A program made the translations under genes and the position numbers. Below the pieces are notes generated by a model. The model was not told where the DNA came from. It ran no database searches and worked only from the letters and a program-made list of their open reading frames with translations. This document shows positions 1 to 64,000 of a stretch of 64,000 nt of DNA, piece after piece. Origin of the DNA: Octopus bimaculoides (lineage: Eukaryota); assembly GCF_001194135.2 (NCBI RefSeq), contig NC_068984.1, positions 17,489,391 through 17,553,390 of the forward strand, in the 5' to 3' direction. The first letter of the stretch is position 1, and each line of letters starts with the position of its first letter.

Positions 1-379
1 GACATCATAGGCTTCAGACTTGTTGGAATTAAAATGAGACGACAAGCAGTGGCAGACGACACAAAAAAAAAAATCTGTGCAAGGGAAGCAACACGAGTTG
101 TTGCATCCCTTTCGGTGTAGTATTTTAGCATTTTTTTCTGATAAAAATGCCACAAAAACAATTTTTTTCTAGTAAGAGCTGATACTAAATAGTTTTAGAT
201 GCTAATAAATACTTATACGCTTAGATTAAGTTTCTGTCAATTCGCAATACCTATGATATATATAATCTTACCTTGTTATGTGACACTTACATAGGAAAAG
301 GGAAGCAAGTTGACATTCTGCTTCCATCAGAAAAACGGTGAAATGATAACACGCCTAGTTTTCTGTGTTTATTCAACTG

Positions 380-850
380 ATGTTTTATACTTTTTCAAAT
401 TACAGAACACCTTTTGTTTTGTTCATTGTATGGCCCATAGATTAAATCTAGTTCTGTCTCAAGCGGCTGCAAATATTCAAGTTTTTGTCACAGATAAAGC
501 CTTTTTCGTTATTTTTTTGTAAGTCGACCAAACGCGTGCATCTCTATTAGATACTGAAATTAAAAAGCGTTTTTCCAAAAGTGGTGCCAACTCGCTGGAA
601 CTTGAATCATTTGTTGGTAGAAACAGTTCGTAAATATCATGAGCAACTTGCTGATTTATTCCTAAACATCATTGATAATTCAAGTAAATGGGACACGGAA
701 AGCTATATCTATGCTCAGGCGATGTATTCTAATTTACAAAATTGTGAATTCAATTTTTTGTTAAATGTGTTTGGAGATATTTTTATTTTTTACCTATGGA
801 CCTCTTTGATTTGTATTTTACGCAGGTGGAACCTCCGAGCCATTTGATGT
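380..850 (+). mobile_element. Degenerate hAT transposase relic (ZMYM1-like)
   Basis: FVHCMAHRLNLVLSQ (CxAHxLNL motif), then PTRWN (hAT TRW motif) and NFLLNVFGDIF in a shifted frame; broken by frameshifts and deletions. A weak hAT-like end (ggacctcagatgagaac) lies near 1021-1037. Confidence 0.75.
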
Positions 851-1474
851 TTAAAAAAATTCTATTATGTTTTTTTTTAATCAAATACTATTAGGAATTA
901 TATAAAAAGTTTTTTAATATTTTGTGTATTGTAAAGTATAAGCAATTTATTGCAGATAAATTTTAACAACAAAATCTTACATGGATCCTCTAGGAATACA
1001 TGGACTTCCAAGGGTCACATGGACCTCAGATGAGAACTGTTGCTCTGATGTGAAGAACATTTGTGCTTTGAAGAAATTCAGCCATGCTCAGAGCTGAACA
1101 ATTTTGTTCTAATCCAAACCTTTGGGATACTGCTTTCATACTAAAAATAGATTTAACACATATATATATTAACTGAAATATCTAATGATGTAATTAATAT
1201 TAACAATGCTTGCGATATATCAATGCTTACAAACTAATTTTACATGCAAAATAAATTGGACAATTAATTGCTATTTTTGTATGCAAAATAAATTGGGTAA
1301 TTAATTGCTATTAAATCTTTTGTTATTAAACTATTATATAAGATGTCTTAGTATTATATATACATATGTATATGTTGTACAGATTGAAATTTATATGTGT
1401 GTAGGTAGACTGGGTATTGGAGCAGGAATCTCTGGTTATTGAACTAATTTAATCTTTTGATGTGTAGATTATAT

Positions 1475-1800
1475 CTTTTACCTTTTACTTGTTTCACTCA
1501 TTGGACTGTGGCCATGCTGGGGCACTGCCTTGAAAGGTGTTATACTGGGGTACTAAACATTTTTTAAAGTCTGGTACTTGTTTTGTTGACAAGTGGTGAT
1601 AGGAGGAAGATACAAACACAACACACACACAAATATACAACAGGCTTCTACACAGTTTCTGCCCACCCAAACTCACTAACAAAACATTGGTCAGCCCAGG
1701 GCTATAGTACACTTGCCCAAGGAGCTGTGCAGTGGGACTGAACCTGAAACTATATGGCTGCAAAGCAAGCTTCATAACCATTCAACCATGTCTGCACTTA
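1475..1800 (-). mobile_element. SINE family A (tRNA head + CORE-like), diverged copy
   Basis: Matches other A copies: tail ttttacttgtttcagtcatt..gccatgctgg; head rc of tggctgtgtggtaag..ggttcagtcccactg..ccttgggcaagtgt. Confidence 0.8.
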
Positions 1801-2009
1801 TATATAAACAATATGTAATACATGCATGGATTAAAAGATAGCTACAAATATGAATAGATTGGGTATTGGGGGCATGTGTCTGTGGTCATTCCAGAAATTG
1901 TATCCTTGGGGGTGTACATCATATATATTTCTTGTTATCAAATACTTAATAGAATGTTCAGAGAGCGGGAGAGAGATAGAGAGAGGGGGGGGGCTCCCAC
2001 TGATGGATT

Positions 2010-3230
2010 CTGATGAAGTAGGCTGGTAACCTCTCCAAAAATTGTTTTTATTGACATTTTCAAAGAAAGAAACCTTTGTTAAGTGATATAAGAAAGCAGG
2101 ATTCTAGTTAATTTGGCTTGATGAAAACTATAGTGGTGGTCATTGGAAGACTCAAGTTGATAAAGAAAGTGATTATTTAAGCTGTCTCCAATAACTTCAG
2201 GATAATATCGAAAGGTCTACAACAGGATGACATCACTGAAGTTTTACTTTCTCAGAGATGTGATACAATACCATAGGGTTGCTGTGTTGCTGACTTAGGT
2301 TGTGTGAAAAATTGGCTGCTATAGGTAGATAGATCTGGGGAAGGACTACATTTGCTGTTAGGGGTATTCAGTGGAGAATTTACTGACTTTAAATATCAGA
2401 AGATTCCAAGAAAAAAGGTTGTTGGATGGTAAGCAGAAGTGTGATCAGTTGCCTCACTTAAGCCCTTTGATCCCTCTGGAGCATAAACCATCAACAACTT
2501 TTCTTCACTGTTCTTGACCCTGGGCTATCAAGGCCATTCTCTCAGTATGGATGGAAGCTTCTCATCTATGTATGTTTCCCTGCAGGAAGGCCTTTCTCTC
2601 TCAAGTCTTGTTGGTTCTGAATTGTCCTCAACGTTTCTGTAACTTTGCTTTTTCTAGGTAAGGATGTTGGCCTTGTACAGACACATTTTTACATTAATCT
2701 GACGTTTACCATTTAACCTGTCTAGCATGAGAGACTCTACCAGGAGCTTGTGCTCCATTGGCGTAGCCCTCAGTGTCATTGGGACACATAAACAATCACA
2801 CCACGAGAAAGACTGGACCTTCTGGTTGCAGTTGTCTTGCAATTGTAGTAATTTGATAATCTATGCTCCAGCTACAATTGACACATGTCTTTCTTCCCCT
2901 TGTTCAGATATTTGTGATTCACTCATCTTCTTACCATGCATGTTGAATCCAACATCTCAAGTCCTGCGTTAACCATTATGTCCAGTTCTTCCTCCCCAGA
3001 ATGGCAACTATCTGGACCCCCTCCTCCCCTCCTGTACTTGTCTTTCCTGCAGATATCAATTTGAAACAATTTAAGCAAGAAGTAAAGGGTATCACATAAT
3101 GCCTGCAGATGTTATGGGCCCTGCCCCTTCTTTCATATCTAGTTAATGTAAATAGGTCCTATGGAGTGGGGACAAATACTATGATGTATCTGTCCCCATG
3201 GTGAGTAAGAGTTGGACAAAGAAGCGATAA
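2010..3230 (+). mobile_element. Highly decayed Penelope-like element relic (tentative)
   Basis: Frameshifted peptides weakly resembling the PLE RT-thumb/GIY-YIG linker; decayed hammerhead-like CTGATGAAGTAGG..CCTCTCCAAAA at 2010-2040. Confidence 0.3.
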
Positions 3231-3244
3231 AGAGTTTAATAGAG

Positions 3245-3385
3245 TTGAGTTCAAATTCTGCAAAAGTCAGCTTTGCCTTTCATTCTTTCGGGTCAGATAA
3301 AATGAAGTACCAGCCAAGCACTGGGGCTGATGTAATCGACTTACTCCCGCTCTGAAATTATTGGCCCTGTGCTAAAATTTGCAGA
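3245..3385 (+). mobile_element. SINE family B fragment (tRNA head + Nin/Deu-like body)
   Basis: gagttcaaattc (box B) followed by gcctttcattctttcgggtcagataaaatgaagtaccag. Confidence 0.7.
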
Positions 3386-3496
3386 ATCAGTAGGTGAATT
3401 ACAGACAGATATGGATTAATGATGAGAATGTTTAGTTTAATCAATAATATTGATGATAAACGCCTGAGATTTCTTTGGGTTATAATTATACAAAGT

Positions 3497-3882
3497 GGAG
3501 GCACAATGGCCTAGTGGTTAGGGCAGCGGACTCGTGGTCATAGGATCGCGGTTTCAATTCCCAGACCGGGCGTTGTGAGTGTTTATTGAGCGAAAACACC
3601 TAAAGCTCCACGAGGCTCCGGCAGGGAATGGTGGCGAACCCTGCTGTATTCTTTCACCACAACTTTCTTTCATTCTTTCTTCCTGTTTCTGTTGTACCTG
3701 TATTTCAAAGGGCCAGCCTTGTCACATTGTATCATGCTGAATATCCCAGAGAACTATGTTAAGGGTACACGTGTCTGTGGAGTGCTCAGCCACTTGCACG
3801 TTAATTTCACGAGCAGGCTGTTCCATTGATTGGATCAACTGGAACCCTTGACGTCGTAAACGACGGAGTGCCAACAACAAAA
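3497..3882 (+). mobile_element. SINE family D, full-length tRNA-derived
   Basis: Box A tggcctagtggtt and box B ggtttcaattccc; head shared with 22716, tail shared with 42925; ends in (aac)n. Confidence 0.85.
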
Positions 3883-4202
3883 TTATACAAAAATGTCTGT
3901 CTTCCTACATAAATTAAAACCTTCCATCATAATTTTATGTAAGAAGCTATGTTCCAAACACCAGCTTAATAATAAAAATTTCTGCTTTTTTTATTAAATC
4001 CTTCCAGATTCCTGATTAATTTCAAAAATAATTGAAATACATAGACAGAGTATTTCATAAGAAATATGATCATGAAGGGATTAAGCTGATGAACATTTCA
4101 GATTTGGCACCTGCAAGAATGATGATTTCAATTGAGTTAAAGGTCCCCAGTGTAATATGAAAGATAATTAAATGACATCTGTTCGTTAAGAAGTTCAGGT
4201 AA

Positions 4203-4244
<42 letters not shown>
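4203..4244. repeat. (TAG)n microsatellite
   Basis: Direct read. Confidence 0.95.
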
Positions 4245-4314
4245 ATGGATTGGAAGGATGAAGAAGAGAGGCTTTGAACTAGAATAAATGGAATTCTCTG
4301 TTTGTAATTTTCAG

Positions 4315-4402
4315 GTGAGCGAAAGATGGGAGAATGGATTGCAAATAATGAGTGAATATTTTGGAAAGAACTTAAAGTGTGTAACCTGGACAGCAGCAAA
4401 AG
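4315..4402 (+). CDS. Candidate internal exon of unknown gene (VSERWENGLQIMSEYFGKNLKCVTWTAAK)
   Basis: Acceptor ttctctgtttgtaattttcag, donor AAG|GTTAGT, open in phase 0 to 1 (88 bp); no homology recognised. Confidence 0.33.
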
Positions 4403-5573
4403 GTTAGTGATATAGAGTGATAGGTTCCTCTCTTTGAAAAGAATAGCATTAGAAGATTATTATTTAATGCTTTTGATGCATTTCTGTAGAAATATACAGC
4501 CTTTCTTTCAATTACATTTGAAAATAATCAAAAATTTAGTAAAATACCTTTGTCATTACTAATCTAATGTTCAAAACTTAAATTACTATGAGACATTGAT
4601 AGAATATTTTAACTTTAATCATTTGGAAGCAAGAAGCTTGTATCATAGAAGTAGTGGTGGTCTCAGGTGGATTGGTATCAAAGGTTAATAGGTAGTGACA
4701 GATAGAGTTAAAATTTGACTTGTTCAGTCAATAGATTTTAATACATCATAGAAACTATAAAAGCATTTAGAAGAATTATTTCCAAATGTGGAGAATTCTA
4801 TTATTTCATCTGTTTATTTTGTTATTTGATTAGTCTATCAAATGAATTAATAGGGTTAATTCTCTTTCATTATCTATATTTCCATGTTGATATGCATTAA
4901 ATGGGTATGAAAGTTTAGAAATTTAAATTTAATTTTCAAACAGCTAGCCACTTTTCTGTTGCTGAAAGCACTTTCTCATAATCTAGGATTAATCTTGTGA
5001 TGACAGTTAAGACATTTATTAAACAATTTAATTATGTTAGAACAAATCAAAAGAAATATGTTACTTCATTAAACAGGAAAAGCTAGCGAAATACTTTGAA
5101 AAACAATGTGAATTAAAATGTATGAAGAACTGATCTAGTTACAGGATTTTTCTAGTTGGAGGCAAGAAAGATTCTGTCATTTGATAGAGTCACTATCTCC
5201 CAGTCATTCGTACAGAATCAATATTAAAGTAAGTTCCACCACATACTGTGCACGTGCACACATACATAGGTTTATATAATATCCAACCAATCATTTGATA
5301 TTCGCACACGAGTTTTTCATGCGTTCATATACTAACATATTCACATAAAACCCAATACAATTCTACACTCTTGCATATATATAAATATATATAATATATA
5401 AATATATAAATAATATATAATATATATATATATGTATATATATGTATACACTATATACAACTCATTATGCATACACATAAAATACAAGCTAACACTTAGT
5501 TACATTCAACCACATTTTAACATATATAAACATTGTATTTCATATAAACAAACATAAATATGCATATAATATG

Positions 5574-5626
<53 letters not shown>

Positions 5627-6008
5627 GCACAGAGAAGAAAAACAAAATGGCTTCTCATTCACATGTGCCTACATATACATAAACCATAGACGTACATTAA
5701 ACATTGATTCGCACATAACTGCTTAAACACATAATAAACATGTATATATACATTCAAACATTGATATTAGTAGAGAACAAAATTGAAAAAAATTTGTCAG
5801 CAAATATTTCCTATTGTGTTTTTTTCTTTGTAAAATGTCTGACTTTTTTGTTATATGTTGTTGAGGTGTGCCTGAAAGCACTTGAATTTGGAAAGACTGT
5901 TTTTGCATCATTGAATCAGTACAAATTAATCCTTGTTCAGATTTTCATTAATCTTCTATTCTGGAATACATATGCCCAGTGGAAGTAAACAATCAAAACC
6001 AAATGAGG

Positions 6009-6013
<5 letters not shown>

Positions 6014-6046
<33 letters not shown>

Positions 6047-6142
6047 CATGTATATATTATATATACATGTGTGTATATATATATATGTATATGTATATAC
6101 ATATATATATATATATATGTATATATATGATATATATATATA

Positions 6143-6208
<66 letters not shown>

Positions 6209-6246
6209 TGTATATACATACACACATATATATGTATATATATATG

Positions 6247-6277
<31 letters not shown>

Positions 6278-6385
6278 TATATAATATAATGTATATATAT
6301 ATATGTAGAGAGAGGGAAAGAGATGTAGATGCATGTGTGTACGTACGTGTATGTGTTGTGTGTGTTAATGTGTGTGTGTGCACAC
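6014..6385. repeat. Compound (TG)n/(TA)n microsatellite
   Basis: Direct read; source of the spurious YI/CV ORFs. Confidence 0.95.
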
Positions 6386-7107
6386 ATGCGTAAGACAGTA
6401 TGATGACCTGTTTAGAAGAATTGTCATTCCAAAATAATTCCATGATTCAAGGTAGAGAAGGATTTGTATCTGGGAAGCCAACCTCTGTATTACCATTGCA
6501 TACATCTTTCTGTCTGGTCTGTTCCAACAGAATGCTTAGGGGGCAAGGCAAGAAGTGCATCCAACCATAAAATGTAAGTTAAATGAAACATTCCAAACAG
6601 TTATTTATACATCATAACTTACTGACCATCATTGGTAACCTCTCTGGGTCAAGGATGGTTATTCACCAGATTCATCTTCAATGGGCTTATAGGCCAGTGT
6701 GGCTATATGTGGCCCCATGTGGCTATATATAGGCTACCTGTGGCTATGTATGGCTACATATAGGCCAGTATGGGACTCATGTCACAAACAGGCAATTTCG
6801 AGTTCTGTGAGAGAATAGACTCTGTTTCTGATGATTAATAGTTTCATATGTTGAGAAATACCTCAAACATATTCATCAGGTAGAAGCCACATATCATAAT
6901 GGACTAAAAATTGAATGAGAGAAGAAACATGAAAAGTTGAGAAGGAAGTATATAAAATAATGCAGAAGGTTAAAAAGCTGCTAAGTTGGCTAGCCACTTG
7001 TGGAGTTTAAAATCTAATGCAACACCACATGTGATTAAGTGGAAAATAACTGAAAAATCCACACCTTATGTTAATGGATCAAATAAATGTAAGCCAAATG
7101 TGACAAA

Positions 7108-7525
7108 AGGTGTCTCAGTATCCTTAGTCACATTTAGTGATGATTGAATATTTCTTTTATAGTATTATATTGTGCTTAGCTGTTTATATTAAATCTTTGT
7201 ATACATCTTAGCATTCATAGATTTCTATGGTAAATACATATATGCTGACTGACGGAATTAGCCGACACCAGCCGATTGAGTGGTTTTCACTGACGAAGCA
7301 TACGGAAATATCTGAAACTAGATGTCTAGTCTGAGAGATTCTCAATTCGGTCGTGGAACAGTTTCTTCCCCTGTCAGCATGTGTGTATACATTTGCGCTC
7401 TTCCTACATCACAAGGAGTATTTTACTCCTATTTCTAGTAATGTAGGTGTCTTGGCATCATTAGTCACATTTAGTGATGACTGAATTTTTCCTTTAAGAT
7501 ATTATATTGCACTTGGCTATATATA
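7108..7525 (+). mobile_element. 337-bp terminally redundant unit carrying a hammerhead ribozyme (retrozyme or Penelope pLTR-like)
   Basis: Direct repeats 7108-7189 and 7445-7526 (about 82% identical by eye, offset 337 bp) bracket the HHR and a long enclosing hairpin 7234-7388. Confidence 0.7.
7271..7351 (+). ncRNA. Type I hammerhead ribozyme motif
   Basis: CUGACGA 7290-7296; stem II AG(C)AUA/UAUCU; GAAA 7314-7317; stem III ACUAG/CUAGU with AUGU loop; GUC cleavage triplet ending 7331; extended stem I 7271-7289 pairs with 7332-7351 around an internal loop. Confidence 0.8.
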
Positions 7526-8413
7526 TAGCCAATTGCATGTTTGTCTCACTGCCAAACCAGCTCTAGGACTATGCTACACACTGTCAAGGGGTTTTAAGCA
7601 GAATGATCGAGAATGTCATGGAAATGAAACTTTAATATAGTTTATGAGGGTATTTTCTGGATTATGAATGTATGAATGTTAGAAAAGGAAGATGAGAAAC
7701 TATATGTTAAATTTAGTTAGGAGAGAGAAAGTAGCAGGAGTTTTGGCAATGTATAATAGCATAAGGCTGACAAACCAAATATTCATTTCAAAGAAATGTA
7801 TTGGAAATAATCTGGGTTTTCTGTCTTGCTTTCAGTGTTATTGAAAAGGAGACAAATAATTATCATTATTAGAGTTTAATGGACAAGGGAAAAATCACGA
7901 GATTGAGAAGATTAATTCTTGGTAGAGCCTGTAGAAAGCTCAAACTGTGAAGATCAGTATAGCAAGGGTGAATAAAAGAATTGAGAAGAGGGATTTAGTG
8001 AAAGCTGTATGTTCATCAAGAGTAGTTGCAAAGACAAGTATGTAATCTACGGATGAGTTGTTGCTGTTACTGATTGTGTGGCCCTATAATCAAAGGTGTT
8101 TCAGCCGTAGTCACTATGGTTTAATGGAGGTCTGACAGCTTTTTCTAGCAGGTTAAATGACTCTCAGTGATTTAAGAGGCTTCCACTTTGGAAACGTAAG
8201 TAAACACCTATACATCTGAAAACAACATAGGAAAAACAAAGGAAAAGAAAAACAATACAAAACAAAATATGTTAATGCTTAGGGTGTTAATGATATATCT
8301 ATATCTATACATATATATATATATATATGTAAAGAATAAAAAGTTTTGAATAGTACAACAGTGCACTATAATACACAATGCTTCAAGCAAACTACAATAC
8401 TCTCCTATATATA

Positions 8414-9242
8414 NNNNNNNNNNNNNNNNNNNNNNNNNNNNNNNNNNNNNNNNNNNNNNNNNNNNNNNNNNNNNNNNNNNNNNNNNNNNNNNNNNNNNNN
8501 NNNNNNNNNNNNNNNNNNNNNNNNNNNNNNNNNNNNNNNNNNNNNNNNNNNNNNNNNNNNNNNNNNNNNNNNNNNNNNNNNNNNNNNNNNNNNNNNNNNN
8601 NNNNNNNNNNNNNNNNNNNNNNNNNNNNNNNNNNNNNNNNNNNNNNNNNNNNNNNNNNNNNNNNNNNNNNNNNNNNNNNNNNNNNNNNNNNNNNNNNNNN
8701 NNNNNNNNNNNNNNNNNNNNNNNNNNNNNNNNNNNNNNNNNNNNNNNNNNNNNNNNNNNNNNNNNNNNNNNNNNNNNNNNNNNNNNNNNNNNNNNNNNNN
8801 NNNNNNNNNNNNNNNNNNNNNNNNNNNNNNNNNNNNNNNNNNNNNNNNNNNNNNNNNNNNNNNNNNNNNNNNNNNNNNNNNNNNNNNNNNNNNNNNNNNN
8901 NNNNNNNNNNNNNNNNNNNNNNNNNNNNNNNNNNNNNNNNNNNNNNNNNNNNNNNNNNNNNNNNNNNNNNNNNNNNNNNNNNNNNNNNNNNNNNNNNNNN
9001 NNNNNNNNNNNNNNNNNNNNNNNNNNNNNNNNNNNNNNNNNNNNNNNNNNNNNNNNNNNNNNNNNNNNNNNNNNNNNNNNNNNNNNNNNNNNNNNNNNNN
9101 NNNNNNNNNNNNNNNNNNNNNNNNNNNNNNNNNNNNNNNNNNNNNNNNNNNNNNNNNNNNNNNNNNNNNNNNNNNNNNNNNNNNNNNNNNNNNNNNNNNN
9201 NNNNNNNNNNNNNNNNNNNNNNNNNNNNNNNNNNNNNNNNNN
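8414..9242. other. Assembly gap (N run)
   Basis: Ns. Other gaps: 12196-12205, 22169-22305, 30015-30024, 31198-31276, 33034-33043, 37888-38301, 43376-43475, 44268-44661, 45288-45297. Confidence 1.
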
Positions 9243-9674
9243 TCTGATCTTCAGCTAAATATTCTAATAAATTTGTTAATGTCTAAATAACTCACGTTAA
9301 TTTTGACCATGTGAACATCAATACCACGTGAGGAAGACGTTAAGAAATTTATCGGCCAGTAAGTTCAAAATCCCTCGCCCTAATGAATTCAATTCAGTGT
9401 GCATCAGAAATAGTCCCGCATAGGAAAGAGACTCGTACGAATTCCTGCGGTTTAACTATTCACCTTAGAGTTATTATTAAAATATAGATATGCAGGGCAG
9501 GGAATCGTCAATTAGTAATAAAATTAATAATTAACAATTAACAATTTTGCCGGGTAGCTCAGTATGAAAAAAACCTTTTTCGGTAAAAAACATTTATAAT
9601 CATAAATATATAGGGATTGACAGTAACCTGCTTCTCCAACATACTGAGAATTCAGTATATCTATATATATACAT

Positions 9675-9705
<31 letters not shown>

Positions 9706-10754
9706 CATATACATATTATACATATGGTCACAGTCAATGAGCTCTATTTCCTTCATCTTTGGTTCCTTGTTCAGCCTCTTTCATAGACACATGAGCATAA
9801 AAATTCACTTTGAAATATTGCATCTATTTATTTATAAATTCCAAGAGTTAATATTTGATTCTGAAGCAGATGAAATGGGAATCCAGCAGCATTTTCACAA
9901 CAAATTTGTAACTTGCATTATTAAGTAGAGCAAACAGATATATAAATAAGAAAGACATGCTTACTGATAATCAGGAAAATGTAAGAAATGTCTTGTGAAA
10001 TAGAAAGAGAGAGAGAGAGAGAGAAAGAAAGAGAGAAGGAATGATAGAAAATACACTAAGAAAATAAGTATTAGGTAAAGAATGATAGAAATGCAGTGAG
10101 AGAAAGCAACAAAGAGAATTTTGATTAATAGAAAATCTTATTTATTCATCAAGAATTTGTTGAGTAGAAAAAGTGATGTGAGTTCTAAGATTAGTTTGTC
10201 CTTTCCTTAGGTGGACTTATCACTTAAAACAAAAATTACTGTGTTTTGCACATGATGTCATAAAAAGAAAAAAGGTATATATCAGGTGAATGCATACACT
10301 TTTCTGAACTATTGAAGTCACCTGACTGCAGTTACTGTTGCCATCACATGAGTGATATTACTGTTGTTGTCGTCACTAAACTGCAATTACAGTTGCGATC
10401 ACAAGACTCATAATGCAGTTGCAGTCACAAGACTGTGTAATTACAGCAAAAGTCACAAGATAGGATTTGAAACCTGATTGAATTGCTTCAGGCTAAAAAT
10501 TTGGTGCTTCCTTATAAAGTTGTTCACAAAACTTGGTATCTTCAAAGTATGATGTGATAGAATCCAGAACTTGAGATGTTTTCGATTTCATCTCTCTAAA
10601 GAATTAACTCTTCAACTGCAACATTGAAAATAGAATTATTTTACTATTGGGATTTCAATGATTAGTATCAAACAATGCACAAAGCTGTTGATTACTTTAA
10701 TATAATTAAAGAGAGCATCAAATTATTTTTGAAAAATTAATGCCTACAATATCA

Positions 10755-10920
10755 TTGGTTTAAAATTTCAGCACAAAACCAGCTATTTTGGGGAGCAGGT
10801 AAGTTGATTACAGCTGTCCACGTGTTCAACTGGTACTTATTTTATTGACCCTGAAAGGATCACATGCAAAGTCAACCTTAGCAGAATTTGAACTCAGAAT
10901 GTAAAGATGGATGTAATGTC
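10755..10920 (-). mobile_element. SINE family B, diverged
   Basis: ctggtacttattttattgaccctgaaagga..gcaaagtcaacc..gaatttgaactcagaa (rc of B body and box B). Confidence 0.8.
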
Positions 10921-10927
10921 TACAATA

Positions 10928-11334
10928 TTTACTCTTTTACTCTTTTACTTGTTTCAGTCATTTGACTGTGGCCATACTGGAGCACCGCCTTTTAGTTGAG
11001 CAAACCGACCCCAGGACTTATTCTTTGTAAGCCTAGTACTTATTTTATCGGTCTCTTATGCCGAACCTCTAAGTCATGGGGACGTAAACACACCACCATC
11101 GGTTGTCAAGCAATGTTGGTGGGGACAAACGCAGACACACAAACACACACATATATATATGCATATATACGACGGGCTTCTTTCAGTTTCTGTCTACCAA
11201 ATCCACTCACAAGGCTTTGGTTGGCCCGAGGCTATAGTAGAAGACACTTGCCCAAGGTGCCATGCAGTGGGACTGAATCCGGAACCATGTGGTTGGTAAG
11301 CAAGCCACTTACCACACAGCCACTCCTGCGCCTA
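10928..11334 (-). mobile_element. SINE family A, full-length
   Basis: Near-consensus copy with (TA/CA) spacer; head ends cctgcgccta. Confidence 0.92.
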
Positions 11335-11394
11335 TTATTATTACAAAATATTTATTAGCTGCTGTCATTAATTAACTCAAACAAACATATAATT

Positions 11395-11560
11395 AAAATG
11401 TTTCCAGTTATGACCATCCTACCTTTTTCTTTTTATTAAAACTGTACCAAATCAAGAACTTATGCAATATGTCTATTTATTTTTAAGATTGGGTGTGATT
11501 TGAGGGAGATTTGGCAGCTATTTCCAAGAAGTTGGGCTGTCATGTATTAACTCCTTCATT
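11395..11560. repeat. Dispersed repeat family H fragment
   Basis: atttgagggagatttggcagctatttcc shared with 62830-62870, 51660-51700 and (rc) 24470-24500 and 29905-29945. Confidence 0.55.
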
Positions 11561-12409
11561 GGTTTATTTTAGGATGGTGTCATAGAGTGAAAGTATGTAA
11601 TCTGAAACCAAGACTATGGTATCCATTGCCATTTATAGCAATTTTAATTTTATTTACGTTGCTTAAGTTTCCCAAGAAAGGTTTAAACATCACACAATCT
11701 TTTCTTCTTCCTTTGAATCTGTGGCCTTGTGCCTTTTGAAAAACTATTATCGTTCATAATCTGACATCTGAGAGAAATATCCTGTTTTTATGTTAAATAT
11801 ATTTTCAGTTACCACAAAAGATAAATAGATGGCAAGACAGATTCAGAAATAATTGGAATCAATGATAGGATCTGTCTTCTAAAAATGACAGTTCTTCTGA
11901 GAATTAAGTAAGTCTGCTATTTTAGATGAGGAACTGACAAAAGGTGAGAACAATCTTAAAACAACTTCCATGATATTTTTTTCAAAGTTTCTTGTAGAAA
12001 GTGTAATTTGAAATAAATATAGCCATGATAGCTTAACTCAAAAATGAAATCAGTTCTTCTCTATATAATTAGAGCTAAAATAATGGTGTGTGTGTGTACA
12101 TATATATATATATGCATATACATAAGTACATATATATATACACATTATATATATGTGTGTGTGTATGTTTATATGCATGTATGTGTATGTGTATANNNNN
12201 NNNNNATATATATTTAAATTATAATAAAATAAAAGGAAATGAAATACATGAAAAAAAAAATCATTTTCTGACTGTTGCAAATTGCTTGATATGTAACGGT
12301 CAATTTAGAAAATGCTAGCTTGATATGTAGCACTTAACTAAATTGATTACGAGGTTGTTGACTTGCAGTTGGCCTCCTCCAACCATAAGCAGCTACTGAA
12401 ATACTGCAT

Positions 12410-12615
12410 CTTTTATCATTTGCTAGTTTCATTCATTTGACTGTGTCCATGCTGGAGCACTGTCTCAAAGAAATTTTGCTCAAATGAATCAACCCCAATA
12501 CTTATTGTTTGTTAAGCCTGGTACTTATTCTAATGGTCTCTTTTGCCAAACTGCCAGACTACAGGGTTGTAAACACATCAACACCACACACAGACATGAA
12601 GATACACACACACAT

Positions 12616-12706
<91 letters not shown>

Positions 12707-12870
12707 ATGGTCATTCTTCAGTTTCCGCCTACCAAATCCCACTCATAAAGCTTTGGTCAACTGATGGCTGTAGTAGAAGACACTTGTCCAAGGTGCCATG
12801 CAGTGGGACTGAACCTGTAACCATGTGATTGGGAAGCAAGCTTCTTGCCATACAGCCATGCCTGTGCCTA
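12410..12870 (-). mobile_element. SINE family A with expanded (CA)n
   Basis: Tail, body and head present; about 100-bp CA tract inside. Confidence 0.88.
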
Positions 12871-13029
12871 TAAAATCATGTCTTTGCCCACAAACTGATT
12901 TTTAAAAGAAATGATATTGTTGCTATTATGCAAAAGTGTCGTAAGTTTAAAACGTTGCTTTTTCAGAAAACGGAAAAATAGTTCCACCCTTCCATAGCAA
13001 AACTGTTGTACTACACTTTGATAACTTTT

Positions 13030-13226
13030 GATATCTAGGCACAAGGCCTGAAAGTTTTGCAGAGTGGGCTAGTTGATTAGATCGACCCCAGTACGCAACT
13101 GGTACTTAATTTATTGACCCCCCAAAAGTCAACCTTGGTGGAATTTGAACTCAGAACGTAACGCCAGATGAAATACCGCTAAGCATTTCGCTCGGCATGC
13201 TAACGTTTCTGCCAGCTCGCCGCCTT
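13030..13226 (-). mobile_element. SINE family B monomer
   Basis: ctaggcacaaggcctgaaa..gaatttgaactcagaacg..ctgccagctcgccgcc. Confidence 0.88.
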
Positions 13227-13454
13227 ATACAAAAATAAATATTGAAAAAAATGCATTTGGCCAAATTTGGACATACGACAGTTGAACATAAAAGCAATGA
13301 TATGTATTTTCCTTTACTAAGTTAAACAAGTTCTTTAAATCTAGCTCAGTTCTATAAGTGAATGGAAGGTGGAATTCTGGATAGAGAATGATTTGTGGAA
13401 GCTTTGTGACTGAGAAATTGTTTCAGAAATATTTTAATCTCATCAAATTCTTTT

Positions 13455-13927
13455 ATTCTTTTCTTTTATTCATTTACTTGTTTCAATCATTTGACTGTGG
13501 CCATGCTGGAGCACAGCCGTAAAGGGTTGTTTTTTTTTCAGTCAAAGAAATCAACCTTGGGGCTCATTCCTTGTAAGCCTAGTACTTATTCTATCGGTCT
13601 CTTCAGCAAAAAAAGACCAATAGAATAAGTACGTGGACATAAACAGACCAACATCAGTTGTCAAGTGATGGTGGGGCCAAACACAGTCACAAAGACACAC
13701 ACATAGTATATACACGCACATAGTATACACACACACACACTCACACACACATACACACATGCACAATGGACTTCTTTCAGTTTCTGTCTACCAAATCCTC
13801 TCACAAGGCTTTGGTCAGTGCAAGGTTATAGTAGAAGACACTTGCCCAAGGTGGCATGCAGTGGGACTGAACCTGAACCATGAGGTTGGGAAGCAAGCTT
13901 CTTACCACAGAGCCATGCCTTGTGCCT
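13455..13927 (-). mobile_element. SINE family A
   Basis: Tail, body and head recognisable. Confidence 0.88.
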
Positions 13928-14119
13928 GTCTAATGAGTTTTAACACTGCTCCACATGAATCGGTTCTGCCTCAAGCACACTGGGTTTTAATGAACTTTAA
14001 CCCTTTTGACCCCACAGGATGCCTGGGACCACTCCTGGTTCGATGATACAAACTTTCTGTTTTAGTGATTTGAATTAAAACATTTACATCAAAATTTCAT
14101 GTTAATTTATGTTAATTTA

Positions 14120-14686
14120 TTCTTTTACTTGTTTCAGTCATTTGACTGTGGCCATGCTGGAGCACCGCCTTTAGTCGAGCAAATCGACCCCAGGACTTAG
14201 TCTTTGTAAGCCTAGTACTTATTCTATCGGTCTCTCTTGTTGAACTGCTAAGTTACGGGGATGTAAACACACCAGCATCGGTTGTCAAGTGATGTTTGGG
14301 GGACAAACACAGACACACAAACATATACACACACATACATACATATATATATATATATACATATATACGAGTGGTTGGCATTAGGAAGGGCATCCAGCTG
14401 TAGAAACTCTGCCAGATCAGATTGGATCCTGGTGTAGCCATCTGGTTCGCCAGTCCCCAGTCAACTCATCCAATCCATGCTAGCATGGAAAGCGGACGTT
14501 AAATGATGATGACGATGATGATGATGATGATGATGATGATGGACTTCATTCAGTTTCCGTCTACCAAATCCACTCACAAGGCTTTGGTCGGCCTGAAGCT
14601 ATAGTGGAAGACACTTGCCCAAGGTGCCACGCAGTGGGAATGAACCCAGAACCACGTGGTTGGTAAGCAAGCTGCTCCTGCACCTA
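14120..14686 (-). mobile_element. SINE family A interrupted by a family C insertion
   Basis: A tail half 14120-14368 and head half 14540-14686; flanking atgttaattta duplication. Confidence 0.88.
14370..14540 (+). mobile_element. Repeat family C (RTE-related, (GAT)n tail), 5'-truncated, nested in A
   Basis: ggttggcattaggaagggcatccagctgtagaaac..catggaaagcggacgttaaatgatgatga. Confidence 0.88.
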
Positions 14687-15389
14687 TGTTAATTTACGTT
14701 TTGAACAACAGCTTAATAATGACAAAGTTATTTTATTTCAGTATTTTCCAAAATAACTGAAACAAAGTCTGTATATTGCAACAGAAACAGAGTAATGAAA
14801 GGGTCTCTGCTTCACCCACTACTTTTACTCCTTCATGGCTATATTCATAATGTAATACTGCTTTGTGTTTATGTTAATTTTAAAAAGAATCAAGAAACCA
14901 CAGGCATTTGTTTTTACATTTATCTCTTTACTAAACTGTTGTTTGGAATATCATTTATAAAAAGAAAAACAAACATATTCTTACATGAAGTTATGCTGAT
15001 GCAGTGTTTTAATTTGAATATAAAGACTTTAAAACAGGAAATTTTTGTATCAGAATCCGTGCCGGTCCCAGGTGATTGGTATTGAGAGGGTTAAAGAACA
15101 AAGAAGACAGCTTGATATGAAAATGAAAAAGAATAAAGACAGAGAGAGAGGGGGAGGGAAGGAGAGCAAGCGAGAGTGAGAGAGAGAGAGAGAGAAAGAG
15201 AGAGAGTTCTCTTTGGCTTTCTGAAATCTTTGTATATATTTCTTGAAATCTTCCCAAATTTTATAAATGCATATTTTGTAAGAAGAGTCTTCACAGTATG
15301 AGACGAAATGAAAACATTTTACTCAAATGGCATGTTTTTAAAGTAACACACAACACTGTAATTTCTTTCTTTTGTAACTTCCTGTTCAG

Positions 15390-15422
15390 GTAAATTAACT
15401 GCGTATTCGTGTTCACCAAAAG
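15390..15422 (+). CDS. Candidate 33-bp microexon (GKLTAYSCSPK, phase 1-1)
   Basis: Strong acceptor atttctttcttttgtaacttcctgttcag and donor AAG|GTAAGA; only the phase-1 frame is open; length is a multiple of 3. Confidence 0.4.
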
Positions 15423-15644
15423 GTAAGATATCTGCAGCTACTCTGATGTGGTAAGTTCCAAATACTTGGGTCATCCTCATGTAGAAATTATGTCTTCTAG
15501 GACACTATAATTTGAGAAACTCAGTCTCTGAGGAATTTGGTCTTTAGTTTGCCTCATCATCATCATCATCATCATCATCATCGTCGTCGTCGTCGTCGCC
15601 GTCGTCGTCACCATCACCACCACCACCACCTCCATCATCATTGT

Positions 15645-15850
15645 CATCATTTAAAGTCTGTTTTCCATGCTGGCATGGGTTGGATGATTTGACAGGAGCT
15701 GGTCAGCTGGGGAGCTGCCCAGGCTCCATGTCTGTTTTGGCATGGTTTCTATGGCTGGACACCCTTCCTAATGCCGACCACTTTACAGAATGTACTGGAT
15801 GCTTTTTATGTGGCACTGGCATCGGTGCTTTTTGTGTGGCACTGGCACAC
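15645..15850 (-). mobile_element. Repeat family C, diverged
   Basis: Preceded by (cat)n; ttccatgctggcatgggttgg..acccttcctaatgccgaccac. Confidence 0.8.
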
Positions 15851-15984
15851 CACAAGATTAGGAATGCTCAGCTGAAGAAGGATGCAGGAGGACATGCCTG
15901 TGTGCAAGGACTAAAACCCCAGGCTGACAAATTCCTTGTGAGTAAATTTGACAGATGGAAACCGTGTGGAAGCCTGTCATATAA

Positions 15985-16225
15985 ATATATGTATATATGT
16001 GTGCCTTTGTGTTTGTGTTTGTTCCTCCTCATTGCTTGACAACTGCTGTTGGTTTGTTAATATCCCTGTAACACACAGGTTTGGCAAAAGCAACTGATAG
16101 AATAAGTACCAGACTTGAAACGGAAAAAAGAGTATAGGGGCTTGATTTGTATGGCTAAACTCTTCAAGGCCATGCCCCAGCATGGCTGCAGTCTAATGAC
16201 TGAAACAAGCAAAAGACAAAAGAAA
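15985..16225 (+). mobile_element. SINE family A 3' half
   Basis: gcttgacaac..gatagaataagtacc..cagcatggctgcagtctaatgactgaaacaag. Confidence 0.78.
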
Positions 16226-16234
16226 AAATAAACA

Positions 16235-16407
16235 TAGGCGTAGGAGTGGTTGTGTGGTAAGTAGCTTGCTTACCGACCACATGGTTCTGGGTTCAGTCCC
16301 ACTGCGTGGCACCTTGGGCAAGTGTCTCCTATAATAGCCTCGGGCCGACCAAAGCCTTGTGAGTGGATTTGGTAGACAGAAACTGAAAGAAGCCCATCGT
16401 ATACATG

Positions 16408-16472
<65 letters not shown>

Positions 16473-16675
16473 TTTTGTGTCTGTGTTTGTCCCCCCAACA
16501 TCGCTTGACAACCGATGCTGGTGTGTTTGTGTCCCCGTAACTTAGCGGTTCGGCAAAAGAGAGCCAATATAATAAGTACTAGGCTTACAAAGAATAAGTT
16601 GTGGGGTCGATTTGCTCGACTAAAGGCGGTGCTCCAGCATGGCCACAGTCAAATGACTGAAACAAGTAAAAGAGA
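16235..16675 (+). mobile_element. SINE family A, full-length
   Basis: taggcgtaggagtggttgtgtggtaag..gggttcagtcccactgcgtggcaccttgggcaagtgt..gactgaaacaagtaaaagag. Confidence 0.93.
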
Positions 16676-17789
16676 TATAAATAATAAAAAAGTAAAATGG
16701 TTGTGAAGTCAGTGTATTACAAGATGGAGAAAAATAGTGATGTTAATATTTTGGGCAATATGTCCTTTGTCAAGATTGGTTGAAAAAGAAAATTTCTTGG
16801 GAAAAGGCATAGTAGATAATGTTGAAATTGAAATAAGCAGAGGATGATGGTTACTGGAAGAGGAGAGTGACAAGGCAGTTAGTGAACATCAATCATACAT
16901 AGAAAGAAATAGAATGATTAGCTGAGAGTAAGTCTGTATGCATGCACAAATACATTTATGTATTGCATGTATGCATTCATATGTATATGTGTGTGTATGT
17001 ATAAGTGCATGTATGCATGTATATATGTTTGTATTTATGCTTGTATGTGTGTGGTTAGGAGAGAGTTTGATAATATGTATGCATGACTGGGGGATTAACA
17101 GGGTAAGTAACAGCAAAATGAAGTGTGTGTGTGTGTGTGTGTATGTGTGTGTGTAAGAATATGATGAAGTGAGTTTGTTCAAGGAAAATGTGGGTTGGAT
17201 TGGAAGAAATGTAAGTTACAAATGATGGAGTACTCAAGGGATCAGGTGATGGTAAAATAGATGGTGAGGAGGAAGAGAACGACGCTGATAATCTGGTAGG
17301 TGCTGAGGAAAGGGAGCAGAAGAAAATTCAGTAGTTAGCGCATAATACTGGGCTGCTTTGATGGCTAGTTGAGGATAACGCTGTCAAAGAACAAGTGAAT
17401 CCTTTAGTGGGATTTAGCTTGGATGTCAGAGTTTTAGCTATAGAGGAAGCAGAGACACATAAATCATAAGTAGGAGTAAGTGTGAATGGGGTGATATGAG
17501 GAGACATTGAGGAACCGGTGAATCAGCAGATTTAGGAAAGATGTTGGGTAAGAGGATGGAATGGTTAATTGAAACAGATGAAGACATTAAGAAAAACATT
17601 AAAGGTGGTATTTTGTGAATTATAAAAAAAGATGAAAGGTGTTGACAAAGGTAATACGAGAAATAAGTTGTTTGTGGGTTACTAGCTTAACTCTGAGTAA
17701 AGTCTCAATAAAGGGACCATTTTTGTCTGTAATATGGTTTCCCTCAACCTGCCATCTATGCACCCTTAACCCATGTTTTTTCTGTATCT

Positions 17790-18372
17790 AGCTTCATTTC
17801 ATTCCCTTTCACCTTCCATCCTTTCACCAGATTTCTCCACCACACTGTCATGTGTGACTGCCATTTCCTCAAATCCAGTCATGCCATGTCTCACAACTTT
17901 CCGGAACAACCTCTCCTTTTCTTCAGATGCAACTTCAGCCTCTGTTAACTTCTTGTCTATATTTCTTTCAACCTTTGCCACACCCAGCTTTGACAGTTTA
18001 CTTGCTTTAGTTCCGTTTTAGCACTCATGTCTTTGGCCATCCCTTTATTACCCAACATGGTGTAAGCTTCACTTTTTAAATCCTTGACCACTTTATATGC
18101 ATGTCCAAAAACATAACCTTTTGCTTTAAATGCTGATTGCATGCTTAATACATAAGAAATCTGGTAAAAGGCTAGCTGATGGAATTAGAGAGCATCTGCT
18201 GGATATCCATCAGAATGGCAAAGGATGTGTTCAAACTATTGCTTGACTCTTCAGTTCTGTGGGTCATTCCTACATCTTGCCATCTTTTCTTCTACAACAT
18301 CTTCCAAGAACAACAGTTAATTTTCTGATTGGAGACAGCAGCCCGATCAGGTGTTATTCTTATTTATCATTC
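17790..18372 (+). mobile_element. Penelope-like element GIY-YIG endonuclease relic
   Basis: Frameshifted PFTFHP..FPEQPLLFFR..LLV, ILDHFICMSKNITFCFKC..YI, GKRLADGIREHL..FSSVGHS, EQQLIF*LET match the PLE linker and GIY-YIG domain. Confidence 0.72.
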
Positions 18373-18374
18373 AT

Positions 18375-18733
18375 CTTTTATTTGTTTTAGTCATTAGACT
18401 GCGGCCATGCTGGTGCACTGCCTTGAGGAATGAATCGACCCCAGTACATTTTTATAAGGTTGGTACTTATTCTATTGGTCTCTTTTGCCAAACTACTAAG
18501 TTATGGGGACATTAAAACATTAACACCGGTGGTCAAGCTGTGGTGGTGGAAACACACACACACACACACGCACATACACACACATTCAGTGGGCTTCTCT
18601 CAGTTTCCATCTATGAAATCACTCACAAGGCTTTGGTTGGCCCAAGACTGTAGTAGGAGACACTTGTCCAAGATGCCACAGAACCATGTGGTTGGGAAGC
18701 AAGTTTCTTACCACACAGCTACACCTGTGCCTA
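18375..18733 (-). mobile_element. SINE family A
   Basis: Tail, body and head recognisable; inserted just after the PLE relic. Confidence 0.85.
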
Positions 18734-19277
18734 TATTGATTGACTTTTCTCTAATCTATGCCCTAAATTCAACCTGCTCCCTTCCACTGGCCTTTCACAC
18801 ATACAAAAGTCTTTGTTTCCACCTAAAACTATTTTTTCTAGGGTCATTATCTTCACTTCTGCTCCCTTTCTTTTTGCTTTCACACAAGCTATGTCCATAT
18901 CACCGTGCCTTGTACCTACCTATACTACTTCCAGTCCCACTCATACTCACACTTACACTCACTCACAAACATGCATGCTACATACCTACATCGATGCACT
19001 TCACAACTACATGCCCTACTAATCCCTACCTACACTCGCGCACACACACACCGTCAAAATTCTCTCCCACCCCATCACACTCTCATACATAGCATATACA
19101 TACCAATTACTTATTTGTATGTATGTTATCTTATCTCTTTCCATGCATTGATCAATGTTTTCTCCCCCTGTCATCACACTCTTCTCTGTCAGAAACCACA
19201 AATTTCTGTCCAACTCCATTTTGACATTATTTAGCATGCTGCCTTTATCACACACACACATATACATGTACACAGAG

Positions 19278-19314
<37 letters not shown>

Positions 19315-19739
19315 TGCACATACACACACACACATGCATGCACGCACACACATTTGCTTTATGCAAATAACTTTTTTCTCCTTTTTCTCAACCTACCTAT
19401 CTTAAGAAAGCACAAATTGTCCAAAACATCAATATTTCTTCGTTTGCTTCACAATATAACACATTAACTTTGTTACTCGCTTTTTTTTTCTTTTCATTCG
19501 CTTGTTTTCCTTCATAATTTCCATTCAATAAATTCATCTGACTACCAGCAGTACATAGAACTGTCTGTGGTTTGTTGTTATTAAGTCAATAGTTATCACT
19601 ACTTAGATCATCATATTTGTAAATTGGCGTAAATCATAGAACACTATTATTTTTGACCAACAGTTTACAACTTTTTACTGTTGCTACCTATTCTGATCAA
19701 ATCAATATTCCTTTATGGCGGCCTTTTTTTTCTTTTTCA

Positions 19740-20095
19740 ATATTGAGATAGATAACATGAAAGCGTATTCGAAATGAGATTATTGAAGAATGGAATGGAG
19801 TGAATGCTGGGATCACAGAATAGCAGAAACACAAGTTCTGCTGGGCTGGATATGTTGTAAGGTTCACAGACAACAGGTGGACCTGTGCAGTTGTAGAGTG
19901 CTATCCAAGAGATTGGAAAAGGCTGTCTTGAAGGCTTCCATGATGAGGAGAAGATGATTTGGATAAGTAAATAGTACCAAGATGTAAAAGAATGGATGGC
20001 ACAATGAAGACAGAATTGGAAGCTCACTGTGACTAGCAATGTATAACAACATCTGATGGCCTGGTCAATACTGTAATACTGTGAGATAAATGATG
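19740..20095 (+). mobile_element. RTE-clade LINE 3' fragment
   Basis: WAGYVVRFTDNRWTCAVVECYPRDWKR matches the RTE RT C-terminus (WAGHVAR..DNRW..W.P...R); followed by (aac)n. Confidence 0.8.
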
Positions 20096-20129
20096 AAAAA
20101 AGCAACAACAACAACAACAACAATGATAA

Positions 20130-20690
20130 TAATTCTTTCTACTATAGGCTCAAGACTGGAAATTCACTGAGACTAGTTAATTACAGAAGGCACATGGCTC
20201 AGTGGTTAGAGTGTTGGGCTCACAATCTTGAGGTAGTGAGTTCAATTCCTGGACCAGGCTGTATGTTGTATCGTTGAGCAAGACACTTTATTTCATGTTG
20301 CTCCAGTTCACTCAGCTGTAGAAATGAGTTGCGATGTCACTGGTGCCAAGCTGTATCGGCCCCTTTGCCTTTCCCTTGGACAACATTGGTAGTATGGAGA
20401 GGGGAGACTGGTATACAAGGGAGACTGCTGGTCTTCCATAAACAACCCTGCCCGAACTTGTACCGTGAAGGGTCACTTTCTAGCTGTTATCCCATGATCA
20501 TTCATAACTGAAAGGGTTCTTTACCTTTTACCCTAGTCGATTACATCAACTCCAGAGCTCAACTGGTGCTTAATTTATTGAGCCTAAAAAGATGGAAGGC
20601 ATAGTCAACTTCAGCAGAATTTCAGATGGGCAAAGTGCCCTTAAGTATTTTGTCTGGCTGCTAAGGACTCTTCCAACACACTGCTTTAAT
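20130..20690 (-). mobile_element. SINE family B split by a family E insertion
   Basis: B tail 20130-20185 and body 20532-20690; near-duplicate ctagttaattaca/ctagtcgattaca flanks E. Confidence 0.7.
20187..20530 (+). mobile_element. SINE family E (tRNA + CORE-like), full-length
   Basis: tggctcagtggttag (box A), gagttcaattcct (box B), ttgagcaagacactt..ttgctccagttcactcagctgt; homologous to 36795-37135. Confidence 0.88.
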
Positions 20691-20839
20691 ATTCTTTTCT
20701 ACTCTAGGCACAAGGCCTATAAATTTTGACTCGCTGCTTTATCTAAGGTGTGCATCTGTTAAAATGTGGAGGCATGTGACTGAGTGGTTTGGGTATTGGA
20801 CTCATAATTGTAAGACTGTGGTTTCGATTGGTGACACGT

Positions 20840-21082
20840 AGAAACACTATTTGAGCATGGCCGTTGCCAGTACCACCTGACTGGCCCTCGTGCCAGTGGC
20901 ATGTAAAAGCACCCACTACACTCTCTGAGTGGTTGGCGTTAGGAAGAGCATCCAGCTGTAGAAACTCTGCCAGATCAGATTGGAGCCTGGTGCAGCCATC
21001 TGGCTCACTAGTCCCTTGTCAAACCGTCTAACCCATGCCAGCATGGAAAGTGAACGTTAAACGATGATGATGATGATGATGA
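20840..21082 (+). mobile_element. Repeat family C
   Basis: gtggcatgtaaaagcacccactacactc..aggaagagcatccagctg..gttaaacgatgatga. Confidence 0.88.
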
Positions 21083-21207
21083 TTTACATTATTTACATTT
21101 ACAAGACACCTGATGAAGGCTGGAGGGTATATCAGCCGAAATGTTGTGTTAACAACAAACTAGGTGAGGACAAATATTCGTCAAATACAAATAATGTAAA
21201 TAATGTA
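21083..21207 (+). mobile_element. Fragment of hammerhead-bearing repeat (same family as 46484-46670)
   Basis: gacacCTGATGAaggctggagggtatatcagccGAAAtgttgtgtt at 21105-21150; near-identical to rc of 46573-46618. Confidence 0.8.
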
Positions 21208-21334
21208 TGGAAAATAGATGTTAAAAGACTGATGGTGATGACGATGTAGAAACATGTTTCAAGTGTCCTTCTTTATTTATAACAGTGTAATGTGATTTGA
21301 TGAAAGTGTTAGCTAATATTTCTAGCATTACAAG

Positions 21335-21592
21335 GCAGAATCATTAGCTGGCAGAATCATTATTACGGCAGATAGAACGCTTAGTAGCATTTCAATCCAC
21401 TTACAAGCTCTGAGTTCAAATGCTACTGCAGTTGACTTTTGCCTGTCATACTTTCAAAATCGATGAAATAAGTACAAGTTGAGTACTGAAGGGTCAATAA
21501 AATAAGTACCGATTAAGCACTGGGGTCAATGTAATTTGATTTATCCCTTTCCCCAAAACTGCTGGCCCTGTGCCAAATTTTGCAACCAATAT
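21335..21592 (+). mobile_element. SINE family B
   Basis: gctggcagaatcatta..gagttcaaatgc..gataaaataagtacc..ggccctgtgccaaatttt. Confidence 0.78.
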
Positions 21593-21609
21593 TTCTCGCA
21601 ATTCAAGCA

Positions 21610-22110
21610 AACGATACCGAAGCTAATCAATGACATCTCCTCGAGTGCTTGAAGTGTTTTCTGTAGATGTTCTGATTCTATGTTGAAGCCGTGATTCATG
21701 CATTCACCAGGTTTTTAAAGGATTCTTTTCAATTACTTCACGACCTATCATAAAACCAACAGCACTCGTATTACCTAAAATTCTTCTATATAACTCTTAT
21801 TCTATACTGCTTTAAATTTCACTTCCTATACAGAATACACATCCTGTTATCTCCGACTGAATATATTTTCTTGCAAAGTATTGTGCTTCGTGTGAACGTG
21901 TCCCTTGAGGTTTAACTTCTTGTTATTGGTTTACACTTCAATACCAATGAGACATGAAGGAAGTCCTCTAGAATTTGGTATGAAAGCAAAATAATCAGCA
22001 CAACTCACTGTTAAGCTTTCTGTTTTCATCTTGTATACCTCTTTTCTTTGAAGTTATTTTCTTATTCTTGATATTAATGTTCCTATCAGTTTCATCCCTG
22101 TGCTATAGAA
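21610..22110 (-). mobile_element. Degenerate hAT transposase N-terminus (SPIN/GTF2IRD2/EPM2AIP1-like)
   Basis: KKRGIQDENRK, YFAFIPNSRGLPSCLI, TNNKKLNLKGHVHTKH, NTSAVGF..REVI, ESEHL across frameshifts. Confidence 0.72.
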
Positions 22111-22715
22111 GAAATAAGTGTCTACATTCTGAGCAAAATTAAAAGTATCAATAGAGATCTTTATATATNNNNNNNNNNNNNNNNNNNNNNNNNNNNNNNN
22201 NNNNNNNNNNNNNNNNNNNNNNNNNNNNNNNNNNNNNNNNNNNNNNNNNNNNNNNNNNNNNNNNNNNNNNNNNNNNNNNNNNNNNNNNNNNNNNNNNNNN
22301 NNNNNTATATATATGTGTGTGTGTGTGTTAATACACATATTTACATGCACACACACACACACATACATACTGACACATGCATATGCATACAGATACGTTC
22401 ACACACTCACACACACACAAGCGCATTTACATAAACACATAAAATATATTTAGAAAGGAAAAAAAAGAAAGAGAAGAGACAGGATGTGAGTTTGTCACAC
22501 ACTCACACACGTATAAATATCTGCACAAATGTACATATGGACAGATACACACATGCATATACAGACGCACACACACACAAACACTTGCATGTAGACACAT
22601 ATATGCGTAAGGTAGATACATATATGCACACACACACACGAGGAAATTTAAATATTGAGAATAACTGTAGACATTCATATCTTTTGGATTATAAAAAGAC
22701 TACAAAGAATATTGT

Positions 22716-23020
22716 GGAGGTGCAATGGCCCAGTGGTTAGGGTAGCAGACTCACGGTCGGAGGATCACAGTTTCGATTCCCAGACTGGGCGTTGTGTGCG
22801 TTTATTGAGCGAAAACACCTAAAGCTCCACGAGGCTCTGGCAGGGGATGGTGGCGACCCCTGTTGTACTCTTTCGCCCCAACTTTCTCTCACTCTTTCTC
22901 CCTGTTTCTTGAGTAACACTGCAATGAACTGGTGTCCCGTCCAGCTGGGAGGAACACATACACCATAGAAACCAGGAAACTGGGCCCATGAGCCTGGTTA
23001 GGCTTTGAAAGGGCACATAA
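22716..23020 (+). mobile_element. SINE with family D head but a different 3' body
   Basis: About 190 bp match 3497-3690, then ctggtgtcccgtccagctggg..catagaaaccaggaaactgggcccatgagcc. Confidence 0.8.
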
Positions 23021-23454
23021 ATAATAATAACAAGGAATATTAAATTGGTATACAACACAATATGTTTTCCTGAGGAATTTTCGATGGTCCAAATACATAC
23101 ATCTGAAACATTCACACTCTTCTGAATTGTCTTGATGCTTCAACCAAAATATGGTAATTACCGTATTTTAATTTCTTAAACTTAGGAGCAAAATCTTTCT
23201 TGTGTGGATGGTGAATTTAGTTCTTAGTGGGTAAAACAAAAAAAAAAATTGCTATTCGAACTTAACTTCGATTTGCTTTGTATAGAAAGGTGTGTGTTTG
23301 TGTGTGTGTGCATGTGTGTGTGTGTATGTGAGTGTGTGTGTGCACATGTGAGTGTGTGTGTGCATGTGTGTATGTGTGTGTGTGCGTGTGCATGTGTGTG
23401 TATGTGTGTGTATGTGTGTGTGAGTGTGTGTGCGTGAGCATGTATGTGTGCAAG

Positions 23455-23725
23455 TGTGTAGTTTTTTTTAAAACCTGGTACTTTATTGGTCTATTTTGCT
23501 AAACTGCTAAGTTATGGGGACATAAAGACACCAACACTGGTTGTCAAGTGGTGGGGGACAAATGCAGACACAATAACACACACACACACACGCATGATGG
23601 GCTTCTTTCAGTTTCCATCTACCAAATTCACTCACAAAGCTTTGGTCAACCTGAGGCTATAGTAGAAGACACCTGCCCAAGGTACCATGCGGTGGAACTG
23701 AACCTAGACCCATGTGGTGAAAAGC
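23455..23725 (-). mobile_element. SINE family A, partial
   Basis: ctaagttatggggac..cacaaagctttggtc..cccaaggtaccatgc; a further A tail fragment at 23768-23835. Confidence 0.8.
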
Positions 23726-24644
23726 ATATATGTATGTGTTTGTGTGAAATGTGTAATTCGCAGTTATTCTTTTATTGTTTTACTCGCTTCAGTCATTGGA
23801 CTGTGACCACACTGGAGCAACCCTTTCAAGGGATTAAGTTCATTATGTCAAAAACAACATCATCCATCTAACCTTTTTCTGTTACAACAGCCTTTGAATA
23901 ACAACCCTGTTTATATATGCGAGAGAACGTCTGCACATGATGCATGCATGACTTTGAGTGTGTAAGCGTGTGAGTGTGCATATCTTTTATGTATGAACAT
24001 GTGAGCGCATATATTTATTATGTATGAGGGGTAAATTATGTGTGTGATCGAGCCTCTGTAGCATATCACTTCTTATGTGGTCAAGTCAGATTATCAAATT
24101 AATGATACACACAAAACTAACTGAAGGCAGCAAGCTAAGTTGAAAAGGATGTCTTCTTTCATCATCTTAACCAAAGATATATCATTATTTTTATGCCAGT
24201 TCCTATCCTTCAAATTATGTCTTTCTGCTGACTCTTCTTACCTGATCCTACAATGCTTTCTGCTTCTTTCATCTTAGTTGTGTTACACTTCTCTCAGTCA
24301 AATATTTCTAGTTCAATACTTCATGTTTCCCCCCTCCCCCTCCCCCCCTCACATTCACACCATGTCTCAATCCCAAGACATCTGTATCAGCAATTTTGCC
24401 TTTTTACTTCCTCATTATAGCTGTATCATGCTGAGTCTGTGTGGAAACCTCTCTGTGGTCATTTAACAAGGTAGAAATAACAGCTAAAATTAACTGAAAT
24501 AATAACATACCGTCTTAATAATGAAAGGATGCAATAGATAATGTCGTTCTAAAACGCCCCTAAAAAGACAGGATGGCTACCTCTTGGATGTTTGACTAAA
24601 TAACAAACAACGATGCCACTACATCATATGCCCACTTAAACCAC

Positions 24645-24717
24645 GGGCATATGGCATAGTGGTTAAGAGTGCAGGCTACTAACCCCAAGATTCCAAGTTC
24701 GATTTCATGTAGTGACC
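24645..24717 (+). mobile_element. tRNA-derived SINE head (not a functional tRNA)
   Basis: tggcatagtggttaag (box A), caagttcgattt (box B); no acceptor-stem closure; followed by an (aat)-rich tract. Confidence 0.65.
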
Positions 24718-25084
24718 ATAATAATAAAAATAATAATGATAACAAGTGTAAAATATCCTTTCTTTTTTTCTGCCGATTTTCCAATTTTTTTATTTTCCAA
24801 TTCAAAATTATCTTAGAACAAATCCAAATGCTGTTTATATTATGACGTAAATAATTTGCAAGATGATAATTTAGATATAACAAGAAACAGTTCAACAGGA
24901 AACATTTATAGAACAAAATCATAAAAACACATAACTGAAGGTCAAAAATAGAGTGTTTATCAAAATAGTTTAGCTGTTGCTATTTAAGGGATACTGACTT
25001 ATCAATTTGTAGGGTTTCTTGTTCTTTGCAACTGCTTGTGACTGCCCAGTCACATAACCTGCTTTCTCTCTTCCTCTCGCTCTT

Positions 25085-25275
25085 TTTCTCTCTCCCCCAC
25101 ATACATACATACACACACATGACTGTGTGGTTGAGAAATTTGCTTCTTAACCATGTTGATTTGTGGTCAGTCACTCTGCTTGGCTCTTTGGACTTCTACT
25201 GTAGCCCTAGGCCAACCGAAGACTTGTGAGTGGAATTCCTGTGTTATAGAAAGACTTGTGAGTAGAGATGTATGT
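25085..25275 (+). mobile_element. SINE family A head half, diverged
   Basis: gactgtgtggttgagaaatttgcttcttaaccatg..gaagacttgtgagtgga. Confidence 0.65.
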
Positions 25276-25899
25276 ATACATAAAAACACGTGTGTATGTG
25301 CCTGTATGTAATATTATTGAGGTGTGAAAAGGACTTTATTCAAACCCCTTCTGATATGTAAGAGCTTAACAGCCCTGGTAGATTGAATACTTCTCCTGAG
25401 GTCCCCTTCACTACAGGTTTGATTCTGTTGATCCATGTCATCCCATCAGTACAACTACTTAAATCAAGAGATTCACCAGTTCCATAATGGACACGATAAC
25501 TTTCACATTTTGCTTCAAGTGGTTCAAACTTTGGTCAAATTTGGCCAACAAGAACCAAAGTTCATTACTTGTAATGATAACAGCGTTGTTTCTAGTATGC
25601 AACACAAAGTTTACAATTCTGGTGTTGAACTCTTGTTTTATTTACTCCACAGCTTCTTCTTTATCAAATAAAATATGACCAAAGAAACCTGAAAATGATG
25701 CCTCATCAATGCAGAAGGACTCTAGCCTGGGTTAACGGGCTACAGAGTCTTTCTACTACAACCCAAGGAATAGTACAATAATTGAACAATAGTTAGGGTA
25801 TAAATGACTCAAATCTTTCTCTCTGTGGAAAGAATGCTTTTAATTCTATTTTAATTGTTTGAGTCATTTATTTGGAAATTCCGTTTTAAGTAATTAGGT

Positions 25900-26270
25900 A
25901 TACCAGCGTCGCCTTACTGGCACTTGTGCCAGTGGCACATTAGAAAACATTTGAGCGAGGTCATTGCCAGTGCCACTGGACTGGCTCCTGTGCAGGTGGC
26001 ATGTAAAAAACACCATTTTGAGTGTGGCCATTGCCAGTACCGCCTGACTGGCCCTCGTGCCGGTGGCACGTAAAAGCACCCACTAAACTCTCGGAGTGGT
26101 TGGCGTTAGGAAGGGTATCCAGTTGTAGAAACTCTGCCATATCAGATTGGAGCCTGGTGCAGCCATCTAGTTCACCAGTTCTCAGTCAAATAGTCCAACT
26201 CATGCTAGCATGGAAAGCGGACGTTAAACGATGATGACGATGATGATGATCATGGTCATGATGATGATGA
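25900..26270 (+). mobile_element. Repeat family C, long form with three 5' tandem units
   Basis: Three ~62-67-bp units gccag..actggc..gtgcc..gtggca..aaaa, then the ggaagggtatcc body and (GAT)n tail. Confidence 0.9.
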
Positions 26271-26576
26271 CAGAGGTGTTTTTTAATTAATGTAACTGAT
26301 CTTCTATAGTCAGAGACCGATATAATTGCCACTAAATTCAGTTTGGTCTCACACAAAAGTCTTTTGAGTACCATTCAAAAGAAATCATTGTGATAAACAG
26401 CAATCTGATACATGTTGCAGGAATATTTAGCAATCAAACCGGCATCACTATATCTGATGTGAAAATACAACCCAAGAATACAGTTGCAATTTACTAGAAT
26501 ATTATGAATGTTTTCAAAAAATTTAACCAAATCAACTGAATCTAACAAGAATTTCATCTTTGGTGCATTCTTTCAG

Positions 26577-26790
26577 TGTCAGATCACCACTATGCATTCA
26601 GTGCAGTTTAGCCTCTACCAACAGACAGTGGACTGGAGACATCAAACTGGACACAGAAGACTACAGCAGAACAACAACTGACCAGAGCACTGTGACAACA
26701 CAAAATCAAGGGATGGACAGTGACAACAACATGCAACGGCCATCTAACATTTTGACAGGAACTATTCTCACACCAGTCCAAGAACAATAA
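26577..26790 (+). CDS. Candidate terminal exon (VRSPLCIQC..TILTPVQEQ*)
   Basis: Acceptor tttggtgcattctttcag, non-repetitive open frame to TAA; no homology recognised. Confidence 0.22.
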
Positions 26791-26849
26791 TCTTTGAAGT
26801 ATCTCAATGTTTTGACGTTCATAATAATGACATGTTTTTGTTTACAGTA

Positions 26850-27099
26850 ATTCTTTTATTTGTTTCAGTCATTTGATTGTGGCCATGGTGGAGCACTGCC
26901 TTTAGTCGAACAAATCGACCCCAGTACTTGTTCTTTGTAAGCATAGTACTTATTCTATTGGTCTATTTTGCTGAACCGCTAAGTTACGGGTACGTGAATA
27001 CACCACCATCGGTTGTCAAGCAATGGTGGGGGGACAAACACAGACACACAGACACAGACACACACACAGACACACACACACACATACACACATACACAC

Positions 27100-27162
<63 letters not shown>

Positions 27163-27325
27163 ATGGGTTTCTTTCAGTTTCCGTCTACCAAATCCACTCA
27201 CAAGGCTTTGGTCAGCCCAAGGCTATAGTAGAAGACGCTTGCCCAAGGTGCCATGCAGTGGGACTGAACTCAGCACCATGTGGCTGGTAAGCAAGCTACT
27301 TACTGCACAGCCACTCTTGCACCTA
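26850..27325 (-). mobile_element. SINE family A, full-length
   Basis: Near-consensus copy with a (CA)n spacer. Confidence 0.92.
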
Positions 27326-27794
27326 GTCTAGAAAGAATAAATATTTTTAAATCAAAAATCTCAAACAGATTTCAGTATTCTTTATCATAAAATATCATTA
27401 TAACGAGCAGCATGATCCAGATGTATATGATCCAGAGATCTAACTAATTGGATCATAAATAAAGCCTGAACTTTTGAGACAATTTTTGTCTCTGCTCATT
27501 TAGGACACCTACGTTTAGAGTCCTTGAGATTCAGTGAATAACCAAACCACAATAATCCAAGCTTTAAGTGACGCTATATAGTAGTAATGCCACACTGAAC
27601 AGAATCATGAACAGTTAATGATTTAGCTGTCGGGTATTTCAGTAATAAGATGACAATTGCGAAGAATGGTTTTCCAGAATTAACCTGTGTTTGATTTGCT
27701 TCTTAAAGTTAATCTATTCCCATCAATGACCTTCTTATGAGGTGTCTCAGCATTGAAGTAGTTACTCTACTCCAGACGTTCTTTTCTATTCTAG

Positions 27795-27838
27795 AAGAAA
27801 TTTTGCTGAGTGCCATCAGCAATCCAATTTGCAAAGAG
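27795..27838 (+). CDS. Candidate exon (EILLSAISNPICKE, phase 1 to 0)
   Basis: Acceptor cgttcttttctattctag, donor GAG|GTGAAT, open frame. Confidence 0.22.
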
Positions 27839-27989
27839 GTGAATAATTCCCAAAGAATACAGCAATAATAACTTCAATAAATATTATATAACAAAGAAAT
27901 AACAGGGTTTAATATTGTGTATATCAACATAGTACCTTTAACTGTTGCAAGGAGCACCCTGAGTCAGCTGTAGACTAATCAAAAGTCTT

Positions 27990-28145
27990 TAGATGTTGAT
28001 TGTGGTAAGCAGCTTGCTTACCAACCACATGGTTCTGGGTTCAGTCCCACTGCGTGACACTTTGGGCAAGTGTCTTCTATTATAGCCTCGGGCCAACCAA
28101 AGCCTTGTAAGTGCATTTGGTAGACGGAAACTGAAAGAAACCCGT

Positions 28146-28242
<97 letters not shown>

Positions 28243-28454
28243 ATATGTTTGCCCCCCTCACCTCAACATCACTTGACAACTGATGTTGGTGTGTTTGTGC
28301 CTCCGTAACTTAGCAGTTCGGCAAAAGGGAACAATAGAATAAGTACTTGGCTTACAAAGAATAAGCCCTAAGGTCGATTTGCTTGATTGAAGGCAGTGCT
28401 CCAGCATAGCCGCAGTCAAATAATAACTGAAACAAGTAAAAGAGTAGAAGAGTA
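27990..28454 (+). mobile_element. SINE family A, full-length
   Basis: Head, (TA)n spacer and tail present; inverted relative to 26850-27325. Confidence 0.92.
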
Positions 28455-28779
28455 CTATTCAATACATTTTACTGGAACTCTTCTTACAAGAATCTCTAAC
28501 CACAACGAAGGAGAGTAGTTTGTCTTATTGTGATGAAGTTGTCAGCACCCTATTGCCGCTGGCAGCTGTGATTTCCACCATCAACCAGAAGCAACCTCAT
28601 CTCATAATAGCCAGCAGCCAGTAGCAGTCAAACCCAATAGGTGTTGGCAACCACCAACCCTGTGAATCAGCCAATAAGAGCGAATCTCACTCATTATCCA
28701 ATCGCAACAAGCCTTACTTAGAAGCTGTGGAAGTATTGCCACTCAGGAGTAACTATTGAAGCAATCACAAATATTCTCT

Positions 28780-29190
28780 TCTGCTCGAGGCACAAGGCCA
28801 CCAATTTCAGGGGAGTGGATAAGTTGATTACATCGACCCCCAGTGTTTAATTGGTACTTATTTTATTGACCCCTAAAGGGTGAAAGGCAAAGTATACCTT
28901 AGCTGAATTTGAACCTAGACAGTAAAAACAAACGAAACACTACTAAGTATTTTGCCTGGTGTGCTAATAATTCTCCTTTCTGCTCTAGGCACAAGGCCTG
29001 AAATTTTTGGGGAGGGGGTGCAATCGATTAGATCAACCCCAGTACACAACTGGTACGTAATTTATTGATTCCGAAAGGATGAAAGGCAAAGCCGACCTCA
29101 GTAGAATTTGAACTCAGAACTTGAAGACAGACGAAATACTGCTAAGCATTTCACCTGGCATGCTAATGTTTCTGCCAGCTCGCTGCTTTT
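28780..29190 (-). mobile_element. Two tandem SINE family B monomers
   Basis: ggcacaaggcc..gaatttgaa.. occurs twice (28780-28975, 28975-29190). Confidence 0.85.
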
Positions 29191-29409
29191 AACAATAAGA
29201 AATATTTTCATACCCCTGTGAAAATACAAGTCATGTGATTCTGAGTGAAGCTGTTAACATGAATAAATCTAAATTCTATGGAACATGTTTAATACACTTT
29301 ATTTCATGCATGCACTTATATACACACATCTATGCATGTGCATAAGTTCGTATGTATGTGTGTGTATATATATATAAAAACATGCATACATATCTATATA
29401 TATACATAT

Positions 29410-29715
29410 ACACACATAAAACATCCGAGTGAGGTCATTGCCAGTGCTGCTGGACTGGCTCCTGTGCAGGTGGCATGTAAAAACACCATTTTGAGCGTGG
29501 ACCTTGCCAGTACCGCCTGACTGACCCTCGTGCCGGTGGCACGTAAAAGCACCCACTATACTCTCAGAGTGGTTGGCATTACGAAGGGCATCCAGCTGTA
29601 GAAACTCTGCCAGATCAGATTGGAGCCTGGTGCAGCCATCTGGTTCGCCAGTCCCCAGTCAAATCGTCCAACCCATGCTAGCATGGAAAGCAGACGTTAA
29701 ATGATGATGGTGATA
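29410..29715 (+). mobile_element. Repeat family C
   Basis: Two 5' units, body and tail. Confidence 0.9.
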
Positions 29716-31017
29716 TACAAAGAGAGAGAGAAATAAAAGAGAGATGTATGCAGAAGAGTTTTTAACAAGTTTTTCACTACTACTATAATATTATGTAACA
29801 CCAATATATCCACAATTTAATTCTCATAGCTTTAACCAACCATTATCTCATTTATTCTACTCGTATGTAGTCATATGATCCACAAGAACAACTTCTGGTC
29901 ACTAAAACTGCTAGAAAAAGCAGCCAAATCTCTCTAACATCACATTCAGCCATCTTCACTTGAAGCTAACCTGGGGTTAAACAACAACAGCAAATAAAAT
30001 ACATGTATATACATNNNNNNNNNNGTGTGTGTGTGTGTGTGTGTGTGCTTGTGTATGTATGCATATATATGTATATATATATATATGTATGTATATATAT
30101 AAACACACACACATACATACATACATACATACATACATACATACACACACATTATCTTGAAGCAAAATAGCCGGCAATGCCTATCGAGAGATTATCCTTG
30201 TTTTATCTGGTAAAAATCTATAAAATTGTACATTGAAGGGTTAATCTGTTAGAATCAAGGAATAACAATGAATTACTAGACTCTATAACCATTTCTATAT
30301 TTCAGTTCTCTTCAAGCAAATGAAATTAGATTGACTACTGAATTGGTAATAACGCCAAATGTTACACTAACATTCACATCAGTGATGTGTTTAAGGAAAT
30401 TTATTTATTGACAAAATTACTTTCTGTTGGTTACTGATGTATCTAAACTGATTAAGTTTCTATAATTGTGAAGAATCTCATCTCATTTTAGAGAATAAAT
30501 ATATCATTTCGTTAAGCTTGTCGGGATATCAGCATTGTCTCTGACATAACATTGATAATTTGTGACATACACTGAAGAATTTATTAAAGTAGTCAAGGAA
30601 TATAGTGAAATAAATTTACATTTTCTGGGTGCCACCCTATAAAGTAGTGAAATGGCAGTTATTAGTGTATTGGCTAAATTACTTTGTGATGGAATTTGGC
30701 TTGGCTCTTTGAGTTCAAATCCAATACAGGTAAATATTTCTTTTCATCCTTTTTGGGATTGTTATATGAAATACCAGTGAAATATTGAGATAAGCTTTTC
30801 TTTCCCTTTTCTATTTTTTTCCCTACTTCCCCCTCTACCTCATTATTTTCCTCTCTTTTTCCCTATTTCTGTCTCTTTTGCCCTACTTCTTTCTCCCACC
30901 TTTCTCTCTATTCCTCTCTCCTTTTCTCTCTTTCCTTTCTCTCTCTTTCTCCCCCCCCCGTTTCTTTCTGTCACTCTCTCATTACTGACTGTAGTTAACA
31001 AGATGGTGTCTTGATAA

Positions 31018-31197
31018 AATGTGCAGGTTTGGCTGTGTGGTAAGAAGTTTGCTTTCCAACCACTTGGTTCTGGTTCAAACTCACTGCATGGCACCTTGGG
31101 CAAGTGACTTCTATTATAGCCCCTGACTGACCAAAGCCTTGTGAGTGGATTAGGTAGAGGGAATCTGAAAAAAGGCTGTTGTATATATATATATATA
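31018..31197 (+). mobile_element. SINE family A head half (repeated again at 31277-31426 across the gap)
   Basis: ggctgtgtggtaagaagtttgc..ccttgggcaagt..aaagccttgtgagtggatt. Confidence 0.85.
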
Positions 31198-31426
31198 NNN
31201 NNNNNNNNNNNNNNNNNNNNNNNNNNNNNNNNNNNNNNNNNNNNNNNNNNNNNNNNNNNNNNNNNNNNNNNNNNNNTGCTTTCCAACCACTTGGTTCTGG
31301 TTCAAACTCACTGCATGGCACCTTGGGCAAGTGGCTTCTATTATAGCCCCTGACTGACCAAAGCCTTGTGAGTGGATTAGGTAGAGGGAATCTGAAAAAA
31401 GGCTGTTGTATATATATATATATATA

Positions 31427-32657
31427 CAGGGTGCTTAAGGTATTTGAGGACATACTTTTTTTGGGTTGTTGCTGCACTTTTTGCTGACTCTGAAAATAAT
31501 AATGGCAAACCCTCAGCTTACTCAAGAAATGAAAAGGCATGCTATTATTTTGGTTATAAAGGATGAACATAGCGATTTAGAAATATCTTGATTTTTAAAA
31601 GTTGCCAGATCTTTTGTCTACAAAGTTTGTAAGAAGCTAAAGACTGAAGATGGAAATGTATTACCAGTATCAAAGCATAAAAAGCATTCTAAATGCTCTG
31701 AAGCCATCAGAACGCCTGAATTTATCCAGTAAGTTTAACAGATCATTGATTGCAATCTCAGAAAGTCCATGAGGTCAATTGCAAAAGATCTGTAAGTACC
31801 AGAAGGAACAGTCAGAAATGATTGTCCACAAAGATATCAGATATATAAGACTTATATGATGAGGAAAGGTCAATTAATCCGAAAAAGCAAAAGAAAATCA
31901 CTACATTAGATCTAAACGACTCTTAAACAAACAGAAGATTTGATTTGGTTTTTCTCAAATGAGAAAAACTTCAACCAAGATCAAAAGGTTAACAGAAAAA
32001 ATTGGTTAAGTACAGACCCCTCTGAAGTTTCAGGTGTTATGCATACAAAATTTCCTGCAACTGTCATGGTTTTGGGGGTTGTCAGCAATGAAGGACATGT
32101 GATGTCTCCATACTTCTTTCCACAAGGCCTTAGAATTAACTCTGCTGCCTACATTGAGGTCCTGGAAATAATTGTTAAGTCCTGGATAGACAGTGTATGC
32201 AATGGAAGGACATATGTGTTTCAGTAAAACTCTGCACTATCACACATGGTTCTAGTAACACAGGAATGGATGGCTGAAAATTTTCTTGATTACATAAACC
32301 CTAACATTTGGCCTCCTAATTCCCCAGATCTTAATCCATTGGACTATTACACGTAAAGTGTTATTGAGAGAGAGGTCAAAGAACACGCCTATAACATCAG
32401 AGATTCTTTGAAAGCTGCCATAGTCAGAGTAATATCCAAAATTAATCAGGACCACTTGATTCAAACATGTAGATGATTTAGATCTCATATAGAAGCAATT
32501 GTTGAAGCTGAAGGTGGCTTTATTGAATAACATTATAGAAAAGAAGGTTTATTTTTTTTCTCATAGCATTTTTTGAGAAATAAAGTTATTATCTGTTATC
32601 ATGTATCTGATTTTTTTTATAAACATAAATCTGTCCTCAAATATCTTATGCTCCCTG
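31427..32657 (+). mobile_element. Full-length Tc1/mariner-superfamily element, DD37D (maT) family, inactive
   Basis: 26-bp TIRs (cagggtgcttaaggtatttgaggaca, 23/26 match), TA on both sides, 1231 bp. Confidence 0.92.
31502..32530 (+). pseudogene. DD37D transposase pseudogene
   Basis: MANPQLTQEMKRHAI.., FSNEKNF, FQ*NSA, WPPNSPDLNPLDY; 37 residues between second and third catalytic positions; multiple stops and a frameshift. Confidence 0.9.
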
Positions 32658-32779
32658 TATATATATAATATATATTGTCCTGTTTTTGTTACCACTTTCA
32701 TCCTCTGCAAAAAAACCCAAATTTTATTTAATTTGCTTTGCTAGAAGGACTGTTTTAATGAAGTCACATCTTGTCCTTA

Positions 32780-33085
32780 CCTTCGAAATGTGGAGTTGAT
32801 GAAACAGGAGACAACTGATGAAGAGGAATGTTCTTTATGTTGCATGTCTTGTTTTTCTGTTTGTTTTTTTTTGTTGTTCGAAAAAAGTTCGTTTTCTATG
32901 TTTTTGTTTTTATGTTTTCGTTTCTCATTGTGTTTAACGTTTTATTTTTGATGTCCTGTACCCATATCTGCATGTATATATACATATATATGTATGTATA
33001 TATGCATATATTATTTATATTATTTATATTATANNNNNNNNNNAGTGGGTAGACAAACGAAAGAAGGGTATGCAACACATTTATT
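32780..33085. repeat. Unclassified dispersed-repeat-like segment (possibly a PLE terminus)
   Basis: ctgatgaagagg followed by T-rich tract and gtcctgtacccatat; no second copy in the window. Confidence 0.3.
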
Positions 33086-33139
33086 GGGAGTTACATGTAT
33101 AGACCAAAACAGTTTGATTCAGACTCCTTGGTACTCTGA

Positions 33140-33392
33140 GTTTCAAGCGTGTGACTAGTCTTCAGCCATTGTGTGTGTGTCTTTGTGTCTGTTTGTCCTC
33201 CCACCACCGCTTAACAACCAGTATTGGTATGTTTACATCCCTGTAGCTTAGTGGTTTGGCAGAAGAGACCAATAGAATAAGTACTAGGCTTCAACAAAAT
33301 ATGCTGGGGTCATATTAATTTAACTAAAAATTCTTCAAGGTGGTGCCCCAAAATGGCTGCAGTCTAATGACTGAAACAAGTAAAAGATAAAA
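33140..33392 (+). mobile_element. SINE family A 3' half
   Basis: gtttacatccctgtagcttag..aatagaataagtactagg..gactgaaacaagtaaaagat. Confidence 0.82.
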
Positions 33393-33644
33393 AAAATAAA
33401 AGGCAGGCAATAGGTGACCATCTTTATATTCTTCCACAAAAACTCCATGACAAACATATGCTTGTCATGAAAGTCATCTGGGTTCATTCATTGACCAGAT
33501 GAGGGAAGAAGAAGATGGAAAGTGTGTCTCTTTATATTACAATTCACACATGCATTTTAGTATATCTTTTTACAATCACATACACATGTATTTGAGGGAG
33601 AGGGCTACATAATCAACAATGGTTAGCCCATATTACTTTGTAAG

Positions 33645-33855
33645 GGGTACAGGGCTACTTTCCTGGTTTTCTGCCATATAAATTCTTCCCTGGACAGGAT
33701 GCTTATCTGCTGCAGAATTACACGTTTTACCAATTGGGTGAACTGGAACAGCAAGAATTGAAGTGTTTTGCTCAAGAACACAACACACCACTTGGTTTGG
33801 GTATCTTATGATCATGAATCCAACCCCCTAACCACTAAGCCATGTACCTCCACGC
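33645..33855 (-). mobile_element. CORE-like tRNA SINE (family E-related), diverged
   Basis: rc contains tggcttagtggttag and gtgttcttgagcaaaacacttc..gttccagttcacccaattgg. Confidence 0.68.
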
Positions 33856-34444
33856 ATAGCCAACAATGAAATCCTAGAAAAAAGTCAACAGTCAAATCAT
33901 GGAATCAACATTGATGAAACACTGACTACAATGATAAATAAAAAGGGTTACAAGGAAATACTCTTCCCAGTTGCTAAACCACTGGGAAAAGACAATGAAG
34001 ATGTCATTTAGGTTGTTACAAAGACCAGCTAAAATCAATCCTCATAATGGTTGGGAAAGAGACAAAATGTGAGAAACTGAAGCCTGCTGGTGTCACTTCA
34101 TCACCACTAGAGGTGACCCTTTTTTAAGTCAAAAGTAAAAGAAGAAAAGTTGAAGAAAAACATAAGGAATGCAAGATGTAACCAGGGCAATGACAACAGC
34201 AACAACAACTGCCCCTTTCCCCATCTCTCCCTTGCCATCTTTGTTCCTGCCTATTTCATGCAAGGATTGGCTTTCTCAGTCATCCACGCTATCAACATGA
34301 AGAACAACTCAATCATGAGGAAATTGAAATTCTTGGACATGAGAAACAGCAGCTGCCAACACACATATCTCCCAATATATTACCTCTTTGAATATGCTTA
34401 CAATACACACATGCACATATTCATTGTAACTGCTAAAGCAGACA

Positions 34445-34860
34445 TGAATCATCATCATCATCATCATTTAACGTCTGCTGTTCCTACTGGTATGGGTTGG
34501 ACGGTTTGACTGGGCTGGTACGCTGGAAGGTTGTGCCAGTCTCCAGTCTCATTTGGCATGGTTTTCTACAGCTGGATGCCCTTTCTAACACCAACCACTC
34601 TGAGAATGTAATGGGTGCTTTTACATGACACTGGCACGGGTGCCATTTGCAGGACACCAGTATCTGCCACAACTGTGATTTTGCTCGGCTTGATGGGTCT
34701 TCTTCTCAAGCATGACATAATGTCAAAGGTTTTGGTCATTGCCTCTGTGAGGCCCAATACTTGAAAAGAACTCAGCCACTTTGCCTCCCAAGGCCCACCG
34801 CTCAAAAGGAACTCTGTCACTGTGCCTCCATGAGGCTCAACACTCGAAAGGAACTCGTAT
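34445..34860 (-). mobile_element. Repeat family C variant with an extended 5' region of ~40-bp tandem units
   Basis: C body 34445-34640 continues into three gcctc..aggc(c/t)ca..aa(a)ggaactc units. Confidence 0.75.
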
Positions 34861-34914
34861 ATGCATAAATAAAAATATACCAAACAATGAAATGCATACA
34901 AATTTGTTTTTCCT

Positions 34915-35090
34915 GAATGGTTGGCATTAGGAATGGTTGGCATTAGGAAGGGCATCTAGCTGTAGAAACCATGCCAAATCAGACTGGAGTCTGGTACAGC
35001 CTTCCAGCTTGCCAGCCCTGGTCAAACCATCCAACCCATGCCAGCATGGACAACGGATGCTAAATGATGATGATGATGATGATGATGATG
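34915..35090 (+). mobile_element. Repeat family C 3' part
   Basis: ggttggcattaggaagggcatc..catggacaacggatgctaaatgatga; tggttggcattaggaa is locally duplicated. Confidence 0.82.
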
Positions 35091-35099
35091 ACGATGTAC

Positions 35100-35255
35100 A
35101 ATAGGCTTCTTTGAGTTTCTATCTACCAAATCGACTCACAAGGCTTTGGTCAGCATGGGGCTATAACAGAAGAAACTTACCCAAAGTGATGCAATGTGGA
35201 ACTGAACCCCAAAACCACATGGTTGGGAAGCAAACTACTTACCAAGCAGCCAAAC
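35100..35255 (-). mobile_element. SINE family A head half
   Basis: ctaccaaatcgactcacaaggctttggtc..accacatggttgggaagc. Confidence 0.75.
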
Positions 35256-35271
35256 TATATGAAACTTCAAT

Positions 35272-35702
35272 CATCTTTTCTACTCTAGGCACAAGGCCTG
35301 AAATTTTTGGGGAGGGGCCCAGTCGCTTAGATCAATCCCAGTATGCAACTGGTACTTAATTTATCGATCCCAAAAAGATGAAAGGTAAAGTCGACCTTGG
35401 TGGAATTTGAACTCAGAACATAAAGACAGACGATATACTGCTAAGCATTATCACCCGATGTGCAAACTTTTCTTATTTCTTTATTGCCCACAAGGGGCTA
35501 CACACAGAGGGGACAAACAAGGACAGACAAAGGGGTTAAGTCGATTATATTAACCACAGTGCGTAACTGGTACTTATTTAATCGACCCCAAAAAGATGAA
35601 AGGCAAAGTCAACCTCGGTGGAATTTGAACTCAGAACATAAGAGCAGACAAAATACCGCTAAGCATTTCACCTGGCTTGCTAACATTTCTGCCAGCTTGC
35701 TG
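35272..35702 (-). mobile_element. SINE family B, dimeric long form
   Basis: Two tRNA-head/body monomers joined by the gggacaaacaaggacagacaaag linker. Confidence 0.9.
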
Positions 35703-36091
35703 CTCTATATGAAACATCAATAATGGATGCATAATGAATCGATGGTGTCAGCCAGAGAGGAATGAGTTAAATACAATTTGTTATGATTTACAAAATTAAC
35801 GAAGAATAATGGCTAATTGTGAGTGATTTGAGAAAGTGTCTGAGCATCAGTTGACACATGTAAGAATGATAACTTAGTCAACATAGACATAACCTGAGGA
35901 TAGTTGATTACATGATGCATGAAATATGTCATGAACTTGCAATGAAAGGTTTCTGTAAGATAAGTAGAACACATAAAAATTAACAAGTGGCTATTTCAAA
36001 ATTTAATACTGGATATTAGAGATGAGATGACAGCATTAACCTAAGAAGTTGTATTGTAGACATGTGTCTAGACTTCATTCTCATCATCATT

Positions 36092-36528
36092 AAGGTGGCT
36101 AGCTGGCAGAAACGTTAGCACACCGGGTGAAATGCTTAGCGGTATTTTGTCTGCCGTTACGTTCTGAGTTCAAATTCTGCTGAGGTCGACTTTGCCTGTC
36201 ATCCTTTCGGGGGTCGATAAAATAAGTACCAGTTACGCACTGGGATCGATTTAATCGACTTAATCCCTTTGTCTGTCCTTGTTTGTCCCCTCTATGTTTA
36301 GCCCCTTGTGAGCAATAAAGAAATAAGAAACATTAGCATGCCGGGTGGAATGCTTAGCTGTATTTCGTCTGTCTTTACATTCTGAGTTCAAATTCTGCCG
36401 AGGTTAACTTTGCCTTTCATCCTTTCGTGGTCGATAAACTAAGTACCAGTTGCATAATGGAGTTGATCTAATCGACTGGCCTCCTCCCTCCAAAATTTCG
36501 GGCCTTGTGCCTAGAAAAGAAAAGATTC
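36092..36528 (+). mobile_element. SINE family B, dimeric long form
   Basis: ggtggctagctggcagaaacgttagca..gagttcaaattc twice; tail gggccttgtgcctag. Confidence 0.92.
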
Positions 36529-36549
36529 TCATTGTCATCACTGTTGTTG

Positions 36550-36660
36550 TAACGTCCATTTTCCATGCATGCATGGGTCAGATGGAGTTTATTGAGACAG
36601 ATTTTCTATAGCTGGATGCCCTTCCTGTTACCAACACTTAGCTGTTTCCAGGCAAGGTAA
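36550..36660 (-). mobile_element. Repeat family C-related fragment
   Basis: aacgtccattttccatgc..gctggatgcccttcctgttaccaac. Confidence 0.7.
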
Positions 36661-36794
36661 TATTTCTCCCTAACCAGGGATGCTTTTTCAGACTTTTGAA
36701 AATGAAGGACATTAATTTATAACAATCACATGATATCAGGACTACACACCTCACACACTACAAGCACACACACACACACACACACACACACGAA

Positions 36795-37135
36795 ATAAGG
36801 TGCATGGTTCAGTGTTTAGAGCATTAGGTTCACAATCACGAGGTAGTGTGTTCAGTTCTTGGACTGGGCTGTGTGGTTTTGCTCTTGAGCAAGACACTCT
36901 ATTTTATGTTGCTCCTGTCCACTCAGTTGCAGAAATGAGTTGCGATGTCATTACTGCCAAGCTGTATCGGTCTTTGCCTTTCCCTTGGATAACACTGGTG
37001 GCGTGGAGAGGGGAGGTTGGTATGCATGGGTGACAGCTAGTCTTCCATAAACAACCTTGCCCAGACTTGTACCTCAGAGGGTAACTTTCTAGATGCAATC
37101 CCATGGTCCTTCATGACCGAAGGATGTCTTTACTT
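36795..37135 (+). mobile_element. SINE family E, full-length
   Basis: Colinear with 20187-20530. Confidence 0.88.
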
Positions 37136-37140
37136 ACTTT

Positions 37141-37172
<32 letters not shown>

Positions 37173-37174
37173 TA

Positions 37175-37285
37175 CAATGGTATTCTTTGAGTTTCAATCT
37201 ATAAGATCCACTCATGAGGTTTTGATAGGCCTGAACTTAAAACCATGTGGTTGGGAAACAAACTTCTTAAATGCGCAGCCATATC
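37175..37285 (-). mobile_element. SINE family A fragment
   Basis: gatccactcatgaggttttg..accatgtggttgggaaac. Confidence 0.6.
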
Positions 37286-38491
37286 TGAGGAACAATCAAC
37301 ACCTAAACGAGTATTAATTCTAAGTGTTTCTTTCAAATTTCATTTCCCTTAACTTCTGTTCAAAGACTGGAGAAACCACAATCTAAGAGCCACTTATTTT
37401 TTTGGGGTACTATTTTCAGCCTGTTCTCTATTTGACTACTAATCCATAATCTGCCATAATAATTTGTCACTCTAATAATAGTATACTGGCCAAGAAAGAT
37501 AATTAATAACTTATAGATTGTATGCAAATGCCAAAAAAAAAAAAAAAAAAATGCAATTATGCTTTTAATTAATTTATATAGTACATTTTATTTTATATGA
37601 TAAATATTTTAGCATGTGACCTCCCAGGATCTTGATTAAATGAATTAAAATCTTTTGATGTTAAAAAAAAGAGGTTCCTGGAGGTTTCTAACCTCTGCTT
37701 TAATCAATTGGAAAAAATCTTTTGAAGAAAATTCCTCTGCAGTTTCATGAAAGTTCATAGGTAGTCTACAATGCCCTGGGACAAACATCCATCTCACAGA
37801 ATTTTAGAGACTATTTCTTGCTTATTCTTAGATCAAACTTTGACCTTTCCTTTAAAGAAACGTGAATACATTTAATGGAATTTAATGNNNNNNNNNNNNN
37901 NNNNNNNNNNNNNNNNNNNNNNNNNNNNNNNNNNNNNNNNNNNNNNNNNNNNNNNNNNNNNNNNNNNNNNNNNNNNNNNNNNNNNNNNNNNNNNNNNNNN
38001 NNNNNNNNNNNNNNNNNNNNNNNNNNNNNNNNNNNNNNNNNNNNNNNNNNNNNNNNNNNNNNNNNNNNNNNNNNNNNNNNNNNNNNNNNNNNNNNNNNNN
38101 NNNNNNNNNNNNNNNNNNNNNNNNNNNNNNNNNNNNNNNNNNNNNNNNNNNNNNNNNNNNNNNNNNNNNNNNNNNNNNNNNNNNNNNNNNNNNNNNNNNN
38201 NNNNNNNNNNNNNNNNNNNNNNNNNNNNNNNNNNNNNNNNNNNNNNNNNNNNNNNNNNNNNNNNNNNNNNNNNNNNNNNNNNNNNNNNNNNNNNNNNNNN
38301 NAGCAATGAGAAAATGGAGGAGAATATGCGGTATTCATCGACTTGCAGACAAAATCTTCCGTTGATTAATTTGTTTATTTTATAACTAAATTGACAAAAA
38401 CCCCAATATACAGATACTTATGACATACCATGTCATATTAACAATTAAGGTTACAAATATAAAGGACATTTAGCAATTGGCGAAGGAGCAG

Positions 38492-38626
38492 AAACTTACA
38501 GCTGTTTCGGCCTAGCGTTGGCATGTCCCATTCTATCTCTATAGCTCCTGTTCGCTGGAGTAATCAGTAGATGAAAATGATGTAATGGGGGTATATGCAT
38601 GATTCGCTAGGCCTCTTCAGAGATTT
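38492..38626 (-). ncRNA. Type I hammerhead ribozyme motif with a long stem II insertion
   Basis: rc: aaatct CUGAAGA GGCCUAGCG [87 nt] CGCUAGGCC GAAA CAGCUG UA agtttc; perfect 9-bp stem II, palindromic ACAGCUGU stem III, GUA triplet. Confidence 0.78.
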
Positions 38627-38984
38627 ACAAAATTCACTACAAATATAAAATAAAAAAGTAAAAATATAAAAAATGAAAATATAAGAATATAAGGCACATA
38701 AAAAAGCTTACAAACAGTATATAAAACCATATAAATAGTTATAAACATTCCAGTATACATGCCTATGCCTGTATACATAACCATACGTAGATATCTATGG
38801 ATACAAAAGCATAGATAGATGAGTACATATGTGTGTCCAGATGCACATATACAGATGGCTGTACATGCACATGTATAAGATTATAAAGTCTGTAGATGAG
38901 ATATTGTCACATCAAAGTAGATATGTGATGTAAAATATAAAACTTATTGATTTTAATAGTTTTCACACTGATAAGGCAACCAAC

Positions 38985-39185
38985 TGACAGAATCATTAAG
39001 TATTTTGGACAAAATACTTAGAGGCATTTTTTCTGGCTCATTATGTTCTGAGCTCAAATACCATTAAGGTCAACTTTGTCATTAACCCTTTCAGAGTCGA
39101 TAAAATAAAGTACCAGGGAAGAACTGGGGTCAATGTAATCAACTCTTCCCACCGCATTTGCTAATCTTGCACTAAAATACAAAAC
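38985..39185 (+). mobile_element. SINE family B, diverged
   Basis: tgacagaatcattaag..ctgagctcaaat..gtcgataaaataaagtaccag. Confidence 0.75.
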
Positions 39186-40071
39186 AATATTTTTCACCCC
39201 GATCTTTACTTATTTCTTTATACTACAATGAATTTATTGACAAAATATTTTGATGCATAACGTATCTTTAACATTTTTTGGTCATATTCCTCTGCATGGA
39301 CCATTATATTGTTTGCAAGTTATTGAAATTCTATTTGCAGAAATGCCATTTTTTTTCTCTTGGGAACAAACATGAAAAAATTCCATCTTTAGAACAAATA
39401 TTCAAAAAAAAAAAGAAAAGACTATTCTGTCAACGTTGTTTCATGAACAAAGTGTAAAGGTTATAAGTTTTTAAATGAGTGGGATGCAAAATACAGTTGT
39501 GTGCGTATTCAGGTGGAATATGCACTCATCCACATCGGCAAGCAAAAATGTAAAAAACGCAAAAAAGAAAGAAAAATAAAAGAAGAAAGAAAGATGGCAG
39601 ATGTTCTCTAAGAACAGGAAGTTAAACATGAAATTGATTAATTTTTCTCTTAAGAATTATATGACTACTACTTGAAGTATTCCAGTGCAAGTGGAAGTCC
39701 GTCAGTTACTCGTAGTTGCTAATGGTGACCAAGCCACAAATATAAACTACTGCATATTAATTGATTAATGCATACATGCAAAAAAACAAAACAAAACAAA
39801 AAACACATCCATACAAAAATAAATATAATTTTAAATGAAACCATCCTAGTTAAGTAACAGAGTACTTTGCTATAAATTTACCTTTAATGATTCACTAGAA
39901 ACTAAATTATCCATAAAAATATTCTCTTGTGTATCCTGACTGATTGGAAATAATTATGTAAAAGCAAATCATGACTCAAAATTACTTTTGTATCTCAGAC
40001 ACTGATATAATAATTACTGTTGTTGTTATTATTACCAAACGAATGACGGTGAACTGGCAGAATCATTAGTA

Positions 40072-40240
40072 TGCGTAGGAGTGGCTGTGTGGTAAGTAGC
40101 TTGCTTACCAACCACATGGTTCCGGGTTCAGTCCCACTGTGTGGCACCTTGGGCAAGAGTCTTCTACTATAGCCTCGGGCCGACCAAAGCCTTGTGAGTG
40201 GATTTGGTAGATGGAAACTGAAAAAAGCCTGTCGTATATA
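40072..40240 (+). mobile_element. SINE family A head half
   Basis: Near-consensus tRNA head and CORE-like segment. Confidence 0.88.
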
Positions 40241-40244
40241 TGCC

Positions 40245-40488
40245 AGATTTGTTTGGCGACCTCTTATTTCTTTATTGCCGACAAGGGGCTAAACATAGAG
40301 AGGACAAACAAGGACAGACAAAAAGATTAAGTCGATTACATCGACCCCAGTGCGAAACTAGTACTTAATTTATCGACCCCGAAAGGATGAAAGGCAAAGT
40401 CGACCTCGGCGGAATTTGAACTCAGAACGTAACGGCAGACGAAATAGCGCTAAGCATTTCGCCCGGTGTGCTAACGTTTCTGCCAGTG
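40245..40488 (-). mobile_element. SINE family B (linker plus head monomer), young
   Basis: CpG-rich: gtcgacctcggcggaatttgaactcagaacgtaacggcagacgaaat. Confidence 0.9.
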
Positions 40489-40489
40489 A

Positions 40490-42582
40490 CCTCTTGGCAG
40501 ATGTCTACCACAAGTGAGAACAGAACAGAAGAATTCCTAGTGCTGTTAGCAGAGGTGTGGTGACACTGCTGAAGAAGGACACCAACAATAGGGATGTACT
40601 AGAGAATTTTGGGCCCATAACTCTGCTAAAAACAGAGTTTAAGATTTTGGCCAATGTGTTAGTGAAAAGGCTTGTCAGTAGCCTGGTTAAAAAAGCGCAC
40701 ATGTGCTCAATCCTGAGCAGGTCTATCCACGAGAACCTCTACTTTATGCAATACATCATAGAGGAGGCTGGGACCAAAAGCTGGCTTCAGGGGTGCTCTG
40801 GTCAATTTGGATCAATCAAAAGCATTCAATAGGGTTGACCATCGTTACTTGGAAGCCATCCTGAAAGCAGGTGATTTTGGACCCATTCTCAGAGGCTGGA
40901 TTGCTGCAATACCCAGTGGCACCTGTTCAATGATCAAAGTAAATGGCCATCTATTGGAGCCATTTGGCATCGATTTCTCAGTCCATCAGAGCTTCCCAGT
41001 GTCACCTCTTCTTATGTATTGACACTCAAGCCACTGCTGTGGAAGTTGGAACAACTAAGGAGCAACCCTTTTGAACTGGGACAAGGAAGGGCAGTGTCAG
41101 CATACATGGATGACGTCACCATCATTGTGTGGGACACCTCCGAAGTGGAGATGGCACCATCCAAAAGAAAGAATATAAGTTGGTTGCAGGGGTTAAAATC
41201 AATGCTGACAAATCGGTGGGTTTGTGGTTGGGCTCCTGGAGAGCCAGGATGATGCCATCATATGCTGGACCAACAGACCAGTTAAACTGCCTGAGTCTGG
41301 TTTGGTCCCAAATTCCAGGTTGATAAGAACTGGGATGAGGTTGCGAACAGGGTGGCCAGTCTTATCCAGAAATAGGCTGAGAGAAAGCTGTCCCTGAAAG
41401 CTCAGGTAGAGGTGGTGAATGCTTATCTATTATCATTTATCACTTTGCCATTGTGCATTCTCCCGGTTACTGCTTGACCAGCCTGGAGTGTCTCTTATTT
41501 AAATTCTTGTGGAAAGGATGCGTTCCTATGGTCAGGCAGTCAGCCTGTTGCCAGCATCCTCTGAGTGGCAGATTAGGTATGGTGTGGCTCCTAATGCACA
41601 GACTTACTCTTAGGTTATGTCACCTGCAATGATTTCTGGATGCTGAGCATGTGTGCGCTCCGGTTGTGAGGCTTATCTCTCCACAGCTCATCTCTGTGAT
41701 GGAGATGCAATTCTGGGTGAAGAAAAGACTGAGACTGGGCACCTGGCACCTTGAATGCTGTCAGGTGCTCACAGCCCTCTACCAGTTGGGCAATGGGGTT
41801 GGTGGATGTTCTGCATTAGAAATTTATAGAGGATTAGTGGTGGGGAAGTGTGACAACGTTCACGGAGAGATTTTGGATGCCAATGAGGACAAAGTGGTTA
41901 ATCTGTTGTCAGATGGATTTGTCTGATGTGCATGCAGAGTGACGAAACCATTCTGCATGCCCTCGTTCAGTGTCTGGGCATTGCTGACTTGTTGGGTTAT
42001 GTCAGCTGCTGTCACATGTGGGACAGATCCATCTGTCAGCTGAGTCTATACTGATAATCACCGCCGCACCTTCCTTCAATTGGGAAGGCAAAGTAGTTTT
42101 CCTTTGCTTGGTGGCTGTGGCAAAAGAGGCATGAGGACAGATACTTTCCTCTTTGGTAGAGCTTTCATTGACTTCTTCAAGTTTCACTTGAAAAGGAAAT
42201 TGAGAGTGGAGAGGGAAGTGCTGTCCTCAAGTGAGTTTATTGAAAGGTGAGTGAAAGTTGCAAAAATGGCAAGAGTGGATGGTACCTCTTTCAGTGTAGA
42301 CCTGTATGTTGGAGAGAAGGAATTGGAGAGGGCACTTGGTCTTGGAGTTTCAGGGAAATCTTGAACAGTAGGGTTCCTTGATTATCACTAGAAGCCTTCC
42401 TGTATCAGGAGTGCCACATCTCTATCATCCTTCTCACCAATTGTCCCTTCTTCTTCAGTGTATTCTGTACATACTTAATTTCTTTTTATTATCATTTCAT
42501 TATATGTAAACCCCAACACTTTATGTCTGTCTTTGTATTGTCCCCCTCATCCTTTGCCCTTGTGGCAAATAAATGAAATCAT
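40490..42582 (+). mobile_element. 5'-truncated L1/Tx1-like LINE, decayed RT and C-terminal zinc finger
   Basis: GVVTLLKKD, FGPITLLKTEFKILA, DQSKAFNRVDH, SAYMDDVTI (YxDD), CMQSDETILHALVQC; 3' end ccttgtggcaaataaa. Confidence 0.88.
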
Positions 42583-42604
42583 CGTCATCATCATCATCAT
42601 CATT

Positions 42605-42835
42605 ATTGAGTGAGAGAGTAGCACATGCCATCAAAGTGACGCTGGGATAAAATATACGGAGCCCATTGTACCCATCATGACTACCCATCTAATAAGGGTA
42701 CACCAGGCTCATACATCACAACCATATGTGTGCAACGTGGTGACCTCATATTAAGATAAACAGCACATGACCTTGCAAGTGGAGCCCAGATTAGATTTTT
42801 CTTCAGGTCAAATAGCCCATCTTGCCCAAATGGTA
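42605..42835. repeat. Dispersed repeat family F
   Basis: Reverse-complement homolog of 61868-62225 (catgaccttgcaagtggagccca..ttttcttcaggtc). Confidence 0.8.
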
Positions 42836-42924
42836 GAGTATTTTGGCTGGATATCGTTGGTTTAAAGGCTAAAAGGTTAATGGTCTTTTTTGTAACACTA
42901 TTCTTCCTCTATTATCTCATATTG

Positions 42925-43040
42925 GTACACGTGTCTGTGGAGTTCTCAGCCACTTGCACGTTAATTTCACGAGCAGGCTGTTCCGTTGATCGGATCAACT
43001 GGAACCCTCGACGTCGTAAGCGACGGAGTGCCAACCAAAC
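42925..43040 (+). mobile_element. SINE family D 3' tail
   Basis: Matches 3762-3880 (gtacacgtgtctgtggag..cgacggagtgccaac). Confidence 0.88.
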
Positions 43041-43311
43041 CATCCCATATTGGTCTTGTCTATTCTTCGTCTACTTATTTATCTTTTATCAGTCTCGTCA
43101 GCCACCATCAGAAGCAATGTACTGGAGGCAGAAGAGGATAAATGTGTTGAACTGATGTTGTCATCATCTTTGATGAACTGTCATAAGCTATATAAGCTTC
43201 CTCTACAATTACTGCTTATCGTTTTTGAAATTTGAATAAATTTTTATCTTTTTCAGACTTATGAAGATGGAGTGCCAAATAGAAGACAGAAAAGAAAAAA
43301 AACACCTCCTC

Positions 43312-43487
43312 ACTCTTTCTCTTTTCTCTTTTAGTTGTTTCAGTCATTTGACTGCAGCCATGCTGGAGCACCGCCNNNNNNNNNNNNNNNNNNNNNNNNN
43401 NNNNNNNNNNNNNNNNNNNNNNNNNNNNNNNNNNNNNNNNNNNNNNNNNNNNNNNNNNNNNNNNNNNNNNNNNNNTCCTGCGCCTAT
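43312..43487 (-). mobile_element. SINE family A spanning a gap
   Basis: Tail before the Ns, tcctgcgccta after. Confidence 0.8.
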
Positions 43488-43544
43488 GCTGCCACAAAAA
43501 AAAAAAGACAAAACAACAACAAAAATCAGTTTAATTTGAAACCA

Positions 43545-43762
43545 CATTAACAGAATTGCTAGTATTGCACAAAATATTTTGTGTTATCCCATTACAACCC
43601 TTTAAGTCCTGAGTTCAAACTCAAAGGAGGTCAACTTTACCTTTTATCTTTCTGCAGTCAATAAAACCAGTACCAGACACGTACTGGAATCAATCAGTAT
43701 AAATTGATTCTTTGGTGCTAAAAAAAGATTTTGGTCCTTGTGCTTATGTTAGAAAACTTTAT
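43545..43762 (+). mobile_element. SINE family B, diverged
   Basis: gagttcaaactc..gtcaactttacc..aataaaaccagtacc..ccttgtgc. Confidence 0.65.
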
Positions 43763-43964
43763 TACTACAACAATGATGAACCACTTATTTCTTGAAGCTA
43801 TTATTTTGCAAAAGTCTGCAGAACATTATATGTCTACTCATTGTTGCCATGTATTATTTAACCAGTAAATATTAATTCTTTGATCAAAGTATTTTGCGTC
43901 CATAAATTCCTCCATTATCATTGTCATCTATTACCAGCACCTTTTCATCCCAGACATTCTCCAC

Positions 43965-44017
43965 ATACATACATACATACATACATACATACATGAATAT
44001 ATACATACATACATACA

Positions 44018-44051
<34 letters not shown>

Positions 44052-44109
44052 CATACATATATACATACATATACATGAGTACATACACACACTTACATGC
44101 AGGCATACA

Positions 44110-44143
<34 letters not shown>

Positions 44144-45050
44144 CATACATATATACATACATATACATGAGTACATACACACACTTACATGCATACATAC
44201 ATACATACATATATACATACATACATACACACACACATACATACATACATACATGCATACATACACANNNNNNNNNNNNNNNNNNNNNNNNNNNNNNNNN
44301 NNNNNNNNNNNNNNNNNNNNNNNNNNNNNNNNNNNNNNNNNNNNNNNNNNNNNNNNNNNNNNNNNNNNNNNNNNNNNNNNNNNNNNNNNNNNNNNNNNNN
44401 NNNNNNNNNNNNNNNNNNNNNNNNNNNNNNNNNNNNNNNNNNNNNNNNNNNNNNNNNNNNNNNNNNNNNNNNNNNNNNNNNNNNNNNNNNNNNNNNNNNN
44501 NNNNNNNNNNNNNNNNNNNNNNNNNNNNNNNNNNNNNNNNNNNNNNNNNNNNNNNNNNNNNNNNNNNNNNNNNNNNNNNNNNNNNNNNNNNNNNNNNNNN
44601 NNNNNNNNNNNNNNNNNNNNNNNNNNNNNNNNNNNNNNNNNNNNNNNNNNNNNNNNNNNNNACGTACATATATATATAGACACACACACACACAAACATA
44701 CATACACACATACACACATACATACATACACATACATGCACACATATGCGCACACACACATGCACGCACACACACATACATAAACACACACATACATAAA
44801 CACACACATACATACTTACACACACATATGCACACACACACATACATAAACACACACATACATAAACACACACATACATACTTACACACACATATGCGCA
44901 CACACACATGCATGCGCACACACATACATAAACACACACATACATACTTACACACACATATGCGCACACATATATATAATTACGTATATATATATATACA
45001 CACACACATACACACACACACATACACACTCACATACGCACACATACACA
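43965..45050. repeat. (TACA)n/(CA)n compound microsatellite with higher-order duplications
   Basis: Direct read; contains a gap and repeated sub-blocks such as catacatacttacacacacatatg. Confidence 0.92.
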
Positions 45051-45169
45051 CAAATAGTTCTGATTATCATGCCTCATATACTTAATTACTTGATAAACAT
45101 TTCTCTTTGTTTTTCAAATTCACCTCATTAAATGCTGCATATTATAAAGATTACTATCTTTTCACTGGC

Positions 45170-45640
45170 CATCATCATTGTTGTTATCAACGCCACCACC
45201 ACCACTCCTTCTGCCACCATCCCCATCACCACCACTACCAAAACCATACCCACCACCACCACCATCACTACTACTGCCACCACCATCNNNNNNNNNNCAC
45301 CACCACCATTACTGCCACCACCACCACCACTACTGCCACCACCATCATCACTACCACTACCATACCACCACCACCACCACCACCTCCACTACTGCCACCA
45401 CTATCATCACTACTACCGCTACCACCACTACCAAAATCATACCCACCACCACCACTACCACTACTGCCACCACCATCACTACCACTACTGCCACCACCAT
45501 CACCACTACTACCACCATCACCATCATCATCCCTACTACCGCTAACACCATCACCACCACTGCTGATGCCACCCCACAATCACCACCACCACCACTACCA
45601 CCACCATAACTTTCGTCATCCTCGTCATTATTATTGTCAT
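45170..45640. repeat. (CAC/CAT/ACT)n low-complexity tract
   Basis: Direct read; internal block accactaccaaaa(c/t)catacccaccacc is duplicated. Confidence 0.9.
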
Positions 45641-45769
45641 CATTGTATGTATGTTTTCTCTTCTTGCTCTGGTTGTAAAGGTCTTGTGTAGCAAAGCATC
45701 TCATCACTTGCTGCTCTTCTTTGACATCTTCAGGAGGTTCAACTTTTCCGGGTCGGGTTTCATTACTCC

Positions 45770-45990
45770 GTTGCCAGTGCCACCTGACTGGCCCTTGTGC
45801 TGGTGGCACGTAAAAGCACCCACTACACTCTCGGAGTGGTTGGCATTAGGAAGGGCATCCAGCTGTAGAAACTCTGCCAGATCAGATTGAAGCTTGGTGC
45901 AGCCATCTGGTTCACCAGTTCTCGGTTAAATCGTCCAACCCATGCTAGCATGGAAAGCGGATGTTAAATGATGATGATGATGATGATGAT
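45770..45990 (+). mobile_element. Repeat family C
   Basis: One 5' unit, body and (GAT)n tail. Confidence 0.9.
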
Positions 45991-46483
45991 ACCGGTACTA
46001 TGAAACAGTGTATTGCATTGCATATTTTAGCCATAATACCTATAAAAAACATACAGAGACCCCACTGAAGGTATTGTTTATGTTTTAATATACCAAGGTA
46101 AGTATCTTTATGAGATAAGTAAGACAAGATAGTAAGATAATAGTTCGTTATCATTACAATGGTAACAAGGAATATTAGAAAATGTGCCACAACACCTTGG
46201 AAAACAATACAGGGGCCACACCAAAGTTATTGATTGAGTGTGTGGGCTTACGATGGTGTATTACTGAACTCTCTGGTTCGAGTTTGGGTGAGCAAGCATT
46301 GTGTCAATAGCATCGAGACACAATTTTTTCAGCCGGATTTTCGACCTTATTCCAAACCTCACCAGTTCTTCTTCCCAACTTTTTCGGATTCTAGTTGTCA
46401 AGACAAAGAAAATGATATCCTAACCCCGAAAATGGCCAGGGTGGTGCTTACAACACTCTGTTACTAAACACCTCATTTGTGAC

Positions 46484-46670
46484 ACAGCTCTATATTTAAG
46501 AGATGAGGAATTATGTACATTATTTACATCATTTAAAATTGACGGATATTTGTCTTCAGCATGTTTGTTGTTAACACAACGTTTCGGCTGAGATACCCTC
46601 CAGCCTTCATCAGGTGTCTTGGGGAAATTTCAAACCTGGGTTCTCATTCCTGAGGTATTTTTCGATGTTG
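46484..46670 (-). mobile_element. Hammerhead-bearing repeat (PLE-type terminus)
   Basis: Contains the HHR at 46573-46618; homologous to 21101-21207. Confidence 0.78.
46573..46618 (-). ncRNA. Minimal (dimer-type) type I hammerhead ribozyme motif
   Basis: rc: GACAC CUGAUGA A GGCUG..CAGCC GAAAC GUU GUGUU; stem I GACAC/GUGUU, palindromic AACGUU instead of a looped stem III. Confidence 0.72.
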
Positions 46671-46699
46671 TTGTAGTTGTTGCTGTTGTTGCTGTTGTT

Positions 46700-47042
46700 G
46701 TTAGTCGAGCAAATCGATCCCACGACTTATCCTTTGTAAGCCTAGTACTTATTCTATCGGTCTCTATTGCTGAACCGCTAAGTTACGGGGACGTATATAC
46801 AGCAGCATTGGTTGTCAAGCGATATTGGAGGGGGGGGGGCAAACACAGACACTCACACACATACACAAACACATATATGATGGTTTTCTTTTAGTTTCCA
46901 TCTATCAAATCCACTCACAAGGCTTTGCTCGGCCCAAGGCTATAGTAGAAGACACTTGCCCAAGGTGCCATGCAGTGGGACTGAACCCAGAACCATGTGG
47001 TTTGTAAGCAAGCTACTTACCACACAGCCACTCCTACGACTA
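46700..47042 (-). mobile_element. SINE family A
   Basis: ttagtcgagcaaatcga..cacaaggctttg..accacacagccactcct. Confidence 0.9.
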
Positions 47043-47173
47043 TACTTAAACAATACAGGATGGCCACGGCTGAAATTCTTTTGAGAATAAATCTCCTTGA
47101 TCAGAACTAACATAAAACTAAACAGCAACAATAACAACGATTATTATTATATAGCTTTTATATATTATACAAC

Positions 47174-47219
<46 letters not shown>

Positions 47220-47386
47220 GCTTTTATCTTTTACTTGCTTCAGTAATTAGTGAGAACTCAGATAATGAAATTACAATGGACATTGCTGCATCTTTAGTCA
47301 ATGTTTTCTGTTCCCTGATAATGCAATATCTGATTCATATCCTAATCTTGACAAAAATGTTTTGGAAAATTGTGTTAAGAATATAT

Positions 47387-47598
47387 GTATTATACTTGGT
47401 TAAGATGTAAGTATTATACTTGGTTAAGATGTAAGTATTATACTTGGTTAAAATGTAAGTATTATATTTGGTTAAGATGTAAGTATTATACTTGGTTAAA
47501 ATGTAAGTATTATACTTGGTTAAAATGTAAGTATTATACTTGGTTAAAATGTAAGTATTATACTTGGTTAAGATGTAAGTATTATACTTGGTTAAAAT
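47387..47598. repeat. 24-bp minisatellite (gtattatacttggttaa[g/a]atgtaa), about 9 copies
   Basis: Direct read; gives the YYTWL(R/K)CK repeat ORF. Confidence 0.95.
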
Positions 47599-47624
47599 AT
47601 TAGATTTCTATGAAAAATCATGAC

Positions 47625-47747
47625 TATCGCCCCTCCAAAATACCTAGTACCAATTCCTTTGGCTCAAGAGCCCTCTTGATATTTACGATTCCCCTGTGAG
47701 CTGGCAGTGACCTGAAGAGGGTTCACTGATTGGGTTAAGAACCACTG
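47625..47747. mobile_element. Possible hAT/Charlie-like terminus
   Basis: gggttaagaaccactg is the rc of the CAGTGGTTCTTAACC-type TIR; partner TIR not found. Confidence 0.38.
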
Positions 47748-47984
47748 ATATAAACCCCTCCTCATAAGTTTACTTTATCAGGGTTGAGATGGGACTGATT
47801 TGAACCCAGGTCCCTGGGTACATGGTCAGACATCACAAGCAAACCACCATAGTTTCACGAAACAATAGTGTGGACAGGTTTTCTTGAACATTCTAGAATT
47901 TGACTTGCCGTCTCCTATAAAAACTATTTGGCATGAGCCAAGAAAGTGGCTACAGCAGATGACACAGATAGATGACAGGAACCT

Positions 47985-48145
47985 CCATCATCATCCTCAT
48001 CATCACTGTTATCATTTAACATCCATTTTCAATGCTGGCATGGGTTGGACGGTTTGACTGAAAACTAGTAAGCTGGTAAGCTGCACCAGGTTCCTCTCTG
48101 ATTTGGCATGGTTTCTATGGTTGGATGCCCTTCCTAATGCCACAG
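47985..48145 (-). mobile_element. Repeat family C, diverged
   Basis: (cat)n, ttaacatccattttcaatgctggcatggg..ggatgcccttcctaatgcc. Confidence 0.8.
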
Positions 48146-48869
48146 GCACAGATGCTAGTTACATAATGCCAGAATTCACCATGTTTCCGATCTCACTTGG
48201 CTTGACCATGAATATAGCACAACCGTTTTCAGTTATGTTGGGTAAGCCACATATTGCCATATGAATAGCTTGGCCTAAACTCCAAGCAGTATGTTTCTCT
48301 CTCCAAGTATGTAATTATTGCCATTGTTATTTGTAAAAGGTCAACAGTTTGTCTTTATGAGTGATAATAAAATCTTCTGTAAAATGTTCACAGATTGTCG
48401 CTCAGTTACTTCTACATGCAGCCCAAGAAACATATTTTCATTCATCAGTTCAACCAGCCAACATCACAGACCAGACCGACAACCTCTCAAGCCACAACAG
48501 GGCAAAACAACAACGAAACAACAACAAAACAACAACAACAACAATAATGATAACAACAACTGCAATGACAACAACACCAGAAACAACAGTAAACACAATA
48601 ACAGCAGCAACAACAACAATGAGAAAAGCAATGACGTCAGGAATAACAACAAGAACAACAGCAGCAGCAGCAGCAGCCGTTTCCTTTAGAGACCCTTCAT
48701 TGTTCGGTTCCTGATTCTGCCAGATTTTGTTTTTCAGGAATTAATCGTTGGTTACGACAAACAAGTTAATTACTTGGCTTAAAATAAATATTTTACAGTG
48801 TTTTAAAAATTAAGAAGTGATCATCGTTAAAGTTGGGTAAATTACTTTCGGAGAGTAAAAGGGAGAGAA

Positions 48870-49160
48870 GGAGAGAGAGAGAGAGAGTAAGAGAGTGAGT
48901 GAGAGAGAGAGAGAGAAGGAGAGATTGGCAGCGAAAGATAGGCAGAGAGAGTCAGAGAGAGAATGTTGTAGCATATGTAATCATTGTTTACATGAGAATA
49001 TGTGTGTGTGTGTGTATGTGTGTGTATGTATGTGTGTGTATGTGTGTGTGTGTGTATGTGTGTGTGTGTATGTGTGTGTGTGTATGTGTGTGTGTATGTG
49101 TGTGTGTATGTATGTGTGTGTGTGTGTATGTGTGTGTGTGTGTGTATGTGTGTGAGAGAC
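48870..49160. repeat. (GA)n plus (TG/TA)n microsatellites
   Basis: Direct read. Confidence 0.92.
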
Positions 49161-49484
49161 AGAGCAAGATGCTGGAGGATATGTAAACAGTTGTTGTGTA
49201 TAAGAGAGGGAAGAGAGGAAAAGAAAGAACGAGGGAGTATAGAAAAAGGCAAAAAGTGGAACTAAAGACAGGGTTAGAGACAAGCTGATAGAAAGGTGAT
49301 AAAGTGATAAAGATAAGTCTGTTGCCAAAAGAGAAGAGCATTAAAGATATTTTCAAATGATAATCTTTATTGTTTTACATAGAATTGTAAAATGTGACGA
49401 AGCATCCAGTATAGATTCTTGCCGAAAGAAAATGTCAGATTTGCTTCTCTTGTTATAAAACCATATTGTAATGCTTGTATGGCA

Positions 49485-49835
49485 ATGATGATGATGATCA
49501 TCATCGTTTAACGTCCGCCTGCCATGCTAGCATGGGTTGGATGATTTGACTGGGGACTGGCGAACCAGATGGCTGCACCAGGCTCCAATCTGATCTGGCA
49601 GAATTTCTACAGCTGGATGCCCTTCCTAACGCCAACCACTCTGAGAGTGTAGTGGGTGCTTTTACGTGCCACCGGCATGAAGGTCAGTCAGGCGGTACTG
49701 GCAATGGCCATGCTCAAAATGGTGTATTTTACGTGCCACCTGCACAGGAGCCAGTCCAGCGGCACTGGTAACGCCCTCGCTTGAATGTTCTTTTATGTGC
49801 CACTGGCACAAGTGCCAGTAAGGCGACACTGGTAT
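49485..49835 (-). mobile_element. Repeat family C, long form
   Basis: rc of 25900-26270 along its full length. Confidence 0.92.
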
Positions 49836-49904
49836 CCTGGGACATCATTTCTTTATTAGATAGTTTGTCTGTCCATACTATTCTCAATATTCTCCCAAAG
49901 AGTA

Positions 49905-50125
49905 TGGTGGCGAGCCGGCAGAAACGTTAGCACGCTGGGCAATATGCTTAGCGGTATTTCGTCTGTCTTTATGTTCTGAGTTCAAATTCCGCTGAGGTTG
50001 TATTTGCCTTTCATCCTTTGGGGGGGGGGGGTCGATGAATTAAATACCAGTTACATACTGGGGTTGATCTAATTGACTGACTCCCTCCCCAAAAATTTCA
50101 GGCCTTGTGCCTGGAATAGAAAAGA
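49905..50125 (+). mobile_element. SINE family B monomer
   Basis: ggtggcgagccggcagaaacgttagca..gagttcaaattcc..ggccttgtgcct. Confidence 0.9.
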
Positions 50126-50784
50126 AAAGAATATTCTCCCTAAGAATTACATTTCACAACACCTTCTGATTTTTGGTGTCATAGACCATGCTTAACCTCC
50201 GTACATTAACACAGGGTAGACATAGCAGTTCAATATACAGAACTTGTGCCCAGAGTATGGTTTCTGAAGATGTTTTACAATTTTCAGAATGCAGATTTTG
50301 CCAACACTATTTGTCTTGGGAAAGAACACTGCATTTAATTCGCCTTTTCACAATGCATCTGCATTAATTATGATACTCATGCAGCTACTTTAATTTAATA
50401 CTGCTTCCGTTGCATATAACTGATTTTTATTCAGCCCGGTGGCAAATTGCAGCATCAGTGAGTTTTTTCAATTACTGTTTCCCTATATTAATAGTAACAG
50501 ATTTTGTCTTAGCACGTGGCTGACAGTAAATACATGCTTCTATGCTTCTGACAAAGTTCAATGAGGCAGAAATGCACATCTAGCATTCTCACTGCCACAG
50601 TTTGACAATAATCATCTGCTACTAATATATTTGTGCTTAAAAATACAGTCAGTCCATAAGATATATTTTCTCCAGATGAACACTGTTGCTAATTTGCTTT
50701 TATACAATGTATTTACATCAAATATTATGCACAGAATTTACACAAAAGTGTGTAATACATCAAAAGTATATAACACATCAAGTA

Positions 50785-51105
50785 TTACTCTTTTACTTGT
50801 TTCAGTCATTTGACTGTGGCCATGCTGGAGCACCGCCTTTAGTCAAGCAAATCAACCCCAGGACTTATTCTTTGTAAGCCTAGTACTTATTCTATCGGTT
50901 TCTTTTGCCGAACCGCTAAGTTACGGGGACGTAAGCACATCAGCACCGGTTGTAAAGTGATGTTGGGAGGACAAACACAGACACACAAACATATACACAC
51001 ACATACATGTATATATATATACGACGGGCTTCTTTCAGTTTCTGTTTACCAAATCCACTCACAAGGCTTTGGTCGGCCCGAAGCTATAGTAGAAGACACT
51101 TACCC
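50785..51105 (-). mobile_element. SINE family A lacking the tRNA head
   Basis: Near-consensus tail and body, ending at agaagacactta. Confidence 0.9.
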
Positions 51106-51719
51106 ACTTGTGTTTAATGATCTATAATGTTCCACTGTTCTAAGTTAGTAGCAGCAGGAAAGATTTCCAGAAGACTGACATACTGGGAACAAATGACTGA
51201 ATGTAGGAGAAGCATGGGGTAGTGTGAGGCTGGAAACCATATAAGGGCAAGAAATGAAGAAATGACTGAGTTAACGGTGCTGGAAGGAGAGACGGCACAT
51301 AATTAGCAGAGGCAAAAAGGCCATTGTAGCTGTGGTAGAAAAGACAGAGAAAGAGAGAGGGAGAGAGAGAAGACAGCCTATTACTGGGTAAGAGATTAAA
51401 GTGTGTTTGTTAGTGACTTCTTTTCAATTGGTTGAAATATTTTCAGCCGTGTGTCTATGTGTGTAACAGCACCACCACCACCCCACTGTTCCATTGGAAA
51501 AAGTATTTTCTGGCTCTGAGGAGGAAGGTCGGAAGGTTTGAACTCATAACCTTATAGTTCATAGTCCACTGATTTCTTATTATCTATCTAACCAAGAAGA
51601 ATGATGACTTAATGTGAAAGCATTATGGCTTTTCTTTTTTAATCTAGACAGATGTGATGTGAGAGTTTTGGCTGCTATTTCTAGCACGTCATACAACCCT
51701 ACAGAGGGATCCTTGCTGG

Positions 51720-52205
51720 ATCAAGTAGTAGTGGTGGTGATGAAAGCTGTGATGATGATGATGATGATAATGACAATGATGATAATGGTGGTAATGGAGG
51801 TGGTGATGATGATGATGATGATGATGGTGGTGGAGGTAGTGATGATGATGGTGGTGGAGGTGGTGATGATAATGATGATGATGACGATGATGATGGTGGT
51901 GGAGGTGGTGATGATGATGATAATGATGACGATAATGATGGTGGAGGTGGTGATGATGACGACGATGATGATGATGTTGATGATAATGATGTTGATGATG
52001 ATGATGATGATGATAGGAGTGGTGGTGATGATGATGATGATGATGATGATAGGAGTGGTGATGATGACGATGATGATGATGATGGTGATGGTGGTAGTGT
52101 TGACGACAATAGTTGTGGTTATGATGATGGTAGTAGAGATGATACTGATGACGATGATGATGATGATGATGATGATAGCTGCTGCAGCAGCAGCAGCAGC
52201 GATGA
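51720..52205. repeat. (GAT/GGT)n low-complexity tract
   Basis: Direct read; source of the poly-M/H/S ORFs. Confidence 0.93.
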
Positions 52206-52624
52206 TTGCTATTTCTGGTCCAGGGCATCATGGTACGCTTCATAGTTGAAGGCTGTAATAAAAAATGAAACATCTTTCCACTTACACTTGGAATGCTTTT
52301 ACCAAATAAAATATGATTCTAGGCAACTGTCTCTCATTACAGAAATTTATTTAGCTACAATTTAGAAACAATTACCTCCATAAGTTTGACAAGAAAGTAC
52401 TCCGGGTCATGTCTTGAAGTAGTGAAATACAGCAACAACAGCAACAACAACAACAATGGAAAAATCTCTTTGGTCACATCATTCTGACAGCACTTCATTA
52501 GCTGTGAACATAGACACAATGAAAACTATGTCCTTGAACTTTCTTACTGAGTTCCCAGACCGACAGAACAAAAATGATTCACTCAACTTTACTAACTTCA
52601 CGTCACCGTCAAGCTTTAGCCATA

Positions 52625-53008
52625 TTACTCTTTTACTTGTTTCAGTCATTTGACTGCAGCCATGCTGGAGCACCACCTTTTGTCGAACAAATCGACCCCA
52701 GGACTTATTCTTTGTAAGCCTAGTACTTATTCTATCGGTCTCTTTTGCCGAGCCGCTAAGTTGCGGGGACGTAAACACACCAGTGTCGGTTGTCAAGCGA
52801 TGTTGTGGGGACAAACACAGACACACACACATATATATATACATATATACGACGGGTTTCTTTCAGTTTCCGTCTACCAAATCCACTCACAAGGCTTTGG
52901 TCGGCCCGAGGCTATAGTAGAAGACACTTGTCCAAGGTGCCACGCAGTGGGATTGAACCCGGAACCATGTGGTTGGTAAGCAAGCTATTTACCACACAGC
53001 CACTCCTG
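52625..53008 (-). mobile_element. SINE family A, full-length, young
   Basis: CpG-rich near-consensus copy. Confidence 0.93.
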
Positions 53009-53029
53009 TTGACTACAATTCTGTAATAG

Positions 53030-53150
53030 TTGCCCTTCATGGTGTCAGGAAGAAACCATGCCACAACAGATGACTAGAGTCTGGCCAGCTCCTGTCAAAC
53101 TGTCTAACCCATGCTAGCGTGGAAAACGTATGCTAAAGAATGATGATGTT
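53030..53150 (+). mobile_element. Repeat family C-related 3' fragment
   Basis: caggaagaaacc..ctaacccatgctagcgtggaaaacg..(gat)n. Confidence 0.65.
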
Positions 53151-53459
53151 GGTAGTGGTGGTGGTGGTGGTGGTGGAGGTGGTAATGATGATGATGATGA
53201 TGGTGATGATGATGGTGGTGATGATGATGGTGATGACGATGACGGCGATGACAATGATGATGCTTTTCTTCTCATCACATCCTCATTAAGCAGCAGGATT
53301 CAGTATTTTGTAGATTCCTACTGCAGTCATGAAACAACTACAGAGTGAGCACATTGAATCTTATCTCACAATTCTAAGTAGCTTCACCAAAACTTTGTGA
53401 ATCTCACATTGTAACTACTGATGTATATTATTAATGTCCCTCTCTTTCACCTATTTTAC

Positions 53460-53625
53460 CTGAAATTCCACTCTCTGCTGAAACTAGTGTCTCCGGGACT
53501 TTGATTCCAGGTATCCTTTCTCTGTGTAATAAACCTGTCATTTACATGATGTAACAAACCTGTTGCTTTTTTCTCCAGCCCCACAAGGTCCAGTCGTTGT
53601 TGTGACAAGGTGGCTTGTGTGTCTC
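53460..53625 (-). CDS. Candidate exon (GDTQATLSQQRLDLVGLEKKATG..REWNF)
   Basis: rc acceptor ctattcagctctcctag, donor CAG|GTAAAA, 166 bp open in phase 1 to 2; unique sequence, no homology recognised. Confidence 0.27.
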
Positions 53626-53667
53626 CTAGGAGAGCTGAATAGATCATGCTGGATAGAGGCCAAACTA

Positions 53668-54863
53668 TTGGGTTGTCTGGAAAGTTTGTGCCGATTTATA
53701 GTAGCTTACCTTTCGACTTATTTTAGAACATGGTTGAGTCCATAAAATAGGATTTGACTACACCTCCATTTAGAGCACAGTTTAAGCTATCTTTTCGTGG
53801 AAGAAGGTTTATGTTCTTATAATCTGTGCTAATTCTGTAACCCTTTAAATTGGAAGATAAGAAAGTTAATTTTCAGCACTTGATGCTTTTCTTTTTCCGT
53901 AAAGGAAAAAATGCCTCACAAGCAACCAAAGAAATATGCGCAGTTTACGGTGATGTTTCTTTATCTGAAAGAACTGTACAGAAGTGGTTTGTAAGGTTCT
54001 GAGCTGGAGATTGTAGCCTTATTGATAAAGAGCGATCAAGCAGACCATCCACTACAGATGATAACCAAATCAAGTCATTAATTGAGAATAACCCACATTG
54101 CACAACCTGAGAATTGGCAGAAAGCCTCAACCTATCAAAATCCGTCGTTCATGAGCACCTAGTAAAACTTGGGTACACAAATTGCTACGATGTTTGGGTA
54201 CGACATGAGTTGAGTGAGAAGAACCTTTTGGATCGCATTTCCATCTGTGATTCGCTTTATAGATGGAATGAAAGCGCACCTTTTTTAAAGCAAATTGTGA
54301 CAGGTGATGAGAAATGGATTATCTACCGAAATGTTCAGAGAAAGCGATTCTAGAGTAAATGACATGAGCCTTCTCCCAAGTAACCAGACAATTAATTCTG
54401 ATAAATACTGCACACAACTGGACGAGTTAAAAGCAGCAATTCAAGAGAGATGTTCAGAATTGGCCAACAGGAAGGGGTGTTGTTTTCCAACATGATAATG
54501 CAAGACTGCACGTTTCTTTAGGAACCAGACAAAAATTGCTGCAGCTCGGTTGGGATGTGTTACCCCACCCTCCATATTCACCAGATATTGCTCCTTCAGA
54601 TTTCCACTTATTCAGGTCTCTGCAGAATAGTCTTAATGGTAAAAATTTCAATTCTTTGGATGACGTAAAAAGATACCTTGATGAATTCTTTGCCATGAAA
54701 CCACCTCAATTTTGGGAAGAGGGTATTTTCAAGTTAAAGGAAAGATGGAGACGCATTGTGCAACAAAATGGTTCATATTTGGTTGTTTAAAAATATAATG
54801 GCAAGTATTTATTGACCTTTTTCTTTCCTTTAAAAATCGGCACAAACTTTTCGGACAACCCAA
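53668..54863 (+). mobile_element. Mariner (DD34D) element with internal deletion
   Basis: 30-bp TIRs ttgggttgtc(t/c)g(g/a)aaagtttgtgccgattt (28/30), TA on both sides, 1196 bp. Confidence 0.93.
53850..54790 (+). pseudogene. Mariner transposase pseudogene
   Basis: WV(R)HEL, VTGDEKWI, HDNAR, HPPYSPDIAPSDFHLF (34-residue spacing); stops, frameshift and loss of the segment before ELLP. Confidence 0.93.
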
Positions 54864-55867
54864 TAATATGAATCACATCTTCCCAGATATGAAAATGATT
54901 TTGTGTAGAGCCAGCTTCTCTACCTTGAAAAAACGAAAAGTTAGCTTCAATGGCAATTCAAAACCAATAAGACCTGAGAGAACAAAGCTTTCCTTCAAGA
55001 AGCAGGAATCCAACTGGAGAGAAGCAGAAACATCAACATGAAATGGGAATGAAAGTACAGGTAAAGGCAGCCCCGGGAGAAGTTGTTGGCCTTTGCTCCA
55101 TAAGGTGTAAAGTGCTAATGTGAAGAAGTCTGTTCTCTAAGAAGCTTTCTCATCTTAAAACAAATTTGAAATCAATTGAAAGGAAGACTATGATTCTCAT
55201 AGAAAGTGTTAGGAAGTGGTGAGTTTTTTTTTTATTTCTACTTCAAATATATTTTGCATTGTGAACTTATCTCATTCATATTTTAGTCAGAAAAAGTAAT
55301 GTAAAAAATGAAGAATGATAAGATTATTCATTGGTATAAGGAATTATCACTCAACAGTTTTGACATCTGACACACACCCAGTAAAGATAACACAGCTATT
55401 GATGTTCTGCTCTTACTAGATACTTCTCAATATATCACCACCTGAAATCATTGATTGTATAAACTTTTATATCATTCTAGAATGACTTGATTATGACACT
55501 AGGTCAAATCTAAGAACTTGCTTTTTTTTTTTCTATGGAAGACATTTAAAAAAAACTTATGATGAATGCATCTCATAATTCTACCATTCTCTTAACGTCA
55601 AACTCATGTCACTCAACATTTTGAGCATTTCAGTGTCAATTTTAAGTGACCCTTGCCATTCTATAACTCTTATAGCTACTTTTTTGTGGTTATGGGAGAA
55701 TAACCAAGGTTTTCCTTTGCATGTTCAGATATGACAGCACTTACCCTAATTCACTGCTTTCAAAATATATTCTTTATGTTTGCTGCTCTGACTTTGATCC
55801 ACCCCAAGTGAGCATCTCAAGTTATGTCTCAAGTTGCTTGTACTCTTTTGAAGAACAATAAGAATCT

Positions 55868-55955
55868 CAGTCGTGGCTGTGTGGTTCAGAAGTTCAATTT
55901 TCAACAATGTGACTTTAAGTTCACTCCCACTGCATGGTACCTTCGGCAAGTGTTC
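55868..55955 (+). mobile_element. SINE family A head fragment
   Basis: gtggctgtgtggttcag..cccactgcatggtaccttcggcaagtgt. Confidence 0.65.
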
Positions 55956-56026
55956 CAGATTAAGCAATCCTCCATGCCATCCTACTGAAAACAGTCAAGC
56001 CAAATGTCTAAATGCAACAACACAGG

Positions 56027-56165
56027 CCAGAAATTCCGAGCCGGAAACTACAGCCTAGAAGATGAGCCTCATCTTGGAAGATCTGTAGAACTTGACAAGG
56101 ATGTCTTGCAAATCCTGGTGGAACAAAATCCCATCGTAACTGTTGAGGAACTAGCAAAGAAGTTG
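56027..56165 (+). mobile_element. Mariner transposase N-terminal fragment (second family)
   Basis: QKFRAGNYSLEDEPHLGRSVELDKDVLQILVEQNPIVTVEELAKKL matches the mariner F..G..SLED..R.GRP/HTH region. Confidence 0.82.
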
Positions 56166-57045
56166 CCGGAAAAAGAAAAATCACTACAGAGTGACATCTT
56201 AGAAGAATTGTGATGAACCCAACACATCAAGAAATACTGTTTTGCTTTCAGTATCACTCATCAATGAAACAGAATTTACTTAGATGGATGGATGGATGGA
56301 TGGATGGATGATTTTCTGAACTTGGTTTAATCCTGACAATAAATACGAGCCACAAGTTAAGGATGTTGAAACAAACTGATGTTATTTATATCTGTGTTGA
56401 AATGGAATATACCAATGATCAAACTGATACAATAGCAACAAAAAATACGGTCCAATCTGAAGCTCCATAGGGAATCAATCAAACTCTGGTTCCATTGGTG
56501 GTTGCTATGATGTCCACTTGTCGAGGAATCCAGCCCATGTTGCAAGCTCTGGATCTGTTGATGGTTAATCTCTTGATGGTTGTTGCTTTGACATGCAAAG
56601 CAGTTTGACTCAGTAAGCATGTGAGCAGGAACAGTCCAGTATTGATCCAATTATTGAAGAGGAAATCGTGGCTCCTACCATATAAATTTCCTCACTGCTC
56701 AACAAGAACCTGGAGACCACTGGATGGATTTAAATATTTAAAAGTACTGGTGAATGCTATGAAATCGTTATTACTACTTCCGGACATAGAGTATTGCTAT
56801 ACTTTTGTTGGAGACTGGCAGCCAGCCATATGCAATAAAAACGAACATGTTTACACGTGTACTTCAAATACTGAAGTTGAATGTTTAAGCCAAATAAAAC
56901 GATTTCATTTTGGCAATTGTTTCTCAACACAACAGCAACGAAAGTGGTGTGACGATGATGATAACTGTGGTGATGATGAAAGAAGCAGTGGAAATGAAAG
57001 CTGTGGAGATGAGATCTGTAGCAATGACATCACTGGTGATGAAAA

Positions 57046-57670
57046 TTAGGTGCGGATGTGGCTGTGTGGGAAGAAGCTTGCATCCCAACCACATGGTTCT
57101 GGGTTCAGTCCTACTGTGTGGCACCTTGGACTCGTGTTTTCTATTATAGCCTCAGGATGATCAAAGTCTTGCGAGTGGAATTGGTTAAATGAAACTGAAA
57201 GAAACCCGACACACACAAACACAAACACACACACATACACACACACATTGGGCATTCTCATAAATAATGCAGTTTTTTCAATTGCCTGAACTAAAAGTCT
57301 GAGGGGGACAGGATGAACTACCTAAATCAACTTGCTATAAAAACAGGTAGTAATTTTACCTTGCCCTTATTCTTAGTGCAAGTGACTGCGTTTATTATTT
57401 TACATACATGTGTGTGTGTGTGTGCGTGTGTGTGTGTGTGTGTATGTGTCTTAATGTCTATGTTTGTCCTCCACCCCTACTTGACAACCAATATGGGTGT
57501 GTTTACATCCCTGTTACTTAGCAGTCTGGCAAAAGAGACTGATAGAATAAATACCAGGCTTAAACACAAAAGAAACCTGGGATTGATTCATTCTACTAAA
57601 AGTTCTTCAAGGCAGTGCCCCAGTATGGCCACAGTTTAATGACTGAAACATGTAAAAGATAAAAGATAAA
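57046..57670 (+). mobile_element. SINE family A, split (head 57046-57245, tail 57395-57670) with a B fragment between
   Basis: ttaggtgcggatgtggctgtgtgg..gggttcagtcct; tail gactgaaacatgtaaaagat. Confidence 0.78.
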
Positions 57671-58109
57671 ACTACATACAATGAATGTGATAATAACAGA
57701 GGATAGTAACATATAAGTGGCTCCAGGACAGGCCTGATAAATTAGACCTATTGTCAAAGCAATTACAGCTGTGACCATCCTGCATTTTGCTATAGAACAG
57801 CTTTGATGATAACAGGTCACAGTGAAATTTTGGCTGTCTTGACTGGTAAGAATAACTGTGACCACACATTAGCTGTAGGTGTTGTTTGATCTCAGGTTAT
57901 GCCTGATCAATTAACCAAGTTATCAATAGTTCCCGCTGTGACTGTCCTGGATTTTGCTAGAGAATAGCAAAGATGAAAGCAAATCACAGTAAAATGTTGT
58001 TTGCAAAGTTTGGTAACAGTAACTGTTGACCAGAGACCTGTTATCTCCTGCATGTCTTGTGGTCCGTGTTGCTTGTATCTTTCCTTTGTTGACTTACAAA
58101 GGAGGGTTC

Positions 58110-58618
58110 AAGAGGAACATCAGTAACATCAACCTCCGTCAAGGTCCTGGGGTCGGTTTGTTTGACTAAAAGGTGGTATGCCAGCATGGCCACAGTCAAA
58201 CGACTGAAACGAATAAAAGAATACATTCTTTTTTACTTGTTTCAGCCATTGGTCTGCAGCTACGTTAGGGAACCGCGTCAAATAATGTTTAATGGAATAA
58301 ATCATTCCCAGTACTTGTTATGTGTCTTTAAGCTTGGCAGTTGCTCTGTTGGTCGCTTTTGCTGAACTGCTAAGTTACAGGGACATAAAAACACCAACAC
58401 CAGTTGTCTAGTGCTAGTGGAGGACAAACATTATACACACATACATATATACAACAGGCTTCTTTCATTTTTCCATAAATCAAATTCACTCACAAGGCTT
58501 TGGTTGGCCTAAGACTATAATAGAAGATAGTTGCCCAAGGTGCCAGACAGTGGGACTGAACAGAGAACTATGCGGTTGGGAAACAGACTTCTTACCACAC
58601 AGCCATGTCTGCACCTAT
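58110..58618. mobile_element. Tail-to-tail SINE family A pair (+ tail 58110-58225; - copy 58228-58618)
   Basis: gcatggccacagtcaaacgactgaaacgaataaaag abuts ttttacttgtttcagcc..accacacagccatg. Confidence 0.8.
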
Positions 58619-59131
58619 ATACATAATTTACAATTGTTTCGCTTGAGCTTTATCTCATGAATATTTCTTTATTATGTAATAAAATATACAGCTATTGATT
58701 CTTTAGGCATCATTGAAACTATACATACTGAATATGTCTCATCAGAATTATGAATAAAAGTGATTTGAGCTAATGACTTTTATGCGTAATTCTGAGGAGT
58801 TGAATTTGTTATGATTACAAGGATACCTTAGGAATCAATAGTTACATATATTAATGTTTAATATAGCAATATTCATGAGATCAAATCCAGACGAAACAAT
58901 TGTAAATTGATTTGATAAGAAGATTTGCTCACTTCGTTCTTCTGGTTTATAATTCTAAAGCTATATGGATATTTGTGGCTTTTCAGAAGTGCACTTGATA
59001 AAACAAACCTTCTCTGGATTACTGTCTTGTCTGATAGCCTGTACCAGTGAGTGAGCTTAATAGGGTAAACTCCAAGGTTAATACCTGAATGAAAAATTAT
59101 ATAGATATTATTATTATTATTATTATTATTA

Positions 59132-59186
<55 letters not shown>

Positions 59187-59631
59187 GTTCAGTAGTTTTA
59201 TTTTTATAACGTGCTTTCACTTCACTACCGAGCGCAGCTCTGTGCGCCTTGGGTATGTGCTGTGGTTTGCTGTGGTGCTCTTATGTTTACTGCATTGAAA
59301 GTGTTTTGCGTAGAATGTGTGCAGTACCCAGTAGTGCAATTTTCTGTATGTTATATATATTTGTAAGTCCTGGTGTTTTTGTTATGTATTTATCTGAATA
59401 TTTTTTTATTATACCTAAGGCACCTACTATGATAGGAATTGTTTCTGTTTTTAGACTCCACATTCGAGTTATCTCTATTTCCAGGTCTTCGTATTTTGAA
59501 AGTTTTTCCATTTCTTTTAGAGAAACGTTGTCATCTGCTGGTATTGATACATCAATTAGAAAGCATTTTTTTTCTTCATGATCTTTGACAACTATATCTG
59601 GTCTATTTGCCTTAATTTCTCTATCTGTGTG
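59187..59631 (-). mobile_element. RLE-type non-LTR retrotransposon 3' end (R4/Dong-like) in a TAA repeat
   Basis: HTDREIKANRPDIVVKD..LIDVSIP..EKLSKYEDLEIEITRMW..ALLGTAHILRK (PD-(D/E)xK endonuclease), uninterrupted; (TTA)n on both sides. Confidence 0.88.
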
Positions 59632-59704
59632 TTATTATTATTATTATTATCATTATTATTATTATTATTATCATCATCATCATCATTATTATTATTATTA
59701 TTTC

Positions 59705-59922
59705 AAGGCTGGCAGGCTGGCAGAATCGTTGGCACACTGGATGAAATGCTTAGCGGTATTTCACCTGTCGCTATGTTCTGTGTTCAAATTCCACAGAGGT
59801 CAACTTTGCTTTTCATCCTTTCAGGGTTGATAAATTAAGTACCAGTTGAGTACTGGGGTTGATGCAATCGACTTAACCCCCTCTCCCGAAATTTCAGGCC
59901 TTGTGCCTTTTATAGAAAGGAT
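59705..59922 (+). mobile_element. SINE family B monomer
   Basis: ctggcagaatcgttggc..gttcaaattcc..gataaattaagtaccag..ggccttgtgcc. Confidence 0.88.
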
Positions 59923-59924
59923 TA

Positions 59925-60115
59925 TTTAACATCCATTTTCCATGCTGGCATGGGTTGGAGGGTTTGACAGGAGCTGATAAGCTGGAGAGCTGCATAAGAC
60001 TCCACTGTCTACTTTGACATGATTTCTATGGCTGGGTACCCTTCCTAATTCTAACCACTTTACAGAGTAGACTGGGTGCTTTTTATGTGGCATCAGCACA
60101 TGGCACCGGCACCAG
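59925..60115 (-). mobile_element. Repeat family C, diverged
   Basis: ttaacatccattttccatgctggc..acccttcctaattctaaccac. Confidence 0.78.
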
Positions 60116-60339
60116 CAAGGTTGCCAAGATGTGGGGTAGCCATGTATCTTCACTATAGCAAGACACCTATGCTTGTCCCTCTACCTTACTTTTAACTCTC
60201 TAACACCTGGTATAAAACCACCACACTTCCCTCACAAATACTCCACTCCACTTAGCTGAGGAGGCTTTTTCTTTCTCCTTTTCCTTTTCTTGTCTTTCCT
60301 GTCTTGCAAGTTTACTTGGTGACCTCACTAGTGCTGGTG

Positions 60340-60500
60340 CCAGGAGAAAAGCACCCAGCCCACACTGTAAAATGGTTGGTGTTAGGAAGGGCATTGAGCC
60401 ATAAGAACCATACCGAATCTAACACTGGAGTATGACACAGCTCTGTGGTTCACCAGCTCCTGTCAAACTGTCCTACCCATGACAACATGGAAAACAATAA
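60340..60500 (+). mobile_element. Repeat family C, diverged
   Basis: aaagcaccc..ggttggtgttaggaagggcatt..acccatgacaacatggaaaac. Confidence 0.75.
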
Positions 60501-60508
60501 TAATAATA

Positions 60509-60575
<67 letters not shown>

Positions 60576-60602
60576 TTAATAATAATAATAATAATAATGA
60601 TA

Positions 60603-60634
<32 letters not shown>

Positions 60635-60663
60635 CATTATTAATAATTATTAATAGTTATTAA
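60498..60663. repeat. (AAT)n followed by inverted (ATT)n tract
   Basis: Direct read; orientation switches near 60600. Confidence 0.9.
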
Positions 60664-60666
60664 TAA

Positions 60667-61497
60667 TTCCATGGAGCCACAACAGAAGTTGATGGAAAAA
60701 ATAGGTAGGATTGACTGATGAAAGGAACCCTAAAAGAAGAGACCGAGAGCATTAAACTAGCAGCACAGGACCAAGCTCTAGCCATGAAAAGGAGGGTCAA
60801 CCTGAGGAATGAGCAAGTGTCTCCACTGTTCTGCATCTGCAATCGGGTGGATGAAACCATTGCCCATATCACGAGTGGATGACCTCAACTTGCCCAAAAC
60901 CATTACAAGTTATGGCGACATGACCAGGTAGTGAAAGTGCTCCATTGGAAACTGTGTGAAAAGTGGGGGCTAGAGAGAGGCAAGAGGCAGTATGAGAGTG
61001 GCAGAGTTGGAGACTAGCAAAATCTTCTGAGATTTCCCAATCCAAACATATCAGGGGCTAGAGCATATCAGACTGGTGGACCTAGTGGTGGTTGACAAGG
61101 TGCACCACATATGCTATATAGTTGATGTTGCATACCTCTTTGACCCATGAATAGTCAAAAAGGAAGGCGAAAAGATAGATACAACCAATTTAAGTACAAA
61201 ATAGCCTGGTTATGGAAAATAAAGAAGGTGATGATAGTGCCAATTATTGTTGGGTGCTTGAGAAGAATATCAGAAGGCATCAAGGGGAATATAAAGGAAA
61301 TTGGAATGGAGTGCCCAGTAGAACTGTTATAAAAGGTTTGCCTCCTTGGCACGGGAAGAATAATCAGGAGAGTATTAGATAGCTGAAAAGAACGGATAGC
61401 ATGGTACCATAGGCTGCAGGTAGTAAGCCTGCTATGCATGCCAGACTCCAGGAGCTCCAACAAAACCTGTGTTGAAAAGAAATAATAATAATAATAA
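60667..61497 (+). mobile_element. Second RLE-type (R4/Dong-like) retrotransposon 3' fragment, decayed
   Basis: LKEETESIKLAAQDQAL, CICNRVDETIAHITSG*..YKLWRHDQV (CCHC knuckle), DLVVVD..VDVA, VPIIVGCL..LLGTGRIIRRVL; (AAT)n tail. Confidence 0.85.
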
Positions 61498-61561
61498 AAA
61501 TCGTGTTAACTGGAACGACTCATGTACTGAGAAGAGCATTATCGCTGTGAAAACAACATCC

Positions 61562-61564
<3 letters not shown>

Positions 61565-61598
<34 letters not shown>

Positions 61599-61695
61599 GT
61601 TTAACGTCCGCTTTCCATGCTAGCATGGGTTGGACGATTTGACTGAGGACTGGTGCAACCGGATGGCTACACCAGGCTCCAATCTAATTTGGCCA
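61565..61695 (-). mobile_element. Repeat family C 3' end
   Basis: (cat)n cgtttaacgtccgctttccatgctagcatgggttggacg. Confidence 0.88.
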
Positions 61696-61867
61696 TGAAT
61701 TTATTTATTTATTAATTTTTTTACATACATATTTTACCTGTGAATTTGTGTGTGTAAACTGGGAATGCATACAATGAGGTGTACGGAAAACACTCGGCGA
61801 GAAATGGAAGAAAATTTGAAGAAAGAAAATTATAATAATAATAAAAAAATGCCCAGATGCATTTGTT

Positions 61868-62222
61868 TGACCTTAACCAGTTGAACATGTCTTTTGATGG
61901 CTGACAATATGTGCATCTCTGATCACGAGCAGAAGTAGTGGAGAAGCATCATAGCCATGTGTTGAGAGGAATACTTTGGAGTTTGAATAATTCGCTTCTG
62001 GAAACATGGGTGTTTCATTCAACATCCTTAAACAACCCTTCTTCAGGGACCTTTTGAGCAGGATGGGCTACTCAACCTGAAGAAAATTCTTACTGAGCTC
62101 CACCTGCAAGATCATGTGCCGTTTCTCTTGATATGAGATCGCCATGTTGCACACATGTGGTTGTGATGCATGTGCCTGGGCTTCGTGTATTGTACCCCCA
62201 GTGTCATTTTGATGGCATGCTC

Positions 62223-62225
<3 letters not shown>
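61868..62225. repeat. Dispersed repeat family F (longer copy)
   Basis: rc homolog of 42605-42835. Confidence 0.8.
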
Positions 62226-62265
<40 letters not shown>

Positions 62266-62704
62266 GTAGTAGTAATAATAATTACCCATATAAATTCTAC
62301 CAGGAATAAGAATGAACCTGAGTCAAATCAATGATGATGATTATGATGGTGATGATGATGATAATAATAATAATAATGGAGACTGCTGTCAAAGCTTTGA
62401 ACATTTCAAATTATTGGTAAATGCTAATGGAACACTTTTGTGATTGTATACTTCAGGATAGACAAATCAGAATGTGTTACTGCAAGTAAATGTGAGTCTT
62501 GATTCCTATACCCAGTATTTTTATCTAGCTTGGTAGACATTGTAGGCAATACATATTGATTGATTTCATACTGTGGCCATCAGCTATATAATAAATATGA
62601 CTTGGAATCAAATATGATTTGCTATCAAGTATTATTTGTTTACATACCTTCCCTCTTCAGTATGAAATGCCTTGTTGTTGTTGCTGTTGGTGTTGTTGAA
62701 CTTC

Positions 62705-62900
62705 TAGATAACTCTAACTGAGCAGATGTCTAATCAAAAGCGTTCCAGCTGTGATCATCCTGTATTTTTGGTTTTTCTCCGGTGGATTACATTATGCAAT
62801 CTGTCTTTGTTTTTAAGTAAGTGGGATATAATTTGAGGGAGATTTGGTTGCTGTTTCTAGCAAGTTGAGCAGTTGCTTAAAGGATCCCTCACTGGTTCAC
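62705..62900. repeat. Dispersed repeat family H
   Basis: ttccagctgtgatcatcc..atttgagggagatttggttgctgtttctagc. Confidence 0.6.
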
Positions 62901-63791
62901 CTTGGAATGTCTTGGCGCTGAAGATTGAGATGACGATGCATTGAAATGACATAACATAGGAAGCTACAACATGAGAAATCGCAGAACTGATTAAGAGAGA
63001 CAGGGGCAGAGACAAAAGGAAAAAAAGCAACAAAATCCTCCCAAAAGCAAACTGAAAAATCTGTTCTGTTTCTCATAGGTCATTTGTCAGATAGATGAAA
63101 ATAGTGTTCTTTGTAGAGGTTTTATTAAATAGCTGAATTCCCAGAACAAAAGGAACCTTCATGTCAGGTGAAATATGACTAATACTGCCAGTATACTTAT
63201 TGTCAAATATACACAGTATGTTGCACTGTCATCTCTTCATCTCCTCATCTCCTCAACTGCTTTGCTGTGTGTTATGTCACATGAGATTAGCATGCGCCTT
63301 CACAAATGGGAATTATATATAAAAACACTAATATCAATTTACTTGAAACTATTGCGATATCAAAGTATGGCAAGCTTTGAAATTTGTGATTATTATTGGG
63401 TTGGTTCCTTTATATTTCTGTTATTAAGTCTTGCAAAGAACAAGTGATGGCATGATGCCACTGTTTATTATTATTGATAAACCACAATCAAATTATCTAT
63501 AAATACTTCCTTTAGTCATCCTCTCTCTGCTATAATTATGCAGTCTGGTAGTTCTAATGGAACTATCCTTTAATGGAACTATCCTTATGTAAGAAACATT
63601 ATCTAATGTTAGCTTTTGGAAATATGCAGGAATTTACAGAATGTGTCATTTGAAAAAACATTTCACTGATATGACAGGACAGTTTAAAAATGATGGTTGT
63701 TGTGACTTTGTTATATTTTGTGATGTTGTATTGATTTTTTTGTTGTTATTATCATCATTATCAATATTAGTGATATACATACATACATACA

Positions 63792-63822
<31 letters not shown>

Positions 63823-63868
63823 TTGCATAATATCGAGGTCTCTTTCTTTCTTTTGTTGTCCTTCCTGT

Positions 63869-63913
<45 letters not shown>

Positions 63914-64000
63914 GTATTATACACAAGGTTTAGGTGTTTCAGAGGTACAGCCCCCTAAAAATCCCCTACGTATTATACTCAAGGGCAGACTATATTCGAG

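What the first reader, a model, noticed from the sequence alone, without database searches (positions are those of the whole stretch)
7108..7525. Complete type I hammerhead ribozyme inside a 337-bp terminally redundant, rod-folding unit (retrozyme-like)
Seen: CUGACGA (7290-7296), a short stem II with one bulged C, GAAA (7314-7317), stem III ACUAG-AUGU-CUAGU and a GUC site, giving predicted cleavage after 7331. Stem I is long: 7284-7289 pairs with 7332-7337 and 7271-7280 with 7341-7351 around an internal loop. An outer helix (7234-7249 with 7373-7388, 16 bp including G-U) closes a rod. The block lies between ~82-bp direct repeats offset by 337 bp, and several of their differences look like CpG decay (CA versus TG). 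Established: type I HHRs in 170-400-nt tandem units define metazoan non-LTR retrozymes that give circular RNAs, and Penelope pseudo-LTRs also carry HHRs with terminal redundancy. Inference: this is an old 1.25-unit copy of a cephalopod retrozyme or PLE-pLTR family. I cannot tell whether the family has been described.
Basis: partly seen in the sequence, partly recalled or inferred. Interest (0 to 1): 0.85.

Follow-up and report, generated by a model that had tools for sequence, protein, structure and literature searches.

The report
Lone hammerhead-ribozyme repeat relic in octopus DNA
A small self-cutting RNA motif (hammerhead ribozyme) sits at the tip of a long hairpin inside a 337-base partly duplicated unit. 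It is most likely one worn copy of a known kind of small mobile repeat, not a new kind of element, and its activity and family membership are untested.

Summary

The motif is not a chance match:
- At its own stringency, no permuted-core decoy (0/719) and no shuffled window (0/400) gives a hit.
- The pairing beyond helix I (−44.1 kcal/mol) exceeds all 226 decoy hits and 99.7% of random sites.
- The fold favours the ribozyme strand.

It is still an atypical hammerhead:
- No Rfam hammerhead model reaches its threshold; the best is RAGATH-1 at 15.3 bits against 56.3.
- Helix II closes with A10.1–U11.1 instead of the highly conserved G–C, and it carries a bulge.
- The hammerhead fold lies 4.3 kcal/mol above the MFE.

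The locus has 1.24 units and one ribozyme, so it cannot release a circle. No second copy was found in the window or in 20.7 kb of Octopus vulgaris, and none was reachable elsewhere. No reverse-transcriptase remnant lies nearby.

Best reading (about 0.55): a solitary, decayed monomer of a retrozyme-like or hammerhead-satellite repeat in an octopus genome. This would be a new member of a known kind, of moderate interest.

The parts
7108..7189 (+). Direct repeat, copy 1 (start of the 337-nt unit as preserved here)
   Evidence: 82 nt, 82% identical to 7445-7526, offset 337
7445..7526 (+). Direct repeat, copy 2 (the extra 0.24 unit, giving terminal redundancy)
   Evidence: homology stops at 7526; 11 transitions and 4 transversions, two CA/TG pairs
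7234..7388 (+). 155-nt imperfect hairpin (rod) with the hammerhead at its tip
   Evidence: MFE -53.3, z -4.0 to -4.7 on + strand against -43.4, z -2.5 on - strand; 7 G·U against 2 A·C. CpG o/e 0.94 against 0.35 for the window
7271..7289 (+). Helix I, 5' strand (distal 7271-7280, internal loop 7281-7283, proximal 7284-7289)
7290..7296 (+). Core box CUGACGA (C3 U4 G5 A6 C7 G8 A9)
7297..7313 (+). Helix II with loop 2 (A10.1-U11.1, bulged C7299, loop CGGAAA)
   Evidence: one added G between 7311 and 7312 would give a perfect 6-bp AGCAUA/UAUGCU stem
7314..7317 (+). Core box GAAA (G12 A13 A14 A15.1)
7317..7330 (+). Helix III, ACUAG-AUGU-CUAGU (5 bp including A15.1-U16.1)
7329..7331 (+). GUC triplet; predicted cleavage between 7331 and 7332
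   Evidence: inference from the hammerhead consensus
7332..7351 (+). Helix I, 3' strand (proximal 7332-7337, loop 7338-7340, distal 7341-7351)

Best explanation
This is a solitary, decayed copy (1.24 units of 337 nt) of a small non-coding repeat that carries a type I hammerhead ribozyme. It is of the non-LTR retrozyme / hammerhead-satellite kind and lies in an octopus-type genome.

Inferred mechanism for the family:
- Multimeric or read-through transcripts fold so that helix I continues into a long self-paired arm.
- The hammerhead cuts after GUC (7331), leaving a 5'-OH and a 2',3'-cyclic phosphate.
- A host RtcB-type ligase closes unit-length RNA into a circle.
- A reverse transcriptase supplied in trans (Penelope-like or LINE) copies the circle or multimer for more than one turn. 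This leaves a DNA copy with terminal redundancy, here the 82-nt repeats.

What is shown: the motif, its topology, its non-random nature, the strand-biased hairpin and the duplication. Everything in the mechanism is inferred.

This particular locus has a single ribozyme, so it can be cut at most once and cannot release a circle. Its helix II is weakened by A-U closure and a bulge that looks like a 1-nt deletion, so this copy is probably slow or inactive.
For: - Core, helices and coordinates verified.
- Chance expectation at the site's own stringency: 0/719 decoy cores and 0/400 shuffles; at a laxer level 0.003-0.0075 per window.
- Flank pairing of -44.1 kcal/mol is beyond all 226 decoy hits and 99.7% of random sites.
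- Helix I is 6 bp, then an internal loop, then a closing stem. That is the canonical metazoan type I layout (PMC4209133).
- The + strand folds 10 kcal/mol better than the - strand, with 7 G·U against 2 A·C.
- Unit size of 337 nt and GC of 36% fall within the published retrozyme ranges of 170-400 nt and GC below 45-50%. Mussel units are 350-390 bp (PMC7229834).
- The intact ribozyme spans the cleavage site inside the copy, so the template was uncut or circular (inference).
- Monomeric derivatives of retrozymes are common (bioRxiv 10.64898/2026.07.22.740005).
- Adding one G restores a 6-bp helix II and makes the three-way fold the MFE.
- Hammerhead_1 hits are reported in a cephalopod genome: 235 in giant squid (PMC6962438).
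Against: - No Rfam hammerhead family reaches threshold. Hammerhead_1 and Hammerhead_3 give no hit even at E<=10 in an 88-nt search, and the best is RAGATH-1 at 15.3 bits against 56.3.
- A10.1-U11.1 replaces the most conserved helix pair (PMC3088659).
- Helix II is AU-rich with a bulge, and the hammerhead fold is 4.3 kcal/mol above the MFE.
- There is only one ribozyme and 1.24 units.
- No other copy exists in the 64-kb window, in 20.7 kb of O. vulgaris or in any reachable collection.
- No target-site duplication (p 0.25) and no A-tail.
- About 3-5% of the window lies between local direct repeats anyway.
- The unit outside the hairpin is not rod-like.
Confidence: 0.55

Rival explanations
1. Chance hammerhead-like motif. 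An inverted repeat (foldback or MITE-like DNA, or a random palindrome) happens to carry CUGANGA...GAAA...GUC in its apical loop, and an unrelated local duplication lies around it. No ribozyme ancestry or activity.
For: - The motif is information-poor, and chance matches are expected in large genomes (PMC3088659).
- A lax descriptor already gives one obvious chance hit, at 6828-6877, in this same window.
- Rfam models reject the site.
- Helix II is weak and non-canonical.
- No relatives were found.
- The finding was selected from a scan of an unknown number of windows.
Against: - Joint rarity: the descriptor gives <0.0025 per window at its own stringency. The flank pairing is reached by 0.28% of random sites. 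About 4% of the window lies between direct repeats. Together these give a very rough 0.01-0.3 expected per multi-gigabase genome.
- Strand bias of the fold and of the wobble pairs.
- The 6-bp helix I followed by a loop was not part of the descriptor.
- CpG is retained in the hairpin.
Confidence: 0.22
2. Fragment of a Penelope-like element: a solo or truncated pseudo-LTR that carries the element's hammerhead, with the partial tandem typical of Penelope insertions.
For: - Pseudo-LTRs arise from partial tandems and carry type I hammerheads (PMC4209133, PMC8557442).
- Retrozymes are argued to derive from pseudo-LTRs, so the two classes overlap.
- Penelope elements are annotated in cephalopod genomes (PMC6962438).
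- A 15-nt inverted duplication (7508-7537) lies at the 3' boundary, and Penelope insertions often carry adjacent inverted copies.
Against: - Open segments of at least 50 aa between 3.5 and 12 kb show no RT or GIY-YIG Pfam match.
- The ribozyme lies outside the duplicated 82 nt, not within the repeat.
- Metazoan Penelope hammerheads have no helix III or one of 1-2 bp, conserve G10.1-C11.1 and have an extra base after A9 (PMC4209133). None of these holds here.
Confidence: 0.12
3. A single-copy, host-retained (domesticated) hammerhead or other structured RNA in an intron or intergenic region. Examples would be a hammerhead like the amniote intronic ones, a box C/D snoRNA, or a microRNA-type hairpin.
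For: - CpG o/e is 0.94 in the hairpin against 0.35 in the window, while the flanking repeats show CpG decay.
- The unit is single-copy in 85 kb.
- The fold is strand-biased.
- There are weak box C/D snoRNA-like matches through UGACGA and CUGA.
Against: - The snoRNA matches score 9.5-14.8 bits against thresholds of 43-50.
- The hairpin is far longer and more irregular than a microRNA precursor.
- CpG richness is reached by about 4% of GC-matched windows.
- No orthologous sequence was available to test conservation.
Confidence: 0.08

Closest known systems
Metazoan non-LTR retrozymes (Cervera & de la Peña 2020, PMC7229834), e.g. Mytilus galloprovincialis 350-390-bp repeats
   Same: Type I hammerhead. 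Unit of a few hundred nt (337). Low GC (36%). No coding capacity. A self-paired RNA arm continuous with helix I. The host is a mollusc. The copy contains an uncut cleavage site, as expected from a circular or multimeric template.
   Different: Only 1.24 units and one ribozyme, instead of dimers to large multimers. No family copies were seen. Helix II closes with A-U and has a bulge. Helix III is 5 bp rather than the usual 1-2 bp. Rfam Hammerhead_1 does not match. Only about half the unit is strongly paired.
Penelope-like element pseudo-LTR hammerheads (Cervera & de la Peña 2014, PMC4209133)
   Same: Type I topology. Partial tandem giving terminal redundancy. Association with repeats in invertebrate genomes.
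   Different: No RT/GIY-YIG ORF nearby. The ribozyme is not within the duplicated part. It has a stable 5-bp helix III, lacks G10.1-C11.1, and has no extra base between A9 and 10.1.
Hammerhead-bearing satellites and SINE-like repeats (Schistosoma Sm-alpha, newt satellite 2, Dolichopoda pDo500; PMC2837043, PMC3088659)
   Same: Type I hammerhead embedded in a non-coding repeat of about 300-500 bp. Helix I is 6 bp followed by an internal loop.
   Different: Those occur in large arrays or thousands of copies with the canonical helix II. Here there is a single decayed unit with a variant helix II.
Single-copy intronic hammerheads of amniotes (e.g. C10orf118 intron; PMC3088659)
   Same: A lone type I hammerhead outside any array, thought to derive from retroelements.
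   Different: Those are conserved across species and match Rfam models. Conservation here could not be tested, and the Rfam match fails.

Membership tests
Hammerhead ribozyme, type I | Conserved core: C3 U4 G5 A6 N7 G8 A9, G12 A13 A14, A15.1-U16.1, H17 | tested here: met
   Read at 7290-7296, 7314-7317, 7330 and 7331. The cmscan alignment to RAGATH-1 places the same boxes.
Hammerhead ribozyme, type I | Three helices around the core, with helix I open and helices II and III closed by loops | tested here: met
   Helix I is 6 bp plus a 10-bp extension. Helix II is 5 bp with one bulge. Helix III is 5 bp. The constrained fold is -49.0 against an MFE of -53.3.
Hammerhead ribozyme, type I | G10.1-C11.1 closing pair of helix II, the most conserved pair after 15.1-16.1 | tested here: not met
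   A7297-U7313. Conservation is stated in PMC3088659 and PMC4209133. The pair is still Watson-Crick.
Hammerhead ribozyme, type I | Score at or above the curated threshold of an Rfam hammerhead model | tested here: not met
   No hit in the whole window at gathering score. None at E<=10 in 651 nt. Only RAGATH-1-hammerhead at 15.3 bits against 56.3, E 1.4, in 88 nt.
Hammerhead ribozyme, type I | Conservation of the core and compensatory changes in helices among relatives | tested here: inconclusive
   No relative was found in the window, in L002, in three DNA collections or in the protein databases.
Hammerhead ribozyme, type I | Site-specific self-cleavage | not testable with these tools
   Needs in vitro transcription and a cleavage assay.
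Non-LTR retrozyme | Tandem repeats (two or more units), each with a type I hammerhead | tested here: not met
   1.24 units and one hammerhead. Homology ends at 7526.
Non-LTR retrozyme | Unit of about 170-400 nt with low GC (<45-50%) | tested here: met
   337 nt, GC 36.2%. Ranges are from PMC7229834.
Non-LTR retrozyme | Unit RNA highly self-paired as a circle | tested here: inconclusive
   Circular fold gives z -3.2 to -3.4. The 155-nt arm is strongly paired and the rest is weakly structured.
Non-LTR retrozyme | Multi-copy family in the genome, expressed as circular RNA | not testable with these tools
   No eukaryotic genome or RNA-seq collection is searchable by DNA. There are zero extra copies in 64 kb plus 20.7 kb.
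Penelope-like element pseudo-LTR | Adjacent RT plus GIY-YIG ORF, with the hammerhead inside the repeated pseudo-LTR | tested here: not met
   No Pfam RT or GIY-YIG in open segments between 3.5 and 12 kb. The N run 8414-9242 and heavy decay limit this test. The hammerhead lies between the repeats, not within them.
Box C/D snoRNA | Match to a snoRNA model; C/D boxes with a short terminal stem | tested here: not met
   9.5-14.8 bits against thresholds of 43-50.

The most novel reading that the evidence does not exclude
Octopus genomes may harbour an undescribed hammerhead lineage with A10.1-U11.1, C7 and a stable 5-bp helix III, which curated models miss. It could exist as an active retrozyme family producing about 337-nt circular RNAs. 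Alternatively, this locus could be a host-retained single-copy ribozyme whose hairpin is protected from CpG decay.
Probability: 0.25. Interest if true: 0.55.

Novelty: new member of a known kind. Interest (0 to 1): 0.35.

Why it matters
If a family stands behind this copy, it would extend retrozyme-type circular-RNA elements to cephalopods. It would also show that a hammerhead variant with an A-U closing pair in helix II escapes the covariance models used for genome annotation. That would make a direct search for small circular RNAs in octopus tissues worthwhile. If the locus is alone, it is an ordinary relic and matters little.

Tried and rejected
- **Rfam:** searched at gathering score on the whole window and at E<=10 on 651-nt and 88-nt stretches. 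No usable hammerhead hit. L002 was also empty.
- **Second descriptor hit, 6828-6877:** rejected. CTGATGA pairs with TCATCAG around another palindrome, and helix III is only 2 bp.
- **Other copies in the window:** none by blastn with word size 7 or by nhmmer.
- **Collection scans:** the 20-mer shared by both repeats and hammerhead-specific patterns were scanned against the metagenome, prokaryotic-genome and viral collections. The only result was one chance hit in a prokaryotic coding region.
- **Spurious-ORF route to family copies:** the 66-aa minus-frame peptide gave nothing, or an unrelated repeat protein. Ten window ORFs are not in the protein collection.
- **SINE-derived ORF search:** no hits.
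- **Octopus vulgaris flank L002:** 20.7 kb fetched through a hAT remnant. It is not orthologous and holds no copy.
- **Target-site duplication:** AGCCAA upstream and downstream is not significant (p 0.25).
- **tRNA-derived SINE head:** none found.
- **Bacterial promoter/terminator scan:** irrelevant for a eukaryote.
- **Literature:** no paper on cephalopod retrozymes turned up.

Full report
**1. The observation**

- On the + strand, CUGACGA (7290-7296) follows a 6-bp helix I (7284-7289 / 7332-7337, two G·U).
- Helix II is A7297-U7313, G7298-C7312, a bulged C7299, then three A-U pairs around the loop CGGAAA.
- GAAA is at 7314-7317.
- Helix III is ACUAG-AUGU-CUAGU (7317-7330).
- The triplet G7329-U7330-C7331 puts the predicted cleavage after 7331.
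- Beyond a 3x3 internal loop, helix I continues (7271-7280 / 7341-7351).
- After further interrupted pairing, a 16-bp helix (7234-7249 / 7373-7388) closes a 155-nt hairpin.
- The direct repeats 7108-7189 and 7445-7526 are 82 nt, 82% identical and offset by 337 nt.
- Eleven of their 15 differences are transitions. Two are CA/TG dinucleotide pairs, as CpG decay would give.

**2. Is it more than chance?**

I wrote a descriptor that allows exactly the liberties this site needs: G·U pairs, and one bulge or mismatch in helix II.
- At helix I>=5, II>=4, III>=3 it finds only this site on both strands of the window.
- With the same descriptor and 719 permuted core boxes on the real sequence, 2 decoys hit at that level and none at the site's own level of 6/5/5.
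- Four hundred dinucleotide shuffles give 0.0075 and 0 hits per window.
- At a lax setting the real descriptor also hits 6828-6877. That site is a different palindrome (CTGATGA...TCATCAG) with a 2-bp helix III, and it shows what a chance hit looks like.

An independent feature is the pairing of the 55 nt on either side of helix I. It is -44.1 kcal/mol, stronger than for all 226 decoy hits and for 99.7% of random sites.

The hairpin folds better on the ribozyme strand: -53.3 kcal/mol (z -4.7) against -43.4 (z -2.5). It has 7 G·U against 2 A·C positions (one-sided binomial about 0.09).

About 3-5% of the window lies between local direct repeats of this type.

Taken together, and allowing for some dependence between these features, a chance origin is unlikely even on the scale of a multi-gigabase genome. 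The number of windows screened before this one is unknown, so I keep chance at about 0.2.

**3. What speaks against a working, canonical hammerhead**

- No Rfam hammerhead family matches. There is nothing at gathering score in the window and nothing at E<=10 in a 651-nt search.
- In an 88-nt search the only hit is RAGATH-1-hammerhead, at 15.3 bits against a threshold of 56.3. In that alignment helices I and III and both core boxes align, but helix II does not.
- The closing pair of helix II is A-U. G10.1-C11.1 is described as the most conserved pair after A15.1-U16.1 (PMC3088659) and as highly conserved in metazoan motifs (PMC4209133).
- The hammerhead fold is 4.3 kcal/mol above the MFE, which uses an alternative hairpin at 7308-7325.
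- The 3' strand of helix II (UAU-CU) is one G short of a perfect complement to AGCAUA. With that G added, the three-way hammerhead fold becomes the MFE. This fits a 1-nt deletion in an old copy, but it is a post hoc argument.

**4. Surroundings**

- The unit occurs once in the window.
- Homology between the repeats stops sharply at 7189/7526, so there are 1.24 units and a single ribozyme. The minus strand has no hammerhead.
- There is no significant target-site duplication, no A-tail and no tRNA-like head.
- There is no RT or GIY-YIG remnant in open segments between 3.5 and 12 kb. An N run at 8414-9242 limits that test.
- CpG is at expectation in the hairpin (o/e 0.94, 7 sites) against 0.35 for the window. 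About 4% of GC-matched windows are as rich.

**5. Source organism**

- A hAT-like remnant (295-844) finds a hypothetical protein of Octopus vulgaris.
- The 20.7 kb around that gene (L002, OX597818.1) shares many interspersed repeats with the window at 80-95% identity.
- L002 is not the orthologous region and holds no copy of the unit.

**6. Comparative evidence could not be obtained**

- The DNA collections on hand are prokaryotic, viral or metagenomic, and scans found nothing relevant.
- Attempts to reach family copies through spurious ORFs failed.
- The decisive test, family copies with a conserved core and covarying helices, therefore remains open.

**7. Interpretation**

The anatomy fits published non-LTR retrozymes (PMC7229834) in several ways:
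- a type I hammerhead;
- a unit of 170-400 nt;
- low GC;
- no coding capacity;
- a self-paired RNA;
- a mollusc precedent with 350-390-bp units.

Monomeric derivatives are reported as common. A copy longer than one unit that contains an uncut cleavage site is what reverse transcription of a circular or multimeric RNA would leave. That step is inference.

Two defining features are not met: tandem units each with a ribozyme, and a multi-copy family. The ribozyme also departs from the canonical metazoan type I layout of a 4-bp helix II with G-C closure and a 1-2-bp helix III (PMC4209133). I therefore call it retrozyme-like and do not file it as a member.

The Penelope pseudo-LTR reading is weaker. 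There is no ORF, the ribozyme lies outside the repeated part, and helix III is long. A recent preprint derives retrozymes from pseudo-LTRs, so the two readings are not fully separate.

**8. Novelty and verdict**

- Hammerhead repeats in molluscs and Rfam Hammerhead_1 hits in a cephalopod genome (235 in giant squid, PMC6962438) are already on record.
- I found no description of a cephalopod retrozyme family.
- The most this locus offers is a lead to a variant hammerhead lineage that standard models miss. By itself it is one worn copy that cannot release a circle.
- It is a new member of a known kind. Interest is 0.35, and confidence in the best explanation is 0.55.

Noticed in passing
window 295-844 (+): Remnant of a hAT-type transposase (HCMAHRLNL and PTRWN motifs). 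Bases 411-788 are 88% identical to Octopus vulgaris OX597818.1 (L002 9864-10250). The best protein hit is a hypothetical O. vulgaris protein.
   Followed up: partly
window 3493-3871, 10920-11352, 14115-14676, 16234-16694, 28001-28454, 46701-47044, 50783-51106, 52622-53007: Interspersed repeat of about 380-450 bp (SINE-like), 80-91% identical to several copies in the O. vulgaris locus L002. ARAGORN finds no tRNA-like head.
   Followed up: partly
window 31050-31197 and 31277-31424: Two 148-bp stretches, 99.3% identical, on either side of the N run 31198-31276. Probably an assembly duplication at a gap.
   Followed up: no
window 7508-7537: Zero-spacer palindrome (15-nt arms, 14/15 complementary). 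Its left arm is the end of the second 82-nt repeat. This inverted duplication sits exactly at the 3' boundary of the unit, and its origin is unexplained.
   Followed up: partly
window 6828-6877 (+): Lax hammerhead-descriptor hit (CTGATGA...GAAA, 2-bp helix III). It is really part of another palindrome, CTGATGA...TCATCAG, and I judge it a chance match.
   Followed up: yes
window 7234-7388: CpG is at expectation (o/e 0.94, 7 sites) in a window whose overall o/e is 0.35. Meanwhile the flanking 82-nt repeats show two inferred CpG decays. This could mean constraint, hypomethylation or a younger age than the repeat divergence suggests.
   Followed up: partly
window 25950-26075, 29469-29549, 45802-45816, 49659-49740: Repeat family carrying GGTGGCACGTAAAAR: 8 sites against 0.14 expected. 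At 25950-26075 it forms a 67-bp unit repeated 1.9 times.
   Followed up: no
window 47374-47595: 24-bp minisatellite, 9.2 copies, 95% matches.
   Followed up: no
window 45192-45606 and 51750-52176: Long imperfect trinucleotide arrays (CAC/CCA and TGA) that give long His-, Thr-, Pro- or Met-rich open frames. These are not genes.
   Followed up: no
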